Assembly (NCBI RefSeq): GCF_000315625.1
Contig: NW_005434539.1
Span: forward strand, 113,501 to 177,500
Direction: 5' to 3'
DNA length: 64,000 nucleotides
Source of the DNA: Guillardia theta CCMP2712
Lineage: Eukaryota > Protista > Cryptophyta
Shown here in pieces: positions 1-64,000 of this stretch. Positions within the stretch are counted from its first letter, which is position 1. The number at the start of each line of letters is the position of its first letter. The translations under genes were made by a program, and so were the position numbers. The notes beneath the pieces are model-generated. The model was not told the DNA's origin, did no database searches, and saw only the letters and a program-made list of their open reading frames with translations.

Positions 1-1199
1 GTATCTCAACGCCATAAAGACAGTCGTGTAGAGAACGCCCATGACTCCTGTGCACGTCAAGTTAGGGATGCCCGTCGCACGTTCCCATAGGTGGTCACCG
101 AGCATGCTCGTGTATGAGAGCGCGGCCAGAGACCTCAAGCTGCTCAACCGGTCAGTCACTGGGCCTTGGGCGGAATGACAAGTATGCGACTGACAGGCAA
201 AGAGGCAGAAGAACGACCTGGAACAAAAAGCTCAGCAAGGATACCAGCAGAAACGACTACTCACCGCACTGATAGCAGCAAGCAGGTTGTTGCGCTCCGC
301 AGCCCAACCACGCACCTGCGAAAGGTGGTGAGTGAGACTTTGAAAGGGGGTTAGGAGAACGCTTACTCCGAGAGACTTCATGAGATCATTGCTGAGATCT
401 CCGATGATGATGGAATAGCAGATACAAGCCACCTGACAACACACTCTCTCAAAACACTTTCAGAAAGCTGAATATTACCATGGTCTGGCTGGTGCACGCC
501 ATACCCGGGATCCAGGCAGTTGCGGTGCTGATGGACTTAGCCCACGCTTCCTGTGCTCGCACCATGTCAGACATACTTGAGAGCTCTCTCAAGTCTCACC
601 TGATAGTTGTGGGCATCCACCATCCCACACACCTGACACATGAGTCAAACGGACTGGAAACCACTGCAGCAAAGGCACCTCGCCGATCAGAGCGTAGCAA
701 TATCCGCTGAGAATGGCAAAAGAAGCTGAAAGAAGCTGCAGCAAGGAAACGCTCAGTCGTTCGCTTAATTCAATCGCGGCTCACCAAGGCAGGAGCAAGC
801 ATCTTGGGGTTGTTGGTGAAACGAGCTACCGACGAGGAAAGGGACAGAACTCCAGAGCCAACGATCGCCTTGAAGAGGTAGAAGATGAAACCAGTGACAT
901 CCTGTTCTCCACCTCCTCTGAGGGGCGCCAGAGCTGATACATGCTCACTTCGACCACACATCAGAGGATTCATCCCTACCCTGGACACGGCGAACGGATC
1001 CATGCTTCAAACTTTCGCCCCTTTGAGCGAGAGAAGGATGACGCTGCCTAGTGTCAGGCAAACCTGATGGGATGGTGGTGGTTGGGACATGAAGCCCGTG
1101 GACAGCAGCCACGCAGGCCAAAGTAAGGCCCAAGAACTGCAGGAAGCCTGTCAGACGAGTTGCGACGGTCGCCTTCCTGCTCACCAGACTGGATCGCAT
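1..1199 (-). CDS. Amino-acid transporter, Aa_trans/AAAP (SLC36/38-like) family; multi-exon, 3' end beyond the window start
   Basis: Exon translations FIFYLFKAIVGSGVLSLS (TM1 G-x-G-x-L-x-L motif), CICYSIIIGDL, VVLLPLCL, LRSLAALSYTSMLG and GVMGVLYTTVFMALRY. N-terminus MRSSLVSRK...FLQFLGLTLACVAA is signal-peptide-like and is followed by LRGG. Start ATG at 1199 is tentative. Confidence 0.75.
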
Positions 1200-1999
1200 G
1201 ACCTCGACTTCTCCTGTAGCAGAACATACATAAGCCACTCAATCATGCTCATAATGATGAAAATGCTTGTGGTGCAAAAGGATTCATCTCGCGGACAAGC
1301 ACAAGAGTTCTGTATCCTCGCCTGCGATGTACTTGAGGACTGACTGTTTCAGCTACTCGGCCTTTCACTCTATTCACGCACGATCCAGTTAGGATACAAT
1401 GTCGATCTTCATCTAGACATGTTGTTCGCCTCAGGATCCACTACCTGTCGCGTCCTCTCATTCGCTGGTACCCTGGCCTACAATGAAAATGCTTTTTCCT
1501 ACTCATCACTGCGAACCCTGGATGAGAGATAAAATCTATGCCCTTTCCGCCACCATCAAGCAAGCTCAGCAGCAGCATCGCTTCCTGTACTGGCGATTCT
1601 CCTCCAAGGCCCCTCATGAGCGCAAGAGCTCGCGGCCGCTCTGCATCGTGCAGCCATGAAGCGGCGGAGGATCGATGGGGTACTTCTCGAAGAGGAAGGA
1701 CAAGGGGTGGTCCGAGTCCTTCGAATAGATGGACCCCTCATATACCCCACTTTTGTACCGGTCTGTATCTACTAGTGATTCGTTTGTAGGTGGGGTGGCC
1801 GTGGCAGGGGAATGTGAGGAAGGGATCTCTGTTCCAATGGATGCTGGCGTACACTGAAAAGCTTCTAGAGAGGAAAACACGCCAAGTGAGATACAACTAT
1901 CTCACAGCTCTTGATTTTCAGTACTTGATATCATTGTATTTGAATTTTCGAATTACATTGTAATATTTCAACGATCAAACAATTTTCGAATTGAACAAA

Positions 2000-3075
2000 T
2001 ACGGCGGGCGGCGGCCGGGCCGGGCCCGGAGGAGTCGATGCGAGTCGGACGGCCGCGGGCGTCACCGAGTCACTGACCGCCGGGCGGCCGGGCCGGGCCG
2101 GCACGGTTCACGGTTGCGGCGCCGCACTGCGGCCGCTGTACGGTCGGCGAGCCTCGGAGTCACTGCACCGCCGAAGCACGGCCCCAGTTCCCGAGTCCGA
2201 CGAGTCCGGTCCCACGGACCGTGTCGGGACGGTCCGACGGTCGGCCCGGACTCGCCGTCGAGGTAGTCCTGCGGCGGAGTCCGACTGCACTGAACTCCGG
2301 ACTCGAATCACAAGTTGGGCTGGCCGCTGAACTTCACATTGAACAGTGGCCATCATGCGGCATCGGATGCTGGCCTGACTCCGCCGCACGGCCGACTGTC
2401 CGCCGGGTCCGACACTCACGGTCACGGTGTGACAGACTCGGGGGCCGTGGCACGCGGCAGCCGCTGGCCGGGCACGGCAGCCGCTGTACCCGGTGACCGT
2501 CCGGTCGCGCGGCGCCGGCGGCCCGCGGCGAGCCTTCGGAATTCCGATCACGAGCCGCCTCAGTGCCACCGTTGTTCACCGTCCGAGGCAGGTTTGAAGT
2601 GAGAACAAAATAGCAAATATACTTCCGAGTTTACTTACTAATTCAAGTTAAGTTAAAGATCCGACGGGAGGGCCCGAGTACGGTACGAGGACAACTGTCA
2701 GGCCCTGAGAGTCGAGGAGGCTTGACCCTGACTCCAGTGACACTGTCGCACAGGCCACTGAAACGGCGAGAAGAGAAAAGACAGTCACGGAGAACTTAAC
2801 TCAAACCGTCCCAAGTTCGGCTGCCGGCCGGCGGTTGGCCGGGCCGCAACCGCCGGCCGGGCCGCGTCCCGGGCCGCCCCTTGCCGAAGCAAACTTGAAA
2901 CTTTGAAATATGGCAATAATTCAGCCCGCTAGTAGTGCCAGCCTTGCCATGATGGAATGATCAGGGCCAAGATTTAACAAAGATCATCGATCGGATCGTC
3001 AAAGCCTGCCGTCCGAGTGTCCGGTATCGGAGCCTGGCACTGAAAACCGTGGCCCCGGCGGCTGGCAGTAACTTG
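2000..3075. repeat. GC-rich palindrome-dense island 1, containing a degenerate copy of the dispersed repeat core
   Basis: Saturated with short palindromes (gccgcaCtgcggc 2121-2133, ccgacGgtcgg 2234-2244, gcatcGgatgc 2360-2370). 2633-2807 aligns to 8391-8511 with extra short insertions. Confidence 0.7.
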
Positions 3076-3384
3076 CAGTGACGGTGGCAAGTAACCTTGA
3101 AAGAAGCCTTCAAGCGATGCTGTCACTGGCCAGCTGTGGCAGTCACGTAGCAACCGGCGGAAAAAATCATCATGTTTCTAACAATTTCAGGCTTTCCTGG
3201 GTCCCTTGACTGCAAATATGATGATGCAGCCTGATCACTTGGTAGTAAGATCCATAACAGTTGTGTCGACTGACACCTGAGTCTGTCCAGGCACTTTAAC
3301 CTTCAGGTTCTCGAGCTGCAGCTTGAAGAACAAGAAGAATGTGACTCTTGACTTGAAAATTTGATTCCATAGCACTCTTCTCTT

Positions 3385-3993
3385 CTATGCCCGCGTGCCA
3401 TCCCTTCCTCCGTCCCCTCCCTCCACCATGCGCTGTATACCTCTCCCCTCGCACACCCCCGTCTCCTCGCTCAGCCCTCCTCCCTCCGCTCCCTCCGCTC
3501 TCCTGCTCTCTTCCTCCATCCTCGCGCTCGTCGCAGCGTCGCCCTTGCGGAAGTACCTCCGGACTCTCGGGCGCCCGTCCTTGGAGCCCACGGGCCTCCC
3601 CGGCCCTGCCCGGCGTCTCGCCGGCCTCTGCGCCAGCTCCTCTGCCGTCCACAGCGCCGTCGTCGCTCGCGTCCACGTCCGCCGGCTCCAGACGTCTCGC
3701 ACGGTCTTGGGGCTTGTGCCGTACTGGAGGGCGACCTCAGCGCTTCGCCGGGAGAGGGAGAGCTTGTCGAAGGGGGGGGGAGGCTTTTCGCGGTAGATCT
3801 TGTAGGCGAGGTCGGCAGTGAGGACGCGGGGGCGGAAGAAGCCTTGGGGAGGCTGCGGGAGGGGAGGGGGACTGGGGTCTTGGGTGTGGAGCATGCCGGG
3901 AGGTCTGGGGAAGGGATGAAGGGGAGGAGGAGGAGTCTTGCTGACGAGCTGCATGCTTGCAGAAGTAACAGGTATCTGACAGGTCTTGGTCAT
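3385..3993 (-). CDS. Putative HTH DNA-binding protein with AT-hook-like motif, copy 1
   Basis: VLTADLAYKIY...SAEVALQYGTSPKTVRDVWSRRTW resembles a psq/CENP-B-N-type helix-turn-helix; GRPVGSKDGRPR is AT-hook-like. The core is nearly identical to copies 2 and 3. Start codon uncertain. Confidence 0.6.
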   Translation of the reverse strand: MTKTCQIPVTSASMQLVSKTPPPPLHPFPRPPGMLHTQDPSPPPLPQPPQGFFRPRVLTADLAYKIYREKPPPPFDKLSLSRRSAEVALQYGTSPKTVRDVWSRRTWTRATTALWTAEELAQRPARRRAGPGRPVGSKDGRPRVRRYFRKGDAATSARMEEESRRAEGAEGGGLSEETGVCEGRGIQRMVEGGDGGRDGTRA

Positions 3994-4558
3994 CTTTGGT
4001 GGTGGCGTTATCCAATTTTTGCTGATTGAGCAATGATAACAGTTTTTGCAAGGAAAAATTAGTAGCCTTGTTATGTTGATTGGTTTGTCTTGTCACTCAG
4101 CAGATTCTCTTATTACATGATGGTGCATACTGAACGAGTTTCCATCGACATCTTGAAAGGCGGTGATAGATAGGGGATGCAAGCTCGGGAACCTGATGCA
4201 GAGGCGGGGACAATCTCTAAGAAAAAAAAAAAGGTCGGTATCGTGACATAAAAAATTAATATTTTTCGTATTCGAAAAGTTTTTGTTTCCATGGGGATAA
4301 TTGGCCCTCTTAAAGTTTTTTTTTGTCATGGAACAGAACCACTTTGTTCCGAGAGCTGTAGACTATGTGTTCTCGTTTTAGTTCAACAACATGACACTCA
4401 ACAAGTGAACCAAGACAGAATCATAGAAGAACTAAAGATTAACGTCTCCCTGGCTCGCTTTCGAAGTAAAGCATCAAGTTGAACTCGCCAGACGCAGAAA
4501 TCTACTATTGGACGTCGATCGTTTGTGCATCAATGATTCTCATAATGTTTACTCAAAT

Positions 4559-5395
4559 TCATGTATGAATGCAACAAACCTTCTGTTTGAAATCAGTCTG
4601 AGTGACCTCTGGTCCAGCGAATAGTCCACCAAGTTCCCACACCTCCATCCCACGATGCTCAGCGTGCTCCATCTCCTCTCCTGCTCTAAAACATCTTCCT
4701 TCCATACCTTCTGTTCTTATCCCATTCCCCAGAATCAACGCCCTTGAGGCGTTCATCACTCCTCCCACGTATCCTTCCCTTCTCTCTCCAAGTGCCCTCC
4801 CTTCCTCCGTCCCCTCCCTCCACCAAGCGCTGTATACCTCTCCCCTCGCACACCCCGTCTCCTCGCTCAGCCCTCCTCCCTCCGCTCCCTCCGCTCTCCT
4901 GCTCTCTTCCTCCATCCTCGCGCTCGTCGCAGCGTCGCCCTTGCGGAAGTACCTCCGGACTCTCGGGCGCCCGTCCTTGGAGCCCACGGGCCTCCCCGGC
5001 CCTGCCCGGCGTCTCGCCGGCCTCTGCGCCAGCTCCTCTGCCGTCCACAGCGCCGTCGTCGCTCGCGTCCACGTCCGCCGGCTCCAGACGTCTCGCACGG
5101 TCTTGGGGCTCGTGCCGTACTGGAGGGCGACCTCGGCGCTTCGCCGGGAGAGGGAGAGCTTGTCGAAGGGGGGGGGAGGCTTTTCGCGGTAGATCTTGTA
5201 GGCGAGGTCGGCAGTGAGGACGCGGGGGCGGAAGAAGCCTTGGGGAGGCTGCGGGAGGGGAGGGCGACAGGCTGACGGGGCGAGGTCTTGGGTGTGGAGC
5301 ATGTCGGGAGGTCTGGGGAAAGGGAGGGGTTGGGGGGGGAAGGGATTGGTGTGGAGCATGAGAGAGGGATCAAGGGCTGGAGGGGTAGATGGCAT
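4559..5395 (-). CDS. Putative HTH DNA-binding protein with AT-hook-like motif, copy 2
   Basis: 278-aa ATG-initiated ORF with the same core as copies 1 and 3. A small indel near 4850 changes the C-terminal frame relative to the other copies. Confidence 0.6.
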   Translation of the reverse strand: MPSTPPALDPSLMLHTNPFPPQPLPFPRPPDMLHTQDLAPSACRPPLPQPPQGFFRPRVLTADLAYKIYREKPPPPFDKLSLSRRSAEVALQYGTSPKTVRDVWSRRTWTRATTALWTAEELAQRPARRRAGPGRPVGSKDGRPRVRRYFRKGDAATSARMEEESRRAEGAEGGGLSEETGCARGEVYSAWWREGTEEGRALGERREGYVGGVMNASRALILGNGIRTEGMEGRCFRAGEEMEHAEHRGMEVWELGGLFAGPEVTQTDFKQKVCCIHT

Positions 5396-6579
5396 GGGGT
5401 AGACGCAAGGTGTGAGGAGGGAAGGGAGGTGGTAGAGGAGTGTGGAAGTCGAGGAACTGCACCAGGGTAAATCTTGTCTGAGGGGAGGGGGGGGGAGGGG
5501 GGATAGGGATTAAAAGGGCCAGCTGTCGAGTTTTGCCTATCAATCGCAACGGTTGGTCCCAGTTGGTCACCTGACTCGCTGCTCTGCCAATTCCGTTACG
5601 ATATACCGTCGATACCGTTACATCTCCCATCCAAAAAGAGCGATTTCAAACGACGAGCAATACTGTTTCCGACGAAGAAGTTTGCGTCAGAATGAGAAGG
5701 ATGTACAACAAAATGGCGCGCAGAGCTGGCTGCTGCTAAAATGCAAGGCACGTTTGGAGTCCTACGCTGAGATATGGTCAGTGAACAGCAGATTTCATGT
5801 CATCAGCTGTGTAGGAGTCAGAGGATATGATGGAGGAAGTTGATAGAAAGTATTTCTACGATCTCTGGTGCAATCGAACGCAATAGGAAAGAGGGTCTGT
5901 GCTTAACAATCAGACTTAAACTCTTGAGTCTTGTAGATCTGCAATACATCAGCACCAGCTAAGGTTGCTTGAACGTCATTCCTGCTCTCATCACGTTTAC
6001 TCTGCTCTGACTTCTCCTCAATTACATGCAGATAGCAAAGCTGCTTCATCTTGAAACTTAAACTTATTGTTAATAATTGCTATTCCTTCTTGCTGTAGCA
6101 TTGCCAGGCCGTGTACATGATCATCTGACTTCAAGTTAGCAACCTGTCAACTTTGGAGGTGTCATTTACTTCAAGGAAACGTAGTGGTGTGTATTCGCTC
6201 CATCGCAGCAGGTTGTAATCTGGTTGGCATTCACTTAGCATTGGAGTTGAGAAAACAACCCTGGCTTCAGACTAGGAGTGATCCTGATTTGATTGCAGGT
6301 CCACAAGCAGCGCTGCATATTTTTGAATGTGCTCTACTTGAGCATGATTTTTGTCTCTTGACGAGGTTTTGTGGGGCAAATGAACATACCTGGTTGAGAG
6401 TTGAGTGGAGATACACTGAAACGATATGATCAATGTTCTCGTATTTCTTATAACATAAAACTTGAAATTGGTAGGCAGTCTCGGTTCCTTCCTGAAAGAT
6501 AACCCCCTTCCCAGGTAAATACTGTTGCACCGCATCAGTTGGCCAGTGAAAAAAATGTAAAACAAGAGTAACGGATGCT

Positions 6580-7371
6580 CTAAGACAAGGAATCTCCCCG
6601 CTGCTCATCCTTTACATGACCTCTGGCCTTAACACCTTGATCTCTCATTCTCCGCACGCCGTCCCTTCCTCCGTCCCCTCCCACCACCATGTGCTGCATA
6701 CCTCTCCCCTCGCACACCCCCGTCTCCTCGCTCAGCCCTCCTCCCTCCGCTCCCTCCGCTCTCCTGCTCTCTTCCTCCATCCTCGCGCTCGTCGCAGCGT
6801 CGCCCTTGCGGAAGTACCTCCGGACTCTCGGGCGCCCGTCCTTGGAGCCCACGGGCCTCCCCGGCCCTGCCCGGCGTCTCGCCGGCCTCTGCGCCAGCTC
6901 CTCTGCCGTCCACAGCGCCGTCGTCGCTCGCGTCCACGTCCGCCGGCTCCAGACGTCTCGCACGGTCTTGGGGCTTGTGCCGTACTGGAGGGCGACCTCA
7001 GCGCTTCGCCGGGAGAGGGAGAGCTTGTCGAAGAGGGGGGGAGGCTTCTCGCGGTAGATCTTGTAGGCGAGGTCGGCAGTGAGGACGCGGGGGCGGAAGA
7101 AGCCTTGGGGAGGCTGCGGGAGGGGAGGGCGACAGGCGGACAGGGAAGGGTCTTGGGTGTGGAGCATGTCGGGAGCTCTGGGGAAAGGGAGGGGTTGGGG
7201 GGGGAAGGGATCGGTGTGGAGCATGAGAGAGGGATCAAGGCTTGGAGGGGTAGATGGCATGGGGTAGACGCAAGGTGTGAGGAGGGAAGGGAGGTGGTTG
7301 AGGAGTGTGGAGGAGAGGAGAGGTTGCTTGGTGTAAGCCGAGGGGCAAAGAGCCCAAGGGCGCTGAGCCAA
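6580..7371 (-). CDS. Putative HTH DNA-binding protein with AT-hook-like motif, copy 3
   Basis: Same core. The likely true start is the MPSTPP ATG near 7260, matching copy 2. Confidence 0.6.
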   Translation of the reverse strand: MAQRPWALCPSAYTKQPLLSSTLLNHLPSLLTPCVYPMPSTPPSLDPSLMLHTDPFPPQPLPFPRAPDMLHTQDPSLSACRPPLPQPPQGFFRPRVLTADLAYKIYREKPPPLFDKLSLSRRSAEVALQYGTSPKTVRDVWSRRTWTRATTALWTAEELAQRPARRRAGPGRPVGSKDGRPRVRRYFRKGDAATSARMEEESRRAEGAEGGGLSEETGVCEGRGMQHMVVGGDGGRDGVRRMRDQGVKARGHVKDEQRGDSLS

Positions 7372-7619
7372 AAAAAAGGGGGGGGACTAAAAGGAGTGGG
7401 GGGACGGACCTTACGAAAAGGAGCTTTTTGGTGAGTTGAAAGGGCCAGCAATTTTCGGCTACAACTCTTTTTGCACGTCTGTAGTAAAAGGGCCAGGTTA
7501 CCGTGATAGACGATCCGATCTGACTGCCAGGCTGGCTTCAACTGTCAGTCTCAATTTAGCTACACTAAAAAAAACCTCAGTAGCCCGCACCTTTCAACCT
7601 GGCAAGTTTCGAGTTTGTC

Positions 7620-8515
7620 CCGAAGTGACGGTCAGTCAGTGGCCAGTGCAGTGGGCGGGCCCAGGCTCAGCTGGCTCACAGTCACCGGGTCCGTCCGATC
7701 AACGTGGCACCCCCGGCGGACGATCGGACAGACCGTATCATACAGTAGTATGGCCGCCGGGCGGCGGGCCACCCGGCCCCCATTTGCCGCAGCCTCGGCA
7801 GTGCACTGCAGGCTGGGACGTGACGCCCGGCCGTTCAAGTCCGCCGGTCCGGGCCGGGCCGATCCGTACTGTACCGTACTCACGGTAGTACTTCCGAGTC
7901 AAGTTCCGGCGCCGCACTGGCAAGTCCGGTGGTCCGATCGAGCTTCCGATTAGGCTACTGTCAGTGTGTGCCACGGTGCCCGGCCAGGACACGGACCGTA
8001 CGGTCCCCCGGCCCCCGGTAAGCTTGACAGTGACTCACTGTCAGGTCCTAGCCTCCCCGCGGCCGGGCCGCCGCCCTCGGCGCCGCGACCGGCCCGGGGC
8101 CGGCCGCGGGGGGCAAACCCGGAGCCGGCGGCCCGGGGCGGCGGCCCCCCGGCCCCCCCGTCACGGCGTCCTGGGCCGGCCCGGGCTCCTCGCGGCCGCG
8201 GCGAGTCGGATCGGACTCCGGGACTCCTGCCGGGCAGGGAACGCCGGTCACTGCCGTGCCCTGGCCGGGCCCGGTACGGTACTGGTAGGCTTGGTCACCT
8301 GGCTCGCGGCCCGCCCAACTGGCAAAGCGGCCTGAAGCCGGGTCCGAGTGTGACCCGGCCCTGACGGTACGACGGTACAGTACGGATCTTCTTTACTCAA
8401 AGTTAAGTTAAAAATCAGTACGAGGACAATAATGAGAGTCGAGGAGGCTTGACCCTGACACTGTCGCACAGGCCAAACGGCGAGAAGGGAAAAGACAGCG
8501 AGAACCAAACCAGGA
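7620..8515. repeat. GC-rich palindrome-dense island 2, with the best-preserved dispersed repeat core (8391-8511)
   Basis: Core CTTTACTCAAAGTT(AAGTT)AAAAATCAGTACGAGGACAATAATGAGAGTCGAGGAGGCTTGACCCTGACACTGTCGC... also occurs at 2633-2807, 21566-21596 (reverse) and 52292-52333. Confidence 0.7.
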
Positions 8516-8636
8516 TACTATCACTAGTGTCGGACAAATTGATTACTGGCCAGAAGTTGGGGATGAGGGCTACACTGCTTGTCAACGGAAATGCCTGCGA
8601 TCGAGCCGTTCGACCGACCGCAAGGTGACGTCCGAT

Positions 8637-8637
<1 letters not shown>

Positions 8638-8667
<30 letters not shown>

Positions 8668-8824
8668 CGAAGCCTTCTCCTGCTCCTGCTCCTGCCGAAG
8701 CCTTCTCCTGCTCCTGCTCCTGCTCCTGCCGAAGCCTTCTCCTGCTCCTGCTCCTGCCGAAGCCTTCTCCTGCTCCTGCTCCTGCTCCTGCCGAAGCCTT
8801 CTCCTGCTCCTTCTCCTGCTCCTT

Positions 8825-8855
<31 letters not shown>

Positions 8856-9062
8856 CGAAGCCTTCTCCTGCTCCTTCTCCTGCTCCTTCTCCTGCTCCTT
8901 CTCCTGCTCCTTCTCCTTCTCCTTCTCCTTCTCCTTCTCCTTCTCCTTCTCCTTCTCCTGCTCCTTCTTCTTCTCCTCCTCCTTCTCCTGCTCTTTTTCC
9001 TTCCGAGTCCTGCTCCTGCCCCTGCCCCTGCCCCTGCCCCTGCCCCTGCCCCTGCCCCTGCC
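8638..9062. repeat. Compound microsatellite (CCTGCT)n/(CCTTCT)n/(CCTGCC)n with an interspersed GCCGAAGCCTT unit
   Basis: Direct reading of hexamer runs. Confidence 0.9.
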
Positions 9063-9289
9063 CACAGTTCTTCTGCTCCATATCCTGATCAACCCTTTTC
9101 CCACCCGCCACTCTCTCTTCCTAATTTCTCCTCCTGTCGCCCCAAGTCCTCTGATGATCTTCATTGCTGCTCACCTTCCCCTCTTCCCTCCTGCTGTTAT
9201 CTCGCCTTTGTCCTAACAGTCTCTTTCCTCATGTCTTTGCTTTCTGCACTCCGTACTCACTACTTTGACGCACCTCGTTTCAGTCGATG

Positions 9290-13390
<4,101 letters not shown>

Positions 13391-13444
13391 TTCAACGTGT
13401 ATCGAGGTGTATGAAGTTAGATTGATCTTGTCTTCTCCCCCCTG

Positions 13445-14810
13445 TCAGCACATGGAATGATCCGCGCTCTCACGCTTTCCCTCGGAGTCATCGGAATGAG
13501 ACTTTTCGCTCAGCGTCCCGGCGTTTCTCTTCATGGCTCGTAGGATCTTGTTGATGTCGTTGAACTCCTGCTTGTCTCCGTTCTTCGCCTTCCCGTTGCC
13601 GACCTCAAGATCGTCCTCGGAGCCCGAGTCGTCCTTCTTCTTTCCCTTGCCCGACTTCTTCTTCTTTCCCTTGTTCTTCTTCTCACTCTCCGATTCGCTG
13701 CTGTGATGATCGTCGTCGTCGGCGCCTCCTCGATGCTTCCTCCTGTAGTCCCGCGCGTCTCCTTTCTTCTTCCTCTTCGGCCTCGAGTCATCCGACTCCT
13801 CGTCGCTCAACCTGATCCTGTCCTCTAGATGCGCCGGCGCCAGCTCCCACTTCTGCCTCCTCTTTGACTTCCTCACCGAGCCGATGACGCGTCCGAACAT
13901 CCGGATGTTGACTTCATCGTTGGGGGGAGCATTCTTCTCATGGTTCAGCCCAAACGGATCGTCGGCCTCCGGCTTCTCCTGTCCTGGAAGGCATGCAGGG
14001 TCCCACTTCCCTTCCAACACGCCCCATGCCGTGCTCCACAGGATCACTCCGTAGGTGTTCTTGCAGAGCCCGTCGGCGAGGAGGTACAGGATAGCGCTCA
14101 CGTTCTCATGAATGACGCAGACGCCAGTGGGGGATATCAGCCATACGATGGGGAACATGGTCCATGCGATGAAGAAGATGAGTCTGAGCATCTTGATTCT
14201 CACCACCACCTTCTGAGCCAGCGGAGTCCCCACGCTCTCAAACCCGTACAGCCCGACTTGAAAGATGGTGAAGACAACTGAGTACTCAAAGACCAGGCAC
14301 GTGGCCCCGAAGAAGAAAAAGAGCCACTTCATGTACTCGGCGGGAGAGATAGTCGCCGTGATTCCCATCACCACTCGGATGATGGAGGCTGCTTGCGCGA
14401 TGGGATTCAACGGGATGCTCTTGTACTTCACCAGCGCCATGTTGCTGATCTGCCCGAGCATGATAGGGCAAGTGCACAACCAGGATGCCATGCGCGACCA
14501 AGGAAAGAAGCGCCCGTCCCTCATCTGCAACGTGCCGTTTCCAGTAGAAGCGAGGGCATAGGTGATGCTTTCAACGAAGGGAAGGTAAACAGATTCCCAT
14601 GGCACCTTCGGGGCTCGAGAGATCATAAAGATCGTCTGGCATCCGCTGACAACAGCCTGTCAACAACCGTCATGCTCAAGGTCAAGCTCAAACATCTTTC
14701 AGTACCCAGACCAGCTGCAGCAATGAGACAAAGGTGCTGTCGATCCTTGACATGTTGTAACATTCTGTATGCGTACTCGCCCATTCTCCATAAACGACTT
14801 GGCTTGCCAT
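13445..14810 (-). CDS. ACR2: Anion channelrhodopsin 2 (light-gated anion channel), 438 aa; exons 14810-14706 and 14656-13445
   Basis: A 49-nt GT..AG intron (14705-14657) joins MASQVVYGEWASTHTECYNMSRIDSTFVSLLQLVW to AVVSGCQTIFMISRAPKVPWE. 7TM domain with TM3 PWSRMASWLCTCP (R90; S93 at the BR-Asp85 position; C98), TM2 E64 and TM7 ADGLCKN (D230, retinal K234). Matches GtACR2 as I recall it. About 150-aa charged cytoplasmic tail. Confidence 0.97.
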
Positions 14811-16179
14811 GGTGATACTGGTGCAAACGATCAGAAACGGTAATGAGGATCAGAAATTGGAGCAGAAACGAGGAAGGGGCATTCAAGTGAGCTGACAAGA
14901 GTTTCAAAACGAAATGATTGCAACTGCAAATGAAACCTCCTGGTGTATCACTTGTTGTAACACTTATAGAGTGCCAACGTGAAACAAAACAACATCTCAA
15001 GAGCAGGAGTTTGCAAAATAACGATCTACGCAGACAGATTGATAACTTGGTTATATGCACAAGATCGTATGAGGAGGGAGGCTAATCAAAGGCATGTGCA
15101 TCAACCTTATGCCTTACATGAGACATGAAGGCAGGGACGAAGAATTCGCAGACACATGCGTTAGTGGTACAGAGAGGAAGCTACGCTGGTAACATCGGAA
15201 ACGATAGCAAGGCAAGGAAGGGGAAGAAGCAGAGAAAGCAAGGAGGCAAGCGAGGCAACGGAGGCAGTATGACGCATCAAGGTATCATCGTCAGAGAGCT
15301 TGCTAAGCGGTGAGGACATTGTTTGCAAGAAGCTCGAACGGCAAAGTGCACATTGCAGACGGAGGAAGGCAAGAAGGTCCGGCACTATGGGAGTGTCCCG
15401 GGGTGGGTGGGTACTCCCAGTCCGTATCAGTGTGGGTGGTACCCCACCCCTATTCTGGGATGGCCCCTTTTCTGTATCCGTAGTACCCACCCCTTCTGCT
15501 ATATTCTCACCCATATTAAAGAACCTCATACTGGTAGGGGTAGGGCAACCCATCAGTGTCGACCCCCACCCACTCTCAGCCGATCCCACCGTCACTGACC
15601 GTCCGACGGTGGTGCCTCCACCACCCCTACCTCCCTGAACGGTGACAGACGACGGTGACCCAAAGATCCTACCACCGTCCTTCAAGCCCTACCCCAGGAC
15701 TATCCCACAAGTACCCCCGGCCTATCCCCGTACGGTACAGTGGTTACCCCTGGTATGCCCCCTTTGTCCTACGGCATCATATTACTGCATTACGGTACGG
15801 TACTAGCTGGTAGTCAAGTTTTGCCCTCGACCACCCACCCCCACTAGTTGGTAATCTGAGACACAAAAACTTGAACATCTCAGAGTCTGGAGTACCCACC
15901 CCCCCTGCCCCCAGTGGCTACCAGCCCGTGATGAGCCACAGTGACTAGGGAGGGGTTGTCGCAGTTTTGACTCGCACGGCAACACATTGAAGTACCCGGT
16001 AGTATGCCGCAGAGCAGGGAGGGGGTGGCCCAGACTCTCAGGGGGGTGATCACTACCCCGGCCTAAACCCGCACCCCCCCTTCTCCCCACCCGCACCCCC
16101 CAACCCTATGCACAGTGGGGCACTGTCAGATGACTATCAATGTTTTATCAGCCGGCATTATTGGCGGCTCTCCCCCAAT

Positions 16180-17085
16180 TCTGATAGTAGAAGTTACCGG
16201 TACTAAAGTGGCATTGAGTAAACTGACTCCCTCGGCACTGCGCCAGAGGCTACAGTACTACGGTAAGTACGGGTCCGGTACAAGGGCAAAGTACCGGTCA
16301 CCGAGGCCCGCTGGCTGTCGTTCCGCGGCAGGCTCCCATGCTCCCCCGGACCGGCAGAGGCCAGTACGTACTCAGACTCGGAGTAAAAAAGTAGTAAATC
16401 TTTGAAAAGTTGCATAATCGCATCGTTTCGGTACCCTTGCCCGGGCCTCGGAGCCCGGCCCGGAGTCCCCCACGGGCCACACCAGGCCATCATGGCCCGC
16501 GGCGGGCTCTGACACGCAGTTCAGGAGCCGCGCCGCGGGCGGCGGCCGCGGGCGGCCGGGCCGGGCGGCGCCGGGCGTAGAGTCACTGCCCAATTGCCAA
16601 GATACTCACCGTCACCGTGGCACTGTCCGAGTGACTGAAGCTAGTTTAGTATACGGCACGGACTCCGAGGCCCAGTCCGAGTCGGCCATCAGTGATAGCC
16701 ATAGAGCTTGCCAGCCTGAGATTGGGCCATCATGCCACGGCCCGGCCACCTCTCCGGCCCGGCCGCGCGGCGGCCATGATCCGGCGATCATTGATACAGG
16801 CCGCTACTACGGCTGAGCCGATCCGGAGGCTGGCTCTTGAAGCCAAGTCGGGCCGACTCCCCGGTCCCGGAGCCTCGGAGTGACTCTGCCACTGTGACTC
16901 GGACGGTCCGAGCCTGAGGCTGAGGAGCCTGACGTGACAGATCATCCGCAGGTACCGAGTTCGGCCCGGGCCAACACTGACAGTGGTGAATCAGCGGCCC
17001 ATATCATGCAGCCGCCGGCAGAGCAGTGCTGTCACCCCGCCGGTCACAGTCGTGGCAGCTGGGTCGCCAGAGACCAGTCACTGAA
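16180..17085. repeat. GC-rich palindrome-dense island 3
   Basis: Same CAGTG/CACTG, GAGTC/GACTC, GTCAC, TCCGA, CCGG vocabulary as islands 1 and 2. Confidence 0.65.
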
Positions 17086-17252
17086 TGGTGCCTACTTCAA
17101 TTCACAGTTGCCATTTATCATCTTAGGGTTCACAGATAGAGAAACATGCAAAATCTACACGTACGCAGCCTCACAGACTTGTAAGTTAACATGGAAAATT
17201 AGACGCTATTTACACTAGAAGATCAACAAGTTCAGATAGTAGCAGTCTTTCC

Positions 17253-19240
17253 TCATGTTGAGCAGACAGCAAGATGGCATGCGGCTGCTGCCTCAGCATC
17301 AGCTTCCTCCAAGGCTTTTCGCGCTCTCTCAGCCATGGCGAGAGCATGTTTCTCTGCCTTGGCCGCCTGCTCTTCGGCCTCCCTCAGCTGCTTTGCTGCT
17401 TTCACTCGAGCTTGCTGCTGCGGCGAAAGCGCAAGGAAGGGGCTGGCAGTATGGTAGAGCTTGAGACACTCTTCCTCGTCTTCTGCCAAGGCGATGAACA
17501 TTGCAGACTTTCCTTGAAGGTACAGCAGAGGGAAGACACCATACTTAGACTGTCCAGGGACAAACGCACATCCTGCCTCCTGGAGTTGTTTGTAGAACTG
17601 TCCAACCTGGGCAAAGAAGTCAGACTGGAAATTGTTGTTGCAAAAAGGTAACAGGTGCTTACATGAAGCTCCTCTGGAGTTGTGCACTTCCAGCAGTAAA
17701 AGTGTGCATCGGGGGAGTACATCGAACGGAAGAGTTTGGGAGTATGGCAGCCGTTGAACCTCCCGGTGTTGAGGTCCGAGAGATATGGCACGCCTTTCAC
17801 CGACAAGAAATCCACTCCTCCTGGTCCCTTGGGCATCGAACCCTTGATGAAAGCCCTGAGGCATCGCCTTGCCTCGTCTTGGAAGGAAGGCTCGACCTTT
17901 GACTGCCTCCATCCCATGTAAGTGGTTCCCTTCATAATCTAAAAAAACCGTCAACCTAGAAACACTTCATCCAAGAGATGACAAACCTGATCCACAAAAT
18001 CTTCTCCTAAGAACTGATCTTCATTGTAATGGAGGGCAGGCGAGATCGCAACACCATCTGCTACTTAGTTAGAGGCAAGTCCATAGTCCATTTCAATCGC
18101 AAATATTCCACCTGGCGCCTTGTCCAAGTCAAGTTTTTCTTCCAGACAAACGACACCGTAAGGAAAATCATACGATTGCAACGTTGCAACATCGCTGACA
18201 AAAATAATTCCTTCTCCTGCAGCTCCATAGATAGGCTTGATCACAACCTCCTTGCTTCCAATTAGTTCATACGCCTTGACAAGATCCGAGCACGAGCTGC
18301 AAGTATATCCCTTGGGTACGATGATAGTTGGATCCAGGGATTCGATGACAGAGGGGACATCAAGGGATTGAATGTGCCTGTGCAAGGCGCCTTTGTTTCC
18401 ATAAGTGTTGATCCATTCAAGGTCCTCCCCGAAGATCTGCACTGGGAGATCGCTTAGTTTGTCAGCCCATCGCTGAAATTGGGTAGTGACACAGTAGGGA
18501 ACAAGCGTCCATTCACAGTTAGATGAGGTTATAATCCCACGCAAAGTTTCGACCATACAGTCATCCGTGTCATCATCCATGTTGTAAATATTGCCGCTGG
18601 TGAAGATCGCTTGCCAGTCTTCATATCCGAACACTTCCTTGCAGAACTCCCAGAAATGCCTAGTCCTCTCGTGGGCACCAGGTAGGATAGCAATATCGAG
18701 ACCAGGTCGGAGAAGAGTTAAAACTCTCGCCGGAAGGTTGTACCTCTGGCTCTCCTTCTTATATTCTGGACGAGGGCCATGAGTCCAGATCCTCCTTCTC
18801 TCGGCACCAAGAATTGAGTTTGATCGCTTGAGCTTGGGGACGTTTTCGGATACCACCTGCGCGACCACAGATGGATCAATGATCATGCTGTCTCCAGCTA
18901 GACACTCCGAGCAAACTGAAGCGAAGTATGCTTCTTCTATCGCAAGGGACTCGTCAGACTCGTCTACGGGCCCGAGCGGCACCGCAGGCTTCCTTGACAG
19001 CTTGGCTCGAGGAGGACCGCGCTGAGGGCTCACTTCGAAGTCGCTGACTGCTGGCTCGACAGCGATGGCGTGCCTTGTGCATCTTGGTGCACTGGTCGCA
19101 ACGGGCATCGGAGGCATGAGAATCCCAGCTTCCTCGAAGTTTCCTCCCACAGAGCTGACGAGGGTCATTGCAAGCAGGTTGCAGAGAAACAAAGCCTTGA
19201 ATGAGATTCTTTCTTCCCTTCTCAGACAAATAGATGACAA
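17253..19240 (-). CDS. ATP-grasp fold ligase-like protein, multi-exon, with putative N-terminal signal peptide
   Basis: VVIKPIYGAAGEGIIFV (K-P...G-x-G loop), VCLEEKL, GPGGVDFL...YLSDLNTGRFNG (D...[E/D]xN.R signature) across ORFs 18065-19240 and 17402-17935. Hydrophobic FKALFLCNLLAMTLVSSVGG at the N-terminus. Exact splicing and ends uncertain. Confidence 0.65.
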
Positions 19241-21459
19241 CGCAAGCTCTCACAGAATACTCCAAGTTTGTTCAGCGCTCCGTTTCTTGCCTTGAACCTG
19301 ATGCTCTCGTCAGATTCCAATCCAATCCAGCAAAATTTGTGAGGCGTCCAATGAAACGACAGGGAACCTTTTTCTTGCCTATCACTCACAGTTTGACACT
19401 CACAGCGTCTCTTGAAATTCCATCTTGCACGAAGATAATAGACACTATACGAATCTTGCTTCTATCTACATACAACCAGCAGCACAACACAGTGTGACTA
19501 TCAGTGACAAAGAATTTGCGTTTCTCTGCTGTTTAGCGAAAAAAATCTTATCCAAACAACTCAAATCATACGTCAGAAAACATCGACATCAATGTTATTC
19601 GAAATTCCAATAGTTCTACAAGCAATCTTCTTGAATCGTACAGTTATCATCAGCAGAAGGCAACGAGAGGCATCGACAGGAGGAAAACAAGAACTGGATC
19701 GGAAACAAGACAGAGAGGTGCTGAGGTAAGGAAAGCAGAAGGGATCTGAAGTAACATCGAATCCAGATGCAATGAGGAGCGGAGCAAGACGCAAATTGTG
19801 CTCTAGCTTCAGTAGCAGCTGCGTGTCGTGGGGAGGGGAAGGAGGACTACATGCATTGTAAGGGGGAAGTACCCACCCTGTCAAATTAGCAAAAACTCAG
19901 GTCACTTCAGGGGTACTACTGATTTGGGTGGTAATGAACTGGGGGATCGGGTGAAAAAAATTCAGGGGTATCCACGGGTGGTACTAAATGTGGGTCGAAG
20001 GGTAGGGTGAAAGAGCAAATTCAAGGACCCAACTCTTGCCGATACCCCCCTGGTGAGTTTGATGTTACCCTACCCTCCTGTGACTCGCCATCCATTCACT
20101 AAATATGACCGGTAGGTGACTCCCCCTTTTCCACATCACCCCTCTCTTTTAGTGTAAGTACCCGGTTTCTTTGACATAGACCCTACCCTCAGTGCAACAT
20201 TCCCCAAAAAGCTTTTTTTGGAACTCTTTGGAACCATTGCACTTGATGACCCCACCCCTTCGAAACGTCTGGTCCCTTGAGCCACTCGCCACCCTTCGAA
20301 TTGGCCAAAAGTACCGGTGCTGTTCCATATGACCCATGATTCTTCTGAAAGTTTTGTCTAGTCCAAGGGGTACAGCGAACTTCAAGATCGGGGATACCCC
20401 ACCTATCCGATCTGGCACCCCCGCTAGTTTGAGCCTCATCAGTGTTGGACCCCTCGTCCTTGCTTGTGCCAACAATGAATGGCGTGACTGGTTCTATGAG
20501 CCCCTGCACAACTGGTACCAATAGTTTAGTCTATTTTCATTTTTTGTACTGTTGTTCAAATTAAAATATGTTTTTGAAATCTCCGCCTCCTCTTCGCATG
20601 CCAACTTCAAATGTTTGTTCTCATCATGTTCGCGGTCGTATCTTCGATGTGCCCTCTGAAGGTCACCACCCCCACCTACCTCAAGATGCTCTCTGCCCAC
20701 CCCTACCAGCACCGTAGTTACACAATCCCCCGATTGAAAAAGAACTCCAATCTACCACCACCTAGGCATCCTCCCTCTAGATTTCAGACATAGGACCGGT
20801 GTCTCATATTTTTTTTTGGCTTATTACCCCACTCCACCCCCTCCCCAGGCTTCCCCGGCGTTGTCCAAACGACGTGGTTTTGCTCTTCCCCCAGCCCCTG
20901 ATAAGTTCTCGTTGGGGCCTCCAATAGATTCCTGTGTTTCCCTCGAATACACGAACTTTTATTTGAATTTCTCTGAAGTTCCTGAAGTTGCTTCGGACAC
21001 CCACAGCCTAGATCTTCAGGGGGGCAGGAGAAGCTGTAGGCAAAGCTGGGGGGTACTTCAAGCAATAGGGTAGGGTGGGTATTTTACACGAGCTCAAGGG
21101 GGAATGTGAGCGCGAGAGTTGGTGGATAAATGTCAAGAAGGGGGTGGTACCATGAGACTATACGGGTAGTCAAAGTTTATTGGCCCGCAGGAGGACAATT
21201 CAGGGGTAGGTGGGTGAATTGAGAAGGGTGGTCAATGTGGCAGATGTAACCCGTCTAAAATCAACTTTGTTGTGCCCATGGGTTGGAGGAGGGATGGGGT
21301 GTACCGTATGACCCTAAACCGAAAGTGGGGGATGGACAGTGAGGGGGTGGGGGGGTGGTTGTGAAAGAAAACAAGAGGAGTGGGGGAATATTCAGGGGGT
21401 GGGGTGGAGGGGCCGCTCACATGTGAAGCTCGAGCGCCGTAACTTTCCGATCTCATAGG

Positions 21460-21945
21460 CTCCCGGCCAGTGACGCCCAGTGACGGTGCAGATGCCAGTG
21501 ACAGGCTGACTCGTACCAGCGTAGACCGGCCGGGCCCGGAAGGCCGCGGCGGCGCAGCCTGTGAACTGATTTTTAACCGTTCAACTTTGAGTAAAGGTGC
21601 CAGACACGGTGAAGCTTGAAAATTAGCCTGTACTAGCGGCCCGCGGCTGCCGCGCCGGGAGTCCGAGGCTCAGTCATCGTAGTCAGTGACTGGAGACTCA
21701 GGCACCGGTACCGGCCGGCCGGCCGTACTATCATACTGTGCCGTGCCACCGAGCCGTGTTACTGGCCGCGCCGGGCGGCGGCGGCGCCCGCCGCGTCGGA
21801 GGCGCGGCACTGCGGCAGTGGGCCCCGGCCGGGCGCGGCGCCCTCACTGCCTCACCCACCGGCGGTCCGGGTCCGCCGCCGCGTGGAGTCCGATCAGCCG
21901 GACTCGAGGCTCCGACACTGATGAGTCAGTACTCGTACGGTCTTG
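21460..21945. repeat. GC-rich palindrome-dense island 4, with a reverse copy of the repeat core at 21566-21596
   Basis: Reverse complement reads ctttactcaaagtt-gaacggtt-aaaaatcag. Confidence 0.65.
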
Positions 21946-23800
21946 GAGTATCTGTTCAAACTTTTGAGTGTCTTCACATGTCCCTATGTATATATCTGGG
22001 GCGGACTTGTTTCAGACTACGGAGGCTCCTTTTTAAAAAATATTATAATTCCCACAAACTCATCTGGCAAATTTGATGGTACCCCTACTCGAGTACCCCT
22101 ACCCTTCAATTGTAGCTTAAAATGATGTAAAGTACCCCATGTTTTAGTGCACTTGATACCTGCTACCCCGCAGTCTGAGAACCACGAACCAGGCCACCCA
22201 CCCCCCTCCCATCCATAGATCACTCGTTTGTACCCAACCAGCTCCACAATCCTGGTACCCCTACCACCCATCGAAGAACTACAAAACAACCCAGTACCAC
22301 GAAAATGACTAGGTAGTACCCCCCTTATGAAGAACAAATTTAGTCCCTTTGAATAACCTACCCCAACCAAAATCTTCTCCCTTGTTGACCACCCCCCTTC
22401 CAACTACCCTCCCTCCCTCCCTCCCTCCCTCGCTCCCTCCCTCCCGTATCTTGTCTCTGCTCGCTTACCTCCCCCCACCCCTTCAGAGAGCTTNNNNNNN
22501 NNNNNNNNNNNNNNNNNNNNNNNNNNNNNNNNNNNNNNNNNNNNNNNNNNNNNNNNNNNNNNNNNNNNNNNNNNNNNNNNNNNNNNNNNNNNNNNNNNNN
22601 NNNNNNNNNNNNNNNNNNNNNNNNNNNNNNNNNNNNNNNNNNNNNNNNNNNNNNNNNNNNNNNNNNNNNNNNNNNNNNNNNNNNNNNNNNNNNNNNNNNN
22701 NNNNNNNNNNNNNNNNNNNNNNNNNNNNNNNNNNNNNNNNNNNNNNNNNNNNNNNNNNNNNNNNNNNNNNNNNNNNNNNNNNNNNNNNNNNNNNNNNNNN
22801 NNNNNNNNNNNNNNNNNNNNNNNNNNNNNNNNNNNNNNNNNNNNNNNNNNNNNNNNNNNNNNNNNNNNNNNNNNNNNNNNNNNNNNNNNNNNNNNNNNNN
22901 NNNNNNNNNNNNNNNNNNNNNNNNNNNNNNNNNNNNNNNNNNNNNNNNNNNNNNNNNNNNNNNNNNNNNNNNNNNNNNNNNNNNNNNNNNNNNNNNNNNN
23001 NNNNNNNNNNNNNNNNNNNNNNNNNNNNNNNNNNNNNNNNNNNNNNNNNNNNNNNNNNNNNNNNNNNNNNNNNNNNNNNNNNNNNNNNNNNNNNNNNNNN
23101 NNNNNNNNNNNNNNNNNNNNNNNNNNNNNNNNNNNNNNNNNNNNNNNNNNNNNNNNNNNNNNNNNNNNNNNNNNNNNNNNNNNNNNNNNNNNNNNNNNNN
23201 NNNNNNNNNNNNNNNNNNNNNNNNNNNNNNNNNNNNNNNNNNNNNNNNNNNNNNNNNNNNNNNNNNNNNNNNNNNNNNNNNNNNNNNNNNNNNNNNNNNN
23301 NNNNNNNNNNNNNNNNNNNNNNNNNNNNNNNNNNNNNNNNNNNNNNNNNNNNNNNNNNNNNNNNNNNNNNNNNNNNNNNNNNNNNNNNNNNNNNNNNNNN
23401 NNGACCCCCCCTTCCCTCCCCTTCCCCTCCCTTCCCCTTCCCCTTCCCCTTCCCCTTCCCCTTCCCCTTCCCCTCCTGCTTGTTTCCTTCTCTCTTTTCA
23501 TCCTTTTCCTTCTCCTTCTCGCTTTCTCTTGATCATTTTTCCACCCCTTCCTCTACTCCAGTGCCTGTCTGCATCCGCTCTGTTTATCCCGCTGAAGTCT
23601 TTCTTCTACGCCATCTCCTTTCATCAATCTGTCATACATCATTGCATCCGTTTGTTTTTCTTCAGTCTAGCTCATTCATCACCACTCTAGCACACATCAA
23701 TCGGTTTACTGAATCGTGTTCCATTTCTTAGCTCTCAAGGTACCAAAGAACAACATCGTTGACACAAAATCTGCAAGAAGCTTGTACTTTCAACAAACAG

Positions 23801-24994
23801 ATGAGCTTCAGGGACGTAGACGACTTTGTGTTGCAAGACCCTTCCTCCACCGACGTTGGTCCCTTGTTCGATGTCTTCTATAACGAGCAGGACAAGAGTG
23901 TCCCCAGTGAGCGCGAGTCAAACCTCGCCCCCGTCGATGTGAAACCGGACCTCCAAGGTCAGAAGATGGCAGGGATTTCCTCTCAAAGTCCGCCCGTCAC
24001 TCCGGACTGCAAGCTATTCGTTGCAGCTCTCAAGGAGGAGGACAGCTCCCAACAGACTCCGAGCTGCGGAAGCAAGAGGAAGGTGGTCTTCCCTACTCTG
24101 TCGACCTCGTTCGACGACATGATGAGTGACTTGGCCGAGCCCGAGGGCTTTCTGTGCTTGCCTCCTGCAGCCCCCGGAAGCAAACGGCCGAAAACCGAGC
24201 AAGCTGAGCTGAAGCTGAAGCCGATCTGCATGGCTCGTGCGTCTGAGAGCAAGAGCGAAAGCTTTCTGCATGTGGCGAGCGAGAAAAAAGAAAAGGAGGA
24301 CGACTTCATCTTGGAGATCAAGAAGGAAGTCAGTGAGGATACCTTGTTGTTCTTGGAGATGCTCAATGATGATACGCCGCCACTCTGTCATGATGGGCAA
24401 GAGACTCTTGAGGAGGGGCAAGGTGCCGTCAACGATGAGGGCCAGGACAGCAGCGGCGAGAGCCAACAGCAGCCTTCGCCTCCACCCTTGCAACCTGTGG
24501 ATGGGCAGAAACGAGCCCGACAGGGGCAGGAGCGATGGGCGATGAAGGCCAAGGAGCTGCGAGAGGAGTGGAACGCCAAGATCCATAGAGCTCCCCTCTC
24601 TACCAAGGCAGTCTTCGAGGAGCAGCTGCAGGCTTGCAAGGACTTGAGGCTCAAGTCGCAGAAAGAAGCTTTCCTCTACTTCCTGCAGCTGCTCATGCTA
24701 GACAACGTGGTCACCCCCTTCGATTTCATCGGCTACCACAGCCTTCACTTCATTTCCAGCTGCTCTTTCAATGGCTGGAGAGGCTTCAATGTCAACCCGC
24801 AGTTCCACCTGGAGTTCAAGAGGAGACTCTACGGTCTGTTCGATGGTGGGGAGGTGAAGAAGAACACTTGGCAGAATCTCTTCAGGAACAGCGGCCTCAT
24901 CCCCGACGCATGTCAGGGCCACTGGGAGGAGGCGCTCATGGGACGGCTGTCCTTCACCTTCACTTTTCCCCGGAGCGAACGCAGAGCGGACTAG
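23801..24994 (+). CDS. Hypothetical intronless protein (~397 aa); disordered acidic N-half and globular C-terminal domain
   Basis: Long clean ORF from ATG 23801 (MSFRDVDDF) with realistic composition. C-domain FLYFLQLLM...WRGFNVN...EFKRRLYGLF...NTWQNLFRNSGLIP. Confidence 0.7.
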   Translation: MSFRDVDDFVLQDPSSTDVGPLFDVFYNEQDKSVPSERESNLAPVDVKPDLQGQKMAGISSQSPPVTPDCKLFVAALKEEDSSQQTPSCGSKRKVVFPTLSTSFDDMMSDLAEPEGFLCLPPAAPGSKRPKTEQAELKLKPICMARASESKSESFLHVASEKKEKEDDFILEIKKEVSEDTLLFLEMLNDDTPPLCHDGQETLEEGQGAVNDEGQDSSGESQQQPSPPPLQPVDGQKRARQGQERWAMKAKELREEWNAKIHRAPLSTKAVFEEQLQACKDLRLKSQKEAFLYFLQLLMLDNVVTPFDFIGYHSLHFISSCSFNGWRGFNVNPQFHLEFKRRLYGLFDGGEVKKNTWQNLFRNSGLIPDACQGHWEEALMGRLSFTFTFPRSERRAD

Positions 24995-25449
24995 AGGCTG
25001 GAGGGGAGAGGGCGAGAGGAAGCTGTGAGAGGCGGTGGAAGAGGTGAGAGAGGAGGAGCAACTACAGAAGGGGAAGGAACAGAAATAGCAGCAGCAGCAG
25101 AGGAGGAGGAGGAGGAGGAGGAGGAGGAGGAGGAGGAGGAGGAGGAGGAGGAGGAGGGCAGAATAGTTTTAAGAGCAATTCATTTCTCCTGCGACAGGGG
25201 TAAATGGGGGCATCAAAGCGCCCAAGCGTGTAACAATGATGTAAAAGAATAAATTGAGTGTGAGAAATTGAAGTGCCGAAATGTGATAAGAGACGATGAG
25301 AGGGAGAGAGAAGGAGGAACGAGGGTTTTTCGACCGAGGAATTCTGTCAGGGAGGGAGGGAGGGGGGAGGGAGGGCGGGAGGGAGGAGCAAGAGAAGGGG
25401 CGGGAGGGACTTGGGAAGGGAAGGGAGGGAGAAGGGTAGCAAGGTGAAG

Positions 25450-26706
25450 TTCATCTCCTCTTCTTGGAGCTCGAGCCTCCTCCTTGGCATCGTCAAACAA
25501 GCAGGAGAGAAATGAAACAATGCTCACCTTTTGCTGGAGAATGAACCTTCTTCCTTGAAAAGTAGTCCTCCTCCTCCTCCTCCTCCTCCTCCTCCTCCTC
25601 CTCATAGTCCTCCTCATCGCCCGGCTGACGCCTCACGTCCACCTCGTCCTCCTCCTCTCCACCTTCGCCTGCACCTGCGTCTCCGCCCCATCTTTCTCTG
25701 CCCCTGTCCTCTCCCAATTCCAAATCGTTTTCGTCTTCATCTTTGTCTTCTCCTGACATTTTCATCGCCATCTCTGACAACTGAGCCGAAGAGCATCAGG
25801 ATGAAGGAAAGGAGAGGAGGAGGGGCAGGGGGCCGGGGGAGAGAGGGAAGGGGTAGAAAGAGAAGGATCGGAGGCAGAGAAGGAGTGAGACGAAGGGAAG
25901 AATGCGGAGGGGAAGAAGGAGGTAAAACAACAGGGGCAATGGTGTTGAACGTCTAGGAGGAGGAGGAGGAGGAGGAGGAGGAGGAGGAGGATGAGAAGCA
26001 GCGGAATTTACCTCCGAAAGTCTGCTTTGAGAGCTAGCCCGGTTCGCATCGGGGCTTACGGCGACCTGCTTGTACTGGGAGAGGTCGAGCTCGTCCTCTG
26101 CTGCCCCCCAGCAGCGTCAAGAACAGGGGAGAGGCGCAAAGTGTTCGCACCGATTATGGAGACGATCTTGCAGCTCCCCGGCCTCCACCTTAGCGAGTTC
26201 TTCTCACCTGACCCCCAGCTGTTAAAATGCAACTGCTCTGCTCCAGCTGGGGCTGACCTAACTCAGCTATGGCCTTCTGGAAGCAGGCGGCAAGGAACTC
26301 GCCGTCCCGGCAGCTTCCAACATCCTAGAAGAAGGAGAGGAGAGGAGACAAGGAGAGCAAGAGTGAGATAGAGGAGATGAGTGAGAAAGAGAGGAAGAGG
26401 ACGAGGACGAGGAGAGGAGGACGAGGAGGAGGAAGCGAGGAGGAGGTGGTGGTGGAGGGGGGGGAGGAGAACCTTTGTGCTCCGGAAGTCAATCTGTATA
26501 ATGTGCTGCAAGAGCTCGGAATGCCGCTTTCTTTCCTCGATTGCGTCCTCTTCCTCGTCATCTTCCTCGTCCTCATACTCGTCCTCCATGTCCTCTCTCT
26601 CCGACGCCTCTTTCCGCGTCAAGACAGTTGCCTTGATCTGTAGAGTCTCTTAGGTGTTTCATCCCTCCGCCTCCTCCCACTTGTTCTAATTGTCTACCTC
26701 AGCCTT

Positions 26707-26782
<76 letters not shown>

Positions 26783-27201
26783 CCCACTACCTTCACCACC
26801 TCCTCCCCCGCCCCCTACACAACCACCACCACCACCTTCTCCTCCTCCTCCCCTTCCTCTTCCTTCCCCCTCCTCTTCCTTGTGCAGCTTTCCCTCTTCT
26901 CTTCCTTCTCTTCCCCTGCTGCATCCCACCTGATCCCATCGCACAACTTCGTTCTTGGAGAGGCATCGAGCAATGTCTTTCCTCGTCAACTGCGAAGGTC
27001 TCAGAAGCTCGGGACCAGCTGGGGAGGTCGAAGGATTGGAGGTGGAGGTGGGAAGGCAGGCAGACCTCTGCAAACGCAGCCCAACGCTCTCGAGCAAGCG
27101 GGTCATCTGATCGCAAGTGTGAGTGAGATGCAGAGGATACAAGCGACGATGGTGATGGTAATGGTGGTGGTGATGGTGATGGTGGTGACGTTGTTGATAT
27201 A

Positions 27202-27260
<59 letters not shown>

Positions 27261-30200
27261 TCTCACTGTGCTGGTCATTGTTACTCGACGGTCTGTTTGC
27301 CATCATCTGCAGTGTGCTGATCCAGATCTCGAACTCCTCGGAATCTGGAGAGAGTGAGAGCAGAAGGAGGGAGAGGGAGGGCAAGGAAAGAAAATGAGGC
27401 AGACGCAGGGAGGAGGGAAGGAGGAAGAGTAAAAGGGAGTGCGAGCAGAGGAGGAGAGGGAGGCAGAGAAGGAGAGGAGATCGAGTGAGAGGGAGGAGAC
27501 AGAATGGTTCAGATTAGCACCAGCTGCTGCTAGGCGAATAACGTCCTTCCCCTGCGAGACTATCAGAGACAGGCAGGAAACTTCTAGTCGTCAAACTGCT
27601 CTCCTACTCTTTTCTCCTGCCCTCCCCTGCTGCGATTAGTTTGTTTGTTGTTGTATTCATTCGCTACCACCTCCATGCTCTTCAGTCTCCTGCCCTCGCC
27701 TTCACATCTTCCTCCTCTTTTTATCTTGTTTTTCTTTCGCCCTCCTCTTCTCTACCATGAACTGTCTCCTTCCTTCTCTCTCTCTACCATGAACTGTCTC
27801 CTTCCTTCTCTGTTCTCTTCCTCCCCTACTCCCTTCTCTCCCCTGCCCTCTCCTCCTTCTCTCTCCTTCTCTCTTTCTCTCATCTCCTCCGCTGCTGTCC
27901 TCTCCCCTCCTTTCCTCTCCTGTCTCCTCCTCCCCTCTCCTCTCTCCTCTCCTCTCCCTCACCGTTTTGATCGCAAGCACGTTCGATCGATTCGTCTCTG
28001 AGAAGGGGCATGCCCAGACCTTCACGCAGCATCACCTCCCGAACATTCCCAGCTCTTCCCCAGCTCTCTCTTCTCTTCTTGTCAGCACAGTCACCTTGCA
28101 ATGGTTGAGGTCGACAGTGCCTGGAGGTGGAAAAACGTCAGAGAAAGAGACAAAGAAAGAGCGAAACAGAAGAGAACAGGAGGACGTAGAGGGTTTGGTT
28201 GCAAGAGGAAGAGAAGGAGGAGGAGGAGGAAGAGGAGAAGAAGGAGGAGAAAGAGATGGAGGAGGAGGAGGAGGAGAAGGAGGAGGAGGAGGAGGAGAAG
28301 GAGGAGGAGGATGACTTACCCAGCGCTGCGTGTGAATCGCCTCCTTCAGAGTCATCGGGTTTGGCAAACCAAAACCTGACAAAGCGAAAGCAATTAAACA
28401 AAAGAGAACGGTAGGAGCAGAAGAACATATGATGATGATGGTGGTGGTGGTGGTGGTGGTGGTGGTGCAGAGAAGGTTGAGGTGTTGATGGTGGAAATGA
28501 TAAAGTGAGAGAGGGAGGGAGGAGGGAGGAAGGAAGGAGTGAGGAGTGAGGAAGGAAGGACTGAGGCTGAAAGGAGGATGAGGATATGATGGAAGAGGGT
28601 TGTTGGCTCACAGTTTGAACCGGACGGGGTCAATCTCAAAGTAGAATTGCGAGAGCGAAGCTGAGAACTTCACGAGGGTCAGCTGGGAAGCAGGTTGGGG
28701 GAGCTTACCTTGGATTTGTTGGACTTCTTGCTCTTTCCTAGCGCCTTGCTCTTAATCTTCGCCCACAAGCCCTTCTGTTCCTTTTCTCAGCTTCTGCTTT
28801 GCTTCCTCTTCTTCCTCCTCCTTCTCTCCCTCCCTTCTCACCTTCTTCTTCTGCAGCGTTTGTCCTTCCATCTGATCGGCCTGGTCGCCAGGAACGCTGA
28901 AGCTTGCTTCTGTTATGAGAAAGGATGAGGAAAAATAATGGAATACAAATGCAGGATGATAGGTGTATCAGAAAGAGGAGGAGGAGGAGGAGGAGGAGGA
29001 GGAGGAGGAGGAGGAGGCGGAAACGGGTGGCAGTCCTCGTCGTATCACCTCTGCTCCTATCAGTGGATGAGGCCATCAGCAGCCAACCATGAAGTCTGTC
29101 AAGTTTCAGCTCAGCTGGGGTAGGTGGTGGAAGTCAGCTGACCTCGGGTAGATGTCCATTTTGAGTGAGCAGAAGATCGTTTGCTTGTTGGACCTGATGT
29201 CCTGAAGGAGCGCGTGAGGGAGGGAGAGGGAGAGGGAGAGGGAGAGGGAGAGGGAGAGGGAGAGGGAGAGGGAGAGGGAGAGGGAGAGGGAGAGGGAGAG
29301 GGAGAGGGAGAGGGAGAGGGAAAGATGGGGAGTGGGCTGTAAGGGAGGGAGATGGAAAGGGGCAACAAGGAGGTCGAAGGGGCGTGCGAACTCACGAGTT
29401 GCTCCGGAGGAGGAAAGATAACTTCCTCTACCTCATGCGGGAATGTCGCAACGCCCCTGTTGCAACATGAGCGAGCGAATAGATGCGAAGTCACGAAAGA
29501 AACGAACAGAAGACAAGAAGAGGAGAGGAGAGGAGAGGAGAGGAGAGGAGTTGAAGACAAAAACAAGAAACAAAAACCAGGGAAGGCGGTTGTAGGTGGG
29601 AGGGGAAGAAGAAGAAAGGAAACGAGCAGAGAAACAAGTAGCGAGGAAAGTTGAGAGTTGTGAGGGATCTTACGTGTTTGTAATCTGACTTTCGCTCTTC
29701 CTCGTCTTCATCTTCTCACTCCGCACGTTGTCTCTTCTCTCTTCTTCATCCTGTCTCGTCCTCTCCGCGCTCTGCTTCTCAAGCTCTGTATGCCCATCTC
29801 GATGACTGCCAGAAGGCCGTCGGGCAATCAGAAGAGAGGAGGAAAAGAGAGGAGAATGAAGAGCAGCAAAGAAGAGATAAGGAGAGAGCCAAGGAGAAGG
29901 ACGACGAGGAAGAGGAGGGAGAGGAGAGGGAGAGAGCAGTGAGAGGAGGAGGAGAGGAAGGCAGAGAAGGAGGAAGCTGGAGCTGGAGCTGGAGCTGGAG
30001 CTGGAGCTGGAGCACAGGGATGCACAAATAGGAGGAGAGGTGAAAGCTTTCGTGTTACCTGTGATGAATGTTTCGCGCCTGATCAACAGCATCTGCTGTA
30101 GGAAAATTGAGAACAAAAGAAGGGAAGGAGGAGCAGATGGAGCGAAAAATAAGGGAAACAAACGAGTGAGCAGGACTGATTTAAGTGATGATCGGACAAA

Positions 30201-31132
30201 AAGAAGGAGAGGAGGAGGAGGGTAATGAGGAAGAGTGAAGTGAAAGAAGGAGGACGGGAAGGAGGAAGAGTGAAGTGAAAGAACAAAGGAGAGGAGAAGA
30301 TCGAGAGGTGACGTCATCACACCATTCTCCTGCAGAGGATCAGGCAGAAGTTTCTTCGTCCCGACCATGACAAGCTCGTTGCCCCCAGGGTTCAGCATGA
30401 CTGGCTTGTGACTTGCCGTCGAGTCCCTCCTGCTCCCTTTCTTCCCCAGCGGCAGCTCTGCCCTGCTGAAGGGACCCCGCAGGTTGAGCAGGCGGTTCGT
30501 GATCACTCCGCTCATCAGGGTGCTCTCCTGGTCCTCAGCCTGACCACCCGTCACCGTCACCAACCTCCTACCCCTCCACAGACTCCTCTTCATCAGCCTC
30601 CTCTTCCTTTCTCTCTCTGGATCTTCCTCCTTTCTCTTCCTCCTCCCCCTCCATCTCAGCTTCCTCCTCCTCCGCTTCCTCCTCCCCTGTTCCTGTTCCT
30701 GTTCCTGTTCCTCGTCTCTGCTGCCCTTCATTCTTGTCGCACCTGATACACAAGCTCCTCCCACAGCTCAGCCGTCGATCGGTTGTCTTCGTGGTTGGGA
30801 CAAGGAGAGATCGAAAGAGTTGCGATGACACTGCGAGGAAGATGAGACATGACAAACGCAGAAGGGAGTGAGAAAAGAAGGGGAGAGGGAAGAGAAGAAC
30901 ATGAGAAGGAGAGAGAGGAGAGAGGCAGTTGACGGTGGGGAGGAAAGAAAGGGAGGAGACGTTGGTGCTGGGGGGGTCAGGGAAGACAGGAAAGAGAATG
31001 GAGATGAGTAGAACTGAGAGGGAAGCCGAGAAAGGAGGAGGAGGAGGAGGAGGAGAGCAACAAAGAAAAAGAAGAAACAAAAGGAGCAAGAGCAGTAGCA
31101 GTAGCAGTAGCGGTAGCAGTAGCAGGACAAGG

Positions 31133-31190
<58 letters not shown>

Positions 31191-33790
31191 AGAACCTGCC
31201 CGCGGCGATCTCGAGCACATGAAGTCGGTCAGGATGAATCGTTAGCGCCTGTAGAAGCGTCATTGAGAGCAACGAGGAGGAAAATTAAGAGAAGAAGCAA
31301 GGGGGCGATCAGGAGCAGTAACTGAACAAAACAAGGAACAGAAAGAGAGGAGGAGGCTGTGGTTGTTGTGGAGGAGGCGGAGTTGCTGCAGAAGGAAGAG
31401 GACGGGAACAGGAGTACAAGGAGGAGAAGGAGAAGAAGGAGAAGGAGAAGGAGAAGAAGGAGAAGGAGAAGGAGAAGAATCTTCAAGTAACCTCAGCCAT
31501 GTCAAGTTTGAGTTCACTGCAAAATTCATCCATGACGCTCACTTGGGACAAGTCGGAGTAACTGCAATGCAATTTAGAGACTTTTGATTTCACCTCCTCC
31601 TCCCCCCCCCTCCCCTCCACCTCCTCCTCGTCTCTCGCCATCTCTTCCCCTTCCCTCCCCTAATGGCCTCGTCCTTACTTGTAGTCCAGCACTAGCTGCA
31701 CGCAGAGGTCTTCCTCCCTCCCCACGGGTGAGCGCAGCATCTCCCTCCTCTCCTCTCCCTGCTCCTGTAGCCTCCCGTTGGGTCTCTCGTGCGCATGATC
31801 CGCTGCTGGAGGAGGAAGGAGAGCGTGCGGCTGCGCCGTGCGCTCCTCCTCGGTTGGAGATCGCAAGTCTTGCCGAGCCACGGGATGGATGGGGAGGAAA
31901 GAGGAGGGAGGAGGAGGAGAGTCGGAGACTGGAGGGGCAGGAGAGGTTGTGGAGGAGACCATGCCGTCCAGGTTGGCGAGGAATCCTGACTTGTCCCTGT
32001 CGACGCCAAGAAGCCAAAGAAGAAAATTAGAACAAGGAGCAAAAGGGTCGAGGAGAGAACAGTGATGAGGCGATAGGAAGCAAGACGATGGTCAAAACAT
32101 CGTCGAGGTCGAAGGAAGACGAAGAGGGGGCAGAAGAAGGAGCATGAGAAGGAGCAGGAGGAAACGTTCATACCTCTCCACTCTTTCTACAGGGGGGTCG
32201 ATGGAGGGTGTGGGGCTGGAAGAAGGGGAGATGGCTCGATCGAGCATGCTGTAATTGTAATCCTCAGTCACGTCGTTGCCCTCCTGCTGCCTCTGCACAG
32301 CCTGACGGGAGACGGCGATGAGCTGCTGGCGGAAGTGAAAGTCTTGATTATCGAGAGTGAGGGAATGAAATCTGCCCGTCTTGTCCGGCGTCTCCAGCCT
32401 GAGGCTGTTGTCGAGGGGATGGTAACTGCGCCAGATCTCTCTTGGTGGTGACTGCGACGATCATGAGCGAGGGAGAGGAGAAGATGTGGGGAGAGAGGGA
32501 GGAAGGGATAGAGGACGATGCGGGAGATGAAGTGGAAGAGCAAGAGCAAGAGCAAGAGCAAGCGCAAGAGCAAGAGCAAGAGCAAGAGCAAGAGCAAGCG
32601 CAAGAGCAAGAGCAAGAGCAAGCGCAAGAGCAAGAGCAAGAGCAAGAGCAAGAGCAAGAGCAAGAGCAAGAGCAAGAGCAAGAGCAAGAGCAAGAGCAAG
32701 AGCAAGGAAATGAGTGTTGAAGAGGGAGGAATGTGGACAAAAGGACCTCGCATGATAAAAACCAAACAAACTAGGGACCGATGACAAAGAAAACTGAGGG
32801 ATTGAGGAGAAGAGTTATTGTTATATCTTACCTCTGCATGAAGATTTTCGTTGTTCATCTCTGATCGTCTCATGTTCTCATCAAACTCTCGTCTTGAGGG
32901 CCTCTCCTCTCCAACATGCCGTTTCATCTTGTTGCTCTCAATGAAGATCTTCTTCATGATTAGCTTGAACTTCTCGAACGGAAGAATGTCGCTATCATCT
33001 TGAGTCGCACGTCTGCCAATCGCAATCAGAAGACTTTCTTCCAACAGAAATCAAAATTCTGACGCGCAGGAGATCACAGAGCAACAAGAGCAAGGCTTGA
33101 AACACGGAAAGCATGGATCTAAAGGTACCTGAATCGGTGAAGCGCTTCTTCCTTGGATATGATGGAAGGAATCTGCACAGATGTATCAGGGAGAAGCCTT
33201 GAACAGAAAACATGCACTGTACAATATTCTTTCTCTCCAGCAATTTCAGGAAATGTTTTTCCTTCAGCGGTTTCCCGTTCGTCCTCGCAGTGTTTTCTCG
33301 CTCCTCCCTCCTCCTCTCGCTACTCGCCTGCTAACCATTCATCATCGCTGTCGGGGCAGAAGCAGCTCACCGTCAGGTCTCGCGCATGTGCTTCAAGGTG
33401 CGTGTGCTTGCGATGGCTGACAGAAATTGTCGGAGAGTGTAGGAGAAGCAAGCAAATGATGAACCTTGAGTCGACCGGGTGCTGCGCATTCTGCTTGTCC
33501 GGCATGCCAGCTTCGTTCCTGTCGTTCTTGTCTCGTATGTCTCTGTCAGACTTGTGGAATCGACTGTTGAAGTCCGCGAGGATGCCTTGAATACAAATCT
33601 CCATCTCCTCTCTTGTCATCGCCTCCTCGTTCTCTTGCACCTCCTTCACCCCCTCCCGAAAACTTTTCGTCCTCATCCTCAGCGCATGGATGAAGTGCGA
33701 TGTTGCTTGGGATGGACTGATCAACGTTGGGATGAGGTTGCGGGTTGATAATTCGCCGAGAAAGTCCGACAGAGTGAAGAGACGAGCTGA
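25450..33790 (-). CDS. Large hypothetical multi-exon gene(s) with low-complexity introns
   Basis: Scattered protein-like exons: [15 protein letters not shown]...[70 protein letters not shown] (PH-domain-like terminal helix), [14 protein letters not shown]. Exon chain not resolved. Confidence 0.4.
29217..29320. repeat. (GAGGGA)n hexamer microsatellite
   Basis: Direct reading. Confidence 0.95.
32536..32706. repeat. (AAGAGC)n hexamer microsatellite
   Basis: Direct reading; occasional AAGCGC variant. Confidence 0.95.
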
Positions 33791-33964
33791 AGCGACTGGT
33801 CACCAAATGTCATGTTATGCTGTGTTGAAAACTTTCTTTGCAGCTTACCAGCTTCATTCTTATGTCTTGCTTTTTCAGGTGACATCCCGTCTGTCATCAA
33901 AATGCCTTCTATCAGCACAAATCTTGCATTTGATTTTTCTTTGCCTTTGATCTTTGCGCCGGTG

Positions 33965-34734
33965 TCAGGACTTGAATAAGATACCGAAGCGTCATTCTCC
34001 TAGCACAAGGTTGGAACACACAATGAAAACAATCGAACTCAACCTTTTGATGCGTTGTGTGCGGCCTCTTGTTCACAATTCTTGCTTGGAGGATCGCAGC
34101 TGTAACGGGTTGCCTGAAGCTGGCAAACGCGTAAGACATGAATTCAACAGGTCACCATATTACATGGAGCTATCCTTGTTGTTTGCAAGTGACAACAGCT
34201 CATATGCCTGCAAACTGTCAAGACTCAATCAAATCCTTTGGTGTTAACATCACCAGCCGATCGCTGCTCACACTTCGAGATGTTTTCTACAACATTTGTC
34301 AGCCATGCAAAGGCAAGCAACCACGAGCAGCGCACATCTTCATAGACAGTGACGATGACCACCGCTTTCTGCTTGATACTATCCCGCTGCCTTACTTTGA
34401 TTCTGCCTTGCGGAACATTCAAGACTTTTGTGATGTCCAGAAGGATCTGGATGGGCCAGTCTGGCGGCAGCTTTCGGGGCTCCAGCACAAGGAGTACATG
34501 CGAGGATGCCGCAGCTGCTCCTCCTGGTGGAGAGCTTGCGCTCTCACTCCTGTGACCGTCGGCAGGGCGACGAGACTGAAGTTGCTCCGATGTCATGAGG
34601 GACATGCCGCTAGATACAGGGATCAAGCAGCTGAGCCCAGCGAGCAAGGATTTAACAAGAAGACTGTTGTGGACTGCCGCATGCTATGGAGAATGAGTTC
34701 TTCTCTCAGCTTCAGCACGCTGTCTCCTAGCTGA
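33965..34734 (+). CDS. Hypothetical Cys-containing protein, probably spliced
   Basis: ORF 34138-34734 core RDVFYNICQPC...QDFCDV...GCRSCSSWW looks coding; possible upstream exon from about 33965. Boundaries uncertain. Confidence 0.4.
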
Positions 34735-35264
34735 ACACCGGGGTGAACCCTGCTCAATATGATCTCCAAGCTCCTTTCATCAGCGTGTCTCTTGCCTGCT
34801 CCTCTCCACCCCTTCCATGTCTCTCCTCTCTTCTCTTTTCCTCTCCTCTCCTCTCCTCTCCTCTCCTCTCCTCTCTCTTATTCTCTCCAATTTCTCCTCT
34901 CTTCTCCTCTCTCCCCTCATCTTCCTCTCTTCACTCGCTCCCCTCGCCACGCATTTCCATCCGCGCCTCGCCGCATGCCAGAGATATCCACCCTACCCCA
35001 CCCATACTGAACTGGACTACCCCTCATACCAAGACCCCACCCATTACGCCCTCGATCTCTACCACATGTCTAGCTAGAGAATTTGAATCAGCCTCACTAC
35101 CCCTACCCCACCCGTTCTAATCCAAACTACCTTGACCCGAGCCTCTCGTCCGATTGGCCGGGCGGGGCCCGGGGTTGTAGTACCCCAGACTACCCCCCGG
35201 GTCGGATTCCAAATTACCACCCCACCCCTCAAACAGATGATGTCCGCCTCGCTCAAGCTCCGAT

Positions 35265-36060
35265 GACTCGCGGCTTCGCTGGCCGGGGGGGTTTGACAAG
35301 CGTCAAATTCAACCGTCCAACTTCCTCCCGCCCGGAGGCGAGCGCGGCCCGGCCGGGGGGCGGGGGGGCGGCTCCGGGCGGGGCCGAGTAGCCCACACCG
35401 TCACTGCCGAAGCAGCCTACTACTGACTAGCGGCCAACGTAACGGTCTCAGCCTCAGCCGAGACGTTAGTGACTATAAACGGTCGGAACCCGCCGCAGTC
35501 GGGCCGCCGGGCAAACCGTTCACGGTTCACGGCGGGTTTGAACGGTTCACCAAGCGGCCCTCAGGGCCTAGCCCGCCGGCCTGCGCAGTGCCAGCCTGCC
35601 CCAGGCAGCTTCCGATCTCACGGCCGCAAGTCAGCCGCTGCCCCGGCCGCGGCCCGGTACTGCAGCACAGTGCGCTTCTCTATCTGGGCCATAAGAAGCT
35701 TAAACAGATCGTCCGGCCCAGTGCGGCCTCACTGACCGACACGGCCAGTGATCCGGGACGACGGCCAGCCTCCCTGCGCACCGCGACTCAATGATTGCGG
35801 CACATGAGAGTCTTGCTGCACGACCCCGAAGGCCCCGGTGCCGCAGTGCAGGCGCCGCTGCTTCTAGACCCAGTGACTGGCAGCTCCTCCTTCCTCGCTC
35901 TCCAAGCCGCCTCCGCCACGAGTCCGACACTGACTGCCATGGCCCCACTGACTCGGACCCGTGACTCCGGTGACCCGCCGCCCGCCGAGTCCATCCGAGT
36001 CGCGGCCGGTCGCCGCGGAACCTCCTCCTCCGATGGGCCGCGCCGAACGTCCGGCTAGGG
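35265..36060. repeat. GC-rich palindrome-dense island 5; 35800-36080 is an insertion-riddled copy of the adjacent tandem unit
   Basis: gcacat..gtcttgctgcacgaccccga, ggcagctcctccttcctcgctctccaagcc and gctcaagtc match the array unit, with short palindromic inserts between them. Confidence 0.75.
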
Positions 36061-37244
36061 GTGCTCAAGTCCCGGAGTCCGACTGCGTATGCTGGAGGGC
36101 GTGATTACGTTAGAATAAACCATGTTGCTCTCATCCTTCAACCGTCCTAAGTTGTCCGCAAGAGGCCCTGAGAGGGTCTGAGAGTTTGTCCTGCCTGCCT
36201 CCCGAGCCCGGCACTGAACGCCGGGTCTCCCGGATCGGACCGTCACTGAGTCACGCCAGGCTTAGGCCCTCCGTGCCCGGCCGGGTGACCCGCGCAGGCC
36301 CGGCTGCCCACAAGCCGTGAGGGGCTCAGGGCCCGGAGCCCCATGAGGGTCAGCGGACTCGAAACGGCGCAGCCTCGATTTATCCCAGCCAGCCCGCACT
36401 GGATCCATCGCGTTCTATTTACCCGAGACAAGACACACATCTTTACACACATTTCCGGTCACGGCTCCTATGCCATGAAGGGCACACGGCCCGCGCGCAG
36501 TGCGTCACGGCCTTTCCAGGGGTGAGAATTTTCTAGATGCTGACAAGTAGATGTCACCAGCCGTTGCGTTTTAGGCCCAACTCCCTTCCCAGGCCCCCCC
36601 CCCCTCCCTATAAAGGCTTCCTTCCCCCGATCGAGCTCCCACTGCCTTGTGCCCTCTGCCTTGACCACAGCCCTGCTGCCTGCCTTGTGCCATCGACCAG
36701 CTCTAAGCCTCTCTTGCGGCAAGTGACCCTCTCCCCCTCCGACTGCTCATCTCCCTCCCCCGCTTCACACCATGACCTGTGCGCACATCTTGCTGCACGA
36801 CCCCGAGACCCTGCAGGCGCCTGCCTCCAGACCTCAGCGCCTTCCCGACGGTCCTCTTGGACGGCCAGCTATCTCACGGGACGGCCGCGTCCTGCCTGGC
36901 AGCTCCTCCTTCCTCGCTCTCCAAGCCTCCGCCACCGCCATTGGCACCCGCTCCATCGACGCGCGAGGCAACTTTGTCCTCAAGCCGGACGTTCGCCCAT
37001 CGGAGGAGGAGGAGATGATCATGGCCGAGACGACAGAGGCGGCGAGCCGGAAGCTCAAGTCGCTGCGTATGCTGGAGGGCGTGATTACGTTAGAATAAAC
37101 CATGTTGCTCTCATCCTTCAACCGTCCTAAGTTGTCCGCAAGAGGCCCTGAGAGGGTCTGAGAGTTTGTCCTGCCTGCCTCCCGAGCCCGGCACTGAACG
37201 CCGGGTCTCCCGGATCGGACCGTCACTGAGTCACGCCAGGCTTA

Positions 37245-38211
37245 GGGTCGCCTAACGCGAGAGCAGATTGGCAACAAAATCCTGGAATATTTCAGACCCT
37301 GAAATTTATTTGAAAAATACAACAATTTAGTTTGAATCCGTTTTTAGAGTGTAAATTGCTATTTTTGTCATCGTTTGTGTTCAAATTCCCAGCAATCTCC
37401 ATCATCGCACACATGGCGGATGCGAACGAAAGTTGAGACACAGCGTGTGCTGATTGTTTGGTTCCTCTTGCTCCGAGCGCATATATGCAAACTTTTCCTC
37501 TATTATACATGTTGGTTGTCTCCCGATGACACAGGGAGGGAGCCGGGGGGGGGCTGAAGGAAACGAGATTCTGGAATACAACTTTGTGTTGGCTGAGAGT
37601 GCTTTCTACTGTCATGGAGGCTAGTGGACCCGTTCTTTAGGAAACTTGCTATTGAAAGTACCAAAGAATGCTCAGGCTGGCAAGAAACGAACTGCGGCAA
37701 AGGAGATGGAGGCAAGGAAGGAAGGAGGGGTGGCATCGTTGGAAAAAAAAGGGCGGATACTAGCGACCTGGGGTGGAAGGTGAGAAGGAATCCATATGTA
37801 AAGAGTTTGGTTTCAAAGATTCGAAAGCCTCTTAGTTTAAAGAGGTTTTACCCATGTATACCTGTCAAATCTTCCTCTGCATGTTGAGAGAGCTCGCCTT
37901 CCAGTGGCATTATGGGCGATTCTATAGGTCATTTTGATAAATGTTCATGCCCTTTGAGACGCTTTAACATGCACGAAGACTGCCATCCATCGTCGTAGTC
38001 GTCTTCAGATCATTCCTCCTCCCATTCATCATGATCCTCGCATCATGTCGCTTGCTGCATGTCCATCGGTGCCTAGGGGAAATGCAATCTGAAGATTGCT
38101 TTTCGTCTGAAAAGATTTTGTTTATAATTCACTTTTAATAGAAATCCATGGAAGATTTCAAATCGCCCGAGATGTGTTGACTAAAATTAGTACCAGGAAA
38201 ATTGGATTTTG
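37245..38211. mobile_element. Probable non-autonomous DNA transposon (MITE, PIF/Harbinger-like) interrupting the array; right end lies in the gap
   Basis: Array homology stops at CTTA|GGGTCG. Unique AT-rich ~1-kb insert. Left subterminal CAAAATCC (37275) mirrors GGATTTTG just before the gap. The array resumes after the gap about 110 nt past the insertion point. Confidence 0.5.
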
Positions 38212-39617
38212 NNNNNNNNNNNNNNNNNNNNNNNNNNNNNNNNNNNNNNNNNNNNNNNNNNNNNNNNNNNNNNNNNNNNNNNNNNNNNNNNNNNNNNNNN
38301 NNNNNNNNNNNNNNNNNNNNNNNNNNNNNNNNNNNNNNNNNNCTCGATCTATCCCAGCCAGCCCGCACTGGATCCATCGCGTTCTATCTACCCGAGACAA
38401 GACACCCTTCCACACATCTTTACACACATCTCCGGTCACGGCTCCTATGCCATGAAGGGCACACGGCCCGCGCGCAGTGCGTCACGGCCTTTCCAGGGGC
38501 GAGAATCTTCTAGATGGCTGNNNNNNNNNNNNNNNNNNNNNNNNNNNNNNNNNNNNNNNNNNNNNNNNNNNNNNNNNNNNNNNNNNNNNNNNNNNNNNNN
38601 NNNNNNNNNNNNNNNNNNNNNNNNNNNNNNNNNNNNNNNNNNNNNNNNNNNNNNNNNNNNNNNNNNNNNNNNNNNNNNNNNNNNNNNNNNNNNNNNNNNN
38701 NNNNNNNNNNNNNNNNNNNNNNNNNNNNNNNNNNNNNNNNNNNNNNNNNNNNNNNNNNNNNNNNNNNNNNNNNNNNNNNNNNNNNNNNNNNNNNNNNNNN
38801 NNNNNNNNNNNNNNNNNNNNNNNNNNNNNNNNNNNNNNNNNNNNNNNNNNNNNNNNNNNNNNNNNNNNNNNNNNNNNNNNNNNNNNNNNNNNNNNNNNNN
38901 NNNNNNNNNNNNNNNNNNNNNNNNNNNNNNNNNNNNNNNNNNNNNNNNNNNNNNNNNNNNNNNNNNNNNNNNNNNNNNNNNNNNNNNNNNNNNNNNNNNN
39001 NNNNNNNNNNNNNNNNNNNNNNNNNNNNNNNNNNNNNNNNNNNNNNNNNNNNNNNNNNNNNNNNNNNNNNNNNNNNNNNNNNNNNNNNNNNNNNNNNNNN
39101 NNNNNNNNNNNNNNNNNNNNNNNNNNNNNNNNNNNNNNNNNNNNNNNNNNNNNNNNNNNNNNNNNNNNNNNNNNNNNNNNNNNNNNNNNNNNNNNNNNNN
39201 NNNNNNNNNNNNNNNNNNNNNNNNNNNNNNNNNNNNNNNNNNNNNNNNNNNNNNNNNNNNNNNNNNNNNNNNNNNNNNNNNNNNNNNNNNNNNNNNNNNN
39301 NNNNNNNNNNNNNNNNNNNNNNNNNNNNNNNNNNNNNNNNNNNNNNNNNNNNNNNNNNNNNNNNNNNNNNNNNNNNNNNNNNNNNNNNNNNNNNNNNNNN
39401 NNNNNNNNNNNNNNNNNNNNNNNNNNNNNNNNNNNNNNNNNNNNNNNNNNNNNNNNNNNNNNNNNNNNNNNNNNNNNNNNNNNNNNNGACAAGTAGATGT
39501 CACCAGCCGTTGCGTTCTAGGCCCAACTCCCTTCCCAGGCCCCCTCCCCCTCCCTATAAAGGCTTCCTTCCCCCGATCGAGCTCCCACTGCCTTGTGCGC
39601 TCTGCCTTGACCACAGC

Positions 39618-39864
39618 TGTTGTATCCATGAGGATCCGGAACCTCGGATACTCGTCGGATACTCTGCCGGATATTCCCTATATAGGCGGACGCATTTCGT
39701 GCGGACGGCCTCCTGAATGTCCCCCACTTGCATGCACAGTGAGTGTGGTGGTTGTGCGTAGTTTACCTCCTAGTAAACTTAGAGACTTCTATTTCCTGCT
39801 TCTCAATCTTCTTCATCCTTACTTTACTCGTGTCGTCGACAATCTCTGTGTTGTGTATACAACA
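39618..39864. mobile_element. Solo LTR (247 bp), Ty1/copia-like termini
   Basis: TGTTGTAT...ATACAACA inverted termini, 5-bp target-site duplication ACAGC (39613-39617 and 39865-39869), internal TATATA. The empty site is visible in other array units. Confidence 0.88.
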
Positions 39865-41058
39865 ACAGCCCTGCTGCCTGCCTTGTGCCATCGACCAGCT
39901 CTAAGCCTCTCTTGCGGCAAGTGACCCTCTCCCCCTCCGACTGCTCATCTCCCTCCCCCGCTTCACACCATGACCTGTGCGCACATCTTGCTGCACGACC
40001 CCGAGACCCTGCAGGCGCCTGCCTCCAGACCTCAGCGCCTTCCCGACGGTCCTCTTGGACGGCCAGCTATCTCACGGGACGGCCGCGTCCTGCCTGGCAG
40101 CTCCTCCTTCCTCGCTCTCCAAGCCTCCGCCACCGCCATTGGCACCCGCTCCATCGACGCGCGAGGCAACTTTGTCCTCAAGCCGGACGTTCGCCCATCG
40201 GAGGAGGAGGAGATGATCATGGCCGAGACGACTCACGACAGAGGCGGCGAGCCGGAAGCTCAAGTCGCTGCGTATGCTGGAGGGCGTGATTACGTTAGAA
40301 TAAACCATGTTGCTCTCATCCTTCAACCGTCCTAAGTTGTCCGCAAGAGGCCCTGAGAGGGTCTGAGAGTTTGTCCTGCCTGCCTCCCGAGCCCGGCACT
40401 GAACGCCGGGTCTCCCGGATCGGACCGTCACGCCCGGCTTAGGCCCTCCGTGCCCGGCCGGGTGACCCGCGCAGGCCCGGCTGCCCACGAGCCGTGAGGG
40501 TCTCAGGGCCCGGAGCCCCATGAGGGTCAGCGGACTCGAAACGGCGCAGCCTCGATCTATCCCAGCCAGCCCGCACTGGATCCATCGCGTTCTATCTACC
40601 CGAGACAAGACACCCTTCCACACGTCTTTACACACATCTCCGGTCACGGCTCCTATGCCATGAAGGGCACACGGCCCGCGCGCAGTGCGTCACGGCCTTT
40701 CCAGGGGCGAGAATCTTCTAGATGGCTGGCAATCGGTTAGCGGAAGCTTCAGGGGGCGCTTCTTCTGAATGCTGACAAGTAGATGTCACCAGCCGTTGCG
40801 TTCTAGGCCCAACTCCCTTCCCAGGNNNNNNNNNNNNNNNNNNNNNNNNNNNNNNNNNNNNNNNNNNNNNNNNNNNNNNNNNNNNNNNNNNNNNNNNNNN
40901 NNNNNNNNNNNNNNNNNNNNNNNNNNNNNNNNNNNNNNNNNNNNNNNNNNNNNNNNNNNNNNNNNNNNNNNNNNNNNNNNNNNNNNNNNNNNNNNNNNNN
41001 NNNNNNNNNNNNNNNNNNNNNNNNNNNNNNNNNNNNNNNNNNNNNNNNNNNNNNNNNN

Positions 41059-41150
41059 GTAAACTTAGAGACTTCTATTTCCTGCTTCTCAATCTTCTTC
41101 ATCCTTACTTTACTCGTGTCGTCGACAATCTCTGTGTTGTGTATACAACA
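41059..41150. mobile_element. Second copy of the solo LTR (3' part; 5' part in the gap)
   Basis: Identical to 39772-39864 and followed by the same ACAGC at the same unit position. Confidence 0.85.
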
Positions 41151-44100
41151 ACAGCCCTGCTGCCTGCCTTGTGCCATCGACCAGCTCTAAGCCTCTCTTG
41201 CGGCAAGTGACCCTCTCCCCCTCCGACTGCTCATCTCCCTCCCCCGCTTCACACCATGACCTGTGCGCACATCTTGCTGCACGACCCCGAGACCCTGCAG
41301 GTGCCTGCCTCCAGACCTCAGCGCCTTCCCGACGGTCCTCTTGGACGGCCAGCTATCTCACGGGACGGCCGCGTCCTGCCTGGCAGCTCCTCCTTCCTCG
41401 CTCTCCAAGCCTCCGCCACCGCCATTGGCACCCGCTCCATCGACGCGCGAGGCAACTTTGTCCTCAAGCCGGACGTTCGCCCATCGGAGGAGGAGGAGAT
41501 GATCATGGCCGAGACGACAGAGGCGGCGAGCCGGAAGCTCAAGTCGCTGCGTATGCTGGAGGGCGTGATTACGTTAGAATAAACCATGTTGCTCTCATCC
41601 TTCAACCCTAAGTTGTCCGCAAGAGGCCCTGAGAGGGTCTGAGAGTTTGTCCTGCCGGCAGTGCCTCCCGAGCCCGGCACTGAACGCCGGGTCTCCCGGA
41701 TCGGATCGGACCGTCACGCCTTAGGCCCTCCGTGCCCGGCCGGGTGACCCGCGCAGGCCCGGCTGCCCACAAGCCGTGAGGGGCTCAGGGCCCGGAGCCC
41801 CATGAGGGTCAGCGGACTCGACTCGCGAAACGGCGCAGCCTCGATCTATCCCAGCCAGCCCGCACTGGATCCATCGCGTTCTATCTACCCGAGACAAGAC
41901 ACCCTTCCACACATCTTTACACACTTCTCCGGTCACGGCTCCTATGCCATGAAGGGCACACGGCCCGCGCGCAGTGCGTCACGGCCTTTCCAGGGGCGAG
42001 AATCTTCTAGATGGCTGGCAATCGGTTAGCGGAAGCTTCAGGGGGCGCTTCTTCTGAATGCTGACAAGTAGATGTCACCAGCCGTTGCGTTCTAGGCCCA
42101 ACTCCCTTCCCAGGCCCCCCCCCCCCTCCCTATAAAGGCTTCCTTCCCCCGATCGAGCTCCCACTGCCTTGTGCCCTCTGCCTTGACCACAGCCCCTGCT
42201 GCCTGCCTTGTGCCATCGACCAGCTCTAAGCCCTCTCTTTGCGGCAAGTGACCCTCTCCCCCTCCGAACTGCTCATTCTCCCTTCCCCCGCTTCACAACA
42301 TGACTTGTGCGCACATCTTGCTGCACGGACCCCGAGANNNNNNNNNNNNNNNNNNNNNNNNNNNNNNNNNNNNNNNNNNNNNNNNNNNNNNNNNNNNNNN
42401 NNNNNNNNNNNNNNNNNNNNNNNNNNNNNNNNNNNNNNNNNNNNNNNNNNNNNNNNNNNNNNNNNNNNNNNNNNNNNNNNNNNNNNNNNNNNNNNNNNNN
42501 NNNNNNNNNNNNNNNNNNNNNNNNNNNNNNNNNNNNNNNNNNNNNNNNNNNNNNNNNNNNNNNNNNNNNNNNNNNNNNNNNNNNNNNNNNNNNNNNNNNN
42601 NNNNNNNNNNNNNNNNNNNNNNNNNNNNNNNNNNNNNNNNNNNNNNNNNNNNNNNNNNNNNNNNNNNNNNNNNNNNNNNNNNNNNNNNNNNNNNNNNNNN
42701 NNNNNNNNNNNNNNNNNNNNNNNNNNNNNNNNNNNNNNNNNNNNNNNNNNNNNNNNNNNNNNNNNNNNNNNNNNNNNNNNNNNNNNNNNNNNNNNNNNNN
42801 NNNNNNNNNNNNNNNNNNNNNNNNNNNNNNNNNNNNNNNNNNNNNNNNNNNNNNNNNNNNNNNNNNNNNNNNNNNNNNNNNNNNNNNNNNNNNNNNNNNN
42901 NNNNNNNNNNNNNNNNNNNNNNNNNNNNNNNNNNNNNNNNNNNNNNNNNNNNNNNNNNNNNNNNNNNNNNNNNNNNNNNNNNNNNNNNNNNNNNNNNNNN
43001 NNNNNNNNNNNNNNNNNNNNNNNNNNNNNNNNNNNNNNNNNNNNNNNNNNNNNNNNNNNNNNNNNNNNNNNNNNNNNNNNNNNNNNGGGCGCTTCTTCTG
43101 AATGCTGACAAGTAGATGTCACCAGCCGTTGCGTTCTAGGCCCAACTCCCTTCCCAGGCCCCCCCCCCCTCCCTATAAAGGCTTCCTTCCCCCGATCGAG
43201 CTCCCACTGCCTTGTGCCCTCTGCCTTGACCACAGCCCTGCTGCCTGCCTTGTGCCATCGACCAGCTCTAAGCCTCTCTTGCGGCAAGTGACCCTCTCCC
43301 CCTCCGACTGCTCATCTCCCTCCCCCGCTTCACACCATGACCTGTGCGCACATCTTGCTGCACGACCCCGAGACCCTGCAGGTGCCTGCCTCCAGACCTC
43401 AGCGCCTTCCCGACGGTCCTCTTGGACGGCCAGCTATCTCACGGGACGGCCGCGTCCTGCCTGGCAGCTCCTCCTTCCTCGCTCTCCAAGCCTCCGCCAC
43501 CGCCATTGGCACCCGCTCCATCGACGCGCGAGGCAACTTTGTCCTCAAGCCGGACGTTCGCCCATCGGAGGAGGAGGAGATGATCATGGCCGAGACGACA
43601 GAGGCGGCGAGCCGGAAGCTCAAGTCGCTGCGTATGCTGGAGGGCGTGATTACGTTAGAATAAACCATGTTGCTCTCATCCTTCAACCCTAAGTTGTCCG
43701 CAAGAGGCCCTGAGAGGGTCTGAGAGTTTGTCCTGCCGGCAGTGCCTCCCGAGCCCGGCACTGAACGCCGGGTCTCCCGGATCGGATCGGACCGTCACGC
43801 CTTAGGCCCTCCGTGCCCGGCCGGGTGACCCGCGCAGGCCCGGCTGCCCACAAGCCGTGAGGGGCTCAGGGCCCGGAGCCCCATGAGGGTCAGCGGACTC
43901 GACTCGCGAAACGGCGCAGCCTCGATCTATCCCAGCCAGCCCGCACTGGATCCATCGCGTTCTATCTACCCGAGACAAGACACCCTTCCACACATCTTTA
44001 CACACTTCTCCGGTCACGGCTCCTATGCCATGAAGGGCACACGGCCCGCGCGCAGTGCGTCACGGCCTTTCCAGGGGCGAGAATCTTCTAGATGGCTGGC

Positions 44101-44963
44101 AATCGGTTAGCGGAAGCTTCAGGGGGCGCTTCTTCTGAATGCTGACAAGTAGATGTCACCAGCCGTTGCGTTCTAGGCCCAACTCCCTTCCCAGGCCCCC
44201 CCCCCCTCCCTATAAAGGCTTCCTTCCCCCGATCGAGCTCCCACTGCCTTGTGCCCTCTGCCTTGACCACAGCCCTGCTGCCTGCCTTGTGCCATCGACC
44301 AGCTCTAAGCCTCTCTTGCGGCAAGTGACCCTCTCCCCCTCCGACTGCTCATCTCCCTCCCCCGCTTCACACCATGACCTGTGCGCACATCTTGCTGCAC
44401 GACCCCGAGACCCTGCAGGTGCCTGCCTCCAGACCTCAGCGCCTTCCCGACGGTCCTCTTGGACGGCCAGCTATCTCACGGGACGGCCGCGTCCTGCCTG
44501 GCAGCTCCTCCTTCCTCGCTCTCCAAGCCTCCGCCACCGCCATTGGCACCCGCTCCATCGACGCGCGAGGCAACTTTGTCCTCAAGCCGGACGTTCGCCC
44601 ATCGGAGGAGGAGGAGATGATCATAGCCGAGACTCTCACGACAGAGGCGGCGAGCCGGAAGCTCAAGTCGCTGCGTATGCTGGAGGGCGTGATTACGTTA
44701 GAATAAACCATGTTGCTCTCATCCTTCAACCCTAAGTTGTCCGCAAGAGGCCCTGAGAGGGTCTGAGAGTTTGTTCTGTATTTTGTTTGGTTGTTGTACA
44801 GTGTATGGATATGGTTGTTTGTTTCTTCATCAAACCGTGTTGATATTTGCTGCTTGTTTTGCTCAATCAACACATTGGCTGACGACAGCATGCGGTGGAT
44901 GCGCATTTGATTCAGATCCTTGTTGAGGCGGGTCAGCCGGTTTTGTGGGAAAAGAATGCGAAC

Positions 44964-47192
44964 ATGAGACGCTTGTGGGTGTCTGCGGTTGTTTGGGGGA
45001 TGTGCTTGTGGGGAGGAGGAGAACGCTCTGCTAGAGCAGCAGCTGTCTCAGAACACTTGCCTTCTATCCTCCTCGATAGCTCCAACGACGAGCCAGGGTT
45101 GTTTCCAAGCTGCATTGCACTACGAGGAGGAAACCCCAACGAAGTCCCCGAGCCCGATGCTCTATCGAGCCTGTAAGGCTCTAGTCTATATCTGCGCATT
45201 CAACCAGACATGTCTATGCTCTGTCGTGCATGTACACGCGTTAGATGCACCTTGTATGCGAATGCTGAATTGTACATGCATGTGATCTGTCATATGCACA
45301 TGCTGAACGTGCACGTATAAGCTGTACCATGATGCATGTAAGTGAATATGCTGAACGTGCACGTGTAAGCTGTATCAGCATGCATGTAAGTGAATATGCT
45401 GAACGTGCACGTGTAAGCTGTATCAGCATGCATGTAAGTGAATATGCTGAACGTGCACGTATAAGCTGTACCATGATGCATGTAAGTGAATATGCTGAAC
45501 GTGCACGTGTAAGCTGTATCAGCATGCATGTAAGTGAATATGCTGAACGTGCACGTGTAAGCTGTATCAGCATGCATGTAAGTGAATATGCTGAACGTGC
45601 ACGTATAAGCTGTACCATGATGCATGTAAGTGAATATGCTGAACGTGCACGTGTAAGCTGTATCAGCATGCATGTAAGTGAATATGCTGAACGTGCACGT
45701 GTAAGCTGTATCAGCATGCATGTAAGTGAATATGCATTGTGGCACAAGCAAGTGGAGTGACCCTTGGACTCTCATTCAAGAGCTTTGATCTGATCTGCGC
45801 GTGGAGGTTTGCAGAGGCAGATGGAGATAAAGAAGAACCTCATGCTCGTTTCATCTCCTTCAACCTTGAGGGAAGACTCCTTCACTTGCAGTCGCCTAGA
45901 AGGTCAGACCCTTGCCGGCCGCGCATTTGCAATTGAAAGAGGAGCATAGGAGCTTAGAGGAAGGGATGGGAGCTGAGAGGAAGGGATAGGAGCTGAGAGG
46001 AAGGGATAGGAGCTGAGAGGAAGGGATAGGAGCTGAGAGGAAGGGATAGGAGCTGAGAGGAAGGGATAGGAGCTGAGAGGAAGGGATAGGAGCTGAGAGG
46101 AAGGGATAGGAGCTGAGAGGAAGGGATAGGAGCTGAGAGGAAGGCAGGCATTCTCTTTGGGGTCACCTCCTCTGGAACTCAGCCAAGTGCATGGTCGAAT
46201 ATCTCGTTGAGCATGCAGAAGACATCCGAGGCAAGCAGGTGACGGAACCACTGCCTGCAGAGATGCTTGCTTGTGCTCAAGTGCTGCAGATCGTCGAGCT
46301 CGGAGCCGGCATTGGGCTCCCTTCAGTCGTGGCATCGATGAAAGGTGATGTTGAATGGATGGTTGGGCTACACGAGAGGGACGATGGCATGTGGCAGGAG
46401 CAAAGCGAGTGGTGATCACAGACTACCCGGACGAGGATCTGCTGATGACAATCAAAAGCAATGTCGAGCGTCTCGATCTCAAGGTGGGTTGCGCGCCATT
46501 GATCGCGATCACGCATGAACCTGACAAATATGGAAAGAACATGGAGGTAGTGGGACACAAGTGGGGAAGCAACACCCAACAATTGAGGGACCTGTCCTGC
46601 GGCAGAGGTTTTGACCTCATCATCATCTCAGACGCCATCTTCAATCATTACGCACATAACGCTCTTCTCCGGTGAAAGCTTTGTTGTGCGAATTTTGTTT
46701 CTGACAGAGCTCAGCTCATGTTCAGAACTCTTGTGCGATTCACCAGAATCGAGAATCCTTGTTAGCTTCTCACACCATCGGTTTGTGATGATTCGATATT
46801 GTTCCTAATGATCAGTGTGCCTGAAAGACCTCGACTGTACAAGGAAGATTTGAACTTCTTCGAGGTTCACTTGTTGCGATCCTGAATCTCAGCTCATTCT
46901 AGATCTGATTCATATCCAAGCTTGCGGTCCTCCCTGAGCATGGAAGCTTTCAAGTGACCAAAGTAGGAGAGTGGAATTTACAGCCAATGGAAGTTGACGA
47001 CAGTGAGCGACAAGTCTCGTCTTTGTTGTAAATATTCATGGCATCTTCAGATTCTACGAGGAGTTATGTCGAGCATCATCACGAGGACGTTGATCCTGGC
47101 AAAGTATACACAAGTTTCTTTCGCTTTGAACTGAGCACTCTCCTTTTCATCAGGTCATGCTATATGAACTCCGACGGCGCATCGTCAAGTAA
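44964..47192 (+). CDS. EFM7/NNT1-like protein N-terminal/lysine methyltransferase (Methyltransf_16), multi-exon
   Basis: Exons give HSLWGHLLWNSA, IVELGAGIGLPS (SAM motif I), VVITDYPDEDL, GHKWG, FDLIIISDAIFNH, VSFSHHRP and EDLNFFE, collinear with yeast Efm7. N-terminal extension with LRGG; stop TAA 47190-47192. Confidence 0.85.
45301..45732. repeat. Intronic 48-bp minisatellite, 9 units in (ABB)x3 higher-order pattern
   Basis: Unit TGCTGAACGTGCACGT[A/G]TAAGCTGTA[CCATG/TCAGC]ATGCATGTAAGTGAATA. Confidence 0.95.
45951..46144. repeat. Intronic 20-bp minisatellite, about 10 units
   Basis: AGCTGAGAGGAAGGGATAGG tandem. Confidence 0.95.
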
Positions 47193-48019
47193 CTGGACGG
47201 CAGAAATCCAGAAGCGTCTTCTGTCCTCTATCGTTTTTGATGTGAGGCTTGTCAACGGTGCAAGTTTTGCATCTACAATTCTTTGGTGGGCCCACCTTAT
47301 ACTTCTCCTGAATCCAATCCATGATAACATGCACAACCCAGTCCTCCTGTTTGCTGCTCAGCTCACCTTCATGGCAAATATGGTGCCACTTGAACAAGCA
47401 CTGCCTGCAACATGTGGCCTATCATGATCGAAAGAAACAAGATCAGCTAGCATAAATTCTAACACCATGGAATCACCGTGGCATGTTGGGCAAGGAATAC
47501 AGGGTGACCCCGCATGGGAGTTTGCCTTCCGTCCACAACTCCTTGGAGAGTTGAGATTCGTCTTCGCACAATGTCTCTGCATGCCCTTCTCATCGCTTCC
47601 AGGCCATGCTTGCTCACCATTCGCACTTCTCTCGGCCCTAAGTGAAATTTACTTTGCCATTTACCTTGCGTCCATGCTGCCTTGAGCCTGGCAAGATTGG
47701 GGGGGGTCCAGTCTGTAATTGCTGAAGGTGGGCGATGCGGCATGATCGCATGTCTAAGCTCTGAATGCACATCCGCCCGTAGTTCCTCGCAGACATCTGT
47801 TGCCCTACCCCTCTCTCCTGCTTCACCATCCAAGTGAAAACCTCGTTGACCGTCAGATATTGCTGGTGATGCTGTACAAGGTGTAACAGCATAGAAGCTT
47901 CTCGCTGGTTCAGGGTCGGCGATTGACGTTTGAAGCGCCATCATCGTGAACAAAACGATCTTATCTGCCCCGTAAAACAACCAAGAACCTGTTTGCCTAA
48001 TGTTTAAGGAGGCGTTCAA
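47185..48019 (-). CDS. DUF4186-domain protein; 5' end uncertain
   Basis: QSKFHLGPRE...DGRQTPMRGHPVFLAQHAT|intron|ATCCRQCLFKWHHI...ELSSKQEDWVVHVIMDWI matches the bacterial DUF4186 consensus (DGKQTPMRGHPVFIAQHATATCCRGCLxKWH). Confidence 0.85.
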
Positions 48020-48334
48020 AGCAGGGAGGCAGCGGAAGAAGAGGGTTGGCCGGTGTCTCTCAGTTCAAGCTGTAAGATCGCGCTCAGTCGCCGTGAGATC
48101 AAGCAAGAGCAACACGAGATTGACCAGCGCCCTGCTCCTTGTGTGGCTGAAGCTTCTGCGAGGACACAGCGATAAAGCCGGCTGGTTGGCGGGAAGGCAG
48201 TCGATTTTGAAATTTGAAATGGAGTGTAACCTCTCTCTGAGGCGAGCATGCAGGATCGCTTCTCAGGCTCTCGTCAAGTTCGCTGTCTCGAGTCTTCGGC
48301 TTGGCCGCCCAGCAGCCATCTTGAGGAACTAAAT

Positions 48335-48820
48335 CAGCGATGAGCTTGAAACGAACTCAGCGATGAGCTTGAAACGAGACCAGCGATCAGCTTGAAACGA
48401 GACCAGCGATGAGCTTGAAACGAACTCAGCGATGAGCTTGAAACGAACTCAGCGATGAGCTTGAAACGAGACCAGCGATGAGCTTGAAACGAACTCAGCG
48501 ATGAGCTTGAAACGAACTCAGCGATGAGCTTGAAACGAACTCAGCGATGAGCTTGAAACGAGACCAGCGATGAGCTTGAAACGAACTCAGCGATGAGCTT
48601 GAAACGAACTCAGCGATGAGCTTGAAACGAGACCAGCGATGAGCTTGAAACGAGACCAGCGATGAGCTTGAAACGAACTCAGCGATGAGCTTGAAACGAG
48701 ACCAGCGATGAGCTTGAAACGAACTCAGCGATGAGCTTGAAACGAGACCAGCGATGAGCTTGAAACGAACTCAGCAATCAGCTTGAAACGAACTCAGCGA
48801 TCAGCTTGAAACGAGACCAG
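48335..48820. repeat. 23-bp minisatellite, about 21 units, two variants
   Basis: CAGCGATGAGCTTGAAACGA[ACT/GAC] tandem with no spacers. Confidence 0.95.
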
Positions 48821-49099
48821 TACATGATGCAGTCTTTATTCGCTTAGCTCGTCTCGCCCTTGAACTCATGTACATCCCCACTTGTCGGATGATACTTGTT
48901 TCTCATCAAAGCAGCGCTTCCTTTAAACCAAAACCCTGAGGCACCTGCTCAAGCATGTCACTGGCATCTCATCTTGTCAGCGAGAATAAACAAGGAGCAC
49001 ATAGATTTCATCAGGACGATCATCGTCATCACACTTAACCAGCCCCACCATATCAGAAATACATCCGATCATCATCATATCGATACAACAAATGCCCCT

Positions 49100-50141
49100 T
49101 AGAATGCTTACCGGCTGCAGTCATGTAAAAGCACATGGCAGGGACGCGAGTATGGAACGCAAAAAACGGGTTTATCATCAAAGGCTTTAGCAGCCCTGCT
49201 GTGTGTCAAACATGAAAATGCAGCTGATGTAATTTTACCCGCATGTTCCAAGCCCTTGAGCACTAAGAGACAGGCTGACATCTTGGCTCCGTACTCGAGC
49301 CCTCCGTTAACGCCCTGCAGCACCTGCTGTCAGCTACCTGAACAACCTGACTTGTCACAAGAAACGACCTCCTCAATAGCTTTCTGTACAGCAAAATCTC
49401 TCCTTTCATTCATCAACCTGTCAGTATGTATCATCCCACTTTCATGGAAAGCTGAAGGTACATGTGAATCTCCTCGCTGTCTTTGGTCTTGTGCCATGCT
49501 CTGGTCTGTGCTCAAGTTGAGTGGATCGCAGGACCTGGGCCGAGTGAACCTGCTCGAGGTATTTGACGGTGCTTTCAGTTCGATCTGGATGACCAAAAAG
49601 AGACGCACGAGCCTTTAAATTGTTGAGCGCAAGTAGCGATAAAGAGGTTGAGCACTCTAGAAACCTGGGATATCTTGTAGTTCCAATACACCAAAAACGC
49701 AGTTCCTAGAGCAGTGAACTGAGAAGATAACAGGTCAGATTAGATAATGTCAATTGAATGATGCAGTCGAGAGGAAATCTTATTACCCCTGCGAGATATA
49801 TCATCACATGCCGATTCGTGAATTTTGATACATTGATATCAGCATCTGCAACATTCTCAGAGGCCGCTAGAAAGCATCGAATCAGTTGACTACCAGGCGG
49901 TCGCCACACGGATGCGTTCGGGTTGTAACTTGATTTGCCAGTAAGGTACGCGTATGCCTGCAGCATCCGAGATACATCGACGCATCATCATTACTGGCTG
50001 ACCTGCTGAACGTTCTTGAATCGAGCTTCGTTCCTTTTCCGATCTTCGACCGGGGTTTGGTGATGCTTGTCGGGGTGGAGCTCCTTTAGCTTCAAGCTCA
50101 GTTCGTGCAAGCAACCATAGCATACGATGCTTTATGAGCAT
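49100..50141 (-). CDS. Hypothetical multi-exon protein
   Basis: Chain of same-strand short ORFs (49890-50141, 49706-49966, 49330-49608) with splice-like boundaries; no recognisable domain. Confidence 0.3.
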
Positions 50142-50686
50142 ACCTTGACGAGGTCAAGATATGCAGACTTGATTTCAAGTTGCGTTGCTGATCTCTTCAA
50201 ACCTAGAACTTTCCTGTTTCGAATCACATCACGGCATGTTGGACATCACAGTGCTCAAGCAGGTTTCTTCTCGTCCAGTCATCCCTCCCTACGACCCTCC
50301 CTCCATCCCCTCGTCCTTGCCTCCCTCTCCCTCTCCCTCGACCTCGCCCTCGCCCTCCCTCCCTGAGCTCACCAGGGATCGTCCTCGACCATCGCACTCC
50401 AATGTCTACTACCACCCACACCCATTCCATTACCAATCTGCACTATGTACCGGTCCACATTCCCTAGTAGTACCCCGGTATCTTATTAGTCTCATCATAG
50501 CTGACAGGACCCCCACCAGCCTTACGATGGACCCGAGCGCGTATCTTTGCTTCAACATTAGCTTGAGTAAGCTTATGTGCATTTTGTCTGCGATCATACA
50601 ATCATGCAGTATGCTTGCTATCATTCAGCTGCACTGACATGTTTTACTCGTTATCGCACAGACAATGGTCATCCCTTCTGTCGAGC

Positions 50687-52159
50687 TTATACATGACGCG
50701 AAGTCATCTGATCAAAGAAAATCAAGCCAGAACCAATACAAAGCAAAGACACAAAACATAGAATGCAGCTGTTACGATTGTGAATTTCTGCTCGTTCTTC
50801 TTCCAGCTTCTTATTTTCTGCCATGACTTGTTTCAACGAATGTTGCAACTCTACCAGTTCTGCTCGGCAGCTGGAGATTTGAGACTCTGAATTTCGTGTG
50901 AGGTTGGCAGCTTTCGATTTGCAGGTCTGACTGACTTTCTGAGCCTCCTCCTTCCACTTCAGCATCTCAACCATGAGCTCAGTGTTGTTTCTACCAAGCT
51001 GCTCGATCTGTGTTTGTACTGCACGATTCTCCATACTCAAGCTTCGATTCTGCAGTATTGATGTAACCAGGATGATTCCGACTAAAAACCAAATCGCTGA
51101 AGCTCGATAGCGGGGAAACAAGTCCAGGATCACTTTGCGAAATGCTATGCTCGAAGGTAAAACAGTGAAGAGAAGCGTGGGCATCCATCGCCCTTCTTTT
51201 TGTTTCTTCCAGGTCGAGAAAGTATCGAGAGCTTCTTGCTTGAGAGAGAGCAAATGTCTGCCTAAGACGAGCCTTCTTAACAGAGTGAAGTCGGAATGCT
51301 GACGATCATCCAGGCGACATGTACCCCAGGCGTATTCACGGTATTCGAAATTCTTGGCAGCGATGATGGTAAAGGGCGGCATCTCAGCATCATCAGCAAG
51401 GGTTTCGTCTCTGCCAACAACTCCATCGGCCGTCTTCACTGTCCAGGGGTACAGACGAATCTTTGAGTCGGTGGAGAGCTGGGCTGCAACGAGTCGTCGA
51501 AACTCAAGAGTCTCGTCTCTTGTCATAGTGTCGGACTTTGCTATCACCGGAATGATCGGAATCAATCTTGAAACTTCTCTCATGAAGTCAATGTCAATCG
51601 TCTTGAGCCTGTGTGGCGCAATGAAGTAAAGGCACGCCGAAACTAAATGGCGCGAAGGCAAACCGCTTCCTTCCCAGGTGAGATTCTGTTGGATTTCAGT
51701 GTAGGTTGTCTCCCACTGAGCTTTGATGTGGTCGGTGATCTTGGTAAAGTCCAGCCTCATGTCTGTGTGCTCTCCGTACCCAGGTGTGTCGATGATGGAG
51801 AGGATGATTGGTCGACAGGGGTCATCTGTTTGAATTGTCACGGGCGGGTACTCCCTGATCTCAAGCGTCTTGCTTTTCTCGGTCATGTCTTGCATCCCGT
51901 CCAACTCGCTCTCACCATAGCGATGAAGAATGCACCGGATAGAAGTGGTCTTACCTAAGCCGCTTTCTCCTACAACCATCAGCTTCACGTGCTCGGGTCG
52001 CAGCTTCTGGTCCTGCATTAAGTTGGCCCATTTGATCACTTCAGGTCTTTTCTTCTTCTCGCCATCTTTGATTGGAGTCGAAGGTTCTTGTCTTGTCTTC
52101 TTCTCGTCGCTCATCTTTGTCGCAGCCTGAGCTTCTTCGTGTGGATTTCCCCCGTCCAT
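50687..52159 (-). CDS. Septin-family GTPase with C-terminal TM-coiled coil-TM extension, intronless, 490 aa
   Basis: G1 VVGESGLGKTT, G3 IIDTPGYG, ACLYFIAP, G4 IPVIAKSDTMT, PPFTII, septin unique element REYAWG...HSDFTLLR. Hydrophobic SAIWFLVGIILVTSIL and CILCFVSLLCIGSGLIFF flank a heptad region. Confidence 0.92.
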   Translation of the reverse strand: MDGGNPHEEAQAATKMSDEKKTRQEPSTPIKDGEKKKRPEVIKWANLMQDQKLRPEHVKLMVVGESGLGKTTSIRCILHRYGESELDGMQDMTEKSKTLEIREYPPVTIQTDDPCRPIILSIIDTPGYGEHTDMRLDFTKITDHIKAQWETTYTEIQQNLTWEGSGLPSRHLVSACLYFIAPHRLKTIDIDFMREVSRLIPIIPVIAKSDTMTRDETLEFRRLVAAQLSTDSKIRLYPWTVKTADGVVGRDETLADDAEMPPFTIIAAKNFEYREYAWGTCRLDDRQHSDFTLLRRLVLGRHLLSLKQEALDTFSTWKKQKEGRWMPTLLFTVLPSSIAFRKVILDLFPRYRASAIWFLVGIILVTSILQNRSLSMENRAVQTQIEQLGRNNTELMVEMLKWKEEAQKVSQTCKSKAANLTRNSESQISSCRAELVELQHSLKQVMAENKKLEEERAEIHNRNSCILCFVSLLCIGSGLIFFDQMTSRHV

Positions 52160-52399
52160 GCGGCAGTGCGTGTTGGCTCAACCCAAACGGTTTCCCAGCA
52201 GCTGAGAGCCCTTCAAGAGAGCTGAGGCCGGGGCCCGGCCCGGGCCCGCCGCCGCTGCCGGACTAACGAGTCACCTTCCACATCATCATGGCTTTTACTC
52301 AAAGTTAAAAAAATCAGTACAAGGACAATGATGCCTACTATTGCATGACTACACCGATCGGATTTCCTCCTGTCCAGCTGCCGTTGTGCTGATCTGCAA

Positions 52400-55300
52400 C
52401 ACCGTTCATACACGCAGCTTAACACCGGAAGGCACAAACGTACAGCAGGGGCACCACGAGTTGTAAACGAACACGTGTCCAGTCGCATTCACCATCTTGG
52501 TCAAGAAGTTTGCATCTCCGCAGTAAGGATACAAGGACTTGCACTCATCCAAGGCTACAAATTGTTCTCACCGAACGTCTAGCAAGAACAAGTTGCACAT
52601 CAAAAACTTACAGTACACTGGGCCAAAGCAGCCTAACAGGAACGGAGGGTAATCTGTGCTGTGATAGTGGTACACGACACCAGCAGAAATGTTGTAAGGC
52701 TTGTTCTCTGGGACTGGACCTGCTCGACGTGTCAATATGCGGAAGAACGCAAGCTCTCGCCCACCAAAGTGTCCATTACATGCATCCAATACAGGTTTCT
52801 TGCCCGAGCCCTCCCAGCGACCATAGATAACGTGTCCATCCAGAGCAACCGCGATGGCGGGGCTATGCGACGAGTCATCGGAGATGTTGTAGTCGCAGAC
52901 AAGGTCGGTTTGATAGAAGAAAGGGTCTGCATGTCCCCCGCCACACTTGTCAACGAGGCTGAACGAGTCGTTGAGCTTGCACTGATACCTCAGCTTGCAA
53001 GGAGAGGTCAAACGGTCAAGTTGAAATCAATGCGCACCTTTACCTGATTTGTGCAAACAAACTCATCTAACCCAGTCCCGCAGCTTCCTGTTGGACAGAT
53101 TTGACCCGCAGCAAATCCTTGTGTGAACGGGCTGTAGACGTTGCAACCTCCTTTCAACGAGATCGCAATGCGGCCGAGGAGAGGTATGCCCTGCGGGTTG
53201 TTTGTGAACCTGAATTGCGGGTCTGGAATTGTCTGAGAAGAGCATTGGACTGCAGGAGGCAGAGGCACGGGGTAGTTAGGGCAAAGGTTGGATGTTGCCG
53301 TTCCTGCAAGAGTCCCAGAAGAAGTCTCGTAAAGCAGGTGGGTAGCCGGGATGACTCCATACTTGTTGGGCTCGAAGAAGACGATGTAGTAACTGTTGAC
53401 CCCGCCATCAAACGTGCATGTTCCTGACAGTGACGGACACAGGTTGGAGGAGAAGAACCCGACCCTCGCGCTGTATCCTGGGACTCCATATGGGGCGCCA
53501 CACACATCCTTGCAATCTCTTACCCATACCTGATGGAGAGTTTGCTGATCGTACGAACCGTAATCATCGCATTCCCATCTGCCATTGAAACCAAGGGTCC
53601 AGTGATAGCTCGGCGGTCTGAAGAAGGGAAACACCGTCAGGCCGTCAAGCAGAGTGACATAATGAGAATCCCAAAAGTTGGTTGAGTTTGCGCCCATAGG
53701 CAGGACAGCCTGACCGATATCACGTCACGATAGCAGTCAGGGTGTTGAGCTTTCAACTTACTGAGTGTCCTGGCAGTAAAGAAGTGTTGATCTGCCACCA
53801 CGTGTAGTTGTTCCATTGTGCGAGGCCACGTTTTACGATTCCAACAACTCCTTCATTCCGTGTTTTGAAGTCTAGAATGCGATTATGGCTCGTCGTCTTG
53901 CAGAAAAACCGGGTTTCAGTTGCGGTGTACAGCACTCCTTTGCTAAAGTTGTTCAGGTAAACATGCGAGAAGCAGTCTGGTAAGCCAATGAGCTAAGTTT
54001 GCTGAATCCACACAAATATACCAACTGGATCCACAGGAACAGCCCTGCTGTTCAATCCTTGAGAAGTTTTCCATTGCCTTGACAACAAAGATGAATGAGA
54101 TCAGAGCTTCACCCTAAATTATTGACCTGTTGTAGCACAGCATCAACATCCATCCTACTTTAACCGTCAAACGTCGCATGGTTTGATCCAGTCAAGATCA
54201 CCTCCACCGTCTGTTTCCATATCGCAATACGCCTTGCTGTGTTTGACGCTCTTATAAATCGCTTCAGTGGCACAAGCACAATGCATTCCTCCATCCTCAC
54301 GGGCATCTCTGTGGATGAGTTGTATGCATAAGGTACAGGGTTGTCCGTTGAGTAGTTGGCAGCCGTCTCGATGGAAAGCATGTAGACCCTAGCAGCGAAC
54401 AACATCATTCAACCAAACGGACTCCCTGGCCCGCTTACCCGGACTTGTTGAAGCCGCTTGTAAGGTACTGCATGCAAGTGTAGGCGTGGAAGCAGTGTGT
54501 CATGTTTGTACCTGACATGTCGTCAAATGCTCTCACAAATAGTTTGAGGGGCATTGTACCATTTCTAGAGGTTGATCCAGCAGGACAGGCCTTACAGGTT
54601 GTGTTCCACTCCCCTTCAAATCTCTTGAAGTATCCCACGGGACATGGCAGACAAACCCCGCCGGAGGTATCGTAGCAACCCTCTCGGTAACTGCACCAAT
54701 GCCATCAGATTAGATACACGACTTGTTCAATTTCCTTCCAGGAGGGCAGAATGAACAATTTCTGCACATGTCATTTTCACTGTAAGACCCATATGGGCAT
54801 GAAGTATTGCTGGCGTTCGAAGAGTTTGAAAAGTTGGTATAGAGCGAAGATGTAGATCGTATGCCATATACGTTCGATGAAGGAAATATCTTTCCCTTCG
54901 AAATTGTCAACGGAATAACTCACTGAACAAGCATACTTTGATTCCAATTCTTTTCTGATGCATTGCGAGTAAATCTAGCGTACAGAACGATCATTTTTGC
55001 TCCAATGGAGAGGAAGGTAGTATACGTGATCTTTGATGAAATGTTAGCTTCATCATGCTCGTGGCGTTGAATGCAGTCAATCTGGACAGCAACATTCCGT
55101 AGGCAAAAAATCTATTGGCTGTAGGTTCCTGTGGCAAAAGTGAGTTGAGACATTTAATTCATTTGTATCTCACAGATTCGATTATCAAATTTTTGAGATG
55201 ATTGTCATCAAGTTGAAGAGATCTCCTTGCGGGCATGGTCTTGAAATATTGCAGCTCTATTTGATGGGATTGATCTACATTACTTTTGGTGCTTAGATAA

Positions 55301-55812
55301 CGTGAGGTGAATGCCGTCATGATGTGTTTGAAATCATCCCAATTGATTCGGCAATCACCACCTGTCAAGCAGCTAAGACATATGGAAAGAGCGAAACGTT
55401 TGCCTACATTCTCTCAATTCTATGCCAGCATCTGTCTTTACCGCCTCGAGAAACAATCGAAAATCGTCCCCAAAATCAAGAAAAGCTTCAAGACAAGTTG
55501 ATCACAATATGCCAAAAAGTCACGGTGTCAAGTGTTACCTTTGTTTTGTTGTGTCAGAATATCATCAAACACCCAGCCTACATCGTAGATTGACAATCTT
55601 TCATCTTTTGCTGCTTTGCAATTCTTGAATGTTTCCTGCCATCTGGACAACATGCCTTTCTTTATCGCCTCAATCCACAACTGACCGATAGGAAGAGAAT
55701 TTGCACCCGGAGTAGTCTGAGTATCATTCGGGAGAATGTCAAGTTGTTGATGGGAGGGAGGAGCGAAGAAGAAGAGGGAAAGCAGAAACAACAATCCTCC
55801 TGAGCTCGTCAT
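52400..55812 (-). CDS. Secreted multi-exon protein with Cys-rich repeats and a C-terminal YHYH domain (may be two genes)
   Basis: Signal peptide MTSSGGLLFLLSLFFFAPP; CPVGYFK...CKACPAGSTS (GCC2/ephrin-receptor-like); YHYH hallmarks GGHAD, HSPAIAVALDGHVIYG, LDACNGH, YHYHSTDYPPFLLGCFG. Confidence 0.7.
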
Positions 55813-56775
55813 CGCTCAATGCCTCTGTCTCCGGCATAGTAGCAGGCTGCGTTCTCGTCCCCGGGCACACATGGAGTCCGATGCTCAGTTGGACCTAACC
55901 ACTCTGTATCCTACCACTATTTGAGCAAACGCACTACCTTTCCCAAGTTGAGTAATCATTCCGCAAAGCTGGGCAAGTTTAAGAAAAATGGGGTTGGGGA
56001 GAAGAATTGAAGGTGAAGATGGATAATGACATGTTACTGAGATTGAAGTCTTGTCGAGACCTGAATACATTTCTAAGATTATGATTACTCCCAACATCAA
56101 AGTGAATGGGATATAGAAAACAAATCCCTTTTTGTACTTCCAGCAACACAACTTGTGTGTCTTCTGAATGAATCCATCGTGACAAAGTGAAAATGATAAG
56201 GGTTCAAGTTGTAATCAACCGAGTGCAGTACATAGTGCAGTACATAGTGCCTGAAAATGTTGTGGTATGACGAATACTCCAGTCCTCTGGTTCTTTGATC
56301 ATGATTCTTCAACCAGACCGAAACAAGTCACTTTCCACTTTTTCAGCATTTCCTCTGTTTGGGACGTCCCTCCCGTGAACAGCGTCGACTTTCCTCTGTT
56401 TGAGGTGGCCCTTCCGTGAACAGCCTCTCTCACTCCATATCTTTGAAATCCTCGCATTTCTGATCTGCGCATGTCTCACCAGCTTCCTTTTATCCTCGCT
56501 CTTTCGATTGCCTTCGATTTTCATTGTGTAATTCACGTTCGTAAAAGCTTCAACTTCTAAACTCTCCGTCATCTGGCCATTTCGAATCCTGTGATATATT
56601 CTATGTTCTGGAACACTCAACAAAATAGAAGCAGCAGATTTTGCTATAATGCCAGGTATATCGTACGATTAGCCCAACACGGGCATTTTCCATTCTCATG
56701 TGCGTGTATGAGCCGACTATGACACATCGAAAAGAGAACCAAAAGAATGATCTCGAGTAACATCATGTTTATAGC

Positions 56776-57768
56776 TCAAAAAATGAAAGTAGATTCATCG
56801 TAATCGTCCTCGACTTCACCTTCACATGTTATCTCGGGGATTCGCTCTCCATTCTCATCAAGAAATGCAGACATCCTTGCAAGCCCAGTAGAAAACAACC
56901 ATTTGTTCTCATTCTCGAAGAATGTATGCTCCTCCGTATCCATTGTGTCATATCGCAGATCACCATCATCCTCAGCGAACAGCACAGGGCTCCTGCCCTC
57001 GTATTCCTTCAACAAAGCTTCACTTTCTGCCGTACAGCGCTCTTCAAATTCTTTTCTCAAACGCGCAGTGCGCTGTTCAAGCTTTCTTTCAAAAGCTCGC
57101 TCTTTTTCGAACAGAATAGGTTCCATTTCGGCAGACCAATCCTTGTCTGCCAACACTGAACTCATCATCTTTTTCTCGATTTCCAATCTGAAATTGTCAA
57201 GCTCACGAGCCTCGCATTGTAGGTCGACTCGCTCCCTTTGCTCTCTTTCAAGTCGGTATTTGCGCTCCTTCAAAACATGATCCATGGCCTCTCGTCGCTT
57301 CCGCAAGGCTTCACAAATCTTATCGTGTTCTTTCCGCTTGTCGGGATTTCTGCGACTCATTTCACCAATTCGACTTAGCAGATCTCCGAGCTCCCTCTTG
57401 CGTTGCGAGAAGTATCGCCGCTCTCGCCGATCTCTCCTTAGCTGCTCGTGGTCAGGATACTCATTCAGGCAAGGCTCTGAAGCAGGGACGACATCCATGC
57501 AGACAACGACAGCCATGTTGCGAGCTTCTCCCATATAAGTATCAATCGTCTCCCGGCTGAGGCGTTTGAGCATGAACCCCATCAGCATATTGCGGGCCAA
57601 GAAACCGTCTGCAAGGAACGCTTGATAGAAGCGGTCCAAACATGCTGCTACTTTTGCGTCGGGTCTGTAACGAACGTCGCGGTAATCAACAAACAGACTC
57701 GCGCCGTGCATAACGCCAGCTTTCTTGTGGTAGAAGGCTGCAACATAAGTCACGAGGGCATAGGGCAA
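56776..57768 (-). CDS. Hypothetical intronless coiled-coil protein (~311-330 aa)
   Basis: Long clean ORF with a charged helical middle. First ATG is at about 57711; the listed start is non-ATG. Confidence 0.6.
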   Translation of the reverse strand: MPYALVTYVAAFYHKKAGVMHGASLFVDYRDVRYRPDAKVAACLDRFYQAFLADGFLARNMLMGFMLKRLSRETIDTYMGEARNMAVVVCMDVVPASEPCLNEYPDHEQLRRDRRERRYFSQRKRELGDLLSRIGEMSRRNPDKRKEHDKICEALRKRREAMDHVLKERKYRLEREQRERVDLQCEARELDNFRLEIEKKMMSSVLADKDWSAEMEPILFEKERAFERKLEQRTARLRKEFEERCTAESEALLKEYEGRSPVLFAEDDGDLRYDTMDTEEHTFFENENKWLFSTGLARMSAFLDENGERIPEITCEGEVEDDYDESTFIF

Positions 57769-57799
57769 GCAAGTGACCCCTCACCATCTGCCTTAACGT

Positions 57800-59900
57800 T
57801 GTTCACTCCCGAGAAGATTGGCTGCCATAAGGAGACACCTGTACCAAAATCTTCAACTGCAACCTCACGCTCTTGCAAATGTTCAATTCACATGTCAAGT
57901 CGAATTGAAAAGGTTGTGTTCCCAGGTTGAGTCGAATGTTGTCAAATTGCTGTACCCCGATCTGCTTTATTGTGAATTTGAAAGTTGAGTTTGAGGATGT
58001 TGGAAATACCGTTGGATACACCATGAGAGCTGCTCCTTGGCGATACACCTGTCACCAATCTCTTATGAGATTTGCTGACATCATGCGAAACATCGACCTG
58101 TGAATCGAATTGCACGGTGCAGGCAAAACTGTGAAACTGCAATCTCTTTAGCTCCAAAGCTCCACCTCGGCTGGATGACCCACCACTCCATTTTTAGTGT
58201 AGAACAAGATTGGCCATTTTGTGTCCAATCTCAATCCACAACCAATCTACAATAAAAGTCAATTCATTTTCATTGCCGAGAATAAATGATACTGTGTCGC
58301 CTGGACCAAACGGCACTTCTACCTCATACGATTTTGATTCACAAAACCAGAACCTAACAACTGGCAGTCATTGTCTAACAAATAAACAGCAAGTCCGTTT
58401 ACCTTCCTTTGCCTGACAAAATACCAATAGACCCAAAATCTTTTCCAGGAAGATTCGTCTGCTGATTCATTAATCCCAGTCAAGAGAGCATTGAATGATT
58501 CAAGAAACAGAAAGCAGACTAAGAGGCAATTTCAAAATGAAGCAATGCACAGTCACCAGGTCCGAATAGCTCGTCGAGACCCCACATGACACGACGCACG
58601 GTTTCGGTTTTCCTGCTTCCTCTTGCCTGGTTCAATTCACATCAACAAATCGAAAAATAACAATCAGAAGCGAGAACCCTTTGGACAGAGTGATTTCGTA
58701 GTATCTCACGGGAAGGAGAAACAGGTTATATTCTGGTCTCGATGACTGCGATTCTTGAGAAATTTCAATCGAGTTTTCAGGCAGGAGATGATTGAGCTTT
58801 GTACAACCTTTTCGATGCGGTTGATGTACCTTAAACTTGGTGATCTCGTACTCCCATTGATCGAGCAGCCACGACGGGGAAGGGACAGGGGGATTCCTCG
58901 CATCGCTCAGAACCTATCACGAGGAAGAATGAACGCAGTGGAGTACAGGACATCGAACATTCTCACAGGGTGAAGAAACCTGCTCTTGCAAAATGCCGGA
59001 AACGCAGAGAACAGAAGATGTGTTAGAGTAAAAAGATTGGAACATCATGCTTCAAGACAGGACTCCGGCTAGCAGGAGGATAAGCATCGGCACATGGATA
59101 CCTTGCATCATCGAAGGCTGCTATGTGCCACTCCTTCCAAACCTTGGCATGATTCACACTGACCTTTGAATGAGTCGTTGGACACCATTCAGCACGGTTA
59201 CCGCATATCCCAAAATTTCTCTTTGAGTTCAAATGCTAAAAGTTCATCTTTATCTTTCATCTGCGGAGAACAGACGTTTCAGTATTGCTTTTACGGATAA
59301 CATGATTATTTTCAAACTCGTTGCACATAGCTGTGAAGCAATCCAACAATAAACCATTCTTGAACATTGTCACCTGTTTTTTCAAAGCTTGTCGAACATT
59401 CATGCACCTTGGAGGCTCGGCATAATACTAAAATCAGACTGAGATGAAGAGCGCAAAAATACACTAAAAGACCGCGTCGAGGGCCATACACTCCATGTAC
59501 TCTTTGAGCTCTGCAGGAGGGCTGAGAACTTGTCAAGATCAGCCAGGCACACGAGCTTTAAAGACCGTGGGGGGGTCCTATACTGGATCACCCAGGGCTC
59601 AAACGTCCTCACAGACCGAGCTTTTCCGTATTTGCCGTGAGAATTGATTAGGAACTGACGGAGGGCCATCAATCAAACGAGGTTCAGGCAGGTCAGGCAG
59701 CGCACCTCCCCAGTGTCCTCGTTCTTCTCCAAAAAGATTCCATGGATTCCGTTGACCGCATTTCTGAGGTTTGATCAGAGCGCTGCTAATAAACAACTCT
59801 CAAGCTACATGTCGTCGGGATCAAATCGGGTTAAATCTGGAAACACAAGCGTCTGAGGGAACTTCTTCATTCTCTGGAACTTGGTCAGCGGCGGCAAACG
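57800..59900 (-). CDS. Hypothetical multi-exon protein
   Basis: Series of short minus-strand ORF fragments with GT/AG-like boundaries; no recognisable domain. Confidence 0.25.
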
Positions 59901-60832
59901 TCTGTATGCGAAGCTTACATAAAGCATGGGGGCGACTCGTCGCCAGCCATAGTGACGTTTCAGCTGCTCAGACCATGATTCACAGCATCCTTATACTCTG
60001 CTGCTGCTTACCTTGATTGCTTTAGCGAAGCAAGCTAATGGCTGCATGGCGTCCATTTGCATGCACAGGACCTGCCCGAAGCATGAGTGAAAGATGCTCC
60101 ACAGCATGTAGTTTTCCGTGCCTTCCACGTGGAGTCCAAGAGAAACACAGCACGAAGATGCTTTGCAACCAGGGAGAGCTTTGAAGCATACTCCAGCGGC
60201 TGCGACTACCTTAAGCCCTCCATCATCACCAAGGCACAAGCGAAACCAGGAAGCGAACGATGCCAGAGAGACATTCCAATGGCAACTCGGAGAGTTTGTA
60301 CACTAGCAAGCTGTCAGAGAGAGGAGGGGGAGGGCAATGCGCCTCGCCTGGTATGACCGCTAGAGGGGATTGCGGCTCCTTGGGCATGCGAGAAGAAGCC
60401 GAAGGAAAACCTTGAGGTATCAATGGTTCATTCCCGTGCATGCTCCCTTGCCTTTCCCCCTCCTCTCTCAACCCTCCTCCTCCTCCCTCTATCTCTCTAC
60501 CGCTGCTCCTTCGTCCCTCCCCCCTCTCATGCCTGCAGTCATACAGCCCATCCCAAGCCCTCTAATTATTTTACGCCCCCTCTCTAAATATTAGCGAGTA
60601 AACAAGTGGGATGCTATCAATTTAGACAGATCAGTTTGCACTGCCCACAGACGCTCCAGAGCGCCGGGAAGGACCAGACGGTCGTACATGGCAAGCTAAA
60701 GTTTACTATGAGAGAGAATAGAACAACATGTAGCATTCTAGTTTACACTGATGGAGATCAGAAACATGCAAAGCAGCCTCTCTTGCTTCCGAGTTTGTCA
60801 CATGGTTGGAGGCGCAAGGAGCTCGCACTCAC

Positions 60833-62048
60833 CTACTCTTGGTGGTCTCCCGTCAAGGTTGGCTTGAAGCACAGAGAGATGGTAGGGAGATCTCGACTTG
60901 TCTTGAAGAAGCGTCAGGGAACGAGTTCTCACACTCTTATCATACATGTAGGAACATGGCAATAAACGAGAACTTGGAGATGAAGTCGATGACAGCATAC
61001 ATCACTTCCTTCAAGTTCCATGCAATGGTCCCACTGCCGTCTCCAATCGCCCAGAGAGCAGGGTAGAGGGACCTGGAACCGACTCAGAGGCGGCATGCGG
61101 TCAAACTTCACACCATGTGATGATCACAACACGGACAAGCTTCTTGTAAGACTGGAGCACCATGTTTCTCTCGGCCGTCTTCATCAGAGGGCTAGAGCGC
61201 GTCACCTGTCATTCAGTCGACAGCGCGCGAGAAGAGCCGCTCACCACTGACTCGACGCCAGTTGATTCATCAGCATGACAAACAACCCCAGCCCGAAGAC
61301 CCAGTACGTCCACTGATCAAGCATCATACAGACGGAAAACAGCAAACCTTGCAAACCTTGGATATCTGAGAGGCTGGCACGATAGTCCCGATGACCCCAC
61401 AAGTATGCAGAGCAGCATTTATCATGAAGAGATATGTTTTATATTCCCAGTTAATCAGCGTCTTGTACTTCTTCTGCTTCGAAATGTTCTTGCTGCTGTC
61501 GACGACAACTGCAAAAACATTCAAAATTCAGCTCAGATACTTTTTTGTCAACCTGTAAGGATGAAAAGATCAATCGAAGTAGAGAATGTCCAGAAAACAT
61601 TCCTCATCCAATACACAGGGGGGTTTGTTGGTCTATGTAACATGACCCCTGGCTGCAGGATAATTCCTGGCTCGACTTTCACATCGTAAACTTCATAAAG
61701 CAAACCGATGTTAAGACTCATGAAAAGATACATGGAAGCCGTAATGAGGAACTGCAAGGAGAAAATCCAATACAACAGGCAATTCCTTTGAAAGCTCTCG
61801 ATAGAAAATGTAAGAGCCAGGATTATTGACGCAGCTGCAAGGAATAATGCCATACAGATGTACCATAATGTGTATGGGTTAAAATCAGCATACTGTATCC
61901 CTAAATAGTTTGTAGACGTTGTTGAGTTGTATTCCCCGATCAGGTCTGAAAACGTGAGATTCTGAAAGCCCGATGGTGTGTTTGATGAAATGTTCTGGTT
62001 GATCACAACATCCAGGACGGTTGTGGTTGAGTTTTGAGTTGTGCTCAT
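60833..62048 (-). CDS. Microbial (type-1) rhodopsin, atypical TM3 (F/S/I at BR 85/89/96); exons 62048-61553, 61508-61357, 61312-61245, 61191-61114, 61072-60946, last exon(s) uncertain
   Basis: Introns of 41-53 nt (GT..AG) join TM3 VYWMRNVFWTFSTSIDLFIL, TM4 INAALHTCGVIG, TM5 KWTYWVFGLGLF, TM6 IITWSLYPALWAIG and TM7 MYAVIDFISKFSF (DxxxK; retinal Lys codon 60975-60973). Confidence 0.9.
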
Positions 62049-62250
62049 GTTGAGTATGCCTATGGATGTTGTTGATACCTTATGAAGGCATTACTGCTCA
62101 TCCCACTTCACCGCAGAGTCTTTCATTCGCTTTCTCAATTTCCCCGCGAGCAGTTACAAATAAACCGTCACAACCGGGTTTTAGTTAGACAGTAGGATCA
62201 AGATCATCATCAAGTCGACGGCGGCATCTGGTCGCTTCACGAGGAAGGAG

Positions 62251-63192
62251 ATGGAGGGGCTGTGCAACGGCGGCAACACGTCTATCGCAAGAGTCAAGAG
62301 AGTCTTGTTGGAGATCGCTAACAGGCTCGAGATCAACGTTGAAGGCATCGACATGGAGGAGGATTTGAACACCAAGTCCTGGAACGGGTCCAAGCTATGC
62401 ATCCTCCTCGGCTCCACGGAGGATGCTCGACGCATGATGAAGGAGCTGCCCTTCTATCTCGAAGGCGCAGCAACCAAGCTCGAAGCAGTCGGCTTCGACA
62501 AGGAGCCTGACTCTGAGGCGGCTGGTCAGCGGGGCACCAGCGACGCAGCGCAGCGACAGGAGGAGAGCGAGGGAGAGTGGCTGGAGTTTACAGACCTGGA
62601 GAGGATCACCATGGAGGCAGCATCTCCGTCAAGCCAAGAGGACATGCAGCTCGTCAGCGAGCTGTCAGCAGTCATCGAAGATGCAGCTTCTTTGAACGAG
62701 GCGGGGACGAGCGAGCCGATCAAGCTGGTCCTGGACAAGGCCGTTGGCAACCTCCACGACACGTTCTACTCTCCGGGGAGCCTGGAGTTCATGTCGCTGG
62801 GAGAGTGGGCGAAGATGCCAGAGGAGCAGGGAGTTGGGCGCAACGTTCTCAAGGAGAAGCTGGGGAAGTGGCTGCAGAGCAAGCGCTGGACTCGCGTGCA
62901 AGGAGAGAGCAAGAAGGCAAGGAGGGGCAGCGCGTTCTCGCCACGGGCAACGGCAGCTGCTGAGCTTGAGCAGGAGGCGGAGAGCGACGACATAGAGCGT
63001 CGATCTCTTAGCTTCCTGTTCATAGCACTGAGTAAATTCGCAGAGATGCATGTGCTGGCCTGCTCGCTGAAGGTGGACAAGAAGGACCGACTGCGGGTGG
63101 AGATGAGGGAAGATGGCGAAGCAGAGGAAGACATGGAGGAAGAGCAAGGCGAGGGCGAGGAAGAAGACGGGGCGAGCCCGTACCGAGCTTGA
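62251..63192 (+). CDS. Hypothetical subtelomeric acidic protein, 313 aa, intronless
   Basis: ATG-initiated long ORF with protein-like composition; no domain recognised. Confidence 0.6.
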   Translation: MEGLCNGGNTSIARVKRVLLEIANRLEINVEGIDMEEDLNTKSWNGSKLCILLGSTEDARRMMKELPFYLEGAATKLEAVGFDKEPDSEAAGQRGTSDAAQRQEESEGEWLEFTDLERITMEAASPSSQEDMQLVSELSAVIEDAASLNEAGTSEPIKLVLDKAVGNLHDTFYSPGSLEFMSLGEWAKMPEEQGVGRNVLKEKLGKWLQSKRWTRVQGESKKARRGSAFSPRATAAAELEQEAESDDIERRSLSFLFIALSKFAEMHVLACSLKVDKKDRLRVEMREDGEAEEDMEEEQGEGEEEDGASPYRA

Positions 63193-63222
63193 GCTGAGCT
63201 CAAGGTAAGTAGAGAAGGTGGA

Positions 63223-63430
63223 GGCGACCGAAGGCCAAGGTGAGGAGAGGCAACTCTCCTGACTGAAGCTGAGGAAGCTGAATGGAGGATGAGTAGGTGG
63301 CGACCGAAGGCCAAGGTGAGGAGAGGCAACTCTCCTGACTGAGGCTGAGGAAGCTGAATGGAGGTAGAGTAGGTGGTGACCGAAGGCCAAGGTGAGGAGA
63401 GGCAACTCTCCTAACTGAGGCTGAGGAAGC
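63223..63430. repeat. Subtelomeric 76-bp tandem repeat (about 2.7 copies)
   Basis: GG[C/T]GACCGAAGGCCAAGGTGAGGAGAGGCAACTCTCCT at 63223, 63299 and 63375. Confidence 0.9.
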
Positions 63431-63528
63431 CAAGAGAAGACAGCAAAAGTAGAAAGTAGAAAGACGCCTCAGAAGCAGGGTTCGCATTGTAGGCCGTGTA
63501 CTCCCAGTGCTCGAGCGCCTCTTTAGAC

Positions 63529-63716
63529 TAGGATCAAATTGCATAAGCCCACAACGAGGCCGAGCAACATTCTAGCATTCTCATAAACTCACATAATAAT
63601 AATAATAATAATAATAATAGGGTTTAGGATCAAATTGCAAAAGCCCACAAGGAGGCCGAGCAACATTCTAGCATTCTAATAAACTCACATAATAATAATA
63701 ATAATAATAGGGTTTG
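63529..63716. repeat. Telomere-associated ~95-bp repeat, two copies, each ending (TAA)n-AGGGTTT
   Basis: TAGGATCAAATTGCA..GCCCACAA..GAGGCCGAGCAACATTCTAGCATTCT occurs twice. Confidence 0.9.
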
Positions 63717-63776
63717 CTGGAGTTTACACTGACCTGGAGAGGATCACAATGGAAGCAGCTTCTCCATGGAGGCAGC

Positions 63777-64000
63777 TTTAGGGTTTAAGGTTTCGGGTTT
63801 AGGGTTTAGGGTTCAGGGTTTAGGGTTTAGGGTTTAGGGTTTGGGGTTTAGGGTTTAGGGTTTAGGGTTTAGGGTTTAGGGTTTAGGGTTTAGGGTTTAG
63901 GGTTTAGGGTTTAGGGTTTAGGGTTTAGGGTTTAGGGTTTAGGGTTTAGGGTTTAGGGTTTAGGGTTTAGGGTTTAGGGTTTAGGGTTTAGGGGTTTAGG
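63777..64000 (+). repeat. Telomere (TTTAGGG)n
   Basis: G-rich strand runs 5'->3' to the window end. Degenerate proximal units (TTTAAGG, TTTCGGG, TTCAGGG) are followed by mostly perfect repeats. Confidence 0.98.

What the first reader, a model, noticed from the sequence alone, without database searches (positions are those of the whole stretch)
60833..62048. Second, fragmented rhodopsin with Phe at the counterion position, 2 kb from the telomere
Seen: manual splicing yields a complete 7TM type-1 opsin that the ORF track shows only in pieces. Aligned to bacteriorhodopsin TM3 (YWARYADWLFTTPLLLLD) it reads YWMRNVFWTFSTSIDLFI. R82 and W86 are kept; D85->F, T89->S, P91->S, D96->I; and a new Asp appears at position 93. 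D212/K216 equivalents are intact (DFISK). It also has a Lys-rich TM3-TM4 loop insertion (DSSKNISKQKKYKT) and a ~55-aa N-terminus with several N-x-S/T sites. Inference: it binds retinal but is not a canonical proton pump and is not ACR-like. It is a candidate sensory or atypical ion-transporting rhodopsin. G. theta has many opsin genes, so it may be catalogued; I cannot tell whether it has been characterised.
Basis: partly seen in the sequence, partly recalled or inferred. Interest (0 to 1): 0.75.

Follow-up and report, generated by a model that had tools for sequence, protein, structure and literature searches.

The report
Known but uncharacterised Guillardia opsin gene
This is a real, intact, transcribed six-exon gene for a retinal-binding light receptor of the alga Guillardia theta; it is already listed in the literature as Gt_146834 but has never been tested, and it sits on a small algal branch of the rhodopsin family that lacks the usual proton-accepting residue.

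Summary
On the minus strand, window 60833-62048 carries six exons joined by five GT-AG introns of 41-53 nt. The spliced 329-aa product is letter-for-letter identical to a G. theta transcriptome protein (UniRef A0A7S4UWW5). It is a type-1 rhodopsin: Pfam PF01036 at 58.8 bits, and a 7TM model that superposes on pump-type rhodopsins.
- Kept: R149, W153, W265, Y268, P269, W272, D294, K298.
- Changed: D85->F152, T89->S156, P91->S158, L93->D160, D96->I163.

It is not new. It is Gt_146834 (XM_005821936.1) in Konno et al. 2020, with no reported function. That RefSeq model seems to run on to an unrelated ORF about 3 kb downstream.

New context:
- A 73%-identical Hanusia phi orthologue has Leu, not Phe, at the D85 site.
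- The gene belongs to a small clade of algal and metagenomic rhodopsins (SH-aLRT 97).
- Across that clade the D85 site varies freely (F/L/M/T/S/A/D).
- The BR-D115 site is always His, and the L93 site is polar (D/Q/E) in most members.

It cannot be a BR-type outward pump, and it fails the membership tests for schizorhodopsins and ACRs. My best guess is a slow-cycling photosensor. Inward proton transport or a channel remain open.

The parts
61553..62048 (-). Exon 1 (codons 1-165 plus 1 nt). It encodes the glycosylation-rich N-terminus, TM1, TM2, the B-C beta-hairpin and TM3. Key codons: Q99, Y107, R149, F152 (61593-61595), W153, S156, S158, D160 (61569-61571), I163.
   Evidence: ORF. Splice donor ACAG|GTTGAC. 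Residue-to-codon map. Unique in the genome.
61357..61508 (-). Exon 2. It encodes the end of TM3, the Lys-rich cytoplasmic C-D loop and TM4, including H200 (61405-61407, the BR D115 position).
   Evidence: The transcript uses the first GT of the tandem AAGGTTTGC/AAGGTTTGC. The published RefSeq-based sequence carries three extra residues (VCK), as expected from the second GT.
61245..61312 (-). Exon 3: TM5 (WTYWVFGLGLFVMLMNQLASSQ).
61114..61191 (-). Exon 4: the E-F loop helix and the first half of TM6, up to W265 (a split codon).
60946..61072 (-). Exon 5: the rest of TM6 (Y268, P269, W272), the F-G loop (D276, K286) and TM7 with D294, S297 and K298 (60973-60975).
   Evidence: This exon alone hits PF01036 at 27.6 bits, E = 2.4e-6.
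60833..60901 (-). Exon 6: a 22-aa C-terminal tail and the TAG stop (60833-60835).
   Evidence: It matches the C-terminus of transcript protein P0002. The Hanusia orthologue ends at the same length.

Best explanation
Shown. Window 60833-62048 (minus strand) is the intact, transcribed, six-exon gene Gt_146834 of Guillardia theta. It encodes a 329-aa type-1 (microbial) rhodopsin with a complete retinal pocket and the Schiff-base lysine K298. It belongs to a small, distinct clade of algal and environmental-eukaryote rhodopsins.

Inferred from sequence and from established bacteriorhodopsin (BR) and schizorhodopsin biophysics.
- D294 (BR D212), paired with R149, would be the only extracellular counterion.
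- There is no extracellular proton acceptor (F152 at D85).
- There is no proton-release pair (D276/K286 in place of E194/E204).
- There is no cytoplasmic proton donor (I163 at D96).
- It therefore cannot work as a BR-type outward proton pump.
- The hydrophobic plug between the Schiff base and the cytoplasm (BR V49 and L93) is replaced by Q99 and D160.
- The T90-D115 pair is replaced by T157 and a clade-invariant H200.
- Loss of Leu93 lengthens the BR photocycle about 100-fold, so I expect a slow photocycle.

The cytoplasmic loops and the extracellular N-terminus and B-C hairpin are conserved more strongly than TM1 and TM2. Taking this together, my most likely reading is a slow-cycling photosensory receptor that signals through its loops, not an energy-converting pump. 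The identity part is near-certain (about 0.97). The sensor mechanism is a guess at about 0.4. The confidence given for this field (0.4) is for the whole statement, mechanism included.
For: Identity.
- The spliced translation equals P0002, a G. theta transcript protein.
- PF01036 scores 58.8 bits against a cut-off of 24.6.
- The AlphaFold model has 7 TM helices plus a B-C hairpin, pTM 0.72.
- Best folds are pump-type rhodopsins at Z 23-25, rmsd 2.0-2.2 A over 215-220 residues.
- The sequence is present as Gt_146834 in the Konno 2020 S1 Dataset, and their forward primer equals our ATG.

Residue assignments: HMMER alignment to BR, the family table and the codon map.

Selection: the Hanusia phi orthologue is 73% identical and keeps R149, S156, D160, I163, Q99, H200, D294, K298 and all four sequons.

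Loop conservation between the two species: B-C loop 84%, E-F 80%, N-terminus 75%, C-D 71%, against TM1 68% and TM2 58%.

Clade: 8 members form one clade with SH-aLRT 97. His at the BR D115 position is found only in them among the 49 rhodopsins in the tree.

Role of L93: BR L93A lengthens the photocycle by two orders of magnitude, and SzR4 L78A abolishes transport (PMC8040798).
Against: - There is no functional data at all.
- Known sensory rhodopsins (SRI, SRII, ASR) keep a carboxylate at D85; this protein does not.
- No transducer, enzyme domain or partner gene was identified.
- Loop conservation is measured on only two close species.
- The best structural match is nominally an inward pump (BcXeR, Z 25.1), although it is tied with many others.
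Confidence: 0.4

Rival explanations
1. Inward proton transporter, working like schizorhodopsins or xenorhodopsins. D294 is the sole counterion and position 85 is neutral. After isomerisation the Schiff-base proton leaves towards the cytoplasm through the polar Q99/D160/H200 cluster, and reprotonation comes from outside.
For: - The F-S pattern at BR D85/T89 and Ser at P91 match SzR4 (F70, S74, S76).
- In SzR a neutral residue at this site is required: F70A keeps inward transport, while F70D and F70E abolish it.
- There is a carboxylate in the cytoplasmic half of TM3 (D160).
- The E194/E204 release group is absent, as in SzR4.
- The top structural hit is the inward pump BcXeR, Z 25.1.
Against: - Residues essential in SzR are missing. 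Cys at T90 is Thr here. Leu at L93 (SzR4 L78, whose L78A mutant is dead) is Asp here. Glu at D96 is Ile here.
- Loss of the L93 plug predicts a slow cycle, which suits a pump poorly.
- The BcXeR match is tied within 1 Z unit with a chloride pump and with outward pumps. SzR4 itself scores only Z 20.9.
Confidence: 0.22
2. Light-gated passive channel (anion or cation) of a new type. The absence of the D85 carboxylate and a hydrophilic cytoplasmic half-channel would allow conductance during a long-lived open state.
For: - A non-carboxylate at D85 is typical of anion channelrhodopsins. Apusomonad anion channels include MTQ and ATQ members with Met or Ala at this site.
- A T157-H200 pair sits where the channelrhodopsin DC gate sits.
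- The polar L93 position predicts a long-lived photoproduct.
Against: - The ACR-type TM3 signature is absent.
- The predicted fold is closer to pumps (Z 23-25) than to GtACR1 (19.1), C1C2 (18.9), GtCCR2 (20.1) or ChRmine (18.2).
- TM2 lacks the channelrhodopsin glutamates.
Confidence: 0.15
3. A decaying subtelomeric gene copy, or a retinal-free 'opsin-like' protein with no photochemistry.
For: - It lies 1.7 kb from a telomere.
- It is not among the 25 G. theta rhodopsin genes quantified by RT-qPCR in Konno 2020.
Against: - The reading frame is intact across six exons, with canonical splice sites.
- A complete transcript exists.
- The Hanusia orthologue is 73% identical and the same length, with every retinal-pocket residue kept.
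- A 95%-identical exon 1 from another sample shows only conservative changes.
- The qPCR absence is explained by the mis-modelled 3' end used for the full-length primer.
Confidence: 0.04

Closest known systems
Gt_146834 / XM_005821936.1 (one of 42 rhodopsin-like genes of G. theta; Konno et al. 2020, PMC7714340)
   Same: It is the same locus. Their forward RT-PCR primer equals our ATG and the next 17 nt. Their S1 Dataset sequence matches from TM1 to TM7.
   Different: - Their RefSeq-based sequence has three extra residues (VCK) from a donor 9 nt downstream.
- It lacks 20 residues of the B-C hairpin in the published alignment; I do not know why.
- The model's 3' end (...ESTFIF) maps to window 56779-56796, at the end of an unrelated 330-aa ORF about 3 kb downstream.
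- The transcript protein and the Hanusia orthologue both stop at 329 aa.
Hanusia phi A0A7S0HY48 (P0003), uncharacterised
   Same: Orthologue: 329 aa, 73% identical, same loops and sequons. It keeps S156, D160, I163, Q99, H200, D294 and K298.
   Different: It has Leu instead of Phe at the BR D85 position and Thr instead of Ser at the P91 position.
Schizorhodopsins / AntR (FSE motif; inward H+ pumps)
   Same: Phe at BR D85, Ser at T89, Ser at P91 (as in SzR4), a single counterion at BR D212, and no E194/E204 pair.
   Different: - No Glu at D96 (Ile here), no Cys at T90 (Thr here), and Asp where the essential Leu78 (BR L93) sits.
- The protein is about 130 aa longer than SzR4, with a long N-terminus and long loops.
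- Structurally SzR4 (Z 20.9) is no closer than a dozen other families.
- It is not a member.
Haloarchaeal bacteriorhodopsin / archaerhodopsins
   Same: These are the best sequence hits among solved structures (E about 2e-8, roughly 21-22% identity). They share the fold, including the B-C beta-hairpin, and the retinal-pocket residues W86, W182, Y185, P186, W189, D212 and K216.
   Different: The D85, D96 and E204 functional carboxylates are replaced by F, I and K. L93 becomes D, V49 becomes Q and D115 becomes H.
Apusomonad rhodopsins with MTQ/ATQ motifs (anion channels)
   Same: A hydrophobic or small residue at BR D85 in a working eukaryotic rhodopsin.
   Different: ApuRs have Tyr at BR W86 and Gln at D96, and those members have Glu at D212. 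Here the residues are W, I and D. I saw no specific sequence relationship.
Gt_151284 (P0016, L1JQI7, annotated 'Opsin'), uncharacterised G. theta paralogue
   Same: It is the nearest G. theta paralogue in the profile search (E = 4e-12). It also lacks carboxylates at D85 (Gln) and D96 (Leu). It groups loosely with the clade (SH-aLRT 93).
   Different: Only 24% identical. It has Lys at R82 and no His at D115, and it lies outside the 8-member clade.

Membership tests
Type-1 microbial rhodopsin (Pfam PF01036) | Profile match above the curated cut-off | tested here: met
   58.8 bits against a cut-off of 24.6, E = 6.9e-16, covering residues 61-308.
Type-1 microbial rhodopsin (Pfam PF01036) | Seven-helix fold superposable on solved rhodopsins | tested here: met
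   The model has helices at 58-82, 88-111, 144-168, 186-208, 214-235, 251-278 and 283-309. Z reaches 25.1 at rmsd 2.2 A over 220 residues.
Type-1 microbial rhodopsin (Pfam PF01036) | Schiff-base Lys in TM7 and a conserved retinal pocket | tested here: met
   K298, D294, W153, W265, Y268, P269 and W272 are all present.
Type-1 microbial rhodopsin (Pfam PF01036) | Binds retinal and forms a pigment | not testable with these tools
   This needs heterologous expression.
BR-type outward proton pump (DTD/DTE) | Carboxylate proton acceptor at BR D85 | tested here: not met
   F152 here; Leu in the Hanusia orthologue.
BR-type outward proton pump (DTD/DTE) | Carboxylate proton donor at BR D96 | tested here: not met
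   I163 here, conserved in Hanusia.
Schizorhodopsin / AntR | FSE motif (BR D85/T89/D96) | tested here: not met
   The motif is F-S-I in G. theta and L-S-I in Hanusia.
Schizorhodopsin / AntR | Essential Cys at BR T90 and Leu at BR L93 (SzR4 C75 and L78) | tested here: not met
   T157 and D160 here. Their essentiality comes from PMC8040798.
Schizorhodopsin / AntR | Specific sequence or structure kinship | tested here: not met
   SzR4 (7e4g) scores Z 20.9 at rank 17. AntR scores Z 19.4. Pump-type rhodopsins score 23-25. No SzR appears among the 60 best PDB sequence hits.
Cryptophyte anion channelrhodopsins (GtACR family) | ChR-type TM3 'TCP' signature | tested here: not met
   The sequence is WTFSTSIDL, against SWLCTCPIML in GtACR1 and Gt_146828.
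Cryptophyte anion channelrhodopsins (GtACR family) | Closest fold or sequence is an ACR | tested here: not met
   GtACR1 (6edq) scores Z 19.1 at rank 29. Similarity to the neighbouring ACR-type opsin locus L001 falls below the tblastn threshold.
Bacteriorhodopsin-like cation channelrhodopsins (BCCR; DTD) | DTD motif kept | tested here: not met
   The motif is F-S-I. GtCCR2 scores Z 20.1, GtCCR4 17.4 and ChRmine 18.2.
Clade defined here (G. theta, Hanusia and metagenomic algal rhodopsins) | One well-supported clade with shared hallmarks: an N-terminal NSTTT...QN.T motif, a B-C loop PPVxWxR(H/N)VxW motif, His at BR D115, and a DGS.TI.W..KE F-G loop | tested here: met
   SH-aLRT 97 for 8 rows. 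His at D115 occurs only in these rows among the 49.

The most novel reading that the evidence does not exclude
Gt_146834 and its relatives are a functionally new class of eukaryotic rhodopsin. In this class the TM3 counterion is dispensable. A clade-specific polar cluster on the cytoplasmic side of the Schiff base takes over proton or ion handling: an invariant His at BR D115, Asp/Gln/Glu at L93, and Gln at V49. The result would be either an inward-directed transporter with a mechanism unlike SzR and XeR, or a new kind of algal photosensor.
Probability: 0.25. Interest if true: 0.65.

Novelty: already known. Interest (0 to 1): 0.38.

Why it matters
The gene is already in the published catalogue of G. 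theta rhodopsins, so finding it is not a discovery. Two things are still useful to people who mine cryptophyte opsins for optogenetic tools and photobiology.

1. The reference gene model looks wrong at its 3' end. The published full-length RT-PCR primer sits on that end, which may be why this opsin was never expressed or quantified. The transcript-supported 329-aa ORF can be tested directly.

2. The gene represents an uncharacterised clade with an invariant His at the 'DC-gate' Asp position, a polar residue at the Leu93 plug, and a freely varying, mostly non-carboxylate residue at the primary counterion site. Characterising one member would show whether this architecture gives a sensor, an inward transporter or a channel.

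Tried and rejected
- Exon-by-exon searches. Exon 1 alone (166 aa, TM1-3) gave no Pfam hit and no rhodopsin hit in the PDB. It has no paralogue in the genome. Only the TM7 exon was recognised.
- The joined model was never sent to a search tool. It was built only inside scripts, to compare it with database protein P0002. P0002 is identical, and it was then used by reference for all whole-protein work.
- The word-based profile search and the ESM Atlas gave no taxon names for the GC-rich relatives. Their organisms remain unknown.
- The search for related loci with the 13-sequence alignment failed because no stretch was conserved enough. A narrower alignment found two loci.
- Yamauchi et al. 2017 (PMC5468465) is not held.
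- Rejected readings:
  - Pseudogene: rejected because of the intact frame, the transcript and the orthologue.
  - SzR, ACR or BCCR membership: rejected because defining residues are not met.
  - 'Phe is the key feature': rejected because the orthologue has Leu, and near-identical metagenomic copies differ (M against T) at this site.
  - The long RefSeq fusion as the true product: rejected because of the in-frame TAG in the transcript and the equal length of the orthologue.

Full report
**What is there**

The window is G000:C135:113501-177500 of an 87.1-Mb, 669-contig genome. That this is Guillardia theta follows from exact protein matches to G. theta records. The ORF list shows only fragments on the minus strand between 60.9 and 62.05 kb.

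Reading the three minus-strand frames and placing GT...AG boundaries gives six exons: 61553-62048, 61357-61508, 61245-61312, 61114-61191, 60946-61072 and 60833-60901. The introns are 44, 44, 53, 41 and 44 nt.

**How the spliced model was handled**

- The TM7 exon alone passes Pfam PF01036 (27.6 bits, E = 2.4e-6).
- Exon 1 alone is not recognised by Pfam or by PDB sequences.
- Exon 1 has no second copy in the genome.

The word search with exon 1 found one 95%-identical 166-aa ORF (P0001). Its 90% cluster also holds P0002, a 329-aa protein from the G. theta MMETSP transcriptome (UniRef100_A0A7S4UWW5).

A script showed that my six-exon translation is identical to P0002 over all 329 residues. I never sent the joined model to a search tool. 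All whole-protein searches used the database record P0002 by reference.

**What kind of protein it is**

- P0002 matches PF01036 at 58.8 bits (cut-off 24.6).
- Its best solved relatives by sequence are bacteriorhodopsin and the archaerhodopsins (E about 2e-8).
- An AlphaFold model built on the family alignment has seven TM helices and a B-C beta-hairpin (pTM 0.72, TM core pLDDT above 90).
- Foldseek and VIA-align place it with pump-type rhodopsins: BcXeR Z 25.1, MrHR 24.8, LR 24.4, HR 23.8.
- SzR4 (20.9), GtCCR2 (20.1), GtACR1 (19.1), C1C2 (18.9) and ChRmine (18.2) score lower.
- Rows within 1 Z unit of each other are ties, so this says 'pump-like architecture' and not a specific function.

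**Residues**

The HMMER alignment to bacteriorhodopsin (BR), the family table and the codon map give the following.

| BR position | Residue here |
|---|---|
| V49 | Q99 |
| Y57 | Y107 |
| R82 | R149 |
| D85 | F152 |
| W86 | W153 |
| T89 | S156 |
| T90 | T157 |
| P91 | S158 |
| L93 | D160 |
| D96 | I163 |
| D115 | H200 |
| W182 / Y185 / P186 / W189 | W265 / Y268 / P269 / W272 |
| E194 | D276 |
| E204 | K286 |
| D212 | D294 |
| A215 | S297 |
| K216 | K298 |

**It is already catalogued**

The S1 Dataset of Konno et al. 2020 (PMC7714340) holds this sequence as Gt_146834 (XM_005821936.1). Their forward RT-PCR primer is our ATGAGCACAACTCAAAACTC.

No other paper in the searchable library mentions 146834, GUITHDRAFT_146834 or A0A7S4UWW5. 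Konno et al. assign it no function.

Their reverse primer is designed on the RefSeq 3' end and maps to window 56779-56796. That is the end of a separate 330-aa Glu/Arg-rich ORF (56776-57768, no Pfam domain). The RefSeq model therefore seems to fuse the opsin to a downstream ORF.

The transcript protein stops at the TAG at 60833-60835, and the Hanusia orthologue has the same length. The published sequence also has three extra residues (VCK), consistent with the second GT of a 9-nt tandem.

Gt_146834 is not among the 25 genes quantified by RT-qPCR. Whether it was among the 29 genes amplified cannot be read, because that table is an image.

The other opsin in the window is Gt_146828, of the ACR family. 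From memory it is GtACR2.

**Relatives**

The word search finds only a Hanusia phi orthologue (P0003, 329 aa, 73% identical) and a mis-spliced version of it.

The word search and the family scans left the wider kinship open, and the novelty question rests on relatives. I therefore ran the exhaustive profile search. It found 88 proteins at E <= 1e-3, 16 at E <= 1e-10 and 8 at E <= 1e-30.

The close relatives are unnamed ENA, JGI and NCBI metagenome proteins. Many are cut at introns. Two genomic loci (metagenome Ga0315905) show introns of about 1 kb and a complete TM6-TM7 with the Asp and Lys.

A quick ML tree was built from 49 rows: 8 family members, the two intermediates P0016 and P0017, and the 39 more distant hits of 230-500 aa. 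Shorter fragments were left out. It puts the 8 family members on one side of a branch with SH-aLRT 97, and G. theta plus Hanusia are sisters at 100.

Features shared by the family:
- an N-terminal NSTTT...QN.T motif with several sequons
- a B-C hairpin ending in PPVxWxR(H/N)VxW
- His at the BR D115 position, seen in no other row of the tree
- a polar residue at BR L93 in most members: Q in most, D in G. theta, Hanusia and P0014, E in P0020, and Ala in two others
- a DGS.TI.W..KE F-G loop, which puts Lys at the BR E204 position

The residue at BR D85 varies freely:

| Residue at BR D85 | Sequence |
|---|---|
| F | G. theta; also the 95%-identical P0001 |
| L | Hanusia phi (P0003) |
| S | P0005, P0012, P0020 |
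| D | P0094, P0008 |
| M | P0104 |
| T | P0007 |
| A | P0014 |

P0104 and P0007 are about 85% identical yet differ at this site. So the Phe is one state of an unconstrained, mostly non-carboxylate site. It is not a conserved functional residue.

**Selection**

Between G. theta and Hanusia the loops are at least as conserved as the helices:
- B-C loop 84%
- E-F loop 80%
- N-terminus 75%
- C-D loop 71%
- TM1 68%
- TM2 58%

All four extracellular sequons are kept. The eight differences in P0001 are conservative. This is a gene under purifying selection, despite lying 1.7 kb from the (TTTAGGG)x32 telomere.

**Mechanism**

Shown:
- The retinal pocket and the Lys are present.
- There are no carboxylates at D85 or D96.
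- There is no E194/E204 pair.

Inferred:
- D294 with R149 is the sole counterion, as in SzR4, where D184 alone stabilises the protonated Schiff base (PMC8040798).
- A BR-type outward pump is excluded.

The SzR analogy (F-S at 85/89, Ser at P91) is real but incomplete. SzR needs Cys at T90, Leu at L93 and usually Glu at D96. Here these are Thr, Asp and Ile. SzR4 is also not a close structural or sequence neighbour.

A hydrophobic residue at D85 also occurs in blue-absorbing apusomonad anion channels (MTQ and ATQ motifs). The site alone therefore does not fix the function.

In BR, Leu93 and Val49 form the hydrophobic plug on the cytoplasmic side of the Schiff base. L93A slows the photocycle about 100-fold, and SzR4 L78A kills transport. 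Here the plug is Asp160 and Gln99, next to the invariant His200. I therefore expect a hydrated, slow-cycling active site.

Combined with the conserved cytoplasmic loops, I rank the readings as follows:

| Reading | Probability |
|---|---|
| Slow photosensor | about 0.4 |
| Inward H+ transporter | about 0.22 |
| Light-gated channel | about 0.15 |
| Dead gene | about 0.04 |
| Something else | the remainder |

None of these can be settled without expression and spectroscopy.

**Verdict**

- The gene is already known (catalogued), but its function is unknown.
- Interest is moderate: a corrected gene model and a defined, uncharacterised clade, but no surprise for a specialist.

Noticed in passing
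window 56776-57768 (-): A 330-aa Glu/Arg-rich, coiled-coil-like ORF with no Pfam domain. The RefSeq model of Gt_146834 appears to end here: the reverse primer of Konno 2020 maps to 56779-56796. This suggests a false fusion of two genes in the reference annotation.
   Followed up: partly
window 62251-63192 (+): A 313-aa acidic ORF with no Pfam hit. It is the last ORF before the telomere and lies head-to-head with the opsin gene, about 200 bp from its ATG.
   Followed up: partly
window 63223-64000: Subtelomeric tandem repeats (a 76-nt unit x2.7 at 63223-63430 and a 96-nt unit x1.9 at 63529-63709), followed by (TTTAGGG)x32 at 63777-64000, which runs to the end of the window.
   Followed up: yes
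window ~14024-14650 (-) = G000:C135:127524-128150 (L001): This is the first opsin in the window and the strongest PF01036 hit in the genome (139 bits). It is Gt_146828, of the anion-channelrhodopsin family (GtACR2 by my memory), about 47 kb from Gt_146834.
   Followed up: partly
L032:3001-5834 and L033:480-2984 (metagenome Ga0315905): Two related family members (their proteins P0104 and P0007 are about 85% identical), with introns of about 1 kb. They differ at the BR D85 position (Met against Thr). The source organism is unknown, and contig GC is 51-53%.
   Followed up: partly
P0001 (ENA contig of 863 bp): A 166-aa ORF, 95% identical to exon 1, that ends at the same intron read-through (…LTG stop). 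It is genomic DNA of a second Guillardia-like strain or population with eight conservative substitutions, and Phe152 is kept.
   Followed up: partly
G000, 64 PF01036 matches: Several identical or near-identical opsin loci occur in pairs (C38:270419 and C38:327426; C26:310696 and C26:311846, inverted; C3:271928). This indicates recent duplications of one opsin type in this genome.
   Followed up: no
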